Shown here: positions 1 through 64,000 of the stretch, one piece after another
Position numbering within the stretch: position 1 is the first letter of the stretch
How the letters are laid out: each line of letters begins with the position of its first letter
From: Podarcis gaigeae
Taxonomy: Eukaryota
NCBI GenBank assembly: GCA_964106915.2
Contig: OZ066925.1
Direction: 5' to 3' (one strand)
Length of the DNA stretch: 64,000 nt
Notes under the pieces: generated by a model
What the model was told of the DNA's origin: nothing
Seen by the model: the letters and a program-made list of their open reading frames with translations, nothing else
Databases searched by the model: none
Program-made: the position numbers and the translations under genes

Positions 1-500
1 AAGTAAGTGGCCCCAAACCCAACCTTGTGTGATTGGCTCCAAACCAGTACCAAAAATGGTGTGCCAGTTTGGTGCCATTTTGTGCCACAAGCCCCACTTT
101 CTGTGCCATCCCCCAAACTGAGTAATTAACACTCAACCCGGGGGCCATAAGTGAGCACTTAAGTGGGAACTTAAGTGGGATACGTGGGCGCTTTAGTTAG
201 CTAACGCTGGCTAAATGGGGACTTAAGTTGGCTAAGTAGGGACTTAAGCTAAGGGGACTTAGTCAACTTCAGCCACAGAAAGCAGGGTTTGAGGCACAAA
301 ATGACACCAAACCAGCATACCACTTTGGCACCTGTTTGGGGTCAATCGGACAAGGTTGGATTTTTGGCCATTTACTTGTGCCCCCAATTTGCTCGGTTTG
401 GGGTGGTGGTGGCACAAAACATGGAGTTCACGGCACAAAACAGCACAAAACTAGCACTAAACTTGGGCATCAGTTTTTTGGGGGGGGCAGAATTTTGGGG
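1..500. repeat. Foldback/inverted-repeat element with ~125-bp subrepeats and a central ACTTAAGTGGG-type array (cut by window start)
   Basis: 1-110 is the approximate reverse complement of ~270-378; a further degenerate unit follows at ~385-470. Confidence 0.7.
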
Positions 501-525
501 TCACGTGTTAATGAAGCTCAACTAG

Positions 526-1100
526 ATGCCTCTGGGAAGCCTGTAAGGACCTGAGCACAAGAGCGCTTTCCTAACTGGCATCCAGCCCCCTGCTACCTCC
601 AACTGTGGAGCTAGAACATAGCCATTGTTGCTGGTAGCCACCAGCAGGCATAGCCTCTTTGATCTTCTCCTTTCCCTCTTTGAAGGCCATCCAAGTTTCA
701 GGGGCGGAGCTTCATGCTCTGGCACCAGGGGCAGAGAGCAGGTGGGGGCATGGCTGGTGCGTGTCCTGGGGCCATGGCGCCCAGGGCGGGGGGTGCAGCC
801 GCGATAGCAGCCGCGATGGCACCCCACTACGATCGTGGTACCGGGGGCAGTTCGCTCCCCCACCCCCTCTTCTTTGCCAGTGCCATGTTTATGGCCATGG
901 CTGCATTTTTCCGTAACCACATTTCACAGTTTAAACTGTGGTCTGTGTGAAGTAGTATCTTGTACTTCCTGTCACTTCGTATTAGATGCTTTGGCTATTG
1001 GCTGTCACTCTGTTCCTCCCAGCCCACTGAGATTGGGGGAAGGCCAAGTTTTGACAAAGGAAGTGCTTTCATCAGTCTTCCATCCATTCTCTTAATTTCT
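526..1100 (-). mobile_element. Old CR1-type LINE 3' fragment, interrupted by a MITE at 699-882
   Basis: tgcctctgggaagcc...gccatccaagtt...agtttaa..tgtgtgaag motifs shared with the fragment at 2350-3220; family assignment from recalled consensus. Confidence 0.55.
699..882. mobile_element. hAT-type MITE
   Basis: Degenerate CAG(G/T)GGCGGAG terminal repeats; TSD CCAAGTTT / CCATGTTT (7/8). Confidence 0.6.
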
Positions 1101-1252
1101 GGAAAGTTGTTGGTGTTGTTTTCTTTTTTTCAAATGTTTATTTTATGAATTGGGATGTTGGAATGAGGGGAGGGAGGGGAGCCACAAGGAGACGGTGTTT
1201 TCTTTTTCTTTTTTTACATCATAGAAGGAAACCATTGTGAGCTCAGCCAATA

Positions 1253-1467
1253 TAGTGGTACCTCTGGTTATGGACTTAATTCGTTCCGGAGGTCCGTTCT
1301 TAACCTGAATCCGTTCTTAACCTGAGGTACCGCTTTAGCTAATGGGGCCTCCCGCTGCCACTGCACGATTTCTTTTCTCATCCTGAGGTAAAGTTCTTAA
1401 CCCAAGGTACTACTTCTGGGTTAGCGGAGTCTGTAGCCCGAAGTGTTTGTAACCTGAGGTACCACTG
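1253..1467. mobile_element. Tc1/mariner (Tigger-like) MITE, family A
   Basis: TIR (C)AGTGGTACCTC...GAGGTACCACTG flanked by TA; near-identical copies at 23350, 31646 and 53048. Confidence 0.9.
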
Positions 1468-2349
1468 TAGTGGGAACAACAGCAAGTCCATGACAAGCCT
1501 GCTAATTGTTGCTACTGTTTCAGCCAATCAGAGGTTGCTACATAGTAGCTGGGCCATGTGGTTTCCAAAAGCCGTGTCTGGGGTTTGTCAGGGCTTTGCT
1601 TTCTACACTGCTTTATATAGCGACTGACAGGACAAGGCAACTTCAGCCCAGCAGAATATGTTTATGGATTGCACCTTCCTTCTTAACTATCTTGCTGTCT
1701 TGAGTATCTTTCGTGGATAACAAAGTAATCAATTTTACAAGTATATCATTAGTTGCTGGCTCTTTTGAATGCAGGTCCATTTTGAAAACATGAGCATTAA
1801 AGTGCATGTGGAAGTTAAAACGATAGCCCTTGGCTGCCACCTAAAGGTTTTAAGTGTCACTATGAAAGGATACCCTCCTGTTGAAAAATAGGTATCACAT
1901 TTTGTTCAAGATGATTTCACCTCCTGTCTTTACAAGAAACATCCAGCCTCTTTACTGCAAGTGAGAGGTGGTCATACTAGGTACATATGCCTGAGCCTTC
2001 CCATCTGCAGATGTTCTGGCCTTGTAGCAACAGATTCAAAATTAGGATAATGAAAACACTCAGAGCTGGAGTGTTTCCATTGCCAATCATTCTTAATGGC
2101 CCAGTACTCTGTTCCCTTTGTTTGTTGCTGATGCCCCATCTTCTAAGATGACCTCCTGAACCCAGAAACCCCAGACCTCCTGGCCTGTGTTTTTGTCACT
2201 GCTAGATTCAGCGTTTGGCAGCTTTCCTTAATACTCTGAACACTGACTTATTCCTATCATTTATTAAATCTAAGGATGGGGGGTGGGATCTCCAACTTAT
2301 AAACTCATAACACATTTAGGGGGATCTATCCCCCTCCAAACACTCATAA

Positions 2350-3220
2350 CACCAGCAATCATGATTAGTAGCCTGATAACCTTTGCCCTTCATGAATTTG
2401 TCTGCTCTGCATATAAAGCATTCTTACATCTTGTCTAGTTTAACTATGTGCTGTGTGAAGAAATGCTTTTTCCTCTCCTGAATATCCCACCATTCAGCTT
2501 CAATGGATGACCCAATGTTCTAGTATTATGAAATGCTGGAGGGTCAAATCTTCCTATCCAATTTCTCCACCTGTGAATAATTTTATAAACCCCTATTATG
2601 TCTGCCATCACTCACCATTTTTTCCCAAGCTGAAAAGCCTCAGCCATTATAGTTTTTCCTCATAGAAGAGTTGCTCCAGCCCTTCTTCCACCTCTGAAAT
2701 ACCTTTTTTGAGATGTAGCGACTGAAACTGTAAACAGTATGCCAAATGTCGTAACCTTTGCACTTCTGTGGCTCAGTGGTAAAGCACGTTCTTTGTATGT
2801 TGGATTCCTGCATCTCCAGTTAGGGTTAGGGAAAGAATCCTTCCTGACAGCTGGTGTGCTGCTGCCAGTCAGTGCAGACAACACTGCTCTAGATTGATCA
2901 GTGTTCCAACTCAGTATACAGCAGCCTCCTATGTGTGGCAACAGAACAGATTAGTAGAAAGGTGTTACGGTATTGGCAGTTTTATTTCTGCTTCTCTTCC
3001 TAACGATACCCCAATGTGGAATTCATTGTTTTCACAACGGCTGCACAGTATTTTCAACAAGCTGTGCTTTGTGACCCCAAGATGCTCTTCCTGGATGATG
3101 ATGAGGATTGCCCCAGTGGTGCATCACATTACCTTTGCTTACATTCAATTGCATTTTAATTTGCACTCCCCCAGTTGGGAATGATCCCTTTAAAGCATTT
3201 CACTATCTCTTTTTATTTTT
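2350..3220 (-). mobile_element. Old CR1 LINE fragment with a nested SINE (2766-2935)
   Basis: Degenerate CR1 ORF2 3' motifs on the minus strand (tttaactatgtgctgtgtgaagaa; ttttgagatg..gcgac..aactgta). Confidence 0.6.
2766..2935 (+). mobile_element. tRNA-derived SINE (Ala-like head, ...GCAGCTTCCTATGT tail family)
   Basis: gtggctcagtggtaaagca head; gctgccagtcagtg.agaca body; similar to the copies at 20424 and 49295. Confidence 0.7.
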
Positions 3221-3779
3221 ACCACCCTAAAACATGCACAAATGCATATGCATTCACCACACACGATTGAGTACATGCTCCACATGCAATTTTCCCATAC
3301 TGAAGCCATATCTGTCTAAGACATTTGTCTTAAAAGATTTCATTTTCCTCTTTTGTAGTGTGAGAGATTTCAAAGGACTGTTGATGCAGAGGAGTCAGCA
3401 AAGGATTCCTTATCTCTCTTCCACTACCCATCAGAACATTTTGTACTTTCCCTTGATCAAAATTGTTTCAGAATCATTTGTATTAAAAGCTGTGGACGTA
3501 AATTAGCTCAGCCAGACATCAACTACCAAGGGATGAAGGACGTTTCGATTTTTTCCACCCCCGTAAATACCGCACTGCCTTCCTGTTATCCCAATTTGGG
3601 AAAATGTCGCGTTTGACTCAGGGGTAGAATTCCCTGTGGACATACTTGGATGAAGCAAAAGTGGCCCCACTAAAAAGGATGAGTGATATTAAGAGCCATA
3701 TAAAACACCACTATTTCCGCAACAACGGGAGCAATCCAGGCCACCAACTTCAGTTTTAGCTATATTCCGATGAGGGTCT

Positions 3780-3942
3780 TACCATGTCCTCCTATTAAAA
3801 TTGCTCAGAAACCTGAAGAACTGGGTACACCTTGAGGCAATCTACCCAGGGATGCTGTCATGCTACCTGTAGATGAGTGCCACACCCCATGGTCACATTT
3901 GACTGGACTTAACTGTCCAGGGGTCCTTTACCTTTACCTTTT
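3780..3942 (+). mobile_element. Sauria SINE, degenerate 3' part
   Basis: Ends in ggacttaactgtccaggggtcctttacctttaccttt, the (ACCTTT)n tail. Confidence 0.7.
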
Positions 3943-4200
3943 ACATAATGAGAGCACCTTACAGGCACCAAGTATGCAATAATAATAATAATAATAATTT
4001 ATTTATACCCCGCCCATCTGGCTGGGCTTCCCCAGCCACTTTGGGTGGCTTCCAGCCAAATATGAAAATACAGTAATACATCAAACATTAAGCTTCCCCA
4101 AACAGGGCTGCCTTCAGATGTCTTCTAAAAGTTTGGTAGTTGTTGTTCTCTTTGACATCTGGTGGGAGGGCGTTCCACAGGGTGAGCGCCACTACCGAGA

Positions 4201-5414
4201 CTAACCTGATCTCATTTTTTGACAGAATTACAAGCCTGGTAGATGAAGGGAACGCAGTGGATGTAGCCTACCTTGATTTCAGCAAGGCATTTGACAAGGT
4301 GCCCCATGATATTCTTGTAAAGAAGCTGGTAAAATGCAGTCTTGACTATGCTACCACTCAGTGGATTTGTAACTGGCTGACTGACCGAACCCAAAGGGTG
4401 CTCATCAATGGTTCCTCTTCATCCTGGAGAAGAGTGACTAGTGGGGTGCCACAGGGTTCTGTCTTGGGCCCAGTCTTATTCAACATCTTTATCAACGACT
4501 TGGATGATGGACTCAAGGGCATCCTGATCAAATTTGCAGATGACACCAAACTGGGAGGGGGGGCTAACACCCCAGAGGACAGGATCACACTTCAAAACGA
4601 CCTTGACAGATTAGAGAACTGGGCCAAAACAAACAAGATGAATTTTAACAGGGAGAAATGTAAAGTATTGCACTTAGGCAAAAAAAATGAGAGGCACAAA
4701 TACAAGATGGGTGACACCTGGCTTGAGAGCAGTACATGTGAAAAGGATCTAGGAGCCTTGGTTGACCACAAACTTGACATGAGCCAACAGTGTGACACGG
4801 CAACTAAAAAAGCCAATGCAATTCTGGGCTGCATCAATAGGAGTATAGCATCTAGATCAAGGGAAGTAATAGTGCCACTGTATTCTGCTCTGGTCAGACC
4901 TCACCTGGAGTACTGTGTCCAGTTCTGGGCACCACAGTTCAAGAAGGACACTGACAAACTGGAACGTGTCCAAAGGAGGGCAATCAAAATGGTCAAAGGC
5001 CTGGAAACGATGCCTTATGAGGAACGGCTAAGGGAGCTGGGCATGTTTAGCCTGGAGAAGAAGAGGTTAAGGGGTGATATGATAGCCATGTTCAAATATA
5101 TAAAAGGATGTCACATAGAGGAGGGAGAAAGGTTGTTTTCTGCTGCTCCAGAGAAGCGGACACGGAGCAATGGATCCAAACTACAAGAAAGAAGATTCCA
5201 CCTAAACATTAGGAAGAACTTCCTGACAGTAAGAGCTGTTCGACAGTGGAATTTGCTGCCAAGGAGTGTGGTGGAGTCTCCTTCTTTGGAGGTCCTTAAG
5301 CAGAGGCTTGACAACCATATGTCAGGAGTGCTCTGATGGTGTTTCCTGCTTGGCAGGGGGTTGGACTCAATGGCCCTTGTGGTCTCTTCCGACTCTATGA
5401 TTCTATGATTCTAT
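4201..5414 (+). mobile_element. Young 5'-truncated CR1 LINE with an uninterrupted RT C-terminal frame (to 5336)
   Basis: [28 protein letters not shown] motifs; tail of ATTCTATG octamers; GAGA duplicated at 4197-4200 and 5415-5418. Confidence 0.95.
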
Positions 5415-6098
5415 GAGAAGGCCCTCTGCCTGGTTCCCTGTAATTTGGCTTCTCGCAGTGAGGGAACCGCCAGAAGGCCCTTGGAGGACTTCCGGGTTAG
5501 CGCCTCCGTCAATGGTGGAGCTCCTCCGATCGGGAGGAACCGGCTCCGTGAAAAACAGGGTCTGACCGCCACGGCGACAGCGGAGACCCTTAGAAATCAC
5601 AGACGGGAGAAGTCTGTGAACCTGGGATTCGGCTGGCACCTTCAGCGCCCACTTACTCGCGGGGAGACCCGGTATCGGGAATCCGGAGCGATGTGGGGTG
5701 AGAGGCGCGGTGCTTTGAATCGACCGCTTATTTCACGGAGCGAAGCCGCATTGCCGCTGTCGGAGAGCGCTGACTTTTTTCATGTGGACAATTGGATTCT
5801 AAACAACAACCCGTGAGTAGAACGGGAAATTGAGCTTTTAAATAATTTAATTTGGCACCGAACGGGAAGGTCTAAACAGGAAGTCCACCTTCCCTTTCTG
5901 TAAATAGACTGAAGCAAAGTAGTTACTAACTAAGGTTTTGGAAAGTCTCGTGTAAAGGATTAAAACTCCACTGATTGAAACCATCAATTCTGACCAAGTG
6001 AACTTGCAGGAGAAGGCGGAAAATTAAAGATTGAAGCATCACGTCTCTGAACCTAGGAACAGTTTGCAAAAAGTCCATCGACGGTAAACAGGGCAAAT

Positions 6099-6170
6099 TT
6101 GACAGCTAGCTTTAACTTGACAGCTAGCTTTAATTTGACAGTTGGCATTAATTTGACAGCTAGCTTTAAA
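6099..6170 (+). repeat. 18-bp tandem repeat x4 (TTGACAGCTAGCTTTAAY) in the 5' UTR of the element
   Basis: Directly visible; third unit is degenerate. Confidence 0.9.
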
Positions 6171-6390
6171 AGAAAGACATTATTTCTATTGTCTGCTTCT
6201 GCACTTAAAAAAAAGAAAAAGGAACTGGGAACTGTTATTAATTTACTTTTGGAATTGTGTTGGAAAGGATTGATACAAATTGAGACTGCTTCCCTCTAGG
6301 GGGAGTTTTGGGACATTGTTACAAGTGTGCAGCTGCGAAATTACTCTGAAGGACTGTGAGAAACTAGTTTTGACATTGAATTTCTTAAGA

Positions 6391-7044
6391 ATGTCGGTAA
6401 AGGAAGAAATAGCGTCTGCTTTGAATAGGACAATTTATCTGCTGGGAAAGCTGCATAAACATATAGATGTCATGGCTACTAATATTGATATCTTGGGAAC
6501 AAAAGTGGGCATCAGCATTGAAGTCTACAAGAACCCGGCACAAGAATCTTTCTTAACTGAACATATTGATGAATTAGAGAAGGAGAAAGTTGCTGTTGTT
6601 GCTGTTGTAGAATATAAAGCAAAATATGGGGGAGCTTTAACCCTAAAGAGGCAAATGGAGGGTTACAACTTGAGGCCTTATATGACTGTAATTAGGAGAA
6701 GCCAGTTTTTGAAGATGGGTGCCTGGCCTGATCTGGAAAAGGAAAAGTGGAGAGATCCCTTTATGCAGGGATCAAATGACTTTTGGAATATGAATTTGAG
6801 CCAGGAGGAGATTGGAGCTTTGGGGGCCTTTGGACTTGGAAGAAATGTGAAACAAGGTTTGGAATACTTTATGGGCCCTAGCTTTATTTATGGAAACCTG
6901 GCAGACTTGTCAAGAAGGAATATAAGCATCGTTGGGTTGGAGCTCCCCCGAGATCTGCTTTTTAGCACCAAAGTTTATCAAGAAGATCGGCAGAAGGGAA
7001 ATGAAGAAGAGTTAAGAGCCTCGGATATCAGATCTCCAGGTTGA
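6391..7044 (+). CDS. 217-aa ORF of the HAL1-like element; probable derived L1 ORF1p
   Basis: Open from ATG 6391. The N-terminus is heptad-like; LADLSRRNISIVGL (~6898-6939) resembles the L1 ORF1p motif LE(N/D)RSRRNNIRIxG(L/I)PE. Confidence 0.55.
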   Translation: MSVKEEIASALNRTIYLLGKLHKHIDVMATNIDILGTKVGISIEVYKNPAQESFLTEHIDELEKEKVAVVAVVEYKAKYGGALTLKRQMEGYNLRPYMTVIRRSQFLKMGAWPDLEKEKWRDPFMQGSNDFWNMNLSQEEIGALGAFGLGRNVKQGLEYFMGPSFIYGNLADLSRRNISIVGLELPRDLLFSTKVYQEDRQKGNEEELRASDIRSPG

Positions 7045-7978
7045 TGGACGCTGGGAGGTTGATGGAACTGAGGGCAGGGGCCGGGACCAGGGAGGGGAGA
7101 CGGAGGAAAGAAATTGGGAATTTAAAGTGTATATAAGGAATTTTTTTTAATAAAAAAAAATTAATGAGAAATGGAAAAATCGTGGAATGAAATTTTTATG
7201 ACCCTAGTTTTAATGAGAAATAAGATTAAATAAAGTAAAAATGGATGATTAATTGGTGAAAGAAGAGAATGTTAAACTACAGTATATTAAGATAAATTAT
7301 TAGGATAAAAACAAGGATGAAGGATTTGCTGGAATAACTAACTGAATCAGAATACAAAGAGGGGAGGTGTGAGGAGGTCAAGGAAATAAGTTAAAGAAGG
7401 AAAGTTATGTAAAGGTTTGATTTGTTCTTTTCTTTCTTTTTTCCCCCTTGATTCTATGCATATTTGTTTTGCTTGTTTTTTGTCTGTTTTCCATTTTTTA
7501 TCTTTTTTTTTGATGTGACTTGTTTTTATGTATTGCTTTCTTTTTTGGTTTAATTGGGTGTTTTTTTGTTGTGATTTATGTAACCTTTAAAATTTTAATA
7601 AAAATCTTTTAAAAAAAACAAAACAGAAGGCCCTTGGCACTGGACCTCAGTGTCTAGGTACAATGATGGGGGTGGAGACGCTCCTTCAGATATACTGGGC
7701 CGAGGCCATTTAGGGCTTTAAAGATCAGCACCAACACTTTGAATTGTGCTTGGAAACGTACTGGGAGCCAGTGTAGGTTTTTCAAGACCGGTGTTATGTG
7801 GTCTGTTATGTGTTATGTGGTTTTATATGGTAGGTGTTATGCAAACAACAATGGGATGAAAATAATGGCGTGGAAGTAGCAACAGTACCTTCCCATATCC
7901 AAACAAAGTAATGCCTGTGTGGTGCCACCCTTACTTCAATCCCTCCTCCAAATTCACCTTTTTGGCGACACCTATGAC

Positions 7979-8152
7979 CAGTGCTTTTTTTCTAAAAAAA
8001 ATTTAAAATGTTTGACTCGGGGAAAATCACCACTTTATAGTTCAAATTGGGGAAAATAAATACAGTAAATAGACAAAAACACAAAGATTCACAAAATGTT
8101 TAGGGGTATTCGTCCCCCTGCGTGTGCCCCCCCCCCCCCGAAAAAAGTACTG
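7979..8152. mobile_element. hAT-type MITE
   Basis: TIR CAGTGCTTTTTT / AAAAAAGTACTG; perfect 8-bp TSD CCTATGAC. Confidence 0.88.
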
Positions 8153-8871
8153 CCTATGACACAACACCCTTGAGTCTCAGGCCCTCCTGCAACTAAATCC
8201 CTAAGCCTGAAATGCATATAACTGAAAGAACCACATATTGCTTCCCTGCTTCCCCCTGCCTCCACTTCCCTCCTTTTCCTCTATTTTTCTTCTGTGCTGA
8301 ATGTTATAGACAGTAAGCTCTTCCAGGCAGGGACTAGTCCATTGTGCTCCATAAAGTACTGTGCACAATGTTGATGCTATATCTAAATCATGCCATGAAA
8401 TAACTAGATAACTGGAGAAGTGTCATTCTCTGCTCTCTCCCTCTTATCCTTCCCCTAGGTTTGTTCCTAGCTCCACTAATCCTAGGCTTTCTATTCCTTT
8501 CTGCTCCCGTATACTTTTTCCTCCACTGTCCCTTTTATTAAAAGTAGGTTATCTCTGCCCATGCTGCTTTCAATCTGATTGTAAAGCTCAGAGACAATTT
8601 AACAAGGCAGCGCTAATGCCCTCGAGCTTGCTGCCCTGCCAGAGGTCTCTTGGGAGCTGCACTGGCTGGTACAGCCATGTACCCTCGTGTAGACTGTGTG
8701 GGGCTGAGCAGGGGGGTTACTTAGGAAGGGACAGACACAGATCGCTCTCTTTTCCTTTTGTCTGGCTCAGAACAGTATTGGTAACTGCAGCAGCTCAAGC
8801 AACTATTGCACCTCAATAGGAAATCAAATGGAGAAGACTGGTAAGAGGAACGGAATTAAAGGAATGGAGGG

Positions 8872-9118
8872 TGTTAAGTTGTGGGTGAACATATCAGACA
8901 ACACAGCGATTCTTCAAACAGCTCTTCTTTATTCAGAGGCCAGAACAGAACTGAGCTGAAGGGTTCAGTCAGCCTGCTTATATAGAGCTCCAGTACAACG
9001 TAACTGTAACAATTTTCTAAAACTATCCAATCACTGAACGTCACTTTCGATCCCTTATTTGCATAACTATCTACAGTATCCCCCTGCTGGCCCAGGGTGA
9101 GAACTTCAGTACATAACA
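8872..9118 (-). mobile_element. Solo LTR (247 bp)
   Basis: TGTTA...TAACA termini; 5-bp TSD GAGGG; on the minus strand TATATAA (8978-8984) precedes AATAAA (8928-8933). Confidence 0.88.
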
Positions 9119-9188
9119 GAGGGCAAATCTGAAAAGTATGGGTGGGGAAGAGATGTGGATGCAATTTAAATCTGATGTTAAACCTGTA

Positions 9189-9300
9189 CAGTTGGTAGAG
9201 CATGAGACTCTTAATCGCAGGGTCATGGGCAAAAGATCCCTACATTGCAGGGAGTTGGGCTAGCAGTAGTAGTCCTTTCCAACTGTACAATACTATGCTT
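9189..9300 (+). mobile_element. tRNA-Lys-derived SINE with CR1-type tail (degenerate)
   Basis: cagttggtagagcatgagactcttaat head; same family as 50917-51053. Confidence 0.75.
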
Positions 9301-11287
9301 CTCTAATACGGTGTGTCAACATGAATCTGTCATAGGTATAAATATATCCATAAACTACACCACACATAAATCTAACAGGATGATATATAAGGTTTGCTGG
9401 TTATGTAATCCAGCCTCATATTAGGCAAGGGGGCTCAAGATATTGCTGTGGCCTGTTCCTTCTCCTACCCACCAGACTATTGCCAATAATAATATCATAT
9501 GCAGCTGCTTCACATGTCAAACTCCAGAAGTGCAACTTACAAATGCCTGTTCTGAATTTTGAGTTGAAAAGGTGCTAAAACCACGAGGAGGAAATGCAGC
9601 ACTTTTACTGTATGTAGAGATATCCTTTATAGTTCAAAGATCCACCTGCTGCCATGGCCCAGTGATGATAAACATGTGTGGGCAGAATAGTGTGCAATAT
9701 GTAGAACAGAACTATTTTCAATGATGAACTATTCCAGATAGTAACATGGTGATAAATACAATCATTGCACCTTGCAATCGCAATGTAATCATGTTGATTA
9801 CATTCTTACATAGTAAACCTGTGTAAAGTTTTTTTTTTGAAAATAAAATAAAATACTGGGGTTGGTGGGTCTTCAGTTTTGAGAATATTTGCCAGGAGTG
9901 TGCATTATGTTTGGATGAATCTCAGCTCCCAAGGAGAAGTTGAATACTGCATCTCAGAGGGATTTTCGGCTTATTGGAGGTGAAGCAGGATCTGTACAAT
10001 GAAGCGAGTCCAAGCAGGGACCCCTGAAGCACTTTGTGGCACCTTGGCAATCCAAAGCAAGCTTCCGCTGAAGGCAGATTAAATGTCTTTAAATTTACCT
10101 TAATGCCAGGGTGGGATGATGGAAGAATAGAGAGCAAACATCAGAGTTGGAAAAAGCGGGTGGAGAGCTCTATTGAGAGTGATGGGATTCAAGTTAGCTG
10201 CAAATATCTTCTCCTAGTGGTTTCAATGGGATTTAAGCATGACTAACTTTCTTTGGATGCGGGCCAGAGTGTATTTTTAAAGGCAGGCCAGATGGCAGCT
10301 CTTCCACTTGAAATTAGAGAGAGAGGGAGGGGGTGTTCTCTCTGCGCATGTATGTGCAGAAAAAAAGAGCAGCTTTCTATCCTGAAACAAAAATTATGTG
10401 GTTTTTGTTTATTTTCTGGAGTTCTATCCCACCTTTCCAAAAGGCCCTCAGGCAGTTTACAATAAAAATAAGCAGCAGCAGCAATGGTATAGTTTGAAAG
10501 AGGTCACAGAAGGCCCTTGCTGCTAAAAGAAATAATAGAAATTATCTATGGTTATTGCAGGAGTCGGTAGCTTCTTTCAAGCTAGTTTTCCAAAGACATC
10601 ATAGGTGTCCCCTGGTAAGGCACTCAGAGAGAAATGCATCTAGATTAAGATGTAATAAATAAGCCAGTAGTACATTATATTTATTAATTTTACTAACAAT
10701 GGGGACTCAAGATAGCCTCTGGGACTTACTTAGGCCCCACCCTCACCAGTCCTGCCTGCACCCCCCTCCTACACGTTGGTTTGGCTGGAATCTTTCCATG
10801 AATTGTGATAATGTCTCTCGCTTGCCTGTATTGAGGGTGAAGAAATGGGGGCGGGGGGTGTGTTTGTTGAAACCGTTTGCTTTTGCAATGGTGGAATGTA
10901 TGGTACTATACAAAAGCAAGAGCAGCATCCATTGCTCTGCTTGGCGCCTCTGGCCCCAATCAAAACCAGCATGTCCGTCCCCTCAAAAAGTGACTCATGA
11001 GCAGCCCCATCCCTGGTTTATCTTGTCAAAATAACTCACGTCTCCCTTCTCAATTCTGACTCAGCCTTTTCATTTTCATGTTTTGGCTGCTGGTTACTTT
11101 AATTGAATTGTTCAAAAGCTGTAATAAAAAAAATCTTCAGTTAAAACTATAAAAGGATTTTATAAAAATCAAATAGAAATAATGCATCCTTAACGCCCCC
11201 CCCCCCCGGGATGATGGATAAATTGTGGTGGAATTGGTACATTTTACAATTGGTCATGAAAGGAAACATTCAAATGCTGGTCAGTGG

Positions 11288-11812
11288 TTTTTTTTTAATT
11301 TTTATTGATTTATACAATTAAAAATTCCCATAATCTACATAATTTATAGAAAAGACAAAAACCCAAGAATTCAAAAAAAAAAGAGACAAAAACCCACACA
11401 CCCATTCTTCCCCACCCCCCACATCCCTCAACCACATATGTATGTGGTTTTTTGGTAAATATAGTCCTCCTGCTTACACTGTTATATCTTAGCTTCATAT
11501 TCTTTTATCTAAAAACATTCCCATTCTTATCGTTTTAAATCATCTCTTTAAAAGTACTTCTTATACTTAATTATATTCAAAACATTGTTCCTTATCTTTT
11601 ACATTCATTTCGTGGTTGTAGCGAGTCTATTTCTATTTCTGCAGATACAACATATGTAATTCCCAGACTTTTTAAAAGTCTTTATTGTCTTTATCTCTTA
11701 ATCTTCCTGTAAGTTTCACCATTTATGCGTATTCCATCATCTTGGTTTGCCAGTCCTCTTTGTTTGGTGTTTTGTCATCTTTCCATTTTGGGGCAAGCAG
11801 AGTCCTGGCCGT
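11288..11812 (-). mobile_element. L1 3' fragment
   Basis: ORF2 C-terminal peptide ARTLLAPKWKDDKTPNKEDWQTKMMEYA; T-rich left end; TSD aaatgctggtc.g.ggttt (11272, 11813). Confidence 0.85.
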
Positions 11813-11928
11813 AAATGCTGGTCGGAGGTTTTTAATGAAATAAACCAAACAACTGGCCAAAATATACAAGTGAGCACTCAATTGCCATTGTTGTCTATTT
11901 TTGATAATTTTCAATTTTTTTGGTAGAA

Positions 11929-11998
11929 TCATAGAATGGTAGAGTTGAAAGAGACCACAAGGGTCATCTAGTCCAACCCCATTTGCAATGCAGGATTT
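11929..11998 (-). mobile_element. 3' fragment of the CR1-tailed SINE
   Basis: tcatagaatggtagagttgaaagagacc..agggtcatctagtccaaccc matches the tail of the 50917 copy. Confidence 0.75.
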
Positions 11999-12039
11999 TT
12001 ATCTTTTTTACCAATGTGGGTATCTTTTTTACCGACTGA

Positions 12040-12217
12040 CATTGGCGGACAAAGGTGGGGGCGGGGGAAGCGGCCCACACCGGGTGCCATTCGGGGAAAG
12101 GGTGCTATTGCGGCTGCCCCCCCCTCCGGGACACACGGCATGCCCCCGGGATGTGTGCTGGCCACCCCCCCCACCTGTTCTCCATTCCAGGGGCTGCAAC
12201 ATGTAGCTCCGCCACTG
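12040..12217. mobile_element. hAT-type MITE
   Basis: TIR CA(T)TGGCGGA / TCCGCCACTG; perfect 8-bp TSD CCGACTGA. Confidence 0.88.
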
Positions 12218-12328
12218 CCGACTGAGATATCTTTTTAAAGAGTTAATACTTTTCTTTATCGTGGCAGCTAGATTAATAATCACCAGTTTCGAAAAGCAGT
12301 CACACTCCAACCTGCTGAGTCGGTGGTA

Positions 12329-12597
12329 CAGTAGATGCTTGGGTTGCGAACGTGATCTGTGCGGGATGCACGTTCGCAACCTGCAGGGGCACGTCTGCGC
12401 ACGCACGGGTTGCGATTTGGCGCTTCTGCGCATGCACAAAGCGTGATTTGGCACTTCTGCGCATGCACAAAGCGCGATTTGGCACTTCTGCGCATGCGTG
12501 GCCCCCGAAAGTAACCCGTTCCAGTACTTCCGGGTTTTGGCAGATCCATAACCCAAAAAAACACAACCTGAAGCATCTGTAACCCGAGGTATGACTA
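12329..12597. mobile_element. Mariner/Tigger-like MITE with internal 30-bp tandem repeats
   Basis: TA-flanked degenerate TIRs; three copies of gcgatttggc(a/g)cttctgcgcatgc. Confidence 0.75.
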
Positions 12598-12655
12598 TAT
12601 AAGGAAATGTGGAAAATTGCTCTGATGGAAAATCTTACCTTTTCTTCTTCTTCTT

Positions 12656-12983
12656 AAAGAATAGCAAACTGGCACATGCAGCATCTTACTTGGATGTGTC
12701 GGGAGTCTTGGAAGCTTGACTACCTAACGTTCTCCTACAAAGGGACCTTGAGCTGGTTTGGAGGTCCTAGAAGGGGAGTGCAGCTATCGCATACCCTTGA
12801 CCGAAGAACAGCACACTCCTTCAATCTGGGATTGCTGTCCACCAAGCACACAGCTTCGGAAGGGACGCAGGAGGAGCGGTGAGGGAGGGAGGGAGGGGAC
12901 ACTGGCCTAGCCAGCCAGATCAGTCTAATCGACCCTGGCGATCAACGGGGTGACACATGTCGCAGCCAGATCGCCCTCACATC
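12656..12983 (-). pseudogene. RN7SK: Full-length 7SK snRNA retrocopy
   Basis: Minus strand reads GATGTGAGGGCGATCTGGCTGCGACAT...GATCTGGCTGGCTAGG...GGTAGTCAAGCTTCCAAGACTCC.GACACATCC...GCTGCATGTG.CAGT.TGCTATTCTTT, collinear with vertebrate 7SK. Followed by an (AAG)n tail (12641-12655); ATCTTACCT is repeated at 12632-12640 and 12981-12989. Confidence 0.93.
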
Positions 12984-13284
12984 TTACCTGTAAAGTAAAA
13001 GGCTCAAATAAATGGTCCAGAAACAGATGAATATTATGCCATATGGTATAAATTTATTGAGCACGTAACTAAATCGGAGGGCATTCTTCACACACCCACA
13101 CCCCACACACAACTGGAAAATTATGGACTATATTTGACATAGATACAGAACCTGCTTGCCATTAATTTAAAAATACTTGTTTTTTTATTGTTATTGTTCT
13201 GTTTACTTTTATGTACCTTAAATGTGATCTAAAAACTTAATAATAAAAAGGTCTTTAAATATTATTAGTAGTAGTGGTACATGT

Positions 13285-13470
13285 ATATACCACTTTTTAT
13301 CATCCAAGGATCTCAAAGTTGGTGTACCTTTCCTCCCCATTTCATCCTCACAACCACCCTGTGAGGTAGGTTAGGCTAAGAAGGTCACCCAGTGAGATTC
13401 ATGGCCGAGTGGGAATTCGAACCCTGCTCTCTCAGGTTCTAGTCCAACACTCTATTACACCACACTGGCC
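13285..13470 (-). mobile_element. Old MIR/Squam3-type SINE
   Basis: catcctcacaac.accctgtgaggtagg...aaggtcacccag...attcgaaccc...tacaccacactggc. Confidence 0.8.
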
Positions 13471-14494
13471 CTAATGGCCTACAGCTGCTAAGTTTTTGTT
13501 TGTTTCAGCTTCATGATTCTGCCCTTTCAAAATGTTGTGCGATTCAGTAAATCAAAATGGCATGTAGGGCGAATAGTCTAACATTGGGAGGGCACCAAGT
13601 TGGCCAAGGCTGGCCAAGCATCAGCCTTACATTTCGAGGTTATGCAAAATGTGGACAGTTTTGGGATTGGACGTGTTGCCGCCAGATTTCTGTCATCATG
13701 AAACTAAACAGAATAGCATTGTCCTTGAATAAAATGTGATGCCCTTAGTAAAGGGTGATGTCAGTGAATGATTAGTCAGATAACATACCTGAAAAGAAAC
13801 AGGGAGGGGGGAGTTTCCTAACCTTGCCTTGGCTTGAAATGAAGGTACTTTCCACTTACTCAGCTGCAACAAGTAACCTTTGAGTCCTTCTATGTATTCA
13901 CTGGTCACTGAAAGAACAGAAAAACTGAAACTCAGAAGAGCAGTTGGCTGGCAGCTCCGTGGGTTTTGTGCTTTCTTTCTTTTTTCATTCTTAATCTGAG
14001 ACAGTCCAAATCAAACACTTACTGAAATATTAAAGAACGATATGCAGGAGGTGGATTACTCACCGAGGAGAATGCATCACCCATTGCTGAAAAGGCTTCC
14101 TTGGAGAAGAAAAAAAATAAATCACTAGAAGAACCATACTCTGGAAAATGAAAGAGAGAGCAAAGGGATAAGATTTATTATGCACTTGGAGTGGGTGGAA
14201 AAGAGTTCATGGCCATTTACCAACTTTTATGAAAAGGCTGCCTTCATGTGTAAGAGGGTAGGGAGGACCTGGCAACAGTGTACATAAGGATCTATCTTTC
14301 AGCTATTGTTCTTACATCATCTTGTGGCCATTTTATACATTGGAGCAGGGAACCTCAAATCCTGGACTCTTCCCAGGCCACCATCACCACCCCATTCCCA
14401 ATCCGCAAGTGGTTTTGCCTGGCTAGATGGTGTCCTTGAACTCTGATATGTGGGTGGGTGGAGGACAGAGAGGGGCATGTAAATGGGTGCAGAA

Positions 14495-14780
14495 CAATGG
14501 CATAGCATGGCTTGCCAGTGCCTGGGGCTACTTGGAGTGGAAACTGATGGAGTGTGCATGTGCATTCAACTCCCTAATGGTGTCTGCATCACCTAGAAGA
14601 TCGTGACCATAGAGATAAGAAGAGTCGTTCTGTCGTCTGGAGAGGTCATGTCCTGGTTCAACAGAGTCTAGTAACAGAGGTACTCAGTTGTACTGAGGCA
14701 GCACCGGCTGTTGAAATTTTGTGCCCCCAAACAATTTTGCACCCGGGGCAATCTCCAGTGCCCCCCATGCTACACCACTG
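14495..14780 (-). mobile_element. hAT-type non-autonomous element, family B copy 1
   Basis: TIR CA(A)TGGCATAGCATGG / CCATGCTACACCACTG; TSD GTGCAGAA / GTACAGAA; reverse-complement homologue of 17263-17736. Confidence 0.85.
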
Positions 14781-15126
14781 GTACAGAAACTGGCCTGCTG
14801 ACAAAAGTAGCATTTGTATTCATTGCTCTGCCCACAATTTATTTTGGTGCCTCCCACCACTGGCACAGTGGTCCTGAAAGGTTTGCCCAGAAGGGAATGG
14901 GCTAAAAAAGCTTTCCCATCCCTGACATGTGCTAACCCCAGGTGCTAACACTGCCAGACAGGCTTCATGGAGTCTTATAAACCACCCGGAGTTTCGTTCA
15001 GCCTGTGGACCAAACGCTTCCACCAACAAGAACCGTACATGCACACAACCTCAGGAAATTCTTGCATACAATTCTCTGAAATCATGTGAGAAGGGCCACT
15101 GTTTGGAGGAACAGCATCTGTTCTCT

Positions 15127-16188
15127 TTTTTTAATATAATATTTTATTAAGTTTTTTAAAAATAACAACATCCAAAAAAAGAGAAAAAACACACAAAAAA
15201 CACAAAAAATACACAGAAAAAGAAAACAAAAATCCCTCTTTTTAAATTCTTATCTTTGATTCACTTATTTTCCTGACTTCCTCACGCCTCCCTTTTTTGT
15301 ATCCCAATTTGACAATTAATTCAGCAAATTCAAATCCTGCTACTTTACCCTTAAATATTTTACCTCCCAATTTTATAAACTCAAATTTCTCTTGTCACCA
15401 GAACCCCTTCATATTATTTCAATGTCATCAACATTCATACATTTTACAATGCTTCTGTAAATAAATTTTAAATTTCATCCAATCTTCTTCCACCAACTAT
15501 TCTCCCTGATCTCGGATTCTGCCAGTCATTTCAGCCATTTCCATATAGTCGATTACTTGCGTCTGCCATTCTTCCAAAGTGGGTAGATCTTGTGTTTTCC
15601 AATGCTTTGCAATGAGTATTCTTGCTGCTGCTGTAGCATACATAAAGAAAGTTTTATGGCACCAATTGTCCGACTATGCCCAGGAGAAAAGCCTCTGGTT
15701 TCTTCACGAAAGTGTATTTAAATACCTTTTTCATTTCATTGTAAATCATCTCCCAGGCCTTAATCCTCGGGCACGTCCACCAAAGGTGAAAGAATGTACC
15801 TTCAATTTCTTTACATTTCCAACATTTATTATCGGGCAAATGATAGATTTTTGCAAGCTTGACTGGGGTCATGTACCACCTATATATCATTTTCATAATA
15901 TTCTCTCTTAGGGCATTACATGCTGTAAATTTGATCCCGGTGGTCCACAACTGCTCCCAGTCAGCAAACATAATATTGTGTCCTATATCCTGTGCCCATT
16001 TAATCATAGCAGATTTTACCGTCTCTTCCTCAGTACTCCATTTCAACAGCAGGTTATACATTCTTGATAGTATCTTAGCACTGGGTTCTAACAATTCTGT
16101 TTCCAACTTTGATTTTTCCACCTGGAAACCGATTTTTTTGTCTTGATTGTAAACCTCTCTTATTTGAAAGTAATGTAACCAGTCTCGC
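15127..16188 (-). mobile_element. 5'-truncated L1 (ORF2 C-terminal zinc-knuckle region plus 3' UTR), inserted into the head of a tRNA SINE
   Basis: CWKCKEIEGTFFHLWWTC motif; 20-bp TSD AGGAACAG(C/A)ATCTGTTCTCT (15107, 16189). Confidence 0.92.
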
Positions 16189-17262
16189 AGGAACAGAATC
16201 TGTTCTCTGTGCAAAAGATGCTATGCTCAATCTTTGGCACCTCCGGTTTTTAAAAAGACCCTGACCTGAGAGCTGGTGCCAATCAATAATGGATTAGATT
16301 GATAAATAGTCTGAGGCAGCTTCATTTGTTAGACGATAGACAGCCTGTGAATGATGTAATATACTGGATAAGGGGGCATGACTTCTAAGCGAACTTGACC
16401 ATCAACAGATGTGCTTTTGGAAATTACCTTGATCTAATCTTAATTTGTTTATCTACAAATTATAATACTTAACAACATGACTACAAGGACACTAGAAACA
16501 AGGACTGTAAATTGCTTCCAGATGATCTGCTTATTGAGCATTTGTTTGCACAAAGTTTGCAGGGAGGTTGTGCAACATCCACTGCTGTCAAACAACTGTC
16601 GTCCCAGTGCTTTTCATTGCCTTTCCCTATCACTCTACTCACTGCACAAAATCCCACTGGTGTGGGCTGAGAACAGGGGATTTTGCACAAGAATGCAAAA
16701 TCCACTTTAATTACGCAACTGGAATTTACTAGTATACAACTGAATATCATCCACAAAATAGCAACAGTCCAGAAGTGGCCTATGTTGCATACCACAATCC
16801 CTGACTTAAAACGCATTATATAAGGGCCCCATTGAGCTCAGTGGGATTTACTTCAGCACCCTGTGTTTAGAATAAAGACTACAATCCGATACCTACCTGG
16901 CAATGAGCTTGGCTGGTGTATCCAATCTCACCTGCTTGATGGGGCAGAAAGCCAGATCTGCTTCCCCTTCTTTGACATCTGGAGTCCCAAGAAGAAGACC
17001 TCCCCCTCCATCCCTTGGTGCCTGTTTACCAGCCCACTACCTCCTCCTTCCTTTCTTCTTGCATTTGGTGCTGCCAAACCATGCCAGACAGAGTCAAGAG
17101 GTCCATGGCATCCCTGCATATATGACATCAGAGACAGGGGCAGGCAGCTGTAGTTTAAGAAAAAGACCTGGCAGACCAAACAAGGAGATCTGGTGGGTCA
17201 CGTTTGGCATACATCCAGGTCAATCCAAGGAATCTCCATTGAAATGTCTTCTCAAGTAGCAG

Positions 17263-17736
17263 CAGTGGTGTGGCATGGAGGGGGGCACAAGGGTGGTTGC
17301 CCCAGGCACAAAATTATTAGGGGTGCAAAATTTCAAAAGCCAGTACTGCCTCGATACAGCTGTGTGCTTCCATTGCTGGGCTCTGTTGAAAGCGACTTCA
17401 CCGTGCGACCAGGAAGTGTCCTCTACAGAAAACAGAATTACTTATCTTATCTCTACGGCTGCAATCTCGTAGGTGATCCAGACACTGTTAGGCAGTTGAA
17501 TGTGTATGCGTTCTCTGTCCGTTTCTCACACTCACCCCCATCCACGCAGCCCCGGGTGCTGGTAAACCACGCTATGCTGTGGCGTAGCGTGGGTTGTCAG
17601 CACCCGGGGCAAGGCAAGTAATTTGCGCCCCCTAACCCGTGGATTTGCGCCCCCTAACCCTACCCCCCAGATGTTGCGCCCGGTGCGGCCGGCCCCCCTG
17701 CACCCCCCACGCTACGCCACTGACGCTATGTCACTG
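17263..17736 (+). mobile_element. hAT-type element, family B copy 2, hosting a nested MITE
   Basis: Perfect 8-bp TSD AGTAGCAG (17255, 17737). Confidence 0.88.
17577..17722. mobile_element. Young hAT MITE nested in the right TIR of family B copy 2
   Basis: TIR C(T)GTGGCGTAGCGTGGG / CCCACGCTACGCCACTG; TSD ACGCTATG; internal duplicated atttgcgccccctaaccc. Confidence 0.9.
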
Positions 17737-19460
17737 AGTAGCAGACTTGAGAAAGACCTTGAGATCTTTGGGAAGCAACTCTGGGCATGATTATCTGATT
17801 CTCTGGGAGGCAGCTTCAAAATTCATCTGGGAGGAACTGATAGCAAGGAGTTGTGGGTTCCTCACTCCCTGAACATTCAACTGTTTTCCATTCCATTCTC
17901 CCAGCAACAGGGAGCGAAGTCTCAAACAATTGCAATCGTAGCATGAACAATGGTACTGCTTGACGAATAGTCCACATTGTTTTAAAATAAGCCCAGACCT
18001 GGGCTTATAAAAATGCTATTAAGACTTTGAGTGATGTAAGAATATGGGCTAGCCTTCCCCTGAAGCAACATGAAACAATTGCTCCAAACAGATTCCTAAC
18101 CAGAGTGCCATGTTCATACCTCTCATTTCTGCCTGCCCTAAAATAACACACAGAGTTTGAGTGTCACCTTCATTTTGAACATCCCAGGCTTGGGGGGGGG
18201 GGGGGGAAATCTCGCTGTCAAGTAAATTATAATAGAATTGCAGCCTCAGCTTCAGGGCCGGAATCCAGAGCAGCATACAGGCCAAACTGAAACCGAGCAG
18301 CGGGCAAAGGGAAGCAAATGAATACGGTGTGTTCAACTGAGGCCCCACCCCAAGGCTCAGCTTCAGAACCGGTTTGCGTCAAGACTCTTCCTTGGAATTG
18401 CAAATTATTAATATGAAGGATCAGCTCATATCATGGTGCAGAATGCAATCATTCAGGATTCTCCCACCACTCCCTGCTGCTTCCACAGTTCTGGGAAAGG
18501 GCTTTTGTGGTGGCGTTAAGAAGGCTCTGTGACTTGCTTGCTAAGAAGTCCCCGCCTGTTCCCACCAATTGGCAGCTTATCCTGTTTTCGGTGCAGCTTC
18601 AGCAGCGACACGACAGGCAGGAATTCAACAGGTGCAGCTTCGTCAACACTGCACTTGCATCGAGGGAACACGTCCTCAAGTTTCAGAGCCGGATAGAGCT
18701 GTGCTACGTGTTTTGCCATAGCACTCTCCACCAAATTTCTGCACAAGTCATTTAAGCAGCGGCAGAAGAAAAAGAAGGCAGCAACTCCCTTTGTTTATAT
18801 TCCCCAAATCCTGCACAGAACCGTAACAGAAATCAGAGCTGCCCCCTTAAATCCCACTCCCCCCGCCGGTGCTTCCTGGCTCTCGTGGATCCTCGCACCG
18901 GACTTTGAGCGGCACCGGGATCCGGCTGACCTCGAAGGAAACGTGGGCTGCCTGTCAAGCCCCGGCGCGGGCGGGGAGGGGGCGGAGCTCGGTCTGAGCA
19001 GCCCCCCCCCCTCGTCCGCCCCCGCCCCCGAGCCCCCGCCCCTGGAGGCGCATTCCCGCCGGGAACAATGGAGCCGGCGATGCCGAGCGCGACAAAACAA
19101 AGCGCGGTGTGGGCGAAGGCTGCGCGCGCTCCGCCCCTCGCGTCCCGCCCACGCGACCCCCTTCGCCCGCCCTCGCTGGTCGGGAACCTGCCTGGCAGCA
19201 TCCCGCGCCGCCGAGACTGACGCTTCGCCGCCAGGCAGAGCGGAACGCGGCTACCACAGGGGCTCGGCTGGCCTGTGCGCGGGAAGCCCCGGCGGCGGCG
19301 GCGGCGGCACGCTTTGCTCGGACGCCTCGGCCGCTTCGCCGCCCTTCAAGCCGCCTCGCCTTCCCTTCTTCCCTCTCGGCTGGGAACTGTTGCTTCTTGT
19401 CCCGCGTTGCCAAGGAGCCGGGCGCCAGGAGCGAGACAAAAGCCTTTTGTGAAGGAGCCG

Positions 19461-19488
19461 CGGCGGCGGCGGCGGCGGCGGCGGCGGC
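19461..19488 (+). repeat. (CGG)9 trinucleotide repeat upstream of the ITGB8 ATG (second shorter run at ~19290-19308)
   Basis: Directly visible. Confidence 0.95.
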
Positions 19489-19791
19489 TCCCTGGGAGAG
19501 CCGGGCCGGGGGGCCGAGGCGGATGGAGAGGCTCTCCGGCAAAGCAGCGCGCCGCTTCTCCTGCCCTCGCCGGGCTGCACCGGGCTCGGCCGACGGGGGG
19601 GCGCCGCCGCGCTCGCCCTGACATGTGGCGGCGCTGCGCTTGCTGCTGCCGTCGTCGCTTCTCCTCGGCTCCTTACCTGCGCGGTGGTGGCGGCGGCGGC
19701 TGCTTCTCCCGCCGCCCCCTTCGTCCAAACCCCGCGGGCGAGAGCTTGGTCGGGCCCCGGGCGCGGGGTGAAGGGCCGCCCGCTTGGCGCG

Positions 19792-19924
19792 ATGTGGACT
19801 CCGCTCCTGGGTTGTTCCCTGACGGCTGGGCTCGCCGCCCTGCAGAAACGCCCGCGAGGTGCTGGCCCGCTCCTCGGCTTCGCCTGCCTGCTCGCTGCCC
19901 TTGTGCCGGGCTGGGGCCAGAGCC
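19792..19924 (+). CDS. ITGB8: ITGB8 exon 1 coding part (signal peptide MWTPLLGCSLTAGLAALQKRPRGAGPLLGFACLLAALVPGWGQS)
   Basis: ATG in gcgATGt; hydrophobic-basic-hydrophobic leader like the mammalian beta-8 leader; donor C|GTAAGT, phase 1, matches exon 2. Confidence 0.88.
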
Positions 19925-22900
19925 GTAAGTTTGGGTCTTGGTCTATTCCCTTCCGGAACAGGCTCTCGCTCCATCTCCACGATGATGCACCTGACTCTCT
20001 GGTGGCTGCGATCCTGTTTCGCACTTACCTGGCACCTAAGCATCTGTAAGATCGAGGCACCTCAGCCCTGAGGAGTTCAGTGGCCAGGATGCAGCTATGG
20101 CAGGGTCCATTTCACTCGATGGAATCTGCTCCTAGAAAGCTATTTGACAGAAGTAAAAACAAAAATGTGGGGACGTAGGAAGTGACCTTTAGTGGCTGGG
20201 TTGGGGAGGTTCTCTGGTTTGGGTGTAATCTTTAGATTTCCACCCAACTCTGGGTTTTGGAGTTTCCGCAGCAGGTAATTTGTGAGCAGTGAGGGGGAAT
20301 AACCATTTCATCCCTAATAGCGCTTATGAAAACTTCGGAGCCATGTTTAATATTGCCTCCAGACCATCTGCTTGCTGGTCAGGTGGCTGCAGCATTCTTC
20401 AGGTGTATCTGGCTCCACTGCCATAGGAACATAGGAAGCTGTCTTATACTGAGTCAGACCATTGATCCATCACTGTCTGTATTGTCTGCGCTGAATGGCA
20501 GTAGCTCTCCAGATTTTAGACAGGATTCTTTACCCAACTCTACATGGAGATGTCAGGGATAACACCTTTTGCATGCAAAGCATGTGCTGTAACACTGAGC
20601 TGTGCACTTTCCCTTACTTGAATGCAGTTTAATGTTCTTCATGTGTAACTATCCAAATACAGGTGCCAAATTAACATGCAAAATCAAATATGAGTGTATT
20701 ATTGCCGGTGGTTGCCCTTGTGAATGGTCATTATGCTTATTTCACAACTTATTTTAATTGAGTTGTCCCATACCATATTTTTTACACTCCTTTGTCACTT
20801 GACTCCACTGTTTGCAACTTTTTCTCTTTCTCCACCCATGTATATATAAACCTAACTGAAGATAATCCTTCACACATCTAATGAAGTAAACTCAAAAGTC
20901 CACAAAAGCTTATGCTGTGATAAAATTGGTTAGTTTTTAAGGTGTCGCATGACTCTTTGTTGCTTTAACAGATTCTTCTGACACTCCAGAGAGAATAATT
21001 GGGCAAAAGGGTCAATGCAAGCACCTCTTTGCTCCTGTAATAAATAGCACATGCTGAGAAGTAATCTTTCAGTGGAGAGGTACAGTTATTCTCTTGTTCT
21101 GCAGAGTGAAGCCTAACAAAGCAGCTGTAAACAGGGCAAGTGTGCTAGATTTTTCCATTATATGCATTTAGCCCATTGCTGAGCCAAAATCTCTGAGAGA
21201 TAAGGCGTGTGTATTCATTTTTTCTGCCCTTCCCTGAAATAATAATAAAAAATGATAATAACAATGGAGGAAGAGTTGCAATAAATGGCTGGGTGGAGTT
21301 CTGTAGAAACAATTGTTGCTGTTTAAGCTACATAAATAGAAAATATGTAGGTGGTATTTGTATTGGATTGGGGTTTTTTTTGTTAAGAAGAATGCATAAG
21401 CTTTCATGTTATACAGCATTTGGTTGTCAGGCAGGTCAGAGAGGCAAGTTAAATCTCAGCAATTCACAGACCAGGGTTGGTAATGCACACAAATATTTTA
21501 GACAGTGTGGCCTAATTACAAACAAATCCCTTAGTTCCTTTCCCTTCCTTAAGCACATCTTTAAAAACAATTTCTCTGACCTCCAGCCTACACATAAGCA
21601 CAAGTAACCCCATGTGATATCTCTCTTGTGGCTTTCAAGAGCAAGGCTGGGAAACTCTGTAAATTGTGCTGGACACCTGCATGACCCAAGTTACGTTTGT
21701 TAGTAGCTCTGCTTGCTAGCGCCAAGATAATCCTGCACCGCTCCCTGAAATGTTGTTTCATAATGCATTAATATGATACAGTACGGGGTCTCTGGACACA
21801 AGGGGACTCAAGTTGAGCAGCCGTGACAATCACTAGGTTGTATTGGACAAGTCATTGTCTTTTAGCTAGGTCTATTTCTTCGAGCGAGAAAATAAGAGAA
21901 GAACTGAAATGCATTCTGCACATTAGAAAGCCTGCGGAAATAAAGAACTACAGATAACCCAAACACCCAATCTAGAGCTCTCATACGCCCCACCACCACA
22001 AGTCTGGGATATGCATAGGCTTTATTTATCATGTTGGTGGAGAATCCTGATTTGCGCTGGTACAGGAATGCATGTGTGGATCTGGCAAAGAGACACTCTT
22101 GAAACAGAGAAGCTATTGCAGTCAGGGGAGTTCTTGCAAATGTGATGAGTTGTTCACATTGTCTTACTGCTTAGTAAAATGTAATTATCCTTCTTAAATC
22201 TTTGCTTCTGGTTTGCATGAGTAATCAAGAAGGGATCCATTTAGAGACTTATGTTTAACATGCAGATACATTTAGTTCAGTGTTAGAAACTTAGGTGTGA
22301 AAGCTAGGAGCTAAATGACACCTTAAACCTAGGTTATGGGTGCAACAACTGAATGTCGAGACATGCTTTTTTATAACAAGAATATAAAGCTGAAAATGAA
22401 TGAACTGCAGCTTAAATATTATGTTCATTTCCCCCATGGTCTAGTCCTTCCCCTGCCCACCCCCCTAATATTCTTAAGAGGGTCTCTTCTCCAGTCTTCA
22501 GAGAGTAGCTGGAAGTGGGGAGTAAGAAAAAGGTCCTCCTTTCCTTCCACTCTGCAGTTTTAATCTGAAATTTTAGGCAAGGTACTGCGCCCAGAGCTCA
22601 GAAACTTCTTGCACTAATGAAATTCCGTTGCAAAATGTGCTGAGAACAATGGAGGTTTTAAACACTGATTTAATTCTTGGCCTATGTGCTCTAACTTGCA
22701 CCTCCCAAGTCTTGGGCAGGGCTGGTGGAGAGAAAGAGAGAGAGAACTCTGTTGGGTCAGTTTAAGCTTGAGATTACATATTATGGGTAAGAGACTTTAG
22801 ATGTAAATTCCCTGGATTAGTGCAAAGATACCATCAAATATTTGGGTCTTCTGATCTGTCTGATGCTATCTGATCCTAATGACACTTGAAGCATGATGCC

Positions 22901-25900
22901 CCAGACAAGCTTAACTTCTGGGATCTGTATCCTCCAATCCCAATAATACAACTCCTTGGATATAATAGTTTAGAAATCTTACATAAGACCCTATGCAGGA
23001 GCTATTTTTTCAGTTAAGTATTATCCCAAATGCCATGATTATGGCAATGGAGAACAAGATGTGGATTATCATCAGCTTCCAGATGAGATTAGTTAATATA
23101 CAGATGACAATACACAAGGTCTTCAATAAACAAAGAGTTTATTTCACAAAATTAAACCTTCACTGTTTTTATTACTAGAGGTGATAACTGATGGTAGTCA
23201 GTTCCTAATACAGTTCAGGCAAGCTCCCTTGCCTCTTAAGTCATAGCTAAAAGAATACCTATATTCCAGAGCTGTGTAACGGAAGTCAGATGTTTAAATA
23301 GTAAAATGGAGATTGAATGCTGATGTAATACGTTTTAAAGTTACTACTACAGTGGTACCTTGGGTTACATACACTTCAGGTTACAGACTCTGCTAACCCA
23401 GAAATAGTACCTCGGGTTAAGAACTTTGCTTCAGGATGAGAACAGAAATCATGCTCCGGTGGCGCAGCGGCAGCAGGAGGCCCCATTAGCTAAAGCGGTG
23501 CTTCAGGTTAAGAACAGTCTCAGGTTAAGAACGGACCTCCAGAACGAATTAAGTACTTAACCCGAGGTACCACTGTACTGCATTGTCACATCATGTGTGC
23601 TGTTTTAAATACACACTGAAAAGCTAAGTCAACTAATAGCATAAATTAAGCACACTTAAGGACTTCATGGTCTCCATGACAACTATGGAACTCTCCAATG
23701 GTCATCAGTCCAACACAGTGATCAGACCATACCCTTAAACTAAGCTTTTTCTTGAGGGATGTAGCAAAGGTGAATTGTGCACGAACAATTCACTCATTTA
23801 TCATGGTCTGAACATTAGCTGGTGAAGTTTGGTTTGGTGGCACCAATTATCCTCTGTAAGAGTAGAGCACCGGTTATGCCCACGTGCATAAATTGATGGA
23901 TTCCTGAATGCTCTGGGGGATTTTCCAGCAGAAAAAAGCTGATGATCCTGGCAAAGTCCTGGACATGCTATGGAATGGTGAGATATGATAGGTGGTTGAC
24001 ATGATTGCTCTTGCAGAGCTCAGAGGCTCATAGGTATTCTGGAGAGCATTGGGCAGGCTGTACAAAGACTGCAAGTGGCACAAATCTTACTCCAAAGTTG
24101 ACCAAACACAAGTTAGTACACATCATGCCTACCATGTGGCAGTGTGGGTGGTGGAGAGAGCTCGTTTAGCAGCCTGCACTGAATCCTTTAGTGGTCAAGT
24201 GGAGTTGTTTTGGGTGGTCCAGAGGTTGCTGAATCTCATTTTAGGGGAAGAATCTCTGGAATCTTTAAGAACTAGATGACCCTTCCAATTCTACAGTTCT
24301 ATGATTCTGTGACACACTGGTTGATTTTTTTTGAGGATGAAGTTGCTCAGCTCCAGAGTGACCGTTGCACAGCTGCTGTAGCTGTTCCAGTTGAAGTGTC
24401 ACATGTTGTGGGATCAGTTTCGGTTGATTCAGCCTGATGATGTGGACAAGGTGCTTGTGGCCTTAAGTTCAACTGTGGGTCCTCTTCACTCATCTCTCTT
24501 GGCTTGTTATACCCAGAAGAGGAGGAGTAGACTGGTTGTGGAGGGAGGTGTTCCTGACATCTTGAAAGAGGCAGTAGTATAGCTACCCCAAAAGAAACTG
24601 GTCCTAGACCTAATGGTTTGGACAGCTGACCAGTTGCAGGAAGAAGACCCTATCAGCATATTACCACCATGCTCAGAGACTTGCACTGGCTGTTCATTTG
24701 CTGGCAGGCCAAAATCAATGCAATACTATTAGTATATGAAGCACTCTACAGCTTAGGACCCATTTATGGTACTTCTAAGATTGCCCTACCACATATTTGC
24801 CCATTTGACTGCTTCAATATATGGAACAGGTACGTTTACAAGTGTTGCATAATGTTTGTTACACAGTTGCAATGAATCAAGCCTCCAGCATGGCAGCATC
24901 TAGCTGTAACTTGATCACCTGAACGAGCAACATTTTAAAGAAAGTTTTGTGTTTCAAGAAGTCCGGCAGAGAGTCTACCTTTGTTTCCTCTCTGCTGCAT
25001 CATATGTTGTTATACCCTCAGCTCTCGAGATAACTGGCCTGTATATTGTTCTCCAGTATATAGATAAAGGAAACACAATGATCTGCCTGCAGAACCTACT
25101 TCTTTTCACAGTATGATGATAGTAGGCCATTTGTCACAGTAAACAGAAAATGATGGTCCTTCAAGCTCATTAATTGTTATTTCTGTGCCAGTGTCCATAA
25201 TGTTAATGAAAAGCTGTGAAAGAAAATAGGCAAAATGTATATATTTTAACCAATTATTTCAATTTTTGTTGTCCACTTATTTTAAGTGAAGGCAGAATGT
25301 GAGGTTTAATAAGAGCAAATACAACATTAAAAAAGCAGTATTAAAAGTTCCAAGTCCCAAAGTATCTTCAGAACGCTGATTTTTTAAAAAAGACAAGTTT
25401 TACTTCCCAGTGACAAAGGATCTCTTGTTCTGTGACTTTAACTAAAGGGTAATTGTAGCGTAGCTCAGCCAACAGAAACAAGTACCTGATGCTGGAATGA
25501 GAACATTGGACAATAAAACTTGCCAAAACCACTCCAACACAATAATTTGGCTTTATTCTTTAAAGGAAAAAAAGTAATGAAGAAGTTATCAAATGAAATG
25601 TTTAATAGAAAACGCAATTATGCCCACACTGCTTTAATCAGTGCTGTGATTCTAGTAACTGTTAAGAGATAGGGGTTTACATGTAACAATGATCAAGCTG
25701 AAGTCCAACAATTAGCTATTTCTGGCATATGACTTAATAATTATCTAATGTTGAGCTGCACTGGACACCGTTTGACAGCTTCAGCGATTCTATTCCTAGT
25801 AACTTTTTTGGTAGGTCTTTAGAGCAGAAGTAATCAGTGTAGTGCCTGCCAGATGTTTGATTATTACAGCTTCCAGCATCTTTGACCCTTGGTTCTGCTG

Positions 25901-28900
25901 CCTGAGGCTCAGGAAAGCGAGCACTGGGGCAGGTTCTCCTCCTCTGGCCAGTAGTTTGGACCACACTTTCTCTCCCCTTTACTGCAATGTTATTTGTGGG
26001 GATCAGGGATGCAGGCTCCCAGTAGCCGTAGGGCACCTGACTGATGGCAAAGGCCAGGGGGCACCTCTCTTCAGTTTTGTGGTCCCAGATGTAACTGGCA
26101 GTAACATTAGCATGTTGGGGGGGGTTGCAGGGCGGGGAGAAAGAAGCTCCTTCCATGATGGATGCAGCCAATTTAGTCTCTCCTTGCCATCACAGAGTTA
26201 TTTATTTATTTACTTTACATATTTATAAACTCCTTCACACCTAGATGCTGTCAAAACAGTAAACACAGGAGGCAACTCCTAGGGGCTGAGTTCCCTTTGG
26301 CCCCCTCAATAAAATATTTGAGAGGGCCCAGCCCCCCCCCCAATAAAGTTAACGGGCATTGCTAGCCATATGGTGTGTGTGTGTGTGTGTGTGTGTGCCA
26401 CATCATGTGATCAGTTATGTAGGCAGGGATTCACCTGCCACCCCCCCAATATTTTATTCAAGTTGGCACCCCTGGCAGTTAAGATACACTTTGATAAAAT
26501 ACAAAATTGTAAAACCATTTCTAAAAGCAATAAAACCCTTTCTACAATTAGGGTTAGTATTCCACAACTTGACTGGGCACAATTAAGGGGAAGCCTTCTT
26601 AAACAGGAACATCTCCAATAGCCACCTAAATATCATGACATTAGCTGACTAATTTCAGCTGATAATTGATTCCAGAGGGCTGCAGAAGCAACACTAAAAG
26701 CTCAGCTTCTAGTACAAACATCCATGCAGTATTTTAAGCAGTACCCCATCCCAGGATAACAACTGTCAGGCAGGGATTTATGAAGCAAGATGGTCCCTCA
26801 AGTAATTTTTAAGCAGTGCTGTTTTTCTAGAAAAAGAGGTGCTGGAACTCACAGTGAACACCTCCCTCATTCTCTTAGAATGATAATGGCACGCACCTGA
26901 GAGGTGCTATAACTGAGTTCTGGCTGGAAAAAAAAAGCCCTGGTTTCAAGTGGTAAAGCAAAATTCTGAACTAGGCCCAGAGCATATTGGCAGTGAATGC
27001 TGCATTCTCAGCAGAGGTATTGTATGGCGTCAGGATGCTCCCATCAGCCGCCTAGCTGCTGCATCCTGCGCCAGCTGGGTTAAGTTCAAGGGAAGTCCCA
27101 CATAAGAGCATGTGGCAGTAATCCAGTCTTGAGGTTGCTCAAGACCACAGTGGTCAACTCGTCTCAGTCCAGGAACATCTGTAGCTGCCTCACCAACCTC
27201 ACCAAAGCACTCTTTGCCACCAAGGCCATGTGTGACTTCAAGTGAGTCGGTAGGTACCCATTTCTTCGGAGGGAGTGCAATCCCATCCAGAACAAGTAAC
27301 TGACCTCTCTCAAAGGCCTGAGTTTTTCCAAGGTTTAAACCCAGTTCATTGGCCCTGGGAAGAAAATGGTACAGCCTCCTAGTGGCCCTTTGTCAGCTGG
27401 CCAATGACAGAGGCCACACGTTGGACATGCAGTCCTTGATGAGAAGTCCTAATATTTTTCTTAGAGGGATGTTATCTGATTTGAACTGTTTTTGCTAAAA
27501 TGTTTCCTGAAGAAGAATTGGAATGTTAGGAATGTCTATCCAGGTGAGTCCAAACAATGAAGCAGTGTAAAATCCTAAGTAAGCCTGTGAGCACAGTGAA
27601 ATAGACTAGCACAGACACCAAAATAACTAAAATTTATAGGCTAGCAAACAGGCAAAGGGAGACAAAGGCAAAGGCTTAATTATGATAGCGGTGCTGTATC
27701 CCAGATGAGTTCATGCAGGTGTCCATTTTAAATTTAGGAAATGAGACATGCGTATGACTTCAAGGGACTCAACTCTAGCAACACATACTCATACCACACT
27801 CTTGGAAAGCAGACCTACAGTGATTGAAATCAACACTGGGAAGGAATTTCTACTCCAGGCGGCTGGCTGTCCTGTTTGTTTTTTTAACGCAACCGTGAAT
27901 TTTATAAAATGCAGTTGTGAGTCACTTTGAGGGCTCCATTTGAATATAAACCTAGTGAACCTGCCAAATTTGGAACCAAAAACAAGAAAGCATTTGGCCA
28001 CAATTCTGTTCATAAGGTTAAAAAAGGTTTCCTTGTTACAGGTATGAGTTGGATATATCTAAATCTGTAATGTTAGATTTCTTTTTTGGATTCTGTATGA
28101 AACACAACACTATATCTGGTAGGCAAATGCAAATCTGTAGTCATAATACATAGTCACCAACTTGGATGGCTTTAAGAATTAGCAAAATTCAAGGAGAATT
28201 GGGCTACCAATTACTATTAGCCCTATGGCTGTGTTCTAGCTTCACTGCTATCTTGGTAACATTTCCAGAGATTATCATGTGCATTAACCTGTATGATGAA
28301 ACATTAACTTGTATCATTATGGCCGCAAAAGCTAATAGATGATTTATAGAATGGTGCTTCAGTTGCTTATGTGCATCCATAAATGTAAGCAACTTTCCCC
28401 CCTTACAAGTAGAAATGTGGATTTTTAAAACAATACTAGCGTTAGTTCATCTAACTGAAACAGAAACTTAAATTTCTGATTCTGAGAAAACTATCTTTGT
28501 TTTAGAATCTGAGTTAGGCAAATAATTAACACAGAAGTTAATGTTCAATTTTTGTTCAAAGTAACCAAGGAAACAAAAGCATACAGGTTCAGTTGAAGCT
28601 CTATGAAGCTCTATTACAGTTCACTTTTAAATCAGTCAGTCATAAGTGTGAACAAATTACTAGTGGTGAGTGAACGTAAAAATGGGATAGTTTGGGCACT
28701 GGGTTTTTGAATCCTGCTCCTTACATTTGTTTTAGATGGGTCAGTTTCAGAGCCACAGGGATTCCTCTTCCTCCAACTTCCTGGGAGAGGCTGTAGGCAG
28801 AACTTTTGGGAACTAGTATGGTAGTGGACCTAATGGTCAGGGGTCCCTTTACCTTTACCTTTTTATGGTAGGGCCTTGGGCATTGCATGTGTATATCTCA

Positions 28901-31900
28901 GTATTCAGAAACACCGGAAACTATGGGAAATGGAGTTCTTTCCTGGCTCTGCTCTGTTTGCACATGTGCACATAAGTACCTTGGGGCTCTTGTAAGACTT
29001 GCCAGGAACTCACAGAAAACCTTGCTTGCCGTTTGCCACATCTCAGTAAGCCTTAAATTTGAAATGAGAAAAGTACCAATTGACTAATGCAAATTTGACT
29101 CCTTTCTCCTCCCATGGGCTCGCACTAAGATTTGGTATCTGCTGGTAAATTGTACTCAATTATTTACTGAGCATTGGAGACAGGTGAATTTTAAGAGTTC
29201 TAATTATTTGAGTTGGGGCAGTAAAATGAGGGCTTAAAATGAAATATTTGATTTGAGCTTTCTGTGGCCTATAACCTAATTCTGTTCCAAATGCATTATG
29301 TTTGGTATTGTCCCAGAAATATTCTCTCTTTTATTCTAAAATACTTTAATTTCTTGCAATGTCAGGGTCATTAAGCCTTATTTAATGTAATTCTCTTAGA
29401 ATGCATAATATGATATACAGTTGGGTATGGTATAACTAACTACACATGTTTTATTATGTATATATGTCAGTGTAATTTTTTTTGAGCCAAAATATGGCCT
29501 GTCTTGTTTTATAATACCTTTTTGGCATGTTTCAGTTATTTAACTAAAGCCAGTAGAAGCCTGCCTCTTGACTTTTGGCATCATAACGGTTCAGTTTTGT
29601 CTGGGCTGTGTTGGTAAAATGGTAAGAAAAGTCTCTTTCCTATACTAAGCCAACTCATAAAAATATTTCTAGCTTTAGTTTTAGGGGTTTGTTTTTCTTT
29701 TTCTTTTTCTTTAGAAAAGATATAACTAATTTAGTAATGCCTTGGTTCTAATTTATTTTTAAAAAATAGACTGGCAGCTACATGAGAAATATTTCATGAA
29801 TGAATGCATGTCTGTAAATGTTACTTCTATAAGAAGTTATTGGAACAAATTATGAACCAAACAGATTCTGAACCCTGTTTTTAAAGAAATTATATAAGAC
29901 CAGATCATTTGTTTTAAACCTTATGTATCAAAAAATGTTAGTAAGAAAAAAACAAGACAAATGGACTTCCTACAGGGGGTGACATACTGAGCCGCTATAT
30001 TGGTGTCATTCCCCCCCACCCTTGTTATTGTTCTACTCTAGTGTGTGGTCATTTGCTAAAACTTGTTCTGTTGGTGGGTTAATGGAGTTGGGCAAAAACC
30101 ACTTGTGGCAGCTTCATGCAGAGATTTCTAGAGTTCTTTTGTTCTATGTTGCTGTTGTTTAGTCATTTAGTTGTGTCCGACTCTTCGTGACCCCATGGAC
30201 CAGAGCACGTCAGGCACTCCTGTCCTCCACCGCCTCCCACAGCTTGGTCAAACTCATGCTGGTAGCCTCGAGAACACTGTCCAACCATCTCGTCCTCTGT
30301 TGTCCCCTTCTCCTTGTGCCCTCAATCTTTCCCAACATCAGGGTCTTTTCCAGGGAGTCTTCTCTTCTCATGAGGTGGCCAAAGTATTGGAGCCTCAGCT
30401 TCAAGATCTGTCCTTCCAGTGAGTACTCAGGGCTGATTTCCTTAAGAATGGATCGGTTTGATCTTCTTGCAGTCCATGGGACTCTCAAGAGTCTCCTCCA
30501 GCACCATTGTTCTGTGTAGCCTACTGTAACATCAAGTCTTGCATGCATACAAAGGGGAGCCCAAGGCTTTATAGAGGAGGTGCCATGCTTTGCAAGCAAA
30601 AGGTAGCTACTTCAGGTTGAAGGACTCCTGAAGGTCATTGTAGACCAGATGTGGGGAACCCTTGCCCACCAGATGTTGCTGAACTACAATTCCCCCCATC
30701 CCTATCCCCTGGCCATGCTTGCTGGGGCTGACGGGAGTTGTAGTTCAGCAACATCTGGAGGGCCAAAGGTTCTCCACGTCTGTTGTGGACAATGATCAGG
30801 CAGATGGGTGTATGGCGAGACTTTGTATGAGGCAGCTACTTTACTTTACTTTACTTTACTTTACTTTTGCTACATCATCAGAACACATGGTTTTTGAGAA
30901 GCCACAGTTGTGTCTCCATGATGATATGGTGAAAACCTGTTGGGAACTGTTTTGCCTGCCCTGCTAGTTTTTTGTGTGTATGGAGGTGTGTGGTATTGTA
31001 TGTTGTTGATTTCTACAAATACCGTCATACTCTGTGAAGCGAAAACCCAGCAAGAACTGTGCCATGTATGTGACTTGGCTGTTCACACAGTTTAGCTACC
31101 AGTGTATGGTTTCCCTCCCAGCATTTTTCTGTTTTTGTTTCTTGGTAGATGTTACCAAATCGGTGTTTTGGAATAATGTTCTTGCTCTGGCTTGACCCAC
31201 ATACCCTCCCTAATCAGTTTAAATGTACTGCAGTTTACCTTTTCGCTTAAAGCAAAATAAACTTTGGGCCTACTCTTGCATCTAATGTTACTACACACAG
31301 AAAGAAACACACACATGCCTTTTTTAAAAAAAAATACCGTGAAGATAAACAGTTGTAGTTATTGAGGATCTTGTTTCAGTGCAAGACCTGGCATAATAGA
31401 TGGCTGTTCATCTTCTAGCTTTCAGTTCTCCCTCTCTAGCTTTATGGATGTGGAGACAGCAATGCTTTGTTGCTGCCATACTGAACACTCTCAAGAACTG
31501 ACAGAACAAAGAGCAACAGATTGCATTTCAAGGGCGCCTTTCCAAAACTCTATCAAACAGTTGAAAATAGTGAATGGCATGCTACACTTAAAAATAAAAT
31601 GTGACAAGAAATCAATCAGGAATAGAGTTATTTGAAATAATGGTACAGTGGTACCTCGGGTTACATACACTTCAGGTTACATACGCTTCAGGTTACAGAC
31701 TCTGCCAACCCAGAAATAGTGCTTCAGGTTAAGAACTTTGCTTCAAGATGAGAACAGAAATCGGGCTCTGGCAGCACGGCGGCAGCAGGAGGCCCCATTA
31801 GCTATAGTGGTGCTTCAGGTTAAGAACAGTTTCAGGTTAAGAACGGAACGAATTAAGAACTTAACCTGAGGTACCGCTGTAGTCCACAGTTGCCAGCAGC

Positions 31901-34900
31901 CAATTACTGTAGATTATTAATCTGAGAGGGATTGTTCCATATCTCACTAGAAATCCATTTCGGGCAGATGCCACACAAACAAAGATTTAATTTCTGCTCC
32001 TGTTGTAGACTTGTATTAACCACCTAAAAACAATGAACTGAGTGCTTGGCTATAGTAGCGCTCAGCGAGGTGCAGGGGTGCCAATTTGAATAAAATATGT
32101 GGGGGGACAGGTAAGCCCCACCCCACATAATTGATCACATGACATGGCACACCCACCCACCCATTTGAATAGCAGTGTCCATCAACTTTGGAGGCGGCCC
32201 CCTCAAATATTTTATTGTGGGGGACAAAGGGACCTCAGCCCCTAGGAGTTGGCTCCTATGGTGAAGATGCCTCAAGTGGGGCACCCTTGCTCTCACAGCT
32301 TCCCAGCACAGAGAGTTGCTGGCATTTACCAAGAAGGAGAGGGAAAGGGGCAAGATGCAGGGCATGTGCACACTGGCTCCATCATCATGTGCTGTGCCAC
32401 ACTTCTATTGCTTCGCCTCGTACCCCTCTGTCTCAGTAAGTGCCAGTGACCCGCTATGTTGGGAAGCCAGTAGTGTCTCATCGGCTGCTACTGCAAGTTG
32501 TCTGCATGTGCTAGAATTAATAGGAATGACATCGTCGGGGTCAGGAGCAGATGTCAGGGGCAGGTCAGCAATCACTCACCCAGCATCAGTGAAATTAACT
32601 CTGTATTCAAAGGAACAAGACAGCTCAGGAGGTCAGGCCTACTGATCACAACAGCTCTTCCCAGCAGATCTTGCCCCAATGAGGCAGTTATGAGGACTGC
32701 CTTCCTACAGTTCCCTATGTCTCCTCCTCTCCCAGGTCCTTCTCAAGCAATCTGAGACTTTGCCGCCTTGCCTGTCTTTGCTCTGCCCTCTTCATACCTC
32801 TTCTGGCTCTGGGAGACCGAGGGGCGAGGGGAGCTGGTTGCAGCAGGAAGGGGAGACCCCTTGGATTCTTCATCTCTGCCTCCACCCTCCGCTTCTGCCT
32901 GATTCTGGATTGCTCTCTGCTTCAGCATGTTACCACTCACTAAACTCTCTTACCTCTTCAGCTTCTGATGCCTCCTCCTCCCAGTCTGCTCCCTCTGACC
33001 ACTCATTGTTGGAACACCACCACTCCCTGGGCTCTGAGCCACCTTCCCTTGGGGGTTCCCCAGCTGCTGCCTCCCACCACTCCTTTGCATTCAGCCAGTC
33101 CATGACACTAATACTGGATCAGTTAGTAGTTGTGTTAGCCAATGGGGCCAGCAGCAGGGTTTTCTGGGCCTTGCAAAGTGTGCACTTCTCCCTGACCCCA
33201 ATTCCTTAGCTCAAAAGGGCCTGCTGTGATTTACTGAAGAGCAGAATCCTGAACTCCTAGTAGCAGCCCACTTTGATTTTCCACAAAGTACCCAGAACCT
33301 CATGTTTTATGCTTTCAAATCACATTTTTAACTTTAGACATTGTGCTCTGCTCCCACACATGTTTGCAAATCGCTGAATGGCCTTGTGTATATATATATA
33401 TATATCTTTTACAGCATACAACAGATGTGCCATCTCAAATGCAGTGACGTGTACCAACTGTCTTGCTGTGGGCCCAGAGTGTGCATGGTGTACTCAAGAG
33501 GTAAGCTCTCTTCTCCGTATTAGTCATCCTGGTACTTCTTTGTCTGCTTTAGCTGCTTCAATGCAAATGAAATAAGTCTTCAGCTTCTGTGCACATGAAA
33601 GGAGTCCCTAGTCAAAAGGGAAAATTCAACAATTGTTGGGGAAGTACAGTAGCTGTTAAAAACATGAACCTTCGTATTTTCATGAATAACAGGCCCATCG
33701 CATGAAAGCAGGAGAGGACCAAAATAAGAAGAGGGGGGAGCAGTTTATTCCTGTGTACATATTACTGTTTTTTACCTACGTCCATTAAGGCTATATTAAT
33801 GATGATAATTACAATAATGATTATTATTATTATTAACCTGCACAAAGCAGTAGTAGGCCAGGTCAGAAGGGAGCTATTTCTGGGGTTGCCAGAGCACACC
33901 TTCAACCCTCTACCTTTTCCTCTTTTCTTTACCTCTTTGTTTTCATCCGTCCTTCCATTCATTCTTTGCTTGCTGCTAAGGGGAAACAAACACATTAAGA
34001 ATGTGGGGTTCTTATTGGTTTAGCCCCCCCCCTCTAGCTGCTTGCTTGACCTCTGAGGGGGGGGAGCATGAAAAGAGGGTCTTTAAGAAGCAAAAACGAA
34101 GACTTTCCAGTTGATTTAATTATTCGTTTGTAAGAAAAATAATAGGGAGGCATAGAAAATTTAGGGGGCCATATATGATTTGCCATACACATGTTGGAGT
34201 CTCTATTGTGGAGAATGGTTTTGAAATACATTCAGCTTTAAAAGAAAAGGGTTGGTTGCAGAGTGACACTCTTGCATTGTTTTCTACGGCCTTCAACATG
34301 CACTTTCTAAGAGCTCCAGCATTCCTCCTCATAGAGACCATATGGATCAGCACAGCCAGTGTGGTGCCTTCCAAATCTTGTGAACTACTGCTACCATCAG
34401 CCATCGGCTGGGTTGTCTAAGACTGATGAGAGCTGTAGTCTGCAACATCTGGATAGCACAACATTTGGACAGCGTCCCATTGACAACCTCTGATGTGGAT
34501 GCATATTCAACAGGTCACCTGAGTTGATAATTGCTTCTTAAAACTTGTTTAATATTAGTTGGACATTACCAAATGCTTTAAAGAATGATGATTTGTGCCT
34601 GAGCAGACCGTATTTTAGTCAGAGTGTGTGGGTCTTGGGCATACACTTCTTAGGCCCTTAGAAACCTGTAGCTGTTTCATATATTGGCAGAGGGGGGGTG
34701 GCAACAACATCCCTACTGACATTGGAATAATATTTTTGTGGCCATGGCTATCAAACATCTTCCACTGCTCCTTCATTATCGTTATTATTTTATTCAATCT
34801 ATATCCCATCTTTCCAAAGGAGCCCAGGACAGCAAACACATCAATAATAACATATTTTTAAACAAACAAACAAACAAAGAACTGTGAATGTGCTTGCTGT

Positions 34901-35996
34901 TCAGCCTGTGTACAGGTTCAGTGAATGCCTTTCTGTGGTTCTCAGTTAGGTGGAGATACCTTGTGTATATTTATAGACTCTGGGGAGAAATTCAACTGAA
35001 ATCATGGCAGTTGGGAATGGGGACAGTTCATTCATTCCCACTGTCACCATGTCCATTACAACATCTGCACAAGTTTGCGGGTTTTGTGTTCCTGCATTCT
35101 ATAAAAACATACTTTTCCATAAACCTTAACAATTTAAATTTCTAAGAAACATGTTTTCTCTGTGTGTAAGAAAGACAAACTTTAGTAAGAGGGCAAACAA
35201 AGAAGGTGTTAGCATAGCACATTCTGTCATATATTAACAAAAGGCATATTCCTCTTTTATATTTACCTAGGGGAAACTTCATTATGGGGGATTGCTAGGC
35301 ATTCCAGATATTGACATGTTTTTCCATGACTCTCTGAATATTATTATCATTATTTACAAACAGCATAAATCTCTGCTACATACACATAAATGTGTCACTT
35401 TAAAATTTGTTCTCAGCTAGTCTTAATTGGATTAATTTTTCCAGTATGGCAATAAGGCAGATTTGATTACACCAAGCCAATCTTTAGTCACTCCCACAAA
35501 ATGTTTCCAGTTTTGAGTAGTAACCATTCAGGGTACTACTAAGAGAAATGGAACCAATTATTTATCTGTTCCATTTGCATGTGGTCCATCCCAGTCTTCT
35601 TTTGGTCTTCTTTTGGTCTGTGTAGGGTTAACATTGATGTGTTAGAATTGTGCCTTCTGTGGAACATACTCTTTAAGACTTTCTCTTGCCTTGTCCTGCC
35701 TCTCCATCCATTCCCTCCCTTTTGAATTTCCCCCTTTATGTCTTGCTCCCTTAATGTATTCCAGCAAATAAATCCGAAATGGTTTTTGGCAATAAAAGCA
35801 ATTCAATTATGGAGCTTTATAGCAAAATGCATTTTCAGATGTCAGAAGTGTTTTCTGTTCAATAAAAAACACTTGTATTGAGCATGCAGTTCTTACTAGA
35901 TTGTCTTAGGCCACAGGCTAAATGAAAGGCCAATTGTAATTGATGTCAGAGGGGCTGGTACATGCAAACATTTCTGAGATGGAAAAACCGCCATGA

Positions 35997-36047
<51 letters not shown>

Positions 36048-39000
36048 CATAATGAGCTCACTTTTGCTTTTTTGTTATGTGAAAACTGCCAAAGCACCCT
36101 TCAGAAACCTTTATAGCAATTAGTCCTAACTTCTGTTTTAAATATTTTGTTATAAAAACAAGCGTCCCTTTTTTTGGTACAGCTAGGCATAATGCAAAAT
36201 GTACCCGTGTTTCGTTTTGTCATTTGTTGGCACTCTTCCCTCCCTGCCGCGGTCCCAGTGGAAATGCCCCTCCTCTTCAACAGCTATTAACCCTGGAAGG
36301 ACAGTCCACATGAGTGCTTATAGGTGCTTTGCTTTCGGTGCTAATCACCTGGTCCACAACAGGGTTTGGGGGAGCAGTGATGTCCACCAGGCATGTATCT
36401 GGCCAGTAAGATGGAGACTCCCACAGCTGGGAGTAGCCAGTGGGGTAGGGCAGTGGTGCTGCTCTGACCTCCTGAAACGGGCATCACTACACCTTAAAAG
36501 GAGGAGGAGGAAGAAGTTCAGAGTGATGCAAATATACTGGCAGGAGCACCAGATTGGTTCTTCTGGTGCACAGTTGCTGTGCCAACCGCCTCACCCCTCC
36601 TCCTTTCTGCTGAGCTGCTGCAACGCCCGTGCCAGGAAGTATTGCCTACCACTCCTACACACAGCATCCCACATGAGTCACTTGGCATCATGTCTAGTTT
36701 GGACCTGCTATAGCTCCTTTGGGCATACTGGCATGCCTCATTGTTCTTCATTAACTTTTTGGTTACCTGGCTATGCTTGATGATATCTCAGAATATAAAC
36801 ATTTCTCTGTCTCTCCACTCTATTTTTTTCCTCTCTCTCTCTCTATTTGCCTCTTCTCAAACAGGATTTCATGGCTGGAACAAAACAGAAGGAACGATGT
36901 GACATAGTTCTACACTTAATGAAAAGAGGCTGCAGAGCAGATTTCATAGAAAGTCCCAGCGCTGGTGTAACAATGCCCGCCAGTAATGCTAATGTACAGG
37001 TGGCACCAGGAGAAGTTTCAATCCAACTACGTCCAGGTTTGTTTCTTAAAAAGAAAGTGTTGTTTTTTTTAAAAAAAATGAATTGGACACAGTTAAGCAG
37101 GCAAGAGAGATAGGGCATTCACACAGAGCCTGGCGTTTGCTTTTTAAATGAGAAAAGATACCTAATTCTGGAGAACTGTTACAGATCCAGTTTTTAAAAG
37201 GACTGAAAGCAATCAGTTCATACTGATTTAAAAAATAACTCTTGGATATGCTAATCTTGTGAGCTTTCTATATTTTGTCTAAATTGGCTATGCAGCAGTT
37301 TTGGCTCCCGCGATTTTTATGGCCTTGGCATCTGTTTAAATAGCTAATGAGACGGCTTGTCACCATTATCCATTGTCTAATTTCCATTGTCTAACTCCCA
37401 TTAAAATGTTCATCAAAATTGGATAATTATGAGTGAATAGGTCTGTATTCTGTTACCTCTCATCCCAGCCAAATCCTGTAAATGATACTTTGTATGCTTA
37501 GATTGCCTGGTCTTGTTATCTCAAATTGAACACAAGCATACCTATTACAGTTGTGGCTTTTTTGTTGTTTTAGATGAGCTCTTATTCTCCTCACCCTCAC
37601 TTTTCTACTTACACACGCACACCCCTTGGCTGTGATGCCATTGTGGTTTCCACCACCCTTGTTTGTTCATGTCTTCTTGAAACCCAACTTGTTTAGTAGG
37701 GTTTTACCTTGAAACCTTGCTCTACAAGATGGTGCGGAGTAGGTTTGCATCTGTGCTTTGTTAAAAATTACAAGCTGTTTTCGAGTCACTCTGTTCACCT
37801 TTGATCTGTGATTAGGTTCCGATCTTCTCTCTGCAAAATGAAGCTCTGTCTTCCCCATTCGCTCCTATGAGGAATCTTAAAACAGCACCCTACCAGATCT
37901 GTGCAGGCTGCAGTCCATTTGGAGCCTATTCACATGAGAATATTTAGAACAGGGTGAAGACACAGAGACACTACCAGTATAATGTTAAGTCACTACATGA
38001 AGAATTTTTAAAGTGTGTTTTGCTACTCCTCCTTTAAAGAGGAAAGGTAGCTAAGGAACCCAATTCAACCACCACGAAGTTGCTTCCAGTAACACGATCT
38101 ACGGCTGGTTGCTCCAGTCACATGAACCACATCCTCTATCCATTCAGATGGGGGTACATCTTCACCATTAGTAGCTCTTTGAATCCCTAACTATAAGATC
38201 TTTCATTACACTCTTCTGCCACTTGTACAGCAAGCCCCCTCTGGGCTTAGAGATCTTATATGGGCATGTGCCTGCATCACAGCAACTTAACTGGAAGTTA
38301 ACACATCTGCCAATCACCTGCAACGATGTGACTGAGCCAGCTGCTAATCCTCAGAATTAGAGCAGGATGTATTTACTGAGCATATCCTGGTCTTATTCAT
38401 GTTAGAGTTGTACAGGTATAAGCCTGGTCCACCACAAACAGTTGTTGTGGTATGTTAATACTGAATAGAGTAGAAGTCATTGTTTATTCATAATGCTGGT
38501 GTTCCAGACTCTTGGGGATTTAAAGGGATGGTTTAAATGAAAGGAAACAAAAACTTTATTCACGACAAAAGTATTTTGTGCTGTGGGAGTTGCCTGAAAG
38601 TTTGGAACCTCTGTGTGGACTTTGTTTATAATAACATAACTTTGAGCGTGGTGTTAGCGCTTTGAACTCCTATTCATTTGAGAACCAGTTAAGGGGAGGC
38701 TATGGCAATATTCGCTGCATATGTGCAAGCGTTTCTTAGTTGGCTATTTGCAGATAGTGCAGACATAGCATAATTGTATTGATTCAGACTTAGCTATTGC
38801 CTGACCTGAGAAGCTGCCCAAACCATTGTGAGAGCTGAGGAAGAACTTCAGGTTATTATTTATTCTGCCTCCAGTCTTTTATGCATATTTTGCTCTTCCC
38901 GGCCTCACCTCAGTTCATCACCCTGCACTGTATTTGTATGTTATCACCATGACATCGGATCTCCCTGGTGAAATGAGTGGCAGGCAAGATTTAGTTAAGA

Positions 39001-42000
39001 GTAGATCTGCTGGTGCAGGGGTTGAAAGTTTCCAGAGTGAGCTGTCATGATATGACTTCATAGATCAACTGATCTCTGATATCTTTCCTCTTACGTGCTC
39101 TTGAAAGCTAGCAAAATGTATAATACAGTGCTATCCACTTCCTTGATTGAAAACAGGAATCTTAATGAGGTCAGCTTCATGAGCACAACTGGGAGAGCTT
39201 TTTAGTGTTTCTTTGATGCAGATGTCCAGAGTTGTGGAAGATAAGTCAAGTTTATTCTGAACTGGTTTATGCTGAACTGTGTACTAGCACTTGCTCAACT
39301 TGATCAACTGTCCCCATAGATGTGCCATGGAGCAACAGTCCCTTCTCTGCCCTGCCCCACCCCACTTGTTAGTAGCAAGCAGGTGGTCCAAACTATAGCA
39401 AAGCTATGAGGCTTTGCTGTCCCCCTTTAAAGTTCACAGTGTTGAGAAAGCCACAGCTTCTATTTTTAATAGATATTTCATGCGGCACAGTTGTCACAAG
39501 CATGGAGAAAAAGTAGAGTAGTTGTGTCTTTGAGAGCAAAGTGTCACATTATGTTAGCAGAATGCCTAATGGCGTTGATACTGGTATTTATAGCAGGAGC
39601 TTTTTGTTCCAGAGGAAGGCTGTGCTTCCCTCTTGCATTCTCAGTGAAGGCCTCACTAGCAAAAACATAAGGAAACTGTGCCGCTGCTACTAGTTGTACC
39701 AGATTTTTGCAGTCCAAATCTCCCATCAAATGTTAATCATTTGAAGGGAGGACCATGGTACGTACTAGCAATGCAACATCATGGTACTTGCCCCATTCCA
39801 ATGGCATGTAGCTAGCCTACCCGTGAGAGCTGTGTGTGGACATCTGCAAGAGGGAGCCTATGTACGTTGGCTTCTATGTGATCATGCATGGCTCCTGATT
39901 TTTGGAAGTCTATTCATATAGTCTTCTCATTTTTGTAGATGTCCATATTCAACACCTGGGCATTGGAGGTGGGGCAGGGGCAGCAGTGCAGCCCTACCAC
40001 TCATATTTGTAAAGCCCCCTTCACATGAGTGATGTGTGAATGGGTCTTCACTTGATTCTGTATCCCTCCAGGTGGGCAAGCAAAACCACTCAAGCCAAGC
40101 TAGAGACATGTTGTTGGATTTCATCCACTGCCCTTCTGAAAGACAGCAGAGGCCAGATGATGAAAGGTTTTCAAACACCATTTCACATTTGCACCCCTCC
40201 AAGGAATTCCCCTAAGGAACTTGGTGTATGAAGTTAACCCCCCTCCCCACACACAATAACTATGTGCTGGAGGTTATGCCAAGAGATAGCCACTTAACCA
40301 AAGCCGCTTAATCCTTCAAGGATCTGCATATTCTATGTATCATTGCCATTTTCTTGTTAGCATTGGCAAATGTGGAGGGAAAACATGACCTTCCCTTCCA
40401 TGGAATAGTGTTATGATCAAAGACAATAACAATTCTGCTCATGGAAATGATTTACGCTAAATCAGGCCGAAAGAGAATAGCTGGGACGAAAAGAGCAAGT
40501 TACTGGGAAATTTCGTTTGCTTTTCATTCTCTCCATTCAAGGGGGAGTATCCAGCAGCGACAACAAGCAAGGCTTCTGTCTTATTTTTTATTTATTTTTA
40601 ATTACTAGAGAAGCTTAGTAATGCTGCTTATCTGCCAAGTTAAACAAGGTTTCAGCCTGAGACATTAGTTTGTTGTGTAATGATTTCTACAGGAAAGACA
40701 CATAGATACTTCTGGACTGGGTATGGCACCCCCTTCCAGCTATACCTCCTACAACAAGGACAGCCCCCATTCTGGCATCCAGGGAGTCAGTCATCTTAGT
40801 GGCTGCCCTTGTTTGGGAAGTGGGTCTGAAGTCTTTGACTTTTCCAGAGTGCCATGCATGCTAACAAAGTTCATAAAAATGCGCCCCCTGGGATGCAGGA
40901 TAAGTGTTCCGTTGCGGAAGAGAATGTGGGGGACTTTCTGGGATTGGCAGTTTGCTTGTCTCATTATGTGGCTACCCAAGTAAAGAGCTGCCACCAGAAC
41001 CGTGGCTCCTGTCCAGCAGCTGGAGTCCTGAAAGCTGTGAACTGGAGAGTTGGGAAATGCTGATGAGCCTAAACTGGAACGGAACCTAAGTTGTAGCTCC
41101 GCTTCCTGAGCAAGGATATCCCATTTACAGAGAAAACAAATGGGTCCATTCAGAAATTGCCAGCCCTGCACTAATGGCTACAATTTGTATGCAAATCAAT
41201 CCATGTTTTTGAGTCATAGTTTTCTATTACTTTGCATAATGCAAGACTGATTTCGCACCCTGAGAGAAGGGAGGTGGGTACCAAGGTGAATAAAGACCCG
41301 AACTTTGTTAATGTTTGCCCTTTGAAGGTTTATTAAATCATTTACTTGAAAACTTTTAATTGCAAACAGAAGCCTGTCCTGGAATACCTGGCAACTTGTC
41401 TTGTGTCTTGACAGATAACATTAGAAAAATATTGTGATTTCTTTGTTTAGTGAATCCAGTATAAACTAATGGTACCCCTATTTTATTAAGTACTGAAAAC
41501 CTATTCATCTCCTAATTTGTTTCCGTCTCTGGCATTTCCATTGTTATACACACACCCCACACAATTTCTTTTATTTAATGAACCTCTGGCAAGTCATGCT
41601 CTTTATGCTTTACCCTCTTCCCATTCCTGCCTAATTTCTTTCTAGAGGAACATATCCTAGCATTGTGACTTTGTACTGTGGATCTAACCACATTTATCTT
41701 TTTTCTTTATTAAGATGTATTAAACACACATTTATTTATCCGATTTATATCAGGCCCTTCCTTTCAGAGGATCCTAGTATGGCAAACACATCAATGAAAA
41801 AACATTTTTTATTTAAAAAAACCAGTTTAAAACATTCTCTGAACCACTGATCTCAGAGGTGCCAGCAACTGCATTGTTCCGCCATCAGGTGTGCTCTGGT
41901 GACTCACCTAGACTGGTAAAGAAAGCATTATTTACAATGGTACCTCGGTTTTCGAACGTCCCCATTGACGAGCATTTCAGAACTCGAACGCCGTAAACCC

Positions 42001-45000
42001 AGAAGTAAATGCTTCCATTTTCACACATGCCTCAGAAGTCAAATGGCTTCCGCTAAGTTTTTCTCAATTTTCTCTATTAAATTTGCTGTCCTCCCTTTGC
42101 ACCTCGATTTTCGAAAGTTTCAGAACTCAAACGGTCTTCCGGAACGGATTACATTCAAAAATTGAGATAGCACTGTATATGCGTTGGATGTGTGATATGA
42201 CATTGTGCCCCACCAGATGGTGATGTGAAATCCTGTTTTTCTCTTACCTGTTTTCCCTGTTTAGATTTACGTTTTAAACTGAAACACATCTTTGATGTGT
42301 CTAGATCCAGTCTCAGTGTATACACAAAGAGAGTGAACTTGGACTACATACAGGGCATGCTTTGAAATAAACTGGTTAGGGAGAGAACACCTTCTCTGGA
42401 GATTTTAGAAGGACCCCTGTACCTCCTGAGGTGATGTGTAGCATCCTGCCAAGTAACAAGTGGAGCATAGCTTGAGGCTCTTAACTCATCATGTGCTCTG
42501 GTGCAATCCTCATCTTCAGAGCAGGAGCCTCAGAGTGGTGAATTCTGCTTCACAAGGCTTCTCATGTGTGCTATTTATTTATCACCAGAAGGAGGAGCAC
42601 TTGACTCTTGCTGATGGGAAAAATCCAATTGCTAACATGCAAGGGACCAAAAGGAAACTAACTAACCTACTATCATTGATAGTACTTCAGAGAAATGAGG
42701 AGACAGACAGCGAAAGAGAGTTTCCATTGAAACAGAACAGGGCAAAGAAATCTTTGCAGCAAATCGAGCTAGTTTTCTATGAGGAAGCACCTTGGATCTC
42801 TTAATTCCTCACTTGTAGTGCGGAGCCAAAAACACCCGGCCTACTTATGTAGCCTCATCCACAGGCTGCAAACATAGAGAATTATTTGGGCGATTGGGTG
42901 GGAGTTGGAAAATCAGAATTCTGTGGACTGGGGCATCCTCAAATAAGGTGGCAGCTTTTCCCGCCTTGGTCTCTGCATTTTCTTCCTCCAATCCCTGGTT
43001 GCATTCATCGTGACACACACAAACACAGCAAAACAATCAAGGTTATCAATAACACATGGTGGCATACCGAGAGGCAAAAGCAGGCCCCTGTTCACCCAGA
43101 AGTTGAAAACTAAAACAGACCATGGGCAAGTGCAAGATAGGGAAGGAAGAGGCTGGGGAGGAACAAACATAGACCAGTGCATTTATAAACACTTATAATC
43201 TGGTTAATCAAAATATGGAAGATTGTAAATATGATTAAATTTCTAAATTTGATGAGAGCTACAGAAGGAAGACAACAACCACATTTTGTGTGTTTTTTAA
43301 GATTTTCTTGTTTTACAGAAGTAAGTGTAATGTCTCTTGTATATTGTAGAAAAAATGAGTTGTTTGTAATGTATTGGGACAACAAAGTAAACCCACATAC
43401 ATTATTATACATCATGTAATTTGACTCTCAAATGCTTTTTTCTTTCTTCCTGAGTGCATGAGAAATTATTAATTACTATTGCCAATGGGAAATCCTATGT
43501 TTCTAATATTTAATATTATTGATATGGTGTTTTGAAATATTGTTTCTTGCTTAAATAAAACTTTTTAAAATGTGTATATTAAGGGAAAGTGTGTGTTAGT
43601 GAAAGTAATGTACAGAAATGTATTATATTTGAGGAAATTGCTTGCAAAAACCTATAGCAGAAATTGCATACAAAAACTTGTCTATCAGCAGAGATTGACA
43701 CTAAAACATGCTCATACACACGCATGCATGCACCTGGGAGAGTTAAGTAAATAAGCCAAAAGAAATGAGATTTAGAAATAAGATACGCTTGCAGATTTTT
43801 TTAATGCAACATTAATACTCAGAAATACTTATTACAGTTTTGTTTTTTTAACTATCAGGATCTGAAGCAAGTTTTATGTTGAAAGTCCAGCCACTGGAAA
43901 AGTACCCGGTCGACCTTTATTATTTGGTTGATGTGTCTGCATCTATGCACAAAAATATAGAAAAATTAAACTCTGTTGGATCTGATTTATCTCAAAAGAT
44001 GGAAAATATTTCCCTTGATTTGCGACTTGGATATGGATCTTACGTAGATAAGACGGTGTCACCTTATATTAGCATTCACCCAGGAAGAATTCATAATCAA
44101 TGCAGGTAAGTAATTTGTAAATCTAACTGGAAGCTCGCATGTGTCCTAAACTAAACCACCCTACAGTGTAACCCTAATCATGTTTACTTAGAAGTATGTC
44201 CTCCTGAATTCAATGGGACTTTCTCCCAGGTAAGTAGAATTAGGATTGCATCCTGAATTTAAATCTTTGGGAAGGGCAAGGTGTGAAACAAATGATCTAA
44301 TATTTCTATTTCATTTTGGTTTATGTGCTGTAAATTGCTGCAGTGCCTGCATAATATTTTGTTACATAACTGTATTGATGTAACTGGTGTGCTGCTTCCT
44401 AATGCTTATTAGGGAAGGCTTATAGGGCAAGGGCACAAGGACCTTTAGGACAAGGTGGGGATATGCTATCTGTTTTTACTAAAGTTGCTCTGTGAACACT
44501 GACCCATGAGTCACATTAAGTTTTCTAGAATAAGTAGTATGCACTAAACAATCAAGATTCTACAAGCACATCTTGTGTACGTGACGTGAGTTTGCTTTCC
44601 TGTGTTGTTATAACTGGGAGCAGAGGGCACAGGAGCTTAATTTGTGTCATTTTCTATAAACTTATCCTAAAATGTATTACAACTTTTTGTTGCTGATGAC
44701 TTGACTGGGGTTTGCTTGTGGGGCAGGGAGAAAGGAGATGAAGTAAGTTGCACCTGCTGGGGGAGGTTGCAGATGTTTTCCGTCTTCCCTGCTTCTCATG
44801 GCGTTCTTCACATTTGGCACACTTCCCTATGGGCTCGATCCAATGTTAGCCATCCTTGGAGAAAACTCATTGAAATTAATGGACTAATAATGACTATCTT
44901 CAGCTCCTTTAATTTAAGTGGATCTGTTCTGGGTTTAACTGAGTTGGAAATAACCAGACAGAGAGTCTTCTTGGTGGTAGTGCCCTCCCTGTAGAACGCC

Positions 45001-45133
45001 CTCCCATCAGATGTCAAGGAAATAAAGAACTACACAACTTTTAGATGACATCTGAAGGCAGCCCTGTATCTGGAAGTTTTTAATGTTTGACAAAGACTCT
45101 CTCTCTCTCTCTGTCTATATATACATACACACA

Positions 45134-45174
<41 letters not shown>

Positions 45175-48100
45175 CAAGCCACCCAGAGTGGCTGAGGAAA
45201 CCCAGCAGGATGGGTGGGGAATAATAATAATAATAATAATGGCAAAAGGTTTTGGCAGATTAAGAAGGAAAAGCTTCATGTTGGCTATTTCTCTGTCTTG
45301 TTTATTTTTCTTCATGGTGGTGAAAGAGGAAAGGCTTTTTATTCTGGTCTTTCAACCTCCTCCCTTACTTTCCATACATTATATGGAATCATATAATGTC
45401 ATACCACCTAGTTTAAGGATGGTGAAACCTGTGACCCTCCAGATATTGGGCTCAAGTCCCATCAGCTCCAGCCATCATGGCCAGTGGTCAGGAATGGTGA
45501 GGGCTGGAGACCCATAGCATCTGGAGGGCCACACATTTCCCACACCTGACATATTTCATCAGCACTTACTGCCTTTTTGTAATAACATGGATTTGTGTTT
45601 AGTGTGTCTATATTTATAGACAGCCAGAAATGATGTGCGAGCATTGTGTCGCTATAGCCAACTATTAACCTAGAACTAATTTCCAAGCAGAATTTTAATA
45701 GAATTTCACTTTTCATCTTTTTGCCAAACAGCGATTATGATCTCGATTGTATGCCTCCTCATGGCTATATCCATGTCTTATCATTGACTGACAAAATAGC
45801 AGAATTCAGAAGTGCAATTAGCAAGCAGAAAATCTCTGGGAATATTGACACACCTGAAGGAGGCTTTGATGCTATGCTTCAAGCAGCTGTGTGCCAGGTA
45901 AGAGGCAGTCAATAAGCCAGCAAAGGATCTGCTTTTTATCCTAGTGTTTGATAGTTGATCTAATCCCATGGTTCTCCAGTGCTGTCTGAATATTGTAGCT
46001 TTTCACAGAACCAAAGGCAGTTGTGGAGACCTACCATTGCTTGTGGTGCTCATGTTGACCTTTTCTCTACATGTGCATCATCGTCCCTGCTCAAAAGTGC
46101 TTTGGCAGATATTTTTAGGGCTTCAAGTTGTGGTTTGAAAAAGCCAGGCCAGTTCCCAGCAGGTACCGTATATGTGTGTTGATATGAGTGTCTTGGGTAG
46201 TTATTGCTGTTCTTGAAGAGTCACAGCCAAATCTAGAACAGTTGGGCAGCTATGCTTCCATTTGCTTAAAAACTACAAATGCTTTATTTCATTTTCAGTA
46301 TTAAAGCGATTCTTAAAATAGTGAACCGGGGGTAGCCAAAGTGGTGCCCTCCAGATGTAGTCCGGAACTGCAGTTCCCATCAGCTGCAGCCAGCACGGCC
46401 ATGGCAAGGCATGCTGGGAGTTGTAGTGCTATAACATCTCAAGGGCACAACATTGGCCACCCCTGCAGTAGATTAAAAAGTGGACCTTTGGATACCTGTT
46501 GTGTCTCAGGCACTTCAAATCAAATAGAGCCTACAAACCAGTACAGTACCTTTTAACTAATGCTTCTCTCTTCTTCATTTGCTTTCACCCCGTTAGCTTG
46601 GTTATTTTTTCCCCTTCCTTCCCTTAGAGCCATATTGGTTGGCGCAAAGAAGCCAAGCGCCTTCTTCTCATGATGACGGATCAGACCTCTCACCTGGCGC
46701 TTGACAGTAAATTAGCGGGGATAGTAATCCCTAACGATGGAAACTGCCATTTGAAAGATAATGTGTACGTCAAAGCGACCAGTATGGTAAGGTATATGTC
46801 GTATACAGCACTGGCTTTGAACAGGGGTTTCCCCAAGCGTTAGAAGGGTCTCTGTAATGAGATGCTCCTGCTGGAGAGGCATGAACTTCAGCTAGAACCA
46901 ACTCACTCAAATGGTTTCAGCCTCCCAGTCAGTACAGTGTGAGTAGCGTTTTTTTCTTCATCATCCCACCTCTGATTGAGGTCTTTTCTTCCCTGATTAC
47001 GTTATATGCTGTTCCAGATAGCCAGGAGTGGTAGAGGATGTCTCCTGCTCAAGGTATGCTGACACGTTTTGTCGCAAGAATTAAACACTATGTTCATTGT
47101 GAAGGCCTGGGATCACTTGGGGAAGATTGGAGTAAGCTAGGTAAACCGAGTCTAGAGAAAGTGGCAAGTTTATGCTAGGGATGAGCGACCTGAGCAACAC
47201 AAACTAAAGGGTGCAGCTTCTTTTCTTGTGCATGCTGAAAGCTCCCATCTATTATAGCATCTGATCAGCCTGTGAGTAGAGTTGAATTTTGGTTAATCTT
47301 CATGGATGTCCAATAAGTGGTGTGAGATATGAACCCGTACTGAGACCAGGCTCACATGCAGGATGAAGGAAAGAGAAGAGTTGTGAACAGCAAAGTGAAG
47401 GGAAGTGTATGTGTGTGTTTTTCCACTTGGCACACCTGCAAATGCACAGTGCTGTGCCTCAACACAGAGAAGTGTAGCTCCTTTTGTTTGTTTGCCGCTC
47501 TGTACTTTTGAACCCAGTGCATTGGTGAAAAGGCGCTCACACGGCTACTGTCATGAGCTTCCCTTTTCTCTAAGGAAACACACTGCAAAGAGCAGAACCC
47601 TGTTAACTGCCCTGAATTAGTTTTAATGAAAAGGTATGCCTGTTCTAGCAGTTCAAAAGGACATCAAAGTGCAAGTAGATAAATAGGTACCACTCTGGCG
47701 GGAAGGTAAATGGCATTTCCGTGCGCTGCTCTGGTTCGCCAGAAGCAGCTTAGTCATGCTGGCCACATGACCCGGAAACTGTCTGCGGACAAATGGCGGC
47801 TCCCTCGGCCAGTAAAGCGAGATGAGCGCCGCAACCCTAGAGCCGGCCACAACTGGACCTAATGGTCAGGGGTCCCTTATGCCTGTTCTATTAATAACGG
47901 AATGTTGTCAAGTGCATGTATCACAGATATATACACTGCAGGGAGCTGATACTTGCCACTGATGAATTGCATGTGACTCGACCATAAGTCCATTCATCCA
48001 GACTGTGCTTGATTCATTTACTTGGTCATCTTTCAGCTTCTTTCTCTTTCTTCTTTCCCCTTTTATTTGGAAGTGGGGTGGTTTGCTCTGCAGATATGCT

Positions 48101-51100
48101 AAGACGGGAAATCGCATGTGGTGTTTCAGTCACTCGTGTTCATATGATGAGTCAGGACCCACAGCAGTCACCACCTGACTTTAAGTGTGTTGCAGCAGCC
48201 CTGCTAGCACTATTTTTTGTTTAGGGTATTTTTTTGGAAGAGTAGGAAACAGGGCAAGAATTAAAATGGATGCATAGTTTAAAAACACATTCAGGCTAAA
48301 GGTAGGTTCTGATAATCAAACTGCTGAAGGCTACTGACCTAGCTTGCATACATGCTGACAGTTTCATTTAGTTAAGAATATCAAGTAATAGCTGCTGTTG
48401 CCATTTGATGAATGTAATATATATACTTGTCCTAAGGCTTGTCTCACTACAAGCATTCAGGGATTTGTGGTAAAAGAGCAATCATGTATGTAAGGTTTCT
48501 TACTAATTTCACCCTCATAGCATTCCTTTAGATCATATTAAACTACAAATGCCACACTATGTATCTCCTTTTTTTGTTTTCAGGAGCATCCATCACTTGG
48601 CCAGCTTTCTGAAAAACTCATAGACAACAACATTAATGTAATTTTTGCAGTCCAAGGGAGCCAATTTCACTGGTATAAGGTATTTTTAAACACCAGAATT
48701 TCACAAGTTTTAAGATAATAATCACAGATGCCTTTTAACTGTAACACTGTTTTTCTGTAGGACCTTTTGCCTCTTCTGCCAGGAACTACTGCAAGACAGA
48801 TAGAATCTCAAGCAGTGAATCTCAGTGACCTGGTGGTAGAAGCCTACAAGGTATATGCTTTGTGATGAATGCTTTTTTCATTGATGTTGGTTTGGGGGAA
48901 GCAGCTGTTAAAATAAATATTCTGTGAGCTCCAGGTACAGGTGTAATATAGCAAGATAGTCAAGGAGTGCCTGCATACCTATAAATATATATAACACTGT
49001 TCTCATATAATATTACATAGAACAGTAAAATATTATGGAGAAAACTATGAGATCTGTTAAAACCAATACCACAGTGTAAAATAATTATGGCCTAAGGTTA
49101 AACTTTTCTAGGATAAACACTCTCCTAATCTTTATTATAATTATAATCTTTGAGGAATAAGAAGGAATACATTGCTAGGAAATATTGATGATTATGATAA
49201 TAATACAGAGACGCAAAGAACAAGCAGTCCATAAGAACACTGGAGGTCAATAGCAAAGCAGCCAATCACCAGAATTCAAAGCTAAAGGCCCGTAGGGAAG
49301 GGCCGTAGCTTGGTGGTGGAACATCTGCTTTGCATGCAGAAGGTTCTGGGTTCAGTACCTGGCATCCTCAGGTAGGGTCTTCTGCCTGTAGCCCAGGAGA
49401 GCTGCTGCTTAGGCAGTACTGAGCTAGATAGCCCAGTGGTTTGAGGCAGCTTCCTGTGTTCTAAACTCCCCTCTCCTCCTTCCTTTAGGTTAATAATAAC
49501 TATCTAATCTACAAAATGTCGCAAAGTCCCATTCTACCAAATTTGCTGTGGTGAGGTCTGTGGTTGGTTCCAGGAGGATTCCTAAACAAAAACAACTGTC
49601 CACAGAGAGTAGAATGAAGCAAAAAGAAAAGAAACCAGAAAAAAGCGAGCCTCTGTCAAGCTTGGGTCAGAAGGAAATAAAAATCTTCCTTTACTAGCAG
49701 CACATAGCTTTACCCAAGAAAATCACTTAAGAGTGGAAACTAAAGGCAAACTGCCAAAAAAAGCCCATATACCTTCTCTTTACTTCTGAGGAAAATCAAG
49801 CTAGTGTACAGTTATCAAGAAAATATGCCACTAGTACAGGGTGAGAAAGATCGGGGGCGGGGAATAGCCAGTGTGGTGCCTTCAATATGTTGTTGGACTA
49901 CAGCTTCCTTCAATCCCAGCCAGTATAGCTAATGGTCAGGGTAGATGGGAGATGTAGTCTAACGACATCTAGGGGTACCATGTTGATGACTTTCTGTACT
50001 AGAAATGTTCCCATGCACCAATTGGATATACAATATATCTTCACTGTTTCTCACTGAAATTAGTTGTAGCAATCAAATTGATTTATATCTGCTTTGTAAC
50101 TAACCTTGCTTTCATGTTCCATTTTTAATTGGGGCAAATGGCAAGGAGATGCATTCTCGGAAGGAGATGTCATCTCTCCAAAGCCATAATTTAGATAATG
50201 AGAAGACCCAGCAAAAATGACACCAATTAGAGCTGCGTCTAAACATCCCAAATTAAAAATCTGCTTAAGGTCTCAGCATTTAAAATTCTACATCCCTACT
50301 TAAAAATAGGCAAATGGTATATAAAAGAGAGAGTGATGAACTAAAAAGAGAAACTTTATGTTGTGTTTGTGAAATTTCTTCCATTGCAGTTCACCTGAAC
50401 TGAACTATTGTAATTAAAAAATATCAGCTGCCTATATTTGATTGATGATGTGTCCAAGATACCTCTGAATTTCTCTGTAGTTTCAATTTTTAATTGGGAG
50501 TTTACCAAACAGGTGTCATAAAAAAGTTATGAGCTCATGGCATTTCTACAGATTTTTTTTTTTTTTGGGGGGGGGGGGGGTAACACTTATCAGTTTAATT
50601 GGTCTTGCTCTGCTAAGGACACAATCAACAGAAATCCAGGCAACCTTGCATCTATGCCAAAACATGAGAACAGCTTCTTTTGCTCTCAGTTTCAAAACAG
50701 AAAACAGTTAATGGCTTCATCACAATTCAAAGTTCCAACATTTTAGCTTAAAAAAAACCCATATCTCACCTTTCCCCCAGTACATCTTTGGTTCCAACAT
50801 CAGGATGGCACTTACATGATGCACATTTGCTTGTGATAAGATGGCACTGTGAGCTTGCCCAGAAAGGAATCTCATTTTCATTAAATCTGATGGGTTTTTA
50901 TCTGTATTCTAATTTTTCATAGAATTGTAGAGTTGAAAGGGACTGTGAGGGTCATCTAGTCCAACCCTCTGCAATGCAGGAATCTTTTGCCCAACGTGGG
51001 GCTCGAACCCACAGCCCTGAGATTAAGAGTCTCATGCTCTACCAACTGAGCTATTAACATACTTAGTGTTCTGAGAGGCAGTGAGCACATTCAGAATATT

Positions 51101-54100
51101 CATTTGGTGCAGCCCTATACCAATTAAGATTGCGTGGAGGGATTGCTTATTTGATTTTGTGTGTGTGTACATGAATAGATACTCCGTAAGCTTCGAGGAT
51201 AATCCCTGGATTTAGAAAAGTATCACATCATGCAGGGAGAGAGGCTTCAAACATTGTGTTTAAACCAAACCACTCCATGCCCCCAGCAAGTGTAGAGATG
51301 CTAGCAGCTACACACTGCCATGGCAGCCTTCTTGCCACAGCAAACAAGGGATTTGCTTGTCTCTTTCTCGTTTTGCTCTGTGATTAGCATTGCCAACAAA
51401 GAAGACAGCTTGCACAGAGTCTCGTGCTCATTCTAGCAAGGATAAGAAAGGTCGGTGCCACAAAAGCAAGGGGCATCATTCTCCATGATGGATGGATAGG
51501 GAGAGGGACATCTGGAAGTAGGTATTCCAGGTGCTAACAGCAGCAGTATTTTGAAAACCAGTGTCCACTCAGTAGACATAGAACGGAATAAAGATGTTAT
51601 TGTGTGAACTTGCCCTATAGCGGTAGAACGGAATGCTGGATTTGTCACTGACATTGTAAGATTAGCTGGAAACCCCAACATTGCTGTCCTCCTCCTCCTC
51701 TTCAGGATTACAAGTTCCCCTGGCATGACTGTGTGATATATATAAATGGAGTCTTTATGCAGAAAACAATTTATTCCTTTATCCAGAGACAGACAGGCTC
51801 TTTTGTTCTAGTTAAATCCACTGAGTCAGGCATGCTGCCACTGTAGCACATACTGCCATGCAATGTGATGGAGCTCTCTTGTTTTTTTGGTTTCCCCACC
51901 CCCATCCCTGCAGAAGCTGCTCTCTGAAGTGAAAATTCAGGTGGAAAACCCCATCCAAGATATAAATGTCAAGGTCACTGCAATCTGCCCTGATGGAAGT
52001 AGAAAAACCGGCGCGGAGGGATGCAAAAACGTGAAATCCACAGCTGAAGTACGAGCATTCCTTTATTCACAAAGGAGGCAAAATATTTCATCAATGTTTT
52101 TATAATAGCTTTTTCAGTGGAAGAAAGATTTGGTATGGGTTTTAAAGTAAATATCTGTGGGTCGTAGTCTTAGGCCCTCCAGATTGTTTATGGAGTTTAT
52201 TTCTTCGGAGCTTTGTTTTCCAGTTAAATCCATGGATAAACATTTCTGCTCCATGGTTAGCAGTAAGCAGCTGCTTTTTCAAATTTCCCCAGGCTTCCAG
52301 GAATGAGACATTGTGCCTGCTTGAAGGTTTTGATCCTAGAGCTAATCAATTAAAGTACCTTTTAAATAACTGGTGTGAAGGCATGCAGTTATTTTAAAGC
52401 TGTGCCCTGAGGTTTTTGCTTCATTTCCTAAACCATTCAGAGTTCCTGATAGATGGTCATCAGAGTCATCTTTATTATTCCAGCACACATTTTTGTCCAT
52501 GGCTAATGCTCTAGGGGTGCTGTGAGTTGTACCCCTAGCTTCTTCATTTATATACTCCTCTGTGTATGTAAGGCTCTTCGGGTAAAACAGATAAGCATTT
52601 TCAGATTGTGAAGCTGACGTGTAAGCCACATTTCATATTTGCAGTGGATGAGTAGACTGGGGCATTAAAAGCATCACCAAAAGCAGTAGCTTGCCCACAG
52701 TTAAGAAGAGAAGAAGAGTTTGGATTTGATATCCCGCCTTTCACTCCCCTTCAGGAGTCTCAAAGCGGCTAACAACCTCCTTTCCCTTCCTCCCCCACAA
52801 CAAACACTCTGTGAGGTGAGTGGGGCTGAGAGACTTCACAGAAGTGTGACTGGCCAGGTCACCCAGCAGCTGCATGTGGAGGAGCGGAGACACGAACCCG
52901 GTTCCCCAGATTATGTGACTGCCGCTCTTAACCACTACACCACACTGGCTCCCGCCATTTAAGGAGACCAACTGTGCAGTGTGTTTTTTTCCTTTAGCCC
53001 TTGCAGCTTCCATTCTCACAGAGGCAAGCCGCTTTTTCAACTGAGTACAGTGGTGCCTTGGGTTAAGAACTTAATTCGTTCCGGAGGTCCATTCTTAATC
53101 TGAAACAGTTCTTAACCTGAGGTACCACTTTAGCTAATGGGGCCTCTCGCTGCCACTGCACCGCTGGCGCATGATTTCTGTTCTCATCCTGAGGTAAAGT
53201 TCTTAACCCGAGGTACTATTTCTGGGTTAGCAGAGTCTGTAACCTGAAGCGTTTGTAACCCAAGGTACCACTGTAGTAGTTTGTGGCAGCTGCTACACAG
53301 AGAAACATTTAAAAAAAACACTGTACTAGTGGCCCGTAAAGTTCTGCTTGCATGCAAATTACTTTTTGTTGATGGCCTCAGAATGCAGCATGCCAATTCA
53401 GGGAGCACCGATGCAGGAAGATCACATATAACTGCTTGAGTGATTAAGTTTTTTCATTGCTGTGCTTGTTGCTATTAATGACGATCATTTATATGGGACC
53501 ATCTATGACAGCATACACATTGCGTCCAAAGCTTTTGGGCAAATATCACATTGAAGGTAGTCCTAAGAGAGGAAAGAGATCCAGCTAGTGCTTGTTGGTT
53601 TTAAATTATGGTTAATTCTAATAGGCCACCCTGTCTCATTCAGGATGATATCCGAAAACAATTCAGAGAGAGGGAGGGAGAGAATGGTGACAGGTGTTCT
53701 TTCCCCCACCCCACTAAGAAGTCAATGTTTTAAAAAGAATATATGCTTATAAATAACTTGCATTTTTCAACAGCTTCTATAAAGCCCCAGTACGATTATA
53801 GGGCTGCTTTTCGACGATACAGTAAAAGAGTGCTTCTCATTTTTTATATTGCAGGTGCTCTTCAATATTTCCATTGCCATGAAAGGATGTGGTACAACCG
53901 AAGGAAGAAAATACATGACTCTCAAACCGCTTGGTTTCAATGAATCAACCAGAGTTAATATACACAAAATATGTGCTTGCCAGTGTGAGGGCAGCATAAA
54001 GCACAAAAGGATATGTGTTGATGAAACATCTCAGGATGCAGAGACTCCGAGCTCCAGCGACAAATTCTCTTCTGAGCAGTGCAAGATGCCCAAGGGTCAC

Positions 54101-57100
54101 CTAGTCTGCAGTGGTCAAGGAGACTGTGTAGATGGGAAATGCATTTGCCACAAAACCAAACTTGGCACAATATATGGTAAATACTGTGAAAAAGATGACT
54201 TTTCCTGCCCTCATCACCTGGGAAACTTATGTGCTGGTAAGCTCCAGAATTTCACTATATTTTACCACTTCAGCTTTTAGTCTTTTTCAGCTAAACCCAT
54301 TTTCCAGAGAGCCAGCTCCTTCAAACCTAGCAGGGCCTCTAACATGCACAGGATTTTGCTGTTAAGTAGATTTGTAGCTTGCTTTAACCCTAAGCCCAAA
54401 CTAAGTCACACTATTGCTAGGTAACACCATGTACCTACAACAGAATCAATATCTATAGTTCCTCACAAAGTTACATCTGCAGAAACAAACAAATGTATGG
54501 CCTCAAGAAGCTTACAATATAAAATACACAAGGGGTGATGTGAGGGGAGGGGGGACCAGCAAGGAAAGGGAAAGAAGAGGTGGCAGAAGCGCAGCTGTGG
54601 GCAAGTTCAGATATACGTACTTAAAACTTTGTTGCTGGTGGGATTGAAGCGGATAAGTCAAAAACCACACCCGAAGAAGGAGAGATTTAAAGGAAAGGGT
54701 ATTTGTTCATCCAGTCTGGAGAGAGCTCCACACATCAGGGACAGCGACAGTGAATGGATGGACTCATTTTAAGAATCCAGGAAAACTTTGGATTGGTTAA
54801 ACGTATGATGAGTCTGGAATGAGCTGGCTAACTTGCTTCTCTGAGATGGTGCCAAATAGTCTTATGCTGCACAGTGCCCTTGACACAAGAGCTTTCTCTT
54901 TCTGCTGGGGAATCCCCCCCAAAAGAGCATGCACACCAGATTTATTTATTTACATACATTTGATGCAAATTACTGACACTAAGGCAACTCAGCTTCTTTT
55001 TGCTTCCATTTTCAGGAGAGCTTGCTAGTCGCCAAAATATTTAGCAGTGTGCAGAAAAGAAAAGAAAACAAGGTTGCTCACCGGTAGCTATTGTTCTTCG
55101 GCAATTTATTCACACGCAGTCCCATCCTTTGGGAATCCACTCCCAGGTTAAAATCTGGCAATGGGAATCTTAAGGAGGGAAATAATGTCGCCTCGGGTGT
55201 GCCCAAAACAACCAAAGGTTAGGATAGTTCCCTCCAACTTGAAGATATGCCTTTTGATGACTTTCCTGCCATGCGAACTCCCATTTGCATGTGGATTCCT
55301 TTCCAAGGGCAATAGTTTCAAGTAAGCAACCTCATTATTTTCCCCAATGGCTTTTGAGCCTCATTATTTTCCCCAATGGCTTGTGAAGTAGGTTAGTAAG
55401 TGAAGCTGGGAGTTGATAACTTGCCCTGGGCCACCTAGGGAACTTCATGGCTAAGTTTTTCTTCAGTTCTAGTCTACTGTCAGGTGTTCTTTGCATCAGC
55501 TATGCCCATCACATGAAGAGCGGCCATGCTTGCTGGCCCAACCATTGTGTCCTTGCTACACCACACACACACCCTCCATGCATTGTGCAGAAGTGTGGTG
55601 ATCCTTCTCTACATGGTTGGTTCCCCTTGTGGTGTAGAACCCCACACAAATGTTAACCGCAATGCCTAAGAAATAGTTGGTTTTGTACTGCATACTTCAG
55701 GGGTGGAGAACCAGATGTTGCTGGATCTGAGAGCATCTAATGATAACTGCTGGCATATGTAGTTTAACAACTATCACTTCTTCGCAGTTTTGGTGCATTT
55801 ATGGCACCAAAACTCTACTGAAAAGCAACCAATTTTTTTTAAAGAGCTCTCAGTTTTAACCCGCATACCTTTCTTAAGCAATTTTTAAAAAAATGGAACA
55901 CATTAATTGTACACCTCATCTTCCCACCCTGATATTCTCAGGCAGATCAATTATCTGTTTTCCATCTCTTAAGCCTCTTGAGTAACGCTTAACCACAGTT
56001 TCACTAAGAAGCAAAATATGTTACCATCTTCTTTAAACCAATAATCACTTAAAGGTATAATAATTTTTCAGAAGCTGTGATCAGTAAGGCTCAGTGCAGG
56101 AAACCTTGAAGCCCCTCTCTAGTGAGTCATGTACCCAGGGCCTCACCCATTCCTTCTCTGCCCTTGTAGGCAACGGTGAATGCGAAGCAGGCAAATGCAA
56201 ATGCTCTAGTGGCTGGGAGGGCGATCGTTGCCAGTGCTCATCATCCTTACGAAAGCACTGCATGAATTCAAATGGCCAGGTCTGCAGTGGAAGAGGAACT
56301 TGTGTGTGTGGAAGATGCAAATGCACCGATCCCAGCAGTTTGGGCCATTTGTGTGAATTCTGCCCTACTTGTAGAATAACTTGCAGTGACAAACGGTATG
56401 TTTCCTCAGATCAAATTATTATTTGTCCTTTTTTTTTTAATTACAGTCTGCTAAAGCAGGTACGGACAATATATACTGTACATTCCTACTGGCACTTCTT
56501 TTACTGCTGCGTTGTGGCGTCTTACCAATGGACTGGTGATTCCAAGGAATAAAAGCCACAGCATTGATCCATCTTCTACAAAGTGATGGTCTTACCATTT
56601 CCAGGATACTCGATAGGTTGATCACTTTGGGCTGACCCTCATGAGTTACTGACACACATTATGTCCCATACAAAAGGCCTTAATCGAGGCTTTTTAAGGG
56701 CTAAGGACTTCCCCTGTTGTTTGGCTTGCAATGGAAATTAAGGTTGCCCAAACTTTTTACTAATCAGTGCCATCTTGTGGAAGCTGAGTACATTAATTGC
56801 TCTTCATCCTGCCCACCCCTCACATCCCAACCTTCCAGTGAGGGTTAAGTTAATGTCATGGCCCCTCACGGAGTGTGTTTTGTGCTTCTTTGTTATTGCC
56901 TGAGAATCCTGAACCCTCTTGCTTTGGGCCAAAAGGCTTTGTACAATGTGCTAGGCCACACTCGCCGTGAAGTTGACAAGCTGACATCCCATTCTGTGAC
57001 TCCCTGTTGACTCAGGCTATTCATGACTAGAAAGCAACACTCGAATGCTAGTGCTGACACAGGGAAGTGTGGCCTTTCTGTCTCTTCCTGCACCTCTCTT

Positions 57101-60100
57101 GAGCAACTGCAATTGTTCTTAAGCTGCAGATCCCAGAATTCCCCAGAGGCAAAGAATACGGTTGGAAAGGCAATTGTTGGGATACAAGTTGTTGTTGTTT
57201 CTCAGGGGAAAGTCTTGGTGGGCAGGATGTGGTCAATCAGCTTTAATTTACCAATCTCTGTCCTGCATTATCGGTCTGAGAAGTAGTGAAAGACTGGTTA
57301 AAATGGACCTTCTGGAACTTTTTCTCGTTCTGAAAAGCTCATTGCTAGCTGAGTTCTTAAGGATGCCGATAAGTATTATTTTAAATCCCAGTCATTCAAC
57401 TACATGTACTGAAGGCTGGAATTTTATTATGTGGTTGAAATTCTGAGGTTTTCTTATATCTGGTTTTTGTGTGTGCACAAATCTGTATTATTTTTGCTTT
57501 AATAATAACTGATTTTCAAGATTGCTGTTTTTATTTGTTGTAAGCTGCTTTAGAAGGCTTTGCCTAGAACAGCAGCATGTAAGTCTTTTGAAAGAAAGAC
57601 TAGTTAGATGGCAGCTTGTGTATCATTTTTGATACCTGGTCATCTTCTCTCTTAAGCAATCTTGAATGGGGGCATGCTGTACTGTCGCTGTTGCTAGTAA
57701 AAACATGAAACAAAATGCTGAGTTTATTGATCCCTGGTTTTACTTCATAGTCATGGGTAATCCAGAGAGAAAGATAGATATTCAATTGCGTTTTGGTTTA
57801 CAGGAGTTGTGTGCCCTGTCGTCACTCCAACTCGTCTCAAATTGCGCTGGACCAGTGCAAAACCTCATGTGCTTACAGGTTGCATTATACTGAAAAATCT
57901 TCAGGTAAGTGAAAAACAAAATCATCAGTATCAGATTGCCTACAGTTGCCTTGGTGACATAGCGAAGAGACTGGCTTTTATGGATTGTAGCTCAAAAGAA
58001 CACTACTGATATGGGGGTTGTTGTTGTTTTTACAATAGAAGGCATTCCTTATTCTAGCTAGTATTAATATTTTCACACAATAATTAAGGCAAATCTCTTT
58101 TCTCTTGAGAACGTAAAACCTAAATAACAGAAAATGTGGTTGGCTGGTGTTGGCTAAATGTCAAGGTCGGGCATTTCTAGGCCTTTGAGAAATTAATTCT
58201 GCTAATGACAAAACCAGACACAGTAATACAGGAAGGAATATTTCTATAAGCCTATTATTTCACACTCCGCTTCTCCATATACAGCTACTCTTATTCCACA
58301 TTATGAGGCACGAACAGTTGAAGTAAAATGTGCAGTTGAGTCTAAGGTTTTTAATGCATATCCCACCCCTCCTATTATCTTGGGAACTGTAGTTGACCCC
58401 TCATTGAGTTACAATACCCTGCACCTGTACAAACTTGTTTCCTGGATTCTTGCGGGGGAGGGGGGCTAGGCTTGAAATCTATGGCATGTATGCAGCCTAG
58501 CTCTATAAACTTAAGAAACCCTCTCATTCCATATAAACTCCCCCAGAATTAAGATCATGTCCCTGATCTCTTAAAAGTACAGACACTACCAAAGGTGGGG
58601 CTCTGATCCCTAGAAAAACAGAGGCAGCTTGGTGGTGGCTCCATATAGCACTGCAGGCAGAGAAAACTGCACTGCATCCTCCAGCAAATTAACCAGGAGA
58701 GCTCTTTTAATCTGTCCAGAATTTCCTGACTCCCACTGGGGGGGAAGGACCTCTAGAACAGGGGTCAGCAAGGTTTACCTCGCCTGAAGGAAAGTGGACC
58801 GGCCCCCTGCTGAAAAAGTTTGCTGACCCCGCTCTAGAACCTTTGAAGACCTGCTGTGACCAACTGGCTACACATTTTGAAGATATAAACATTCAACTTC
58901 AGAGAGAGATAATGATGGTGGTTTTTAGTGGATGGTGGTTTTCAGCTGCGTTTTACCTTCAGTTATTTGTGCACTGCTTGGGGAATAAAATCTAGATAAA
59001 TAAATCATAACTTGATGCATTTTGCTAACTGCAGCAATACTGAGATCAGTAGTGTAACTATAGATCTGCCTAACATGTACCGTATTTTTTGCCCTATAGG
59101 ACACACTTTTTCCCCTCCAAAAATGAAGGGGAAATGTGTGTGCGTCTTATGGGGTGAATGCAGGCTTCAGGAAGCCATCCGCAAGCCTCATGCGCCCGGC
59201 GGGAGGTCCCACTGGGCGCGCAAGGTTTGCGGGCAGCGGTCTGCAGCCCGAAGCATGGGGTGCGCTGCGGAGCACGCCCCGTGCTTCGGGCAGATGTCCG
59301 CAAGCCTCGTGCGCCCGGCGGGAGGTCCCGCCGGGCTCGCTAGGCTTGCAGGCAGCAGCCTGTTCTGGGGGCTGGGGTCGGGGGAAGCTCAGGCTTCCCC
59401 CGCGCCAGCCCTGCGCCTGAGGGGGAAATAAACTTTTTTTTCTCTATTTCCCCCCCCCCAAAAAAAAATCTAGGTGCGTCCTATGGGGCGGTGCATCCTA
59501 CGGGGCGAAAAATACGGTACATTCCTTGTTTTGGATAATGCTTTTTAAGAACAGGGTGCCTTTTTGTATATATCAGAATAAATATGTCATTTATTATATT
59601 ATTCAACAAAAGTACAATTATAAATTACTTTATCGTATTAGGGTTGGGCTTTATCTTTTAGGTTTATTGCGTGGACCTTTTTGGGGGGACAGTGTGAATT
59701 TTACTACCTCTTCTTTTTGCAGAATGCACAGCCGATGATCCAAGCCACTTCAGAATCTTTTTCATAATTTTTATAGTTACATTTCTGATTGGGTTGCTTA
59801 ACGTGCTTATAATCCGACAAATAATTCTTCAGTGGAGTAATAACAAAATTAAATCTTCATCTGATTATAGAATATCTGCGACTAAAAAGGTAACTGATGT
59901 CACTGATCCATAATGATTTTTTTTTAAAAAAAGGAATGCTAGTTGTGTGGAACTTTCTGACCATTTATATTCTCTTCTCCTTTAAGGATAAAATGTTCTT
60001 GCCCACTGTTTGTACAAAAACCGTAACCTACAGACGTGATAAGCCTGAAGAAATCAACATCAGCAAGTTACAAGTAAATGAAACTTTCAAATGTAACTCC

Positions 60101-60103
60101 TGA
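19792..60103 (+). CDS. ITGB8: Integrin beta-8, 14 coding exons: join(19792..19924,33415..33500,36865..37036,43859..44105,45732..45897,46628..46786,48584..48679,48761..48850,51914..52048,53855..54236,56170..56395,57804..57904,59723..59889,59987..60103); 758 aa
   Basis: All introns are GT-AG with compatible phases; exons sum to 2277 nt ending in TGA. Translation gives signal peptide, PSI, betaI domain ([50 protein letters not shown]), hybrid, I-EGF repeats, TM (RIFFIIFIVTFLIGLL) and the beta-8-type tail (VTYRRDKPEEI...ETFKCNS, no NPxY). Confidence 0.97.
20424..20602 (-). mobile_element. tRNA-derived SINE (same family as 2766 and 49295)
   Basis: aggaacataggaagctg.cttatactgagtcagacc tail; ttgcatgcaaagca..tgct..a.cactgagct head. 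Confidence 0.8.
20860..20966 (+). mobile_element. Penelope-like element terminal fragment
   Basis: gaagta.act...agtccac.aaagcttatgc...ataaa.ttggttagt.tttaaggtg.c.ca.gactctttgttg resembles reptile Penelope termini (from recall). Confidence 0.55.
23350..23575. mobile_element. Mariner/Tigger-like MITE family A (intron 1)
   Basis: TA|CAGTGGTACCT...GAGGTACCACTG|TA. Confidence 0.92.
24030..24905 (+). mobile_element. Highly degenerate L2 LINE ORF2 fragments
   Basis: Remnant peptides LWDQFRLIQPDDVDKVL, VPDILKEAVV, LRDLHWL...LLVYEALYSLGP.Y. Confidence 0.65.
26264..26474. mobile_element. hAT-type MITE family C with internal (TG)n
   Basis: Ends agttggcacccctg; reverse-complement homologue of 32073-32260. 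Confidence 0.75.
26520..27350 (-). mobile_element. Degenerate L2 LINE fragment
   Basis: tagctgctgcat.ctg..ccagctg...ttcaaggg.ag.cccacata.agc...gcagtaatccagtcttgaggtt pattern recalled for L2 minus strand. Confidence 0.55.
26814..26942. mobile_element. Short hAT-type MITE
   Basis: TIR CAGTGCT(G)TTTTTC / GAAAAAAAAAGCCCTG; degenerate 8-bp TSD. Confidence 0.7.
28824..28863 (+). mobile_element. Sauria SINE 3' tail fragment
   Basis: tggacctaatggtcaggggtcccttttacctttaccttt. Confidence 0.8.
30150..30506 (-). mobile_element. BovB (RTE-clade LINE) 3' fragment
   Basis: WCWRRLLRVPWTARRSNRSILKEISPEYSLEG...YFGHLMRREDSLEKTLMLGKIEG; (CAA)n-like tail; TSD TTGTTCT(A/G)TGT. Confidence 0.93.
30646..30782. mobile_element. 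Palindromic hAT-like MITE family D (similar copies ~34355-34470, 45415-45549, 46327-46465, 49860-49995)
   Basis: ccagatgttgctgaactacaattccc...gggagttgtagttcagcaacatctgg internal palindrome. Confidence 0.8.
31646..31879. mobile_element. Mariner/Tigger-like MITE family A (intron 1, ~1.5 kb before exon 2)
   Basis: TA-flanked TIRs; same orientation as 23350. Confidence 0.92.
32073..32260. mobile_element. hAT-type MITE family C
   Basis: caggggtgccaa...ggagttggctcctatg. Confidence 0.75.
32552..33107 (-). mobile_element. Probable solo LTR-like element
   Basis: TGTCA...TGACA termini with a purine-skewed interior; no TSD found, so the left boundary is uncertain. Confidence 0.45.
33415..33500 (+). 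CDS. ITGB8: ITGB8 exon 2 (PSI domain: [28 protein letters not shown])
   Basis: ttttacag acceptor, GAG|gtaagc donor, 86 nt, PSI cysteine pattern. Confidence 0.96.
36001..36044 (+). repeat. (GA)22 microsatellite
   Basis: Directly visible. Confidence 0.95.
36865..37036 (+). CDS. ITGB8: ITGB8 exon 3 (DFMAG...ERCD...QVAPGEVSIQLRP)
   Basis: aaacag acceptor, CAG|gtttgt donor, 172 nt. Confidence 0.95.
41935..42175. mobile_element. Tigger-like MITE related to family A
   Basis: TA|CAATGGTACCTCGGTTTTCGAAC...TTCAAAAATTGAGATAGCACTG|TA. Confidence 0.8.
43859..44105 (+). CDS. ITGB8: ITGB8 exon 4 (betaI domain start, MIDAS DVSAS)
   Basis: tatcag acceptor, AG|gtaagt donor, 247 nt; [16 protein letters not shown]...GSYVDK. 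Confidence 0.97.
44163..44250. mobile_element. Short palindromic MITE
   Basis: tgtaaccctaat...attaggattgca hairpin; similar degraded elements near 16790, 44835 and 57660. Confidence 0.6.
44958..45240 (+). mobile_element. L2 LINE 3' end with internal (CT)n/(CA)n expansion and (AAT)n tail
   Basis: Reverse-complement match to 3979-4200 (gaacgccctccc..cagatgtcaa; catctgaaggcagccctg; aagccaccca.agtggctg). Confidence 0.82.
45732..45897 (+). CDS. ITGB8: ITGB8 exon 5
   Basis: DYDLDCMPPHGYIHVLSLT...[21 protein letters not shown]; aacag / gtaaga, 166 nt. Confidence 0.97.
46628..46786 (+). CDS. ITGB8: ITGB8 exon 6
   Basis: [53 protein letters not shown]; cttag / gtaagg, 159 nt. Not in the supplied ORF track. 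Confidence 0.97.
47648..47877 (+). mobile_element. Sauria SINE, 5'-truncated
   Basis: aagtgcaagtagataaataggtacc...ggacctaatggtcaggggtccct; 13-bp TSD TATGCCTGTTCTA (47635, 47878). Confidence 0.92.
48584..48679 (+). CDS. ITGB8: ITGB8 exon 7
   Basis: EHPSLGQLSEKLIDNNINVIFAVQGSQFHWYK; ttttcag / gtattt, 96 nt. Confidence 0.96.
48761..48850 (+). CDS. ITGB8: ITGB8 exon 8
   Basis: DLLPLLPGTTARQIESQAVNLSDLVVEAYK; ctgtag / gtatat, 90 nt. Confidence 0.96.
49295..49462 (+). mobile_element. tRNA-derived SINE
   Basis: agggccgtagct..gtggt.ga.catctgctttgcatgcagaagg head; aggcagcttcct.tgttc tail. Confidence 0.8.
50917..51053 (-). mobile_element. tRNA-Lys(CTT)-derived SINE with CR1 3' tail
   Basis: Minus strand tagctcagttggtagagcatgagactcttaatctcaggg..gtgggttcgagccccacgttgggc, then a tail matching the CR1 end at 5353-5414. 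Confidence 0.9.
51914..52048 (+). CDS. ITGB8: ITGB8 exon 9
   Basis: KLLSEVKIQVENPIQDINVKVTAICPDGSRKTGAEGCKNVKSTAE; ctgcag / gtacga, 135 nt. Confidence 0.96.
52703..52952 (-). mobile_element. Squam3 SINE, full length
   Basis: Minus strand gagccagtgtggtgtagtggttaagagcgg...cacatgcagctgctgggtgacc...gcgggatatcaaatccaaactc(ttc)n. Confidence 0.9.
53048..53273. mobile_element. Mariner/Tigger-like MITE family A (intron 9), inverted relative to the intron 1 copies
   Basis: TA-flanked TIRs; interior is the reverse complement of 23350 and 31646. Confidence 0.92.
53855..54236 (+). CDS. ITGB8: ITGB8 exon 10 (hybrid end, I-EGF1/2, start of I-EGF3)
   Basis: VLFNISIAMKGC...KPLGFNE...CSGQGDCVDGKCIC...YGKYCEKDDFSC; ttgcag / gtaagc, 382 nt. 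Confidence 0.96.
55071..55332. mobile_element. Small element with ~27-bp inverted termini, DIRS-like
   Basis: aggttgctcaccggtagctattgttct vs agggcaatagtttcaagtaagcaacct; no TSD. Confidence 0.55.
56170..56395 (+). CDS. ITGB8: ITGB8 exon 11 (I-EGF3/4)
   Basis: NGECEAGKCKCSSGWEGDRCQC...CSGRGTCVCGRCKC...CEFCPTC; ttgtag / gtatgt, 226 nt. Confidence 0.96.
57804..57904 (+). CDS. ITGB8: ITGB8 exon 12 (beta-tail: SCVPCRHSNSSQIALDQCKTSCAYRLHYTEKSS)
   Basis: ttacag / gtaagt, 101 nt; phase 2 to phase 1 fits both neighbours. Confidence 0.93.
58759..58831. mobile_element. 73-bp minimal hAT MITE
   Basis: TIR CAGGGGTCAGCAA / TTGCTGACCCCG; perfect 8-bp TSD CTCTAGAA. Confidence 0.88.
59080..59517. mobile_element. 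CpG-rich pogo/Tigger-type MITE in intron 12
   Basis: TA|CCGTATTTTTTGCCC...GGGCGAAAAATACGG|TA; internal direct repeat ccgcaagcctc.tgcgcccggcgggaggtccc. Confidence 0.88.
59723..59889 (+). CDS. ITGB8: ITGB8 exon 13 (transmembrane helix and membrane-proximal tail)
   Basis: ECTADDPSHFRIFFIIFIVTFLIGLLNVLIIRQIILQWSNNKIKSSSDYRISATKK; ttgcag / gtaact, 167 nt. Confidence 0.96.
59987..60103 (+). CDS. ITGB8: ITGB8 exon 14 coding part (cytoplasmic tail, stop)
   Basis: DKMFLPTVCTKTVTYRRDKPEEINISKLQVNETFKCNS*; tttaag acceptor. Confidence 0.96.
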   Translation, partial: DKMFLPTVCTKTVTYRRDKPEEINISKLQVNETFKCNS

Positions 60104-62900
60104 AGACAGGCTGCTTTCTTCAAAGCTTTGTTTTCTCAGTCAAGAAGTTTATTTGAAAGATACTTTGGGGGTTTGTGGTTTGAATACTGTAATGAGAAAC
60201 TGACCTGAAAGCCTAGTTACACAACATGGCTAGATTTCAAACAGAGCTGCTCCATTTTGGAAAAAACAAATGTGCATTAACTACTGATTAACACGATTAA
60301 ACCAATTAAAGCACAGATAAATTGGATCAGAGCCAATTCAGTCCCATTTAGGATCAACAGGATCAAATTGGCTTAAATTTGACTGTTCTGGCATAAGCAG
60401 GCTTCTTACCTGTTCACAACACCACTCTGCATTGTAGCACTTTAACATAACGTAACTTATTTAGTCTTTAGCATTGGCACGTAATGCTAATCTGAACTGG
60501 TGTTGCAAACGCACTGATCTCACTTTAGTTAAGAAAAGGTTTGGTCTGCATTTCCCAAACTATGTAAAGCAAAATGTAGCTGGCACAAATCAGTGACAGG
60601 TCAACCGTTGGCGCTTAACTCCTGTTCTGAGCACTGGGGAGATAGCAGATCAGAAAGGGGGAAAACGTGGGACAAAATACCCACAGAGAGAATTGCCTGC
60701 AAAACAAAACAGAAAAGACTGAAACAATTCCTTACCACCATCACTCTGGCCCCGATAACCGCAAGCCTTGATGTCCTACATTGCACTAATTTGGAGGAGA
60801 GAGGCTAAGTAGGCTTGCATCCAGCCTACTAAAAAGCAAAAACACTAACAGAGCAATCTAATCCCCCTACCCAGTCATTGTGGGTGGTACTTAGATGAGA
60901 CACAGATATTTCTCCAGCCTGACTCCACTGGCCTCCACCATCAGGAGAGAGCTCCATCTTCAGCAAGATAGCTCTACCAGCAAGAAGTACCCTAATGCAC
61001 CTTCCGAAATGGTTGGTGGAAACTGCTGGTGGCAGTAGCCAGTGGAAACTCCCAAAACACAGGAGATGCTGGAGGATCCTGTGCTGACCCCTAACTGCTG
61101 CCATGTAATGGTTGCAGGCCCTCTTCTCTGCACCAGCCTGGAAGGTAGCACAGCCAGCAAGTCTTTCCCGCTCCCACCTTTACCTTTCACCCTGGCTGGC
61201 ACAAGTGGAATTGACTCTTAAGGCTACCATCCTACAGCATGCTTTGCCTAAGGCTAGCCCTGTTTCTATCCGTGGGTCATAGTCCCCATGCCAACATGGG
61301 CTCGAAATGCTGAGAGTCCTAGCGGGGGGCTGTGTTCCTTCTGGCATCTCAGTAAGGAGACTCAACTCGCATCCTGAGAACCACTGCTTTATGCGAAGGA
61401 ACGAATATGGTGATCCTTCTTTGTTGCATTTCAGAGAACACTAGATAAAAGTATAAGTATGTTTGTATACAGAGCACACTTTATGAATCTCTTTTCTATA
61501 CATACTAACTATTCTGACTTTGTTTGCTTCGAGTCTTTCTAAAATTGGATAGAATCGTTTTGTGTAGAAGACTGGAATAATCAAAGGGGTTAATCACTAC
61601 TGGATTTTTTTAAGATATTTTTTTTAATGGCTCATTGTTACTTAGGAATAATTACTACATCAAGAAGACACGCTAAAGCATTTGACTCAATTTGACCAGG
61701 GTGTGTTTTTGTGTATGTGTATATACACACACGCACATGCTATATTTTCCATTATATATATAGAATGGAAAATATAGTGTTAGTGCAGGAAAGTGTGAGA
61801 TGGTAAGCACATGAGAAGATGGCAGTAGAGAAATAGAGCAGGCTGGGTCAGTCACCACTCTAGCTCCTGCAGGTCTCTTGTCAACCAAAAATTAAAGCTG
61901 GTATATTTTAGTGTTTTAAAGCTCTGCCCCTGGTCCATGCATGCATGGAACTCCTTTCCTAATGCTATTGGAAGCTCTTTGCACCCAACCCTGTGGATTT
62001 TTGAATGAAAATTTATTTATTTTTGGAGATAGTGGAGTTGTGCTCGGCTGAGGCTACAACACTCAAAAACTGCACAATCATAGCACTTTTAGAATTAGAA
62101 TGTATGCTGTTCTTTGGAAAATTTTGCAACTTCTCTTGCTGAAACAACCAAATCTCTTTATGTTTTTATTCAGTCTCCCCGATACTTTGCACACTCCTTA
62201 AAAAAGGTACGCAATTAGTGCAAATATACTTAAGTATGTCAAGAGGAACATCACACTATCCACGATTCCTGCATACAGATATGTCAGGTTTTCCTTCTGT
62301 TTGCCATGCCACAATCTGTTTCATACTTCAGTATCGCTATACAATTCGAACACATCTAATTTGCAGTGTATATTTTGCAGTGGTTTCTGATACTTTTTGC
62401 TTCCGTCAAGTTTTAATGTGTACTGTATTTTTTTGTTTTTTTTTTTTTTTGTAAAAGCAAACGTGGATGAGTCCAGTTTTTATAGATTCAGTGCTTAAAA
62501 TGTGTAGGCTCTTTCTAGGAAAGAGTTCAGAGTAAAAATAATTTCCCATTGTTCAATATAAGATTAAACACTTTGAAATCACTGCCGTAACTTCTGTTGA
62601 AGCTTACTACATGTTTTTATTTAAAATGTATTTTTGTAGTGTTCATGACTAACTTTTTTTATTTCAGTTTTATTTATTTATGTGTCACTTTAGTACATTG
62701 TGAGATAGTTTATTTTTCTATGAGAGCTGCAATAACTATGACTTAGCATTAATTTAATGCAAAATTATTGTACTTGGTCTCTAACGTTAAAGAAATATTG
62801 TCTCTAATCCATGGTTGATATTCTGTTATTTTGCAATAATATTTAAACAAAAAACCTGTAAAAGTCTTTCCTCTTAATTTATTTTACTATGAAGTTTTGC
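60104..62900 (+). other. Probable ITGB8 3' UTR (3' end uncertain)
   Basis: AU/U-rich, largely repeat-poor sequence after the stop. I found no AATAAA; variants AGTAAA 62531, AATATA 62555 and ATTAAA 62563 are present. Confidence 0.55.
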
Positions 62901-64000
62901 CAAAGAGTTATTCAGCCCCATTGCTAGAATCCTACACATTATTCATGTGTAAGTCTTATGGGTATGAAGTTGAACAATATATGTCTCATGTTTTGCTCTC
63001 AGCTATCAAGTTCCAAATTCAAGGAACCACAAGATCAAAGATTCAAAATGGCTTAGTTGGAGAAACAATTGTGTGGAAATATGGTTGCCTCTTATTTTCA
63101 AAGCAATTTTGCTTTAAAACATTTTTCCAAACCCAAACTTGGTGTTAGGTGGTGGGTCAAATGGGGGTAACATGCAGTAGCTTCAGGTCTCTTGAAGTCC
63201 AACACAAGTGAGCACTAAATGGGAAAGAAAGAAATTGAGTTTCAGTCCAGTAGCTTTCTGTGAAAAGAAAGTGCTTCCCTATGTGCTTAACTCAAGATTC
63301 CGACTGCATTGTCAGCAGCAGATACTAAGATAGTTAATGGCAAAATGCACATCTAAAGAGCAATGTTTTGATCTGTCTTCTAAAGGCAAAGCTAAATCAG
63401 AATTATTCAAACTTGGGTCCCCAGATAGTGAAATGCACTCCTGTCATCTGCTGCACCTTAACCAAGGGGACAGGGTTAGTCCAACATCATCCTGGTTGAA
63501 GAAGACTGAATATGGCTAAGAGCTTCGCAGCCCAGTGGCCACCACTACGAAGGCCCTACTTCATGTTCCCACCCAGCCTGTTTCAGATGGTGCTGGTATA
63601 CAAAGCAGGGACTTAGCTGAAGGTACATTCATATAGGAGGTGGTGCTCCTTTGGGTATCTTTTCCAGCTGCCAAATAATTCAGGATTTTACAGGTCAGAG
63701 CCAGCACTTTGGGCCTGGAAATGAGAGTCTGTGAACTTTGCACAACATTTATAGGATGTGGTTTAAATAATAAGCTGCTGCCCACACATATGCAAAAGTT
63801 TAGGTTTCTGGGTGACTTTCAAAAGCACTCAAATAGAGCATGTGACTGTTGCCTGATCTGGATGTATCTGTGGCAGGATCAGTTTGCTCCAGAAATTGAC
63901 ACTTCTAACTTCCAAGAGTAGACCTATCCACTGCCCCAGCCTGGACATTCAAGAGCCATAGTGGGTCTAAAAGCCCTCCCAAGTTTAAGTACTGGCTCAG

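Follow-up and report, generated by a model that had tools for sequence, protein, structure and literature searches.

Among the 64,000 nucleotides of Podarcis gaigeae DNA analyzed here (GenBank assembly GCA_964106915.2, contig OZ066925.1; hereafter, the window), a 2139-bp insert bounded by 14-bp target-site duplications (TSDs) carries a single intact gene. What is this element, and how was it moved? We consider, with a probability of about three in four, that it is a full-length member of a non-autonomous family of retroposons in lacertid lizards (Podarcis), which is derived from L1, is mobilized in trans by L1, and has an open reading frame (ORF) at the position where ORF1 of L1 starts. To our knowledge, half-L1 elements have so far been described only in mammals, and a literature search, whose scope lay outside Repbase and Dfam, found none in a lizard.

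Structure of the Element

The features of the insert and of a neighboring L1 fragment are as follows.

5471..5484 (+): left TSD, CAGAAGGCCCTTGG, identical at 14 of 14 positions to 7624-7637
5485..7623 (+): non-autonomous retroposon derived from L1, complete at 2139 bp, between the TSDs; colinear over its full length with a P. lilfordi copy (L008:9076-11169) and with copy L005
5485..5785 (+): CpG-rich head, presumed internal promoter; GC 0.60-0.61, CpG observed/expected 0.97-1.25
5485..6390 (+): leader (5'UTR), 906 nt
5487..5518 (+): L1-type 5' terminus (GACTTCCGG, 17 nt, ATGGTGG), matching the Anolis L1 clade-1 5'-end consensus
6096..6169 (+): 18-nt tandem repeat within the leader, 4.1 copies; fewer copies in L005 and L008
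6391..7044 (+): intact 217-aa ORF that encodes the family protein, aligning end to end with relatives of 196-215 aa
6397..6525 (+): predicted parallel coiled-coil helix, codons 3-45, from an AlphaFold2 helix and the contacts of a three-copy model
7045..7135 (+): G-rich segment, non-coding today; by homology to the L1 of the window, it stems from the final ~17 codons of L1 ORF2 and the first part of the L1 3'UTR
7324..7435 (+): purine-rich 3'UTR motif common to the element and an L1 lineage (blastn)
7400..7590 (+): T-rich tract of the 3'UTR, 63% T, matching the T-rich tract of the L1 fragment in the window
7597..7623 (+): AATAAA (7597-7602) and a short A-rich tail
7624..7637 (+): right TSD, identical to 5471-5484
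15127..16188 (-): L1 copy, truncated at its 5' side, of the lineage presumed to be the partner, comprising the end of ORF2 and the 3'UTR, with its own 20-bp TSD; UniRef names its homologues reverse transcriptase zinc-binding domain proteins

A first-pass annotation, made from the letters alone, had described this anatomy from the TSD and the CpG-rich head through the leader, the ORF, and the G-rich tract to the AATAAA and A tail, and all of it was borne out. The element starts aGGACTTCCGGGTT...AATGGTGG, and the high CpG observed/expected ratio is confined to its first 300 nt, the values elsewhere in the element being 0-0.9. The G-rich tract proper (7045-7110) lies directly 3' of the ORF stop, and 21 nt of A-rich tail follow the AATAAA. 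The target site of the window copy is GC/CAGAAGG, unlike the classical TT/AAAA site of the L1 endonuclease, whereas the site of L008 is classical. The window holds no further copy of the flanking repeat that spans the junction (an empty site), and Rfam gave no meaningful match to the element.

The annotation had also held that the insert lacks an endonuclease and a reverse transcriptase. Indeed, none of its six ORFs of at least 50 aa has a significant Pfam match, endonuclease and reverse transcriptase domains included, and ORF2 cannot fit in the element because 2.1 kb is too short for it.

Both Ends Come from L1

The 5' terminus is of the L1 type: it matches the Anolis clade-1 consensus, GACTTCCGGTGN8ATGGCG (PMC5381506), but with a longer spacer. 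At the 3' side, an alignment with the 3'UTR of the L1 fragment had been proposed by eye, and it proved to be real. By blastn, 7324-7435 aligns with 15329-15219 on the minus strand (72% over 113 nt, E 8e-10), with further T-rich matches after it; a local alignment of the element 3'UTR with the fragment scores 76, against 25.9 +/- 3.4 for shuffles; and a 19-nt core, GGGAGGYGTGAGGARGTCA, occurs at two sites only in the window, one in the element and one in the L1 fragment, where 0.01 are expected. T-rich repeats are also present in the 3'UTRs of other lizard L1s (PMC5381506).

In the family copies, what lies just behind the ORF stop corresponds by homology to the final ORF2 codons and to ~65 nt from the beginning of the L1 3'UTR. 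This segment of L011 scores 100 against 15553-15435 of the window L1 (shuffles, 26.4 +/- 2.7), and those of L006 and L001 match the same L1 by blastn (E 5e-6 and E 4e-7, respectively); the window copy's own segment matches weakly (33, against 23.8 +/- 3.1 for shuffles). The 3' 580 nt of the element consist of the end of L1 ORF2 and the 3'UTR. The ORF proper, when compared by tblastn together with the other frames, has no similarity to the last ~240 ORF2 residues that the window fragment offers; an in-frame resemblance of ...EDRQKG... to ...EEWQTQ... of ORF2 is visible by eye only, and we make no claim for it.

The TSD, the poly(A) signal, the A tail, the CpG-rich 5' end, and one intact ORF are also what a processed retrocopy of a host mRNA would show. 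This origin is hardly credible here: the 5' terminus is that of the L1 consensus, the 3' 580 nt are L1, and exhaustive and profile protein searches for a host-gene homologue found only family members inside such elements. The sole relative that bears a name, a 'hypothetical predicted protein', itself lies inside a TSD-flanked 2.1-kb copy.

The first-pass annotation had further proposed that the element uses the L1 lineage seen in this window. The 3' module does match that lineage, and mobilization by it would be the natural reading of the match. The purine-rich motif is common to the element and this one L1 lineage only, and it bears on whether lizard L1 recognizes its 3' end; RNAalifold predicted no structure for the shared motif. 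Two other L1 lineages, at P. lilfordi loci found through the ORF2 fragment of the window, are 5'-truncated and have 3'UTRs that are G-rich, not T-rich. By eye, these two 3'UTRs look unrelated to that of the element.

A Diversified Family in Lacertids

An exhaustive phmmer search with the 217-aa ORF over 1.84 billion representatives gave eight matches, four of which align end to end (201-215 aa, 34-63% identity), and a profile search added two proteins, one of 201 aa from P. lilfordi and one of 196 aa. A word-index protein search with the single ORF gave no match, and an exact-protein look-up has no entry for the window ORF. The relatives, 196-215 aa in length and at 33-63% identity, fall into at least four subfamilies, and their proteins all end in RASD.R.PG followed by the stop. 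All members share one junction, at which the ORF stop is followed by the last ~17 L1 ORF2 codons and then by the 3'UTR of one L1 lineage.

The P. lilfordi contig L008 holds a complete 2.09-kb copy (9076-11169) at an unrelated site, with its own 19-nt TSD (one mismatch). It starts GACTTCCGGGG...AATGGCGG, also carries the GACTTCCGG start, and shares the 3' motif, the T-rich tract, the AATAAA, and the A tail. The CpG-rich head is the best-conserved part of the family, with 75.5% identity between the window copy and L008 over 339 nt. Another subfamily is represented by L005, a nearly complete copy; L001, in a further sequence context, is truncated at its 5' side; and the junction is also found in contigs from several sequencing runs. 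Because their flanks and TSDs differ, the related contigs are not orthologous copies of one locus. The element has transposed as a unit at two independent sites, in the window with a 14-bp TSD and in L008 with a 19-nt TSD, each time with an A tail.

The annotation had predicted a real family, and had named as the opposite case a single copy that is just an internal deletion of a full-length L1. Spliced or internally deleted L1 retrocopies, the SpIREs, are reportedly known in humans, and no near-identical second copy of the window's exact subfamily was found among the protein search matches, as would be expected if the insert were a dead-on-arrival one-off or the result of a deletion after insertion. 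That explanation is nevertheless very improbable, as the junction and the architecture recur in members at 33-63% protein identity (the junction from ORF to 3'UTR even in members only 33-43% identical), in P. lilfordi, where the TSD is a different one, and in contigs from several sequencing runs. These observations support an element that lacks a reverse transcriptase, is L1-derived at both ends, transposed as a unit, and belongs to a real and diversified family.

Recent activity of the window copy, as had been proposed, is suggested by its TSD, which is perfect, and by a CpG island and an ORF that are both intact. Recent amplification of its subfamily does not follow, because the nearest relative is only 78% identical in its ORF DNA.

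Maintenance of the Open Reading Frame

The window ORF is uninterrupted, whereas the other two frames contain 18 and 15 stops. The same holds across the family: six members from at least four subfamilies have no in-frame stop, against 12-18 stops in each other frame. If substitutions only are considered, the probability that the ORF would have stayed open by chance is ~5e-4 at 22% divergence, and 5e-4 or less per lineage. Every relative was detected by means of its ORF, so that ascertainment favors open frames.

Selection on the family protein is weak. The NG86 estimate of dN/dS is 0.46 (0.32-0.66) between the window ORF and P0001 and 0.35 (0.20-0.64) between P0012 and P0006; these are the two least saturated pairs, and their intervals exclude 1. 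Over all pairs, the ratio ranges over ~0.35-0.9 (highest value, 0.88), and the bootstrap interval includes 1 in three of the 10, with ratios of 0.73-0.88 among such pairs. In codons ~100-220, conservation at third positions is no lower than at the other two, so part of the constraint may act on the RNA, and the DNA of the last ~30 codons and of the sequence after the stop is nearly invariant. The first-pass annotation had read the ORF as an intact gene, for which dN/dS and disruption across copies would be informative. The ratio is below 1, and its interval excludes 1 where saturation is least; the frame is open in every subfamily; three intervals include 1, and the ORF is broken in at least two copies (L006; L011-L015).

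We also weigh the view that the family is real and the ORF is a passenger, that is, that non-coding RNAs made of an L1 5'UTR and 3'UTR have spread, and that the open frame and a dN/dS below 1 reflect constraint on the RNA, a need for translation irrespective of the peptide, or ascertainment. Several of the above observations are in its favor: the third positions of the C-terminal half, the near-invariant DNA around the stop, the pairs whose intervals include 1, and the existence of ORF-broken copies, one of which, with a 209-nt deletion, is present in five sequencing runs. Most of the protein is also without a confident fold, as described below. We regard this view as unlikely. Six members that diverge to 33% identity keep about the same ORF length, start, and stop; the contrast in stops between frames is hard to obtain by chance; the intervals of the least saturated pairs exclude 1; and the heptad pattern of the N-terminus is kept in the family.

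The Encoded Protein and Its Ancestry

The annotation had called the ORF "ORF1-like", and neither sequence searches nor fold prediction ties it to ORF1p. None of nine members matches Pfam, Transposase_22 included, at E up to 10 (for two further members, P0012 and P0013, none at E up to 0.1); neither sequence nor profile searches of the PDB gave a match, L1 ORF1p included; and no RRM or CTD was detected in the family protein. AlphaFold2 models a helix at residues 3-46 (pLDDT 60-77) and, with pLDDT below 50, no strands in residues 44-217; the mean pLDDT is 36 with five sequences and 41 with 13, values too low for a fold search. Feature matches in the ESM Atlas (glycosyltransferase and viral clusters) were to unrelated proteins at chance-level scores, and we discarded them as noise.

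The N-terminal helix is predicted to form a parallel coiled coil. A three-copy model scored 0.48, against 0.00 for the best control, on a measure that was calibrated on two copies, not three. In the calibration, 21 of 30 proteins with solved structures of one-chain pairs attained this mark, and none of 23 solved as single chains did (17 of 29 and none of 30, respectively, on eukaryotes). The contacts of the model fall at the 3-4 spacing of heptads over residues 3-45, agreement between runs is 83% of contacts or better, and the partner pLDDT is 57 or higher. Coiled coils as such are not diagnostic of ORF1p. Only the position of the ORF, this modeled coiled coil, and an RRN..G.E motif that is weak and poorly conserved among subfamilies point to ORF1.

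Could the ORF then have come from elsewhere, as an upstream ORF of a lizard L1 5'UTR or as a captured or de novo sequence, the deletion having taken all of ORF1 and ORF2? Searches detected no resemblance of the protein to Transposase_22 or to anything but family members, its RRN..G.E motif is poorly conserved, and the mean clade-1 5'UTR of 1.3 kb (PMC5381506) is near the 1.56 kb of leader and ORF here. On the other side, the ORF sits at the ORF1 start and opens with a modeled parallel coiled coil, as does ORF1p. The N-terminal, coiled-coil part of ORF1p is conserved within lizard clade 1, while across L1 families in general it is too variable to be aligned (PMC5381506), so that a lack of similarity to distant ORF1p is to be expected. 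We find this alternative origin doubtful, although it is the most serious of those considered here.

How the Family May Have Arisen and Spread

The reading that we prefer, an L1-derived family mobilized in trans, would begin with an L1 that lost nearly everything from the start of ORF1 to the last ~17 codons of ORF2. It would have kept the clade-1-type 5' end with the CpG-rich 5'UTR, presumably an internal Pol II promoter; an ORF of 200-217 aa where ORF1 begins, probably a descendant of ORF1, in which the N-terminal parallel coiled coil is the sole recognizable feature; and the extreme 3' end of ORF2 with the 3'UTR of one L1 lineage, including the purine-rich motif, the T-rich tract, the AATAAA, and the A tail. 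Its transcript would be copied in trans by the endonuclease and the reverse transcriptase that an autonomous L1 encodes, probably one of the lineage that shares the 3'UTR, through target-primed reverse transcription, which would explain the TSD and the A tail. The small protein may matter in cis, for instance if it oligomerizes at or close to the RNA that encodes it, or if its coiled coil lets it co-assemble with L1 ORF1p.

A bolder version, which we offer as speculation and think improbable, makes these elements an old lineage of squamate L1 parasites whose gene is a stump of ORF1p. It would retain the trimerizing coiled coil without the RNA-binding domain, end at the junction with the ORF2 tail, and be selected for co-assembly with L1 ORF1p or for docking the RNA of the parasite where L1 is translated. 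If so, the cis-preference of L1 would be hijacked by protein-protein contacts and not by RNA mimicry.

Comparison with Known Systems

According to PMC5753468, which cites Smit 1999 and Bao & Jurka 2010, the HAL1 elements of mammals are non-autonomous L1 derivatives that originated independently several times, keep the L1 ends and a single 5' ORF without ORF2, and are spread by L1 in trans. The annotation had labeled the present element HAL1-like, and the label fits its L1-derived 5' and 3' ends, its single 5' ORF, its lack of ORF2, and its propagation as a unit with a TSD and an A tail. It does not fit the protein. HAL1 is defined by encoding ORF1p with its coiled coil, RRM, and CTD, whereas the ORF here has no detectable RRM or CTD, is negative for Transposase_22, finds no match in the PDB, has no modeled strands, and is about two-thirds of the length of ORF1; in addition, the final ~17 codons of ORF2 are retained in the element but no longer code. 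Because the ORF is not identified as ORF1p, the element falls outside HAL1 as so defined, and as its host is a squamate, its origin is independent. It works like HAL1 with a far more reduced protein, and it forms an old, diversified family.

With the L1s of lizards (Anolis clade 1; Boissinot & Sookdeo 2016, PMC5381506), the element shares the GACTTCCGG...ATGGCG type of terminus, a long CpG-rich 5'UTR of the kind conserved among families, a T-rich 3'UTR with AATAAA and A tail, and the presence of many divergent lineages side by side. It differs in its size (2.1 kb, against 5.4-6.4 kb), in having no endonuclease or reverse transcriptase, and in an ORF without the RRM and CTD that are reported to be conserved in all vertebrate L1 ORF1 (PMC5381506).

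The SpIREs resemble the element in being L1 RNAs that lack an internal segment and are still retrotransposed, and by analogy an event of this kind is a possible founder route of the family. SpIREs are known as sporadic and largely dead-end copies, unlike this self-perpetuating family, which has lasted long enough to divide into subfamilies at 33-63% protein identity. HeT-A of Drosophila is a non-LTR element that encodes only a Gag-like first ORF, its reverse transcriptase being supplied in trans; it differs from the present element in belonging to the Jockey clade, in inserting at telomeres, and in a Gag that keeps its nucleic-acid-binding domains.

The lacertid family would show that protein-coding L1 parasites arise repeatedly wherever L1 is active, and it would enlarge by one partner the L1 ecosystem of squamates, with its many lineages. 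The RRM and CTD are thought to be essential for ORF1p function, yet here a protein without these RNA-binding parts is kept open across subfamilies that share a third of their residues. Should the family require its protein, these elements would serve as a natural experiment on the action of the ORF1p coiled coil alone and on the ways in which cis-preference can be subverted; should it not, they would illustrate well how constraint on RNA can mimic a gene.

Anatomy of the Element

The element at 5485-7623 of the Podarcis gaigeae window is an insert of 2139 bp between two copies of a target-site duplication (TSD), and the coordinates assigned to it by the first-pass annotation are all correct. 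The relevant features are as follows.

Features of the element and of the neighbouring retroelements
4140-5416 (+): 3' part of a CR1/L2-type LINE, with a 398-aa ORF (RVT_1, E 1e-24)
5394-5416: (TCTATGAT)n tail of that LINE, ~70 bp upstream of the element insertion
5471-5484 and 7624-7637: left and right TSD, CAGAAGGCCCTTGG, 14/14 identical
6096-6169: 18-nt tandem repeat (AATTTGACAGCTAGCTTT, 4.1 copies), in the leader
6292-6303: palindromic box, CCCTCTAG(A)GGGG
6391-7044: ORF of 217 aa
7597-7602: AATAAA, then a 21-nt A-rich tail
15127-16188 (-): L1 fragment, 1062 bp, 5'-truncated
16189-16208 and 15107-15126: 20-bp TSDs of the L1 fragment, AGAGAACAGAT(T/G)CTGTTCCT

The insert starts with aGGACTTCCGGGTT, and ATGGTGG is found 17 nt further on. 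Its first 300 nt form a CpG-rich head (60% GC, CpG o/e 1.0-1.25), followed by an AT-rich, CpG-poor remainder. The leader extends for 906 nt up to the ATG at 6391, which has an A at position -3, and the two other frames of the ORF contain 18 and 15 stops. Beyond the stop codon lie, in order, a G-rich stretch, an A-rich sequence, a purine-rich motif, and a 63%-T tract. As had been claimed from the sequence, the element contains neither an endonuclease nor a reverse transcriptase.

The 18-nt repeat has fewer units in two other family members (L005 and the P. lilfordi copy L008), so the array expanded within the subfamily of the window copy. The palindromic box is conserved in every subfamily and lies 5' of the ATG (in L002-L005, just before it), at a distance of ~20 nt in most members and ~90 nt in the window and L001 subfamily.

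L1 Origin of Both Ends

In Anolis, the 5' terminus of clade-1 L1 elements is conserved as GACTTCCGGTGN8ATGGCG; their 5'UTRs, conserved among families, are ~1.3 kb long with a CpG island, and their 3'UTRs have T-rich or C-rich repeats, with AATAAA and an A tail at the end (Boissinot and Sookdeo, PMC5381506). The 5' end of the element fits this consensus, apart from a spacer that is longer and a single CpG that has become TpG. At the 3' end, the match to the minus-strand L1 fragment first noticed by eye was recovered by blastn (7324-7435 versus 15329-15219, E 8e-10), with more T-rich matches after it. The local alignment score is 76, against 25.9 +/- 3.4 for shuffles, and the 19-nt core of the motif occurs in 64 kb at exactly these two sites (0.01 expected).

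The junction between the ORF and this 3' region can be followed in three other members (L011, L006, and L001). From the stop codon on, they align to the last ~17 ORF2 codons (...DYMEMAEMTGRIRDQGE, stop) of the window's L1 fragment, and the alignment runs on into the first ~65 nt of its 3'UTR (L011, score 100 versus 26.4 +/- 2.7 for shuffles; blastn, E 5e-6 for L006 and 4e-7 for L001). The window copy has drifted here to its G-rich tract and alone gives a weak match (33 versus 23.8 +/- 3.1 for shuffles); it is colinear with the other members across the junction. The 3' side is thus traceable to L1 at the level of single bases, and the 3' module is the ORF2 end plus the 3'UTR of one L1 lineage. 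The element is L1-derived at both ends.

Two other L1 lineages of P. lilfordi (3' ends at L009:10300-10900 and L010:10700-11100) have G-rich, poly-purine 3'UTRs without the T-rich tract, by eye unrelated to that of the element; several L1 lineages with different tails thus coexist in Podarcis. It should be mentioned that the ORF of the window's L1 fragment has a Cys-rich ORF2 C-terminal motif (CWKC...HLWWTC) and no match in Pfam; its homologues carry the name reverse transcriptase zinc-binding domain proteins.

A Family That Moves as a Unit

An exhaustive phmmer search over 1.84 billion representative proteins gave eight matches to the window ORF, four of them end-to-end, with identities of 63% (212 aa), 41% (215 aa), 38% (201 aa), and 34% (201 aa). 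Two more proteins came from a profile search, one of 196 aa and one of 201 aa, the latter a "hypothetical predicted protein" of P. lilfordi. These proteins fall into at least four subfamilies, and all complete members end in ...KG..RD.RASD.R.PG, then the stop.

The same architecture is seen in the DNA around the relatives. In L005, the CpG-rich head is part of a copy with a leader of 810 nt, the ORF, and then 400 nt of tail sequence, and L003 and L006 carry the purine-rich L1 motif ~300 nt past the stop, matching the window spacing. A complete 2.09-kb copy lies on P. lilfordi chromosome OX395127.1 (L008); it starts with GACTTCCGGGG...AATGGCGG, ends with the purine-rich motif, T-rich tract, AATAAA, and A tail, and has its own TSD, AAAAGTATGACTCA(C/A)GCGA, the target being of the classical TT|AAAA type. 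A full-length alignment of the three longest copies is possible, the 5' 470 nt being more conserved than the ORF. The whole element has integrated, as one unit, at least twice at unrelated sites, each time with a TSD and an A tail. A single, internally deleted L1, the scenario set against a real family at the outset, is ruled out by the relatives with the same architecture and by the L008 copy with its own TSD.

The nearest relative of the window copy shows only 78% identity in the ORF; the recent activity proposed earlier is suggested by the perfect TSD, the intact ORF, and a CpG island that has not decayed. The target site of the window copy (..ACCGC|CAGAAGG.., 5466-5490) does not conform to the TT|AAAA type expected of the L1 endonuclease, unlike that of the L008 copy (TATT|AAAAGT, 9052-9080). 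L001, a 5'-truncated copy, directly follows the same kind of (TCTATGAT)n tail as lies upstream of the window copy.

Comparison with HAL1

Mammalian HAL1 elements are non-autonomous derivatives of L1 whose only product is ORF1p, and they have several origins (PMC5753468). The likeness to HAL1 proposed in the first-pass annotation holds for the L1 ends, the absence of ORF2, and transposition as a unit, and fails for a recognisable ORF1p. For this last reason, we class the element as HAL1-like rather than as HAL1, a variant that arose independently in squamates. Full-text literature searches, Repbase and Dfam apart, turned up no account of a lizard element of this type, so "undescribed" is provisional.

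The Protein and a Possible Mechanism

Pfam has no family for any of nine members (E up to 10) or for two further ones (E up to 0.1); PDB searches by sequence and by profile gave no relative, and the ESM Atlas nothing useful. In the AlphaFold2 model built with 13 sequences, the sole confident feature is a helix at residues 3-46 (pLDDT 60-77); the rest is below 50, with no strands predicted. When residues 1-90 were modelled in three copies, the chains formed a parallel bundle in register, touching at residues 3, 7, 10, 14, 17, 21, 24/25, 28, 31/32, 35, and 38/39 (runs agreeing in at least 83% of contacts; partner pLDDT at least 57). This model scored 0.48 and the best control 0.00. Among proteins solved as pairs of one chain, 21 of 30 reached this mark, against none of 23 solved as single chains (in eukaryotes, 17 of 29 and 0 of 30); the calibration is on two copies and not three. 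The model supports putative self-association, in three copies or in another number. The putative ORF1 ancestry of the ORF rests on its position in the element, the predicted coiled coil, and a weak "SRRN" motif (RRNISIVGLELP), which is similar to strand 1 of the RRM in ORF1p and is poorly conserved among subfamilies.

L1 biology includes target-primed reverse transcription, an internal 5'UTR promoter, and the trans-mobilisation of HAL1, SINEs, and mRNAs. By analogy, transcription would start at the GACTTCCGG end, the RNA would be polyadenylated past AATAAA, and ORF2p would be supplied by an autonomous L1, the partner presumably being the lineage with the common 3'UTR. As a hypothesis, with a probability of about 0.2-0.3, the coiled-coil protein may act in cis, by self-assembly or co-assembly with L1 ORF1p, guiding the RNA of the parasite to the machinery of L1.

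Maintenance of the ORF

None of six members, drawn from at least four subfamilies, has a stop in frame, against 12-18 stops per other frame; all relatives were detected via their ORFs, which is an ascertainment bias. With substitutions alone, the chance of a copy of the ORF staying open is P ~5e-4 at a divergence of 22% and at most 2.5e-4 from 39% upwards. The dN/dS (Nei-Gojobori, bootstrap intervals) is 0.46 [0.32-0.66] between the window copy and its nearest relative, 0.35 [0.20-0.64] for the pair P0012 and P0006, and 0.49-0.76 between subfamilies, reaching 0.88 [0.58-1.29] for P0004 and P0005; because each copy also has neutral post-insertion changes, these values are upper bounds for the active lineages. 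The element belongs to a long-lived lineage in which the ORF has been maintained.

Broken ORFs are found in L006 and in L011-L015, Logan contigs from five runs that are at least 99.4% identical and share a frame-breaking deletion of 209 nt in the ORF (equivalent to window 6700-6908); the latter may be a single locus sampled in five individuals, or else a shorter subfamily devoid of the ORF. In the C-terminal half of the ORF, conservation at third codon positions matches that at the first two, and the last ~30 codons (...DRQKG.ERDLRASD.RSPG) with the stop region are near-invariant as DNA across subfamilies, third positions included (window 7016-7044, L001-L008), so some of the constraint may act on RNA. 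At the deletion junction, the near-invariant end of the ORF could serve as an RNA element. The main alternative to a cis-acting protein, in which the ORF would be a passenger or would matter only through being translated, we consider unlikely.
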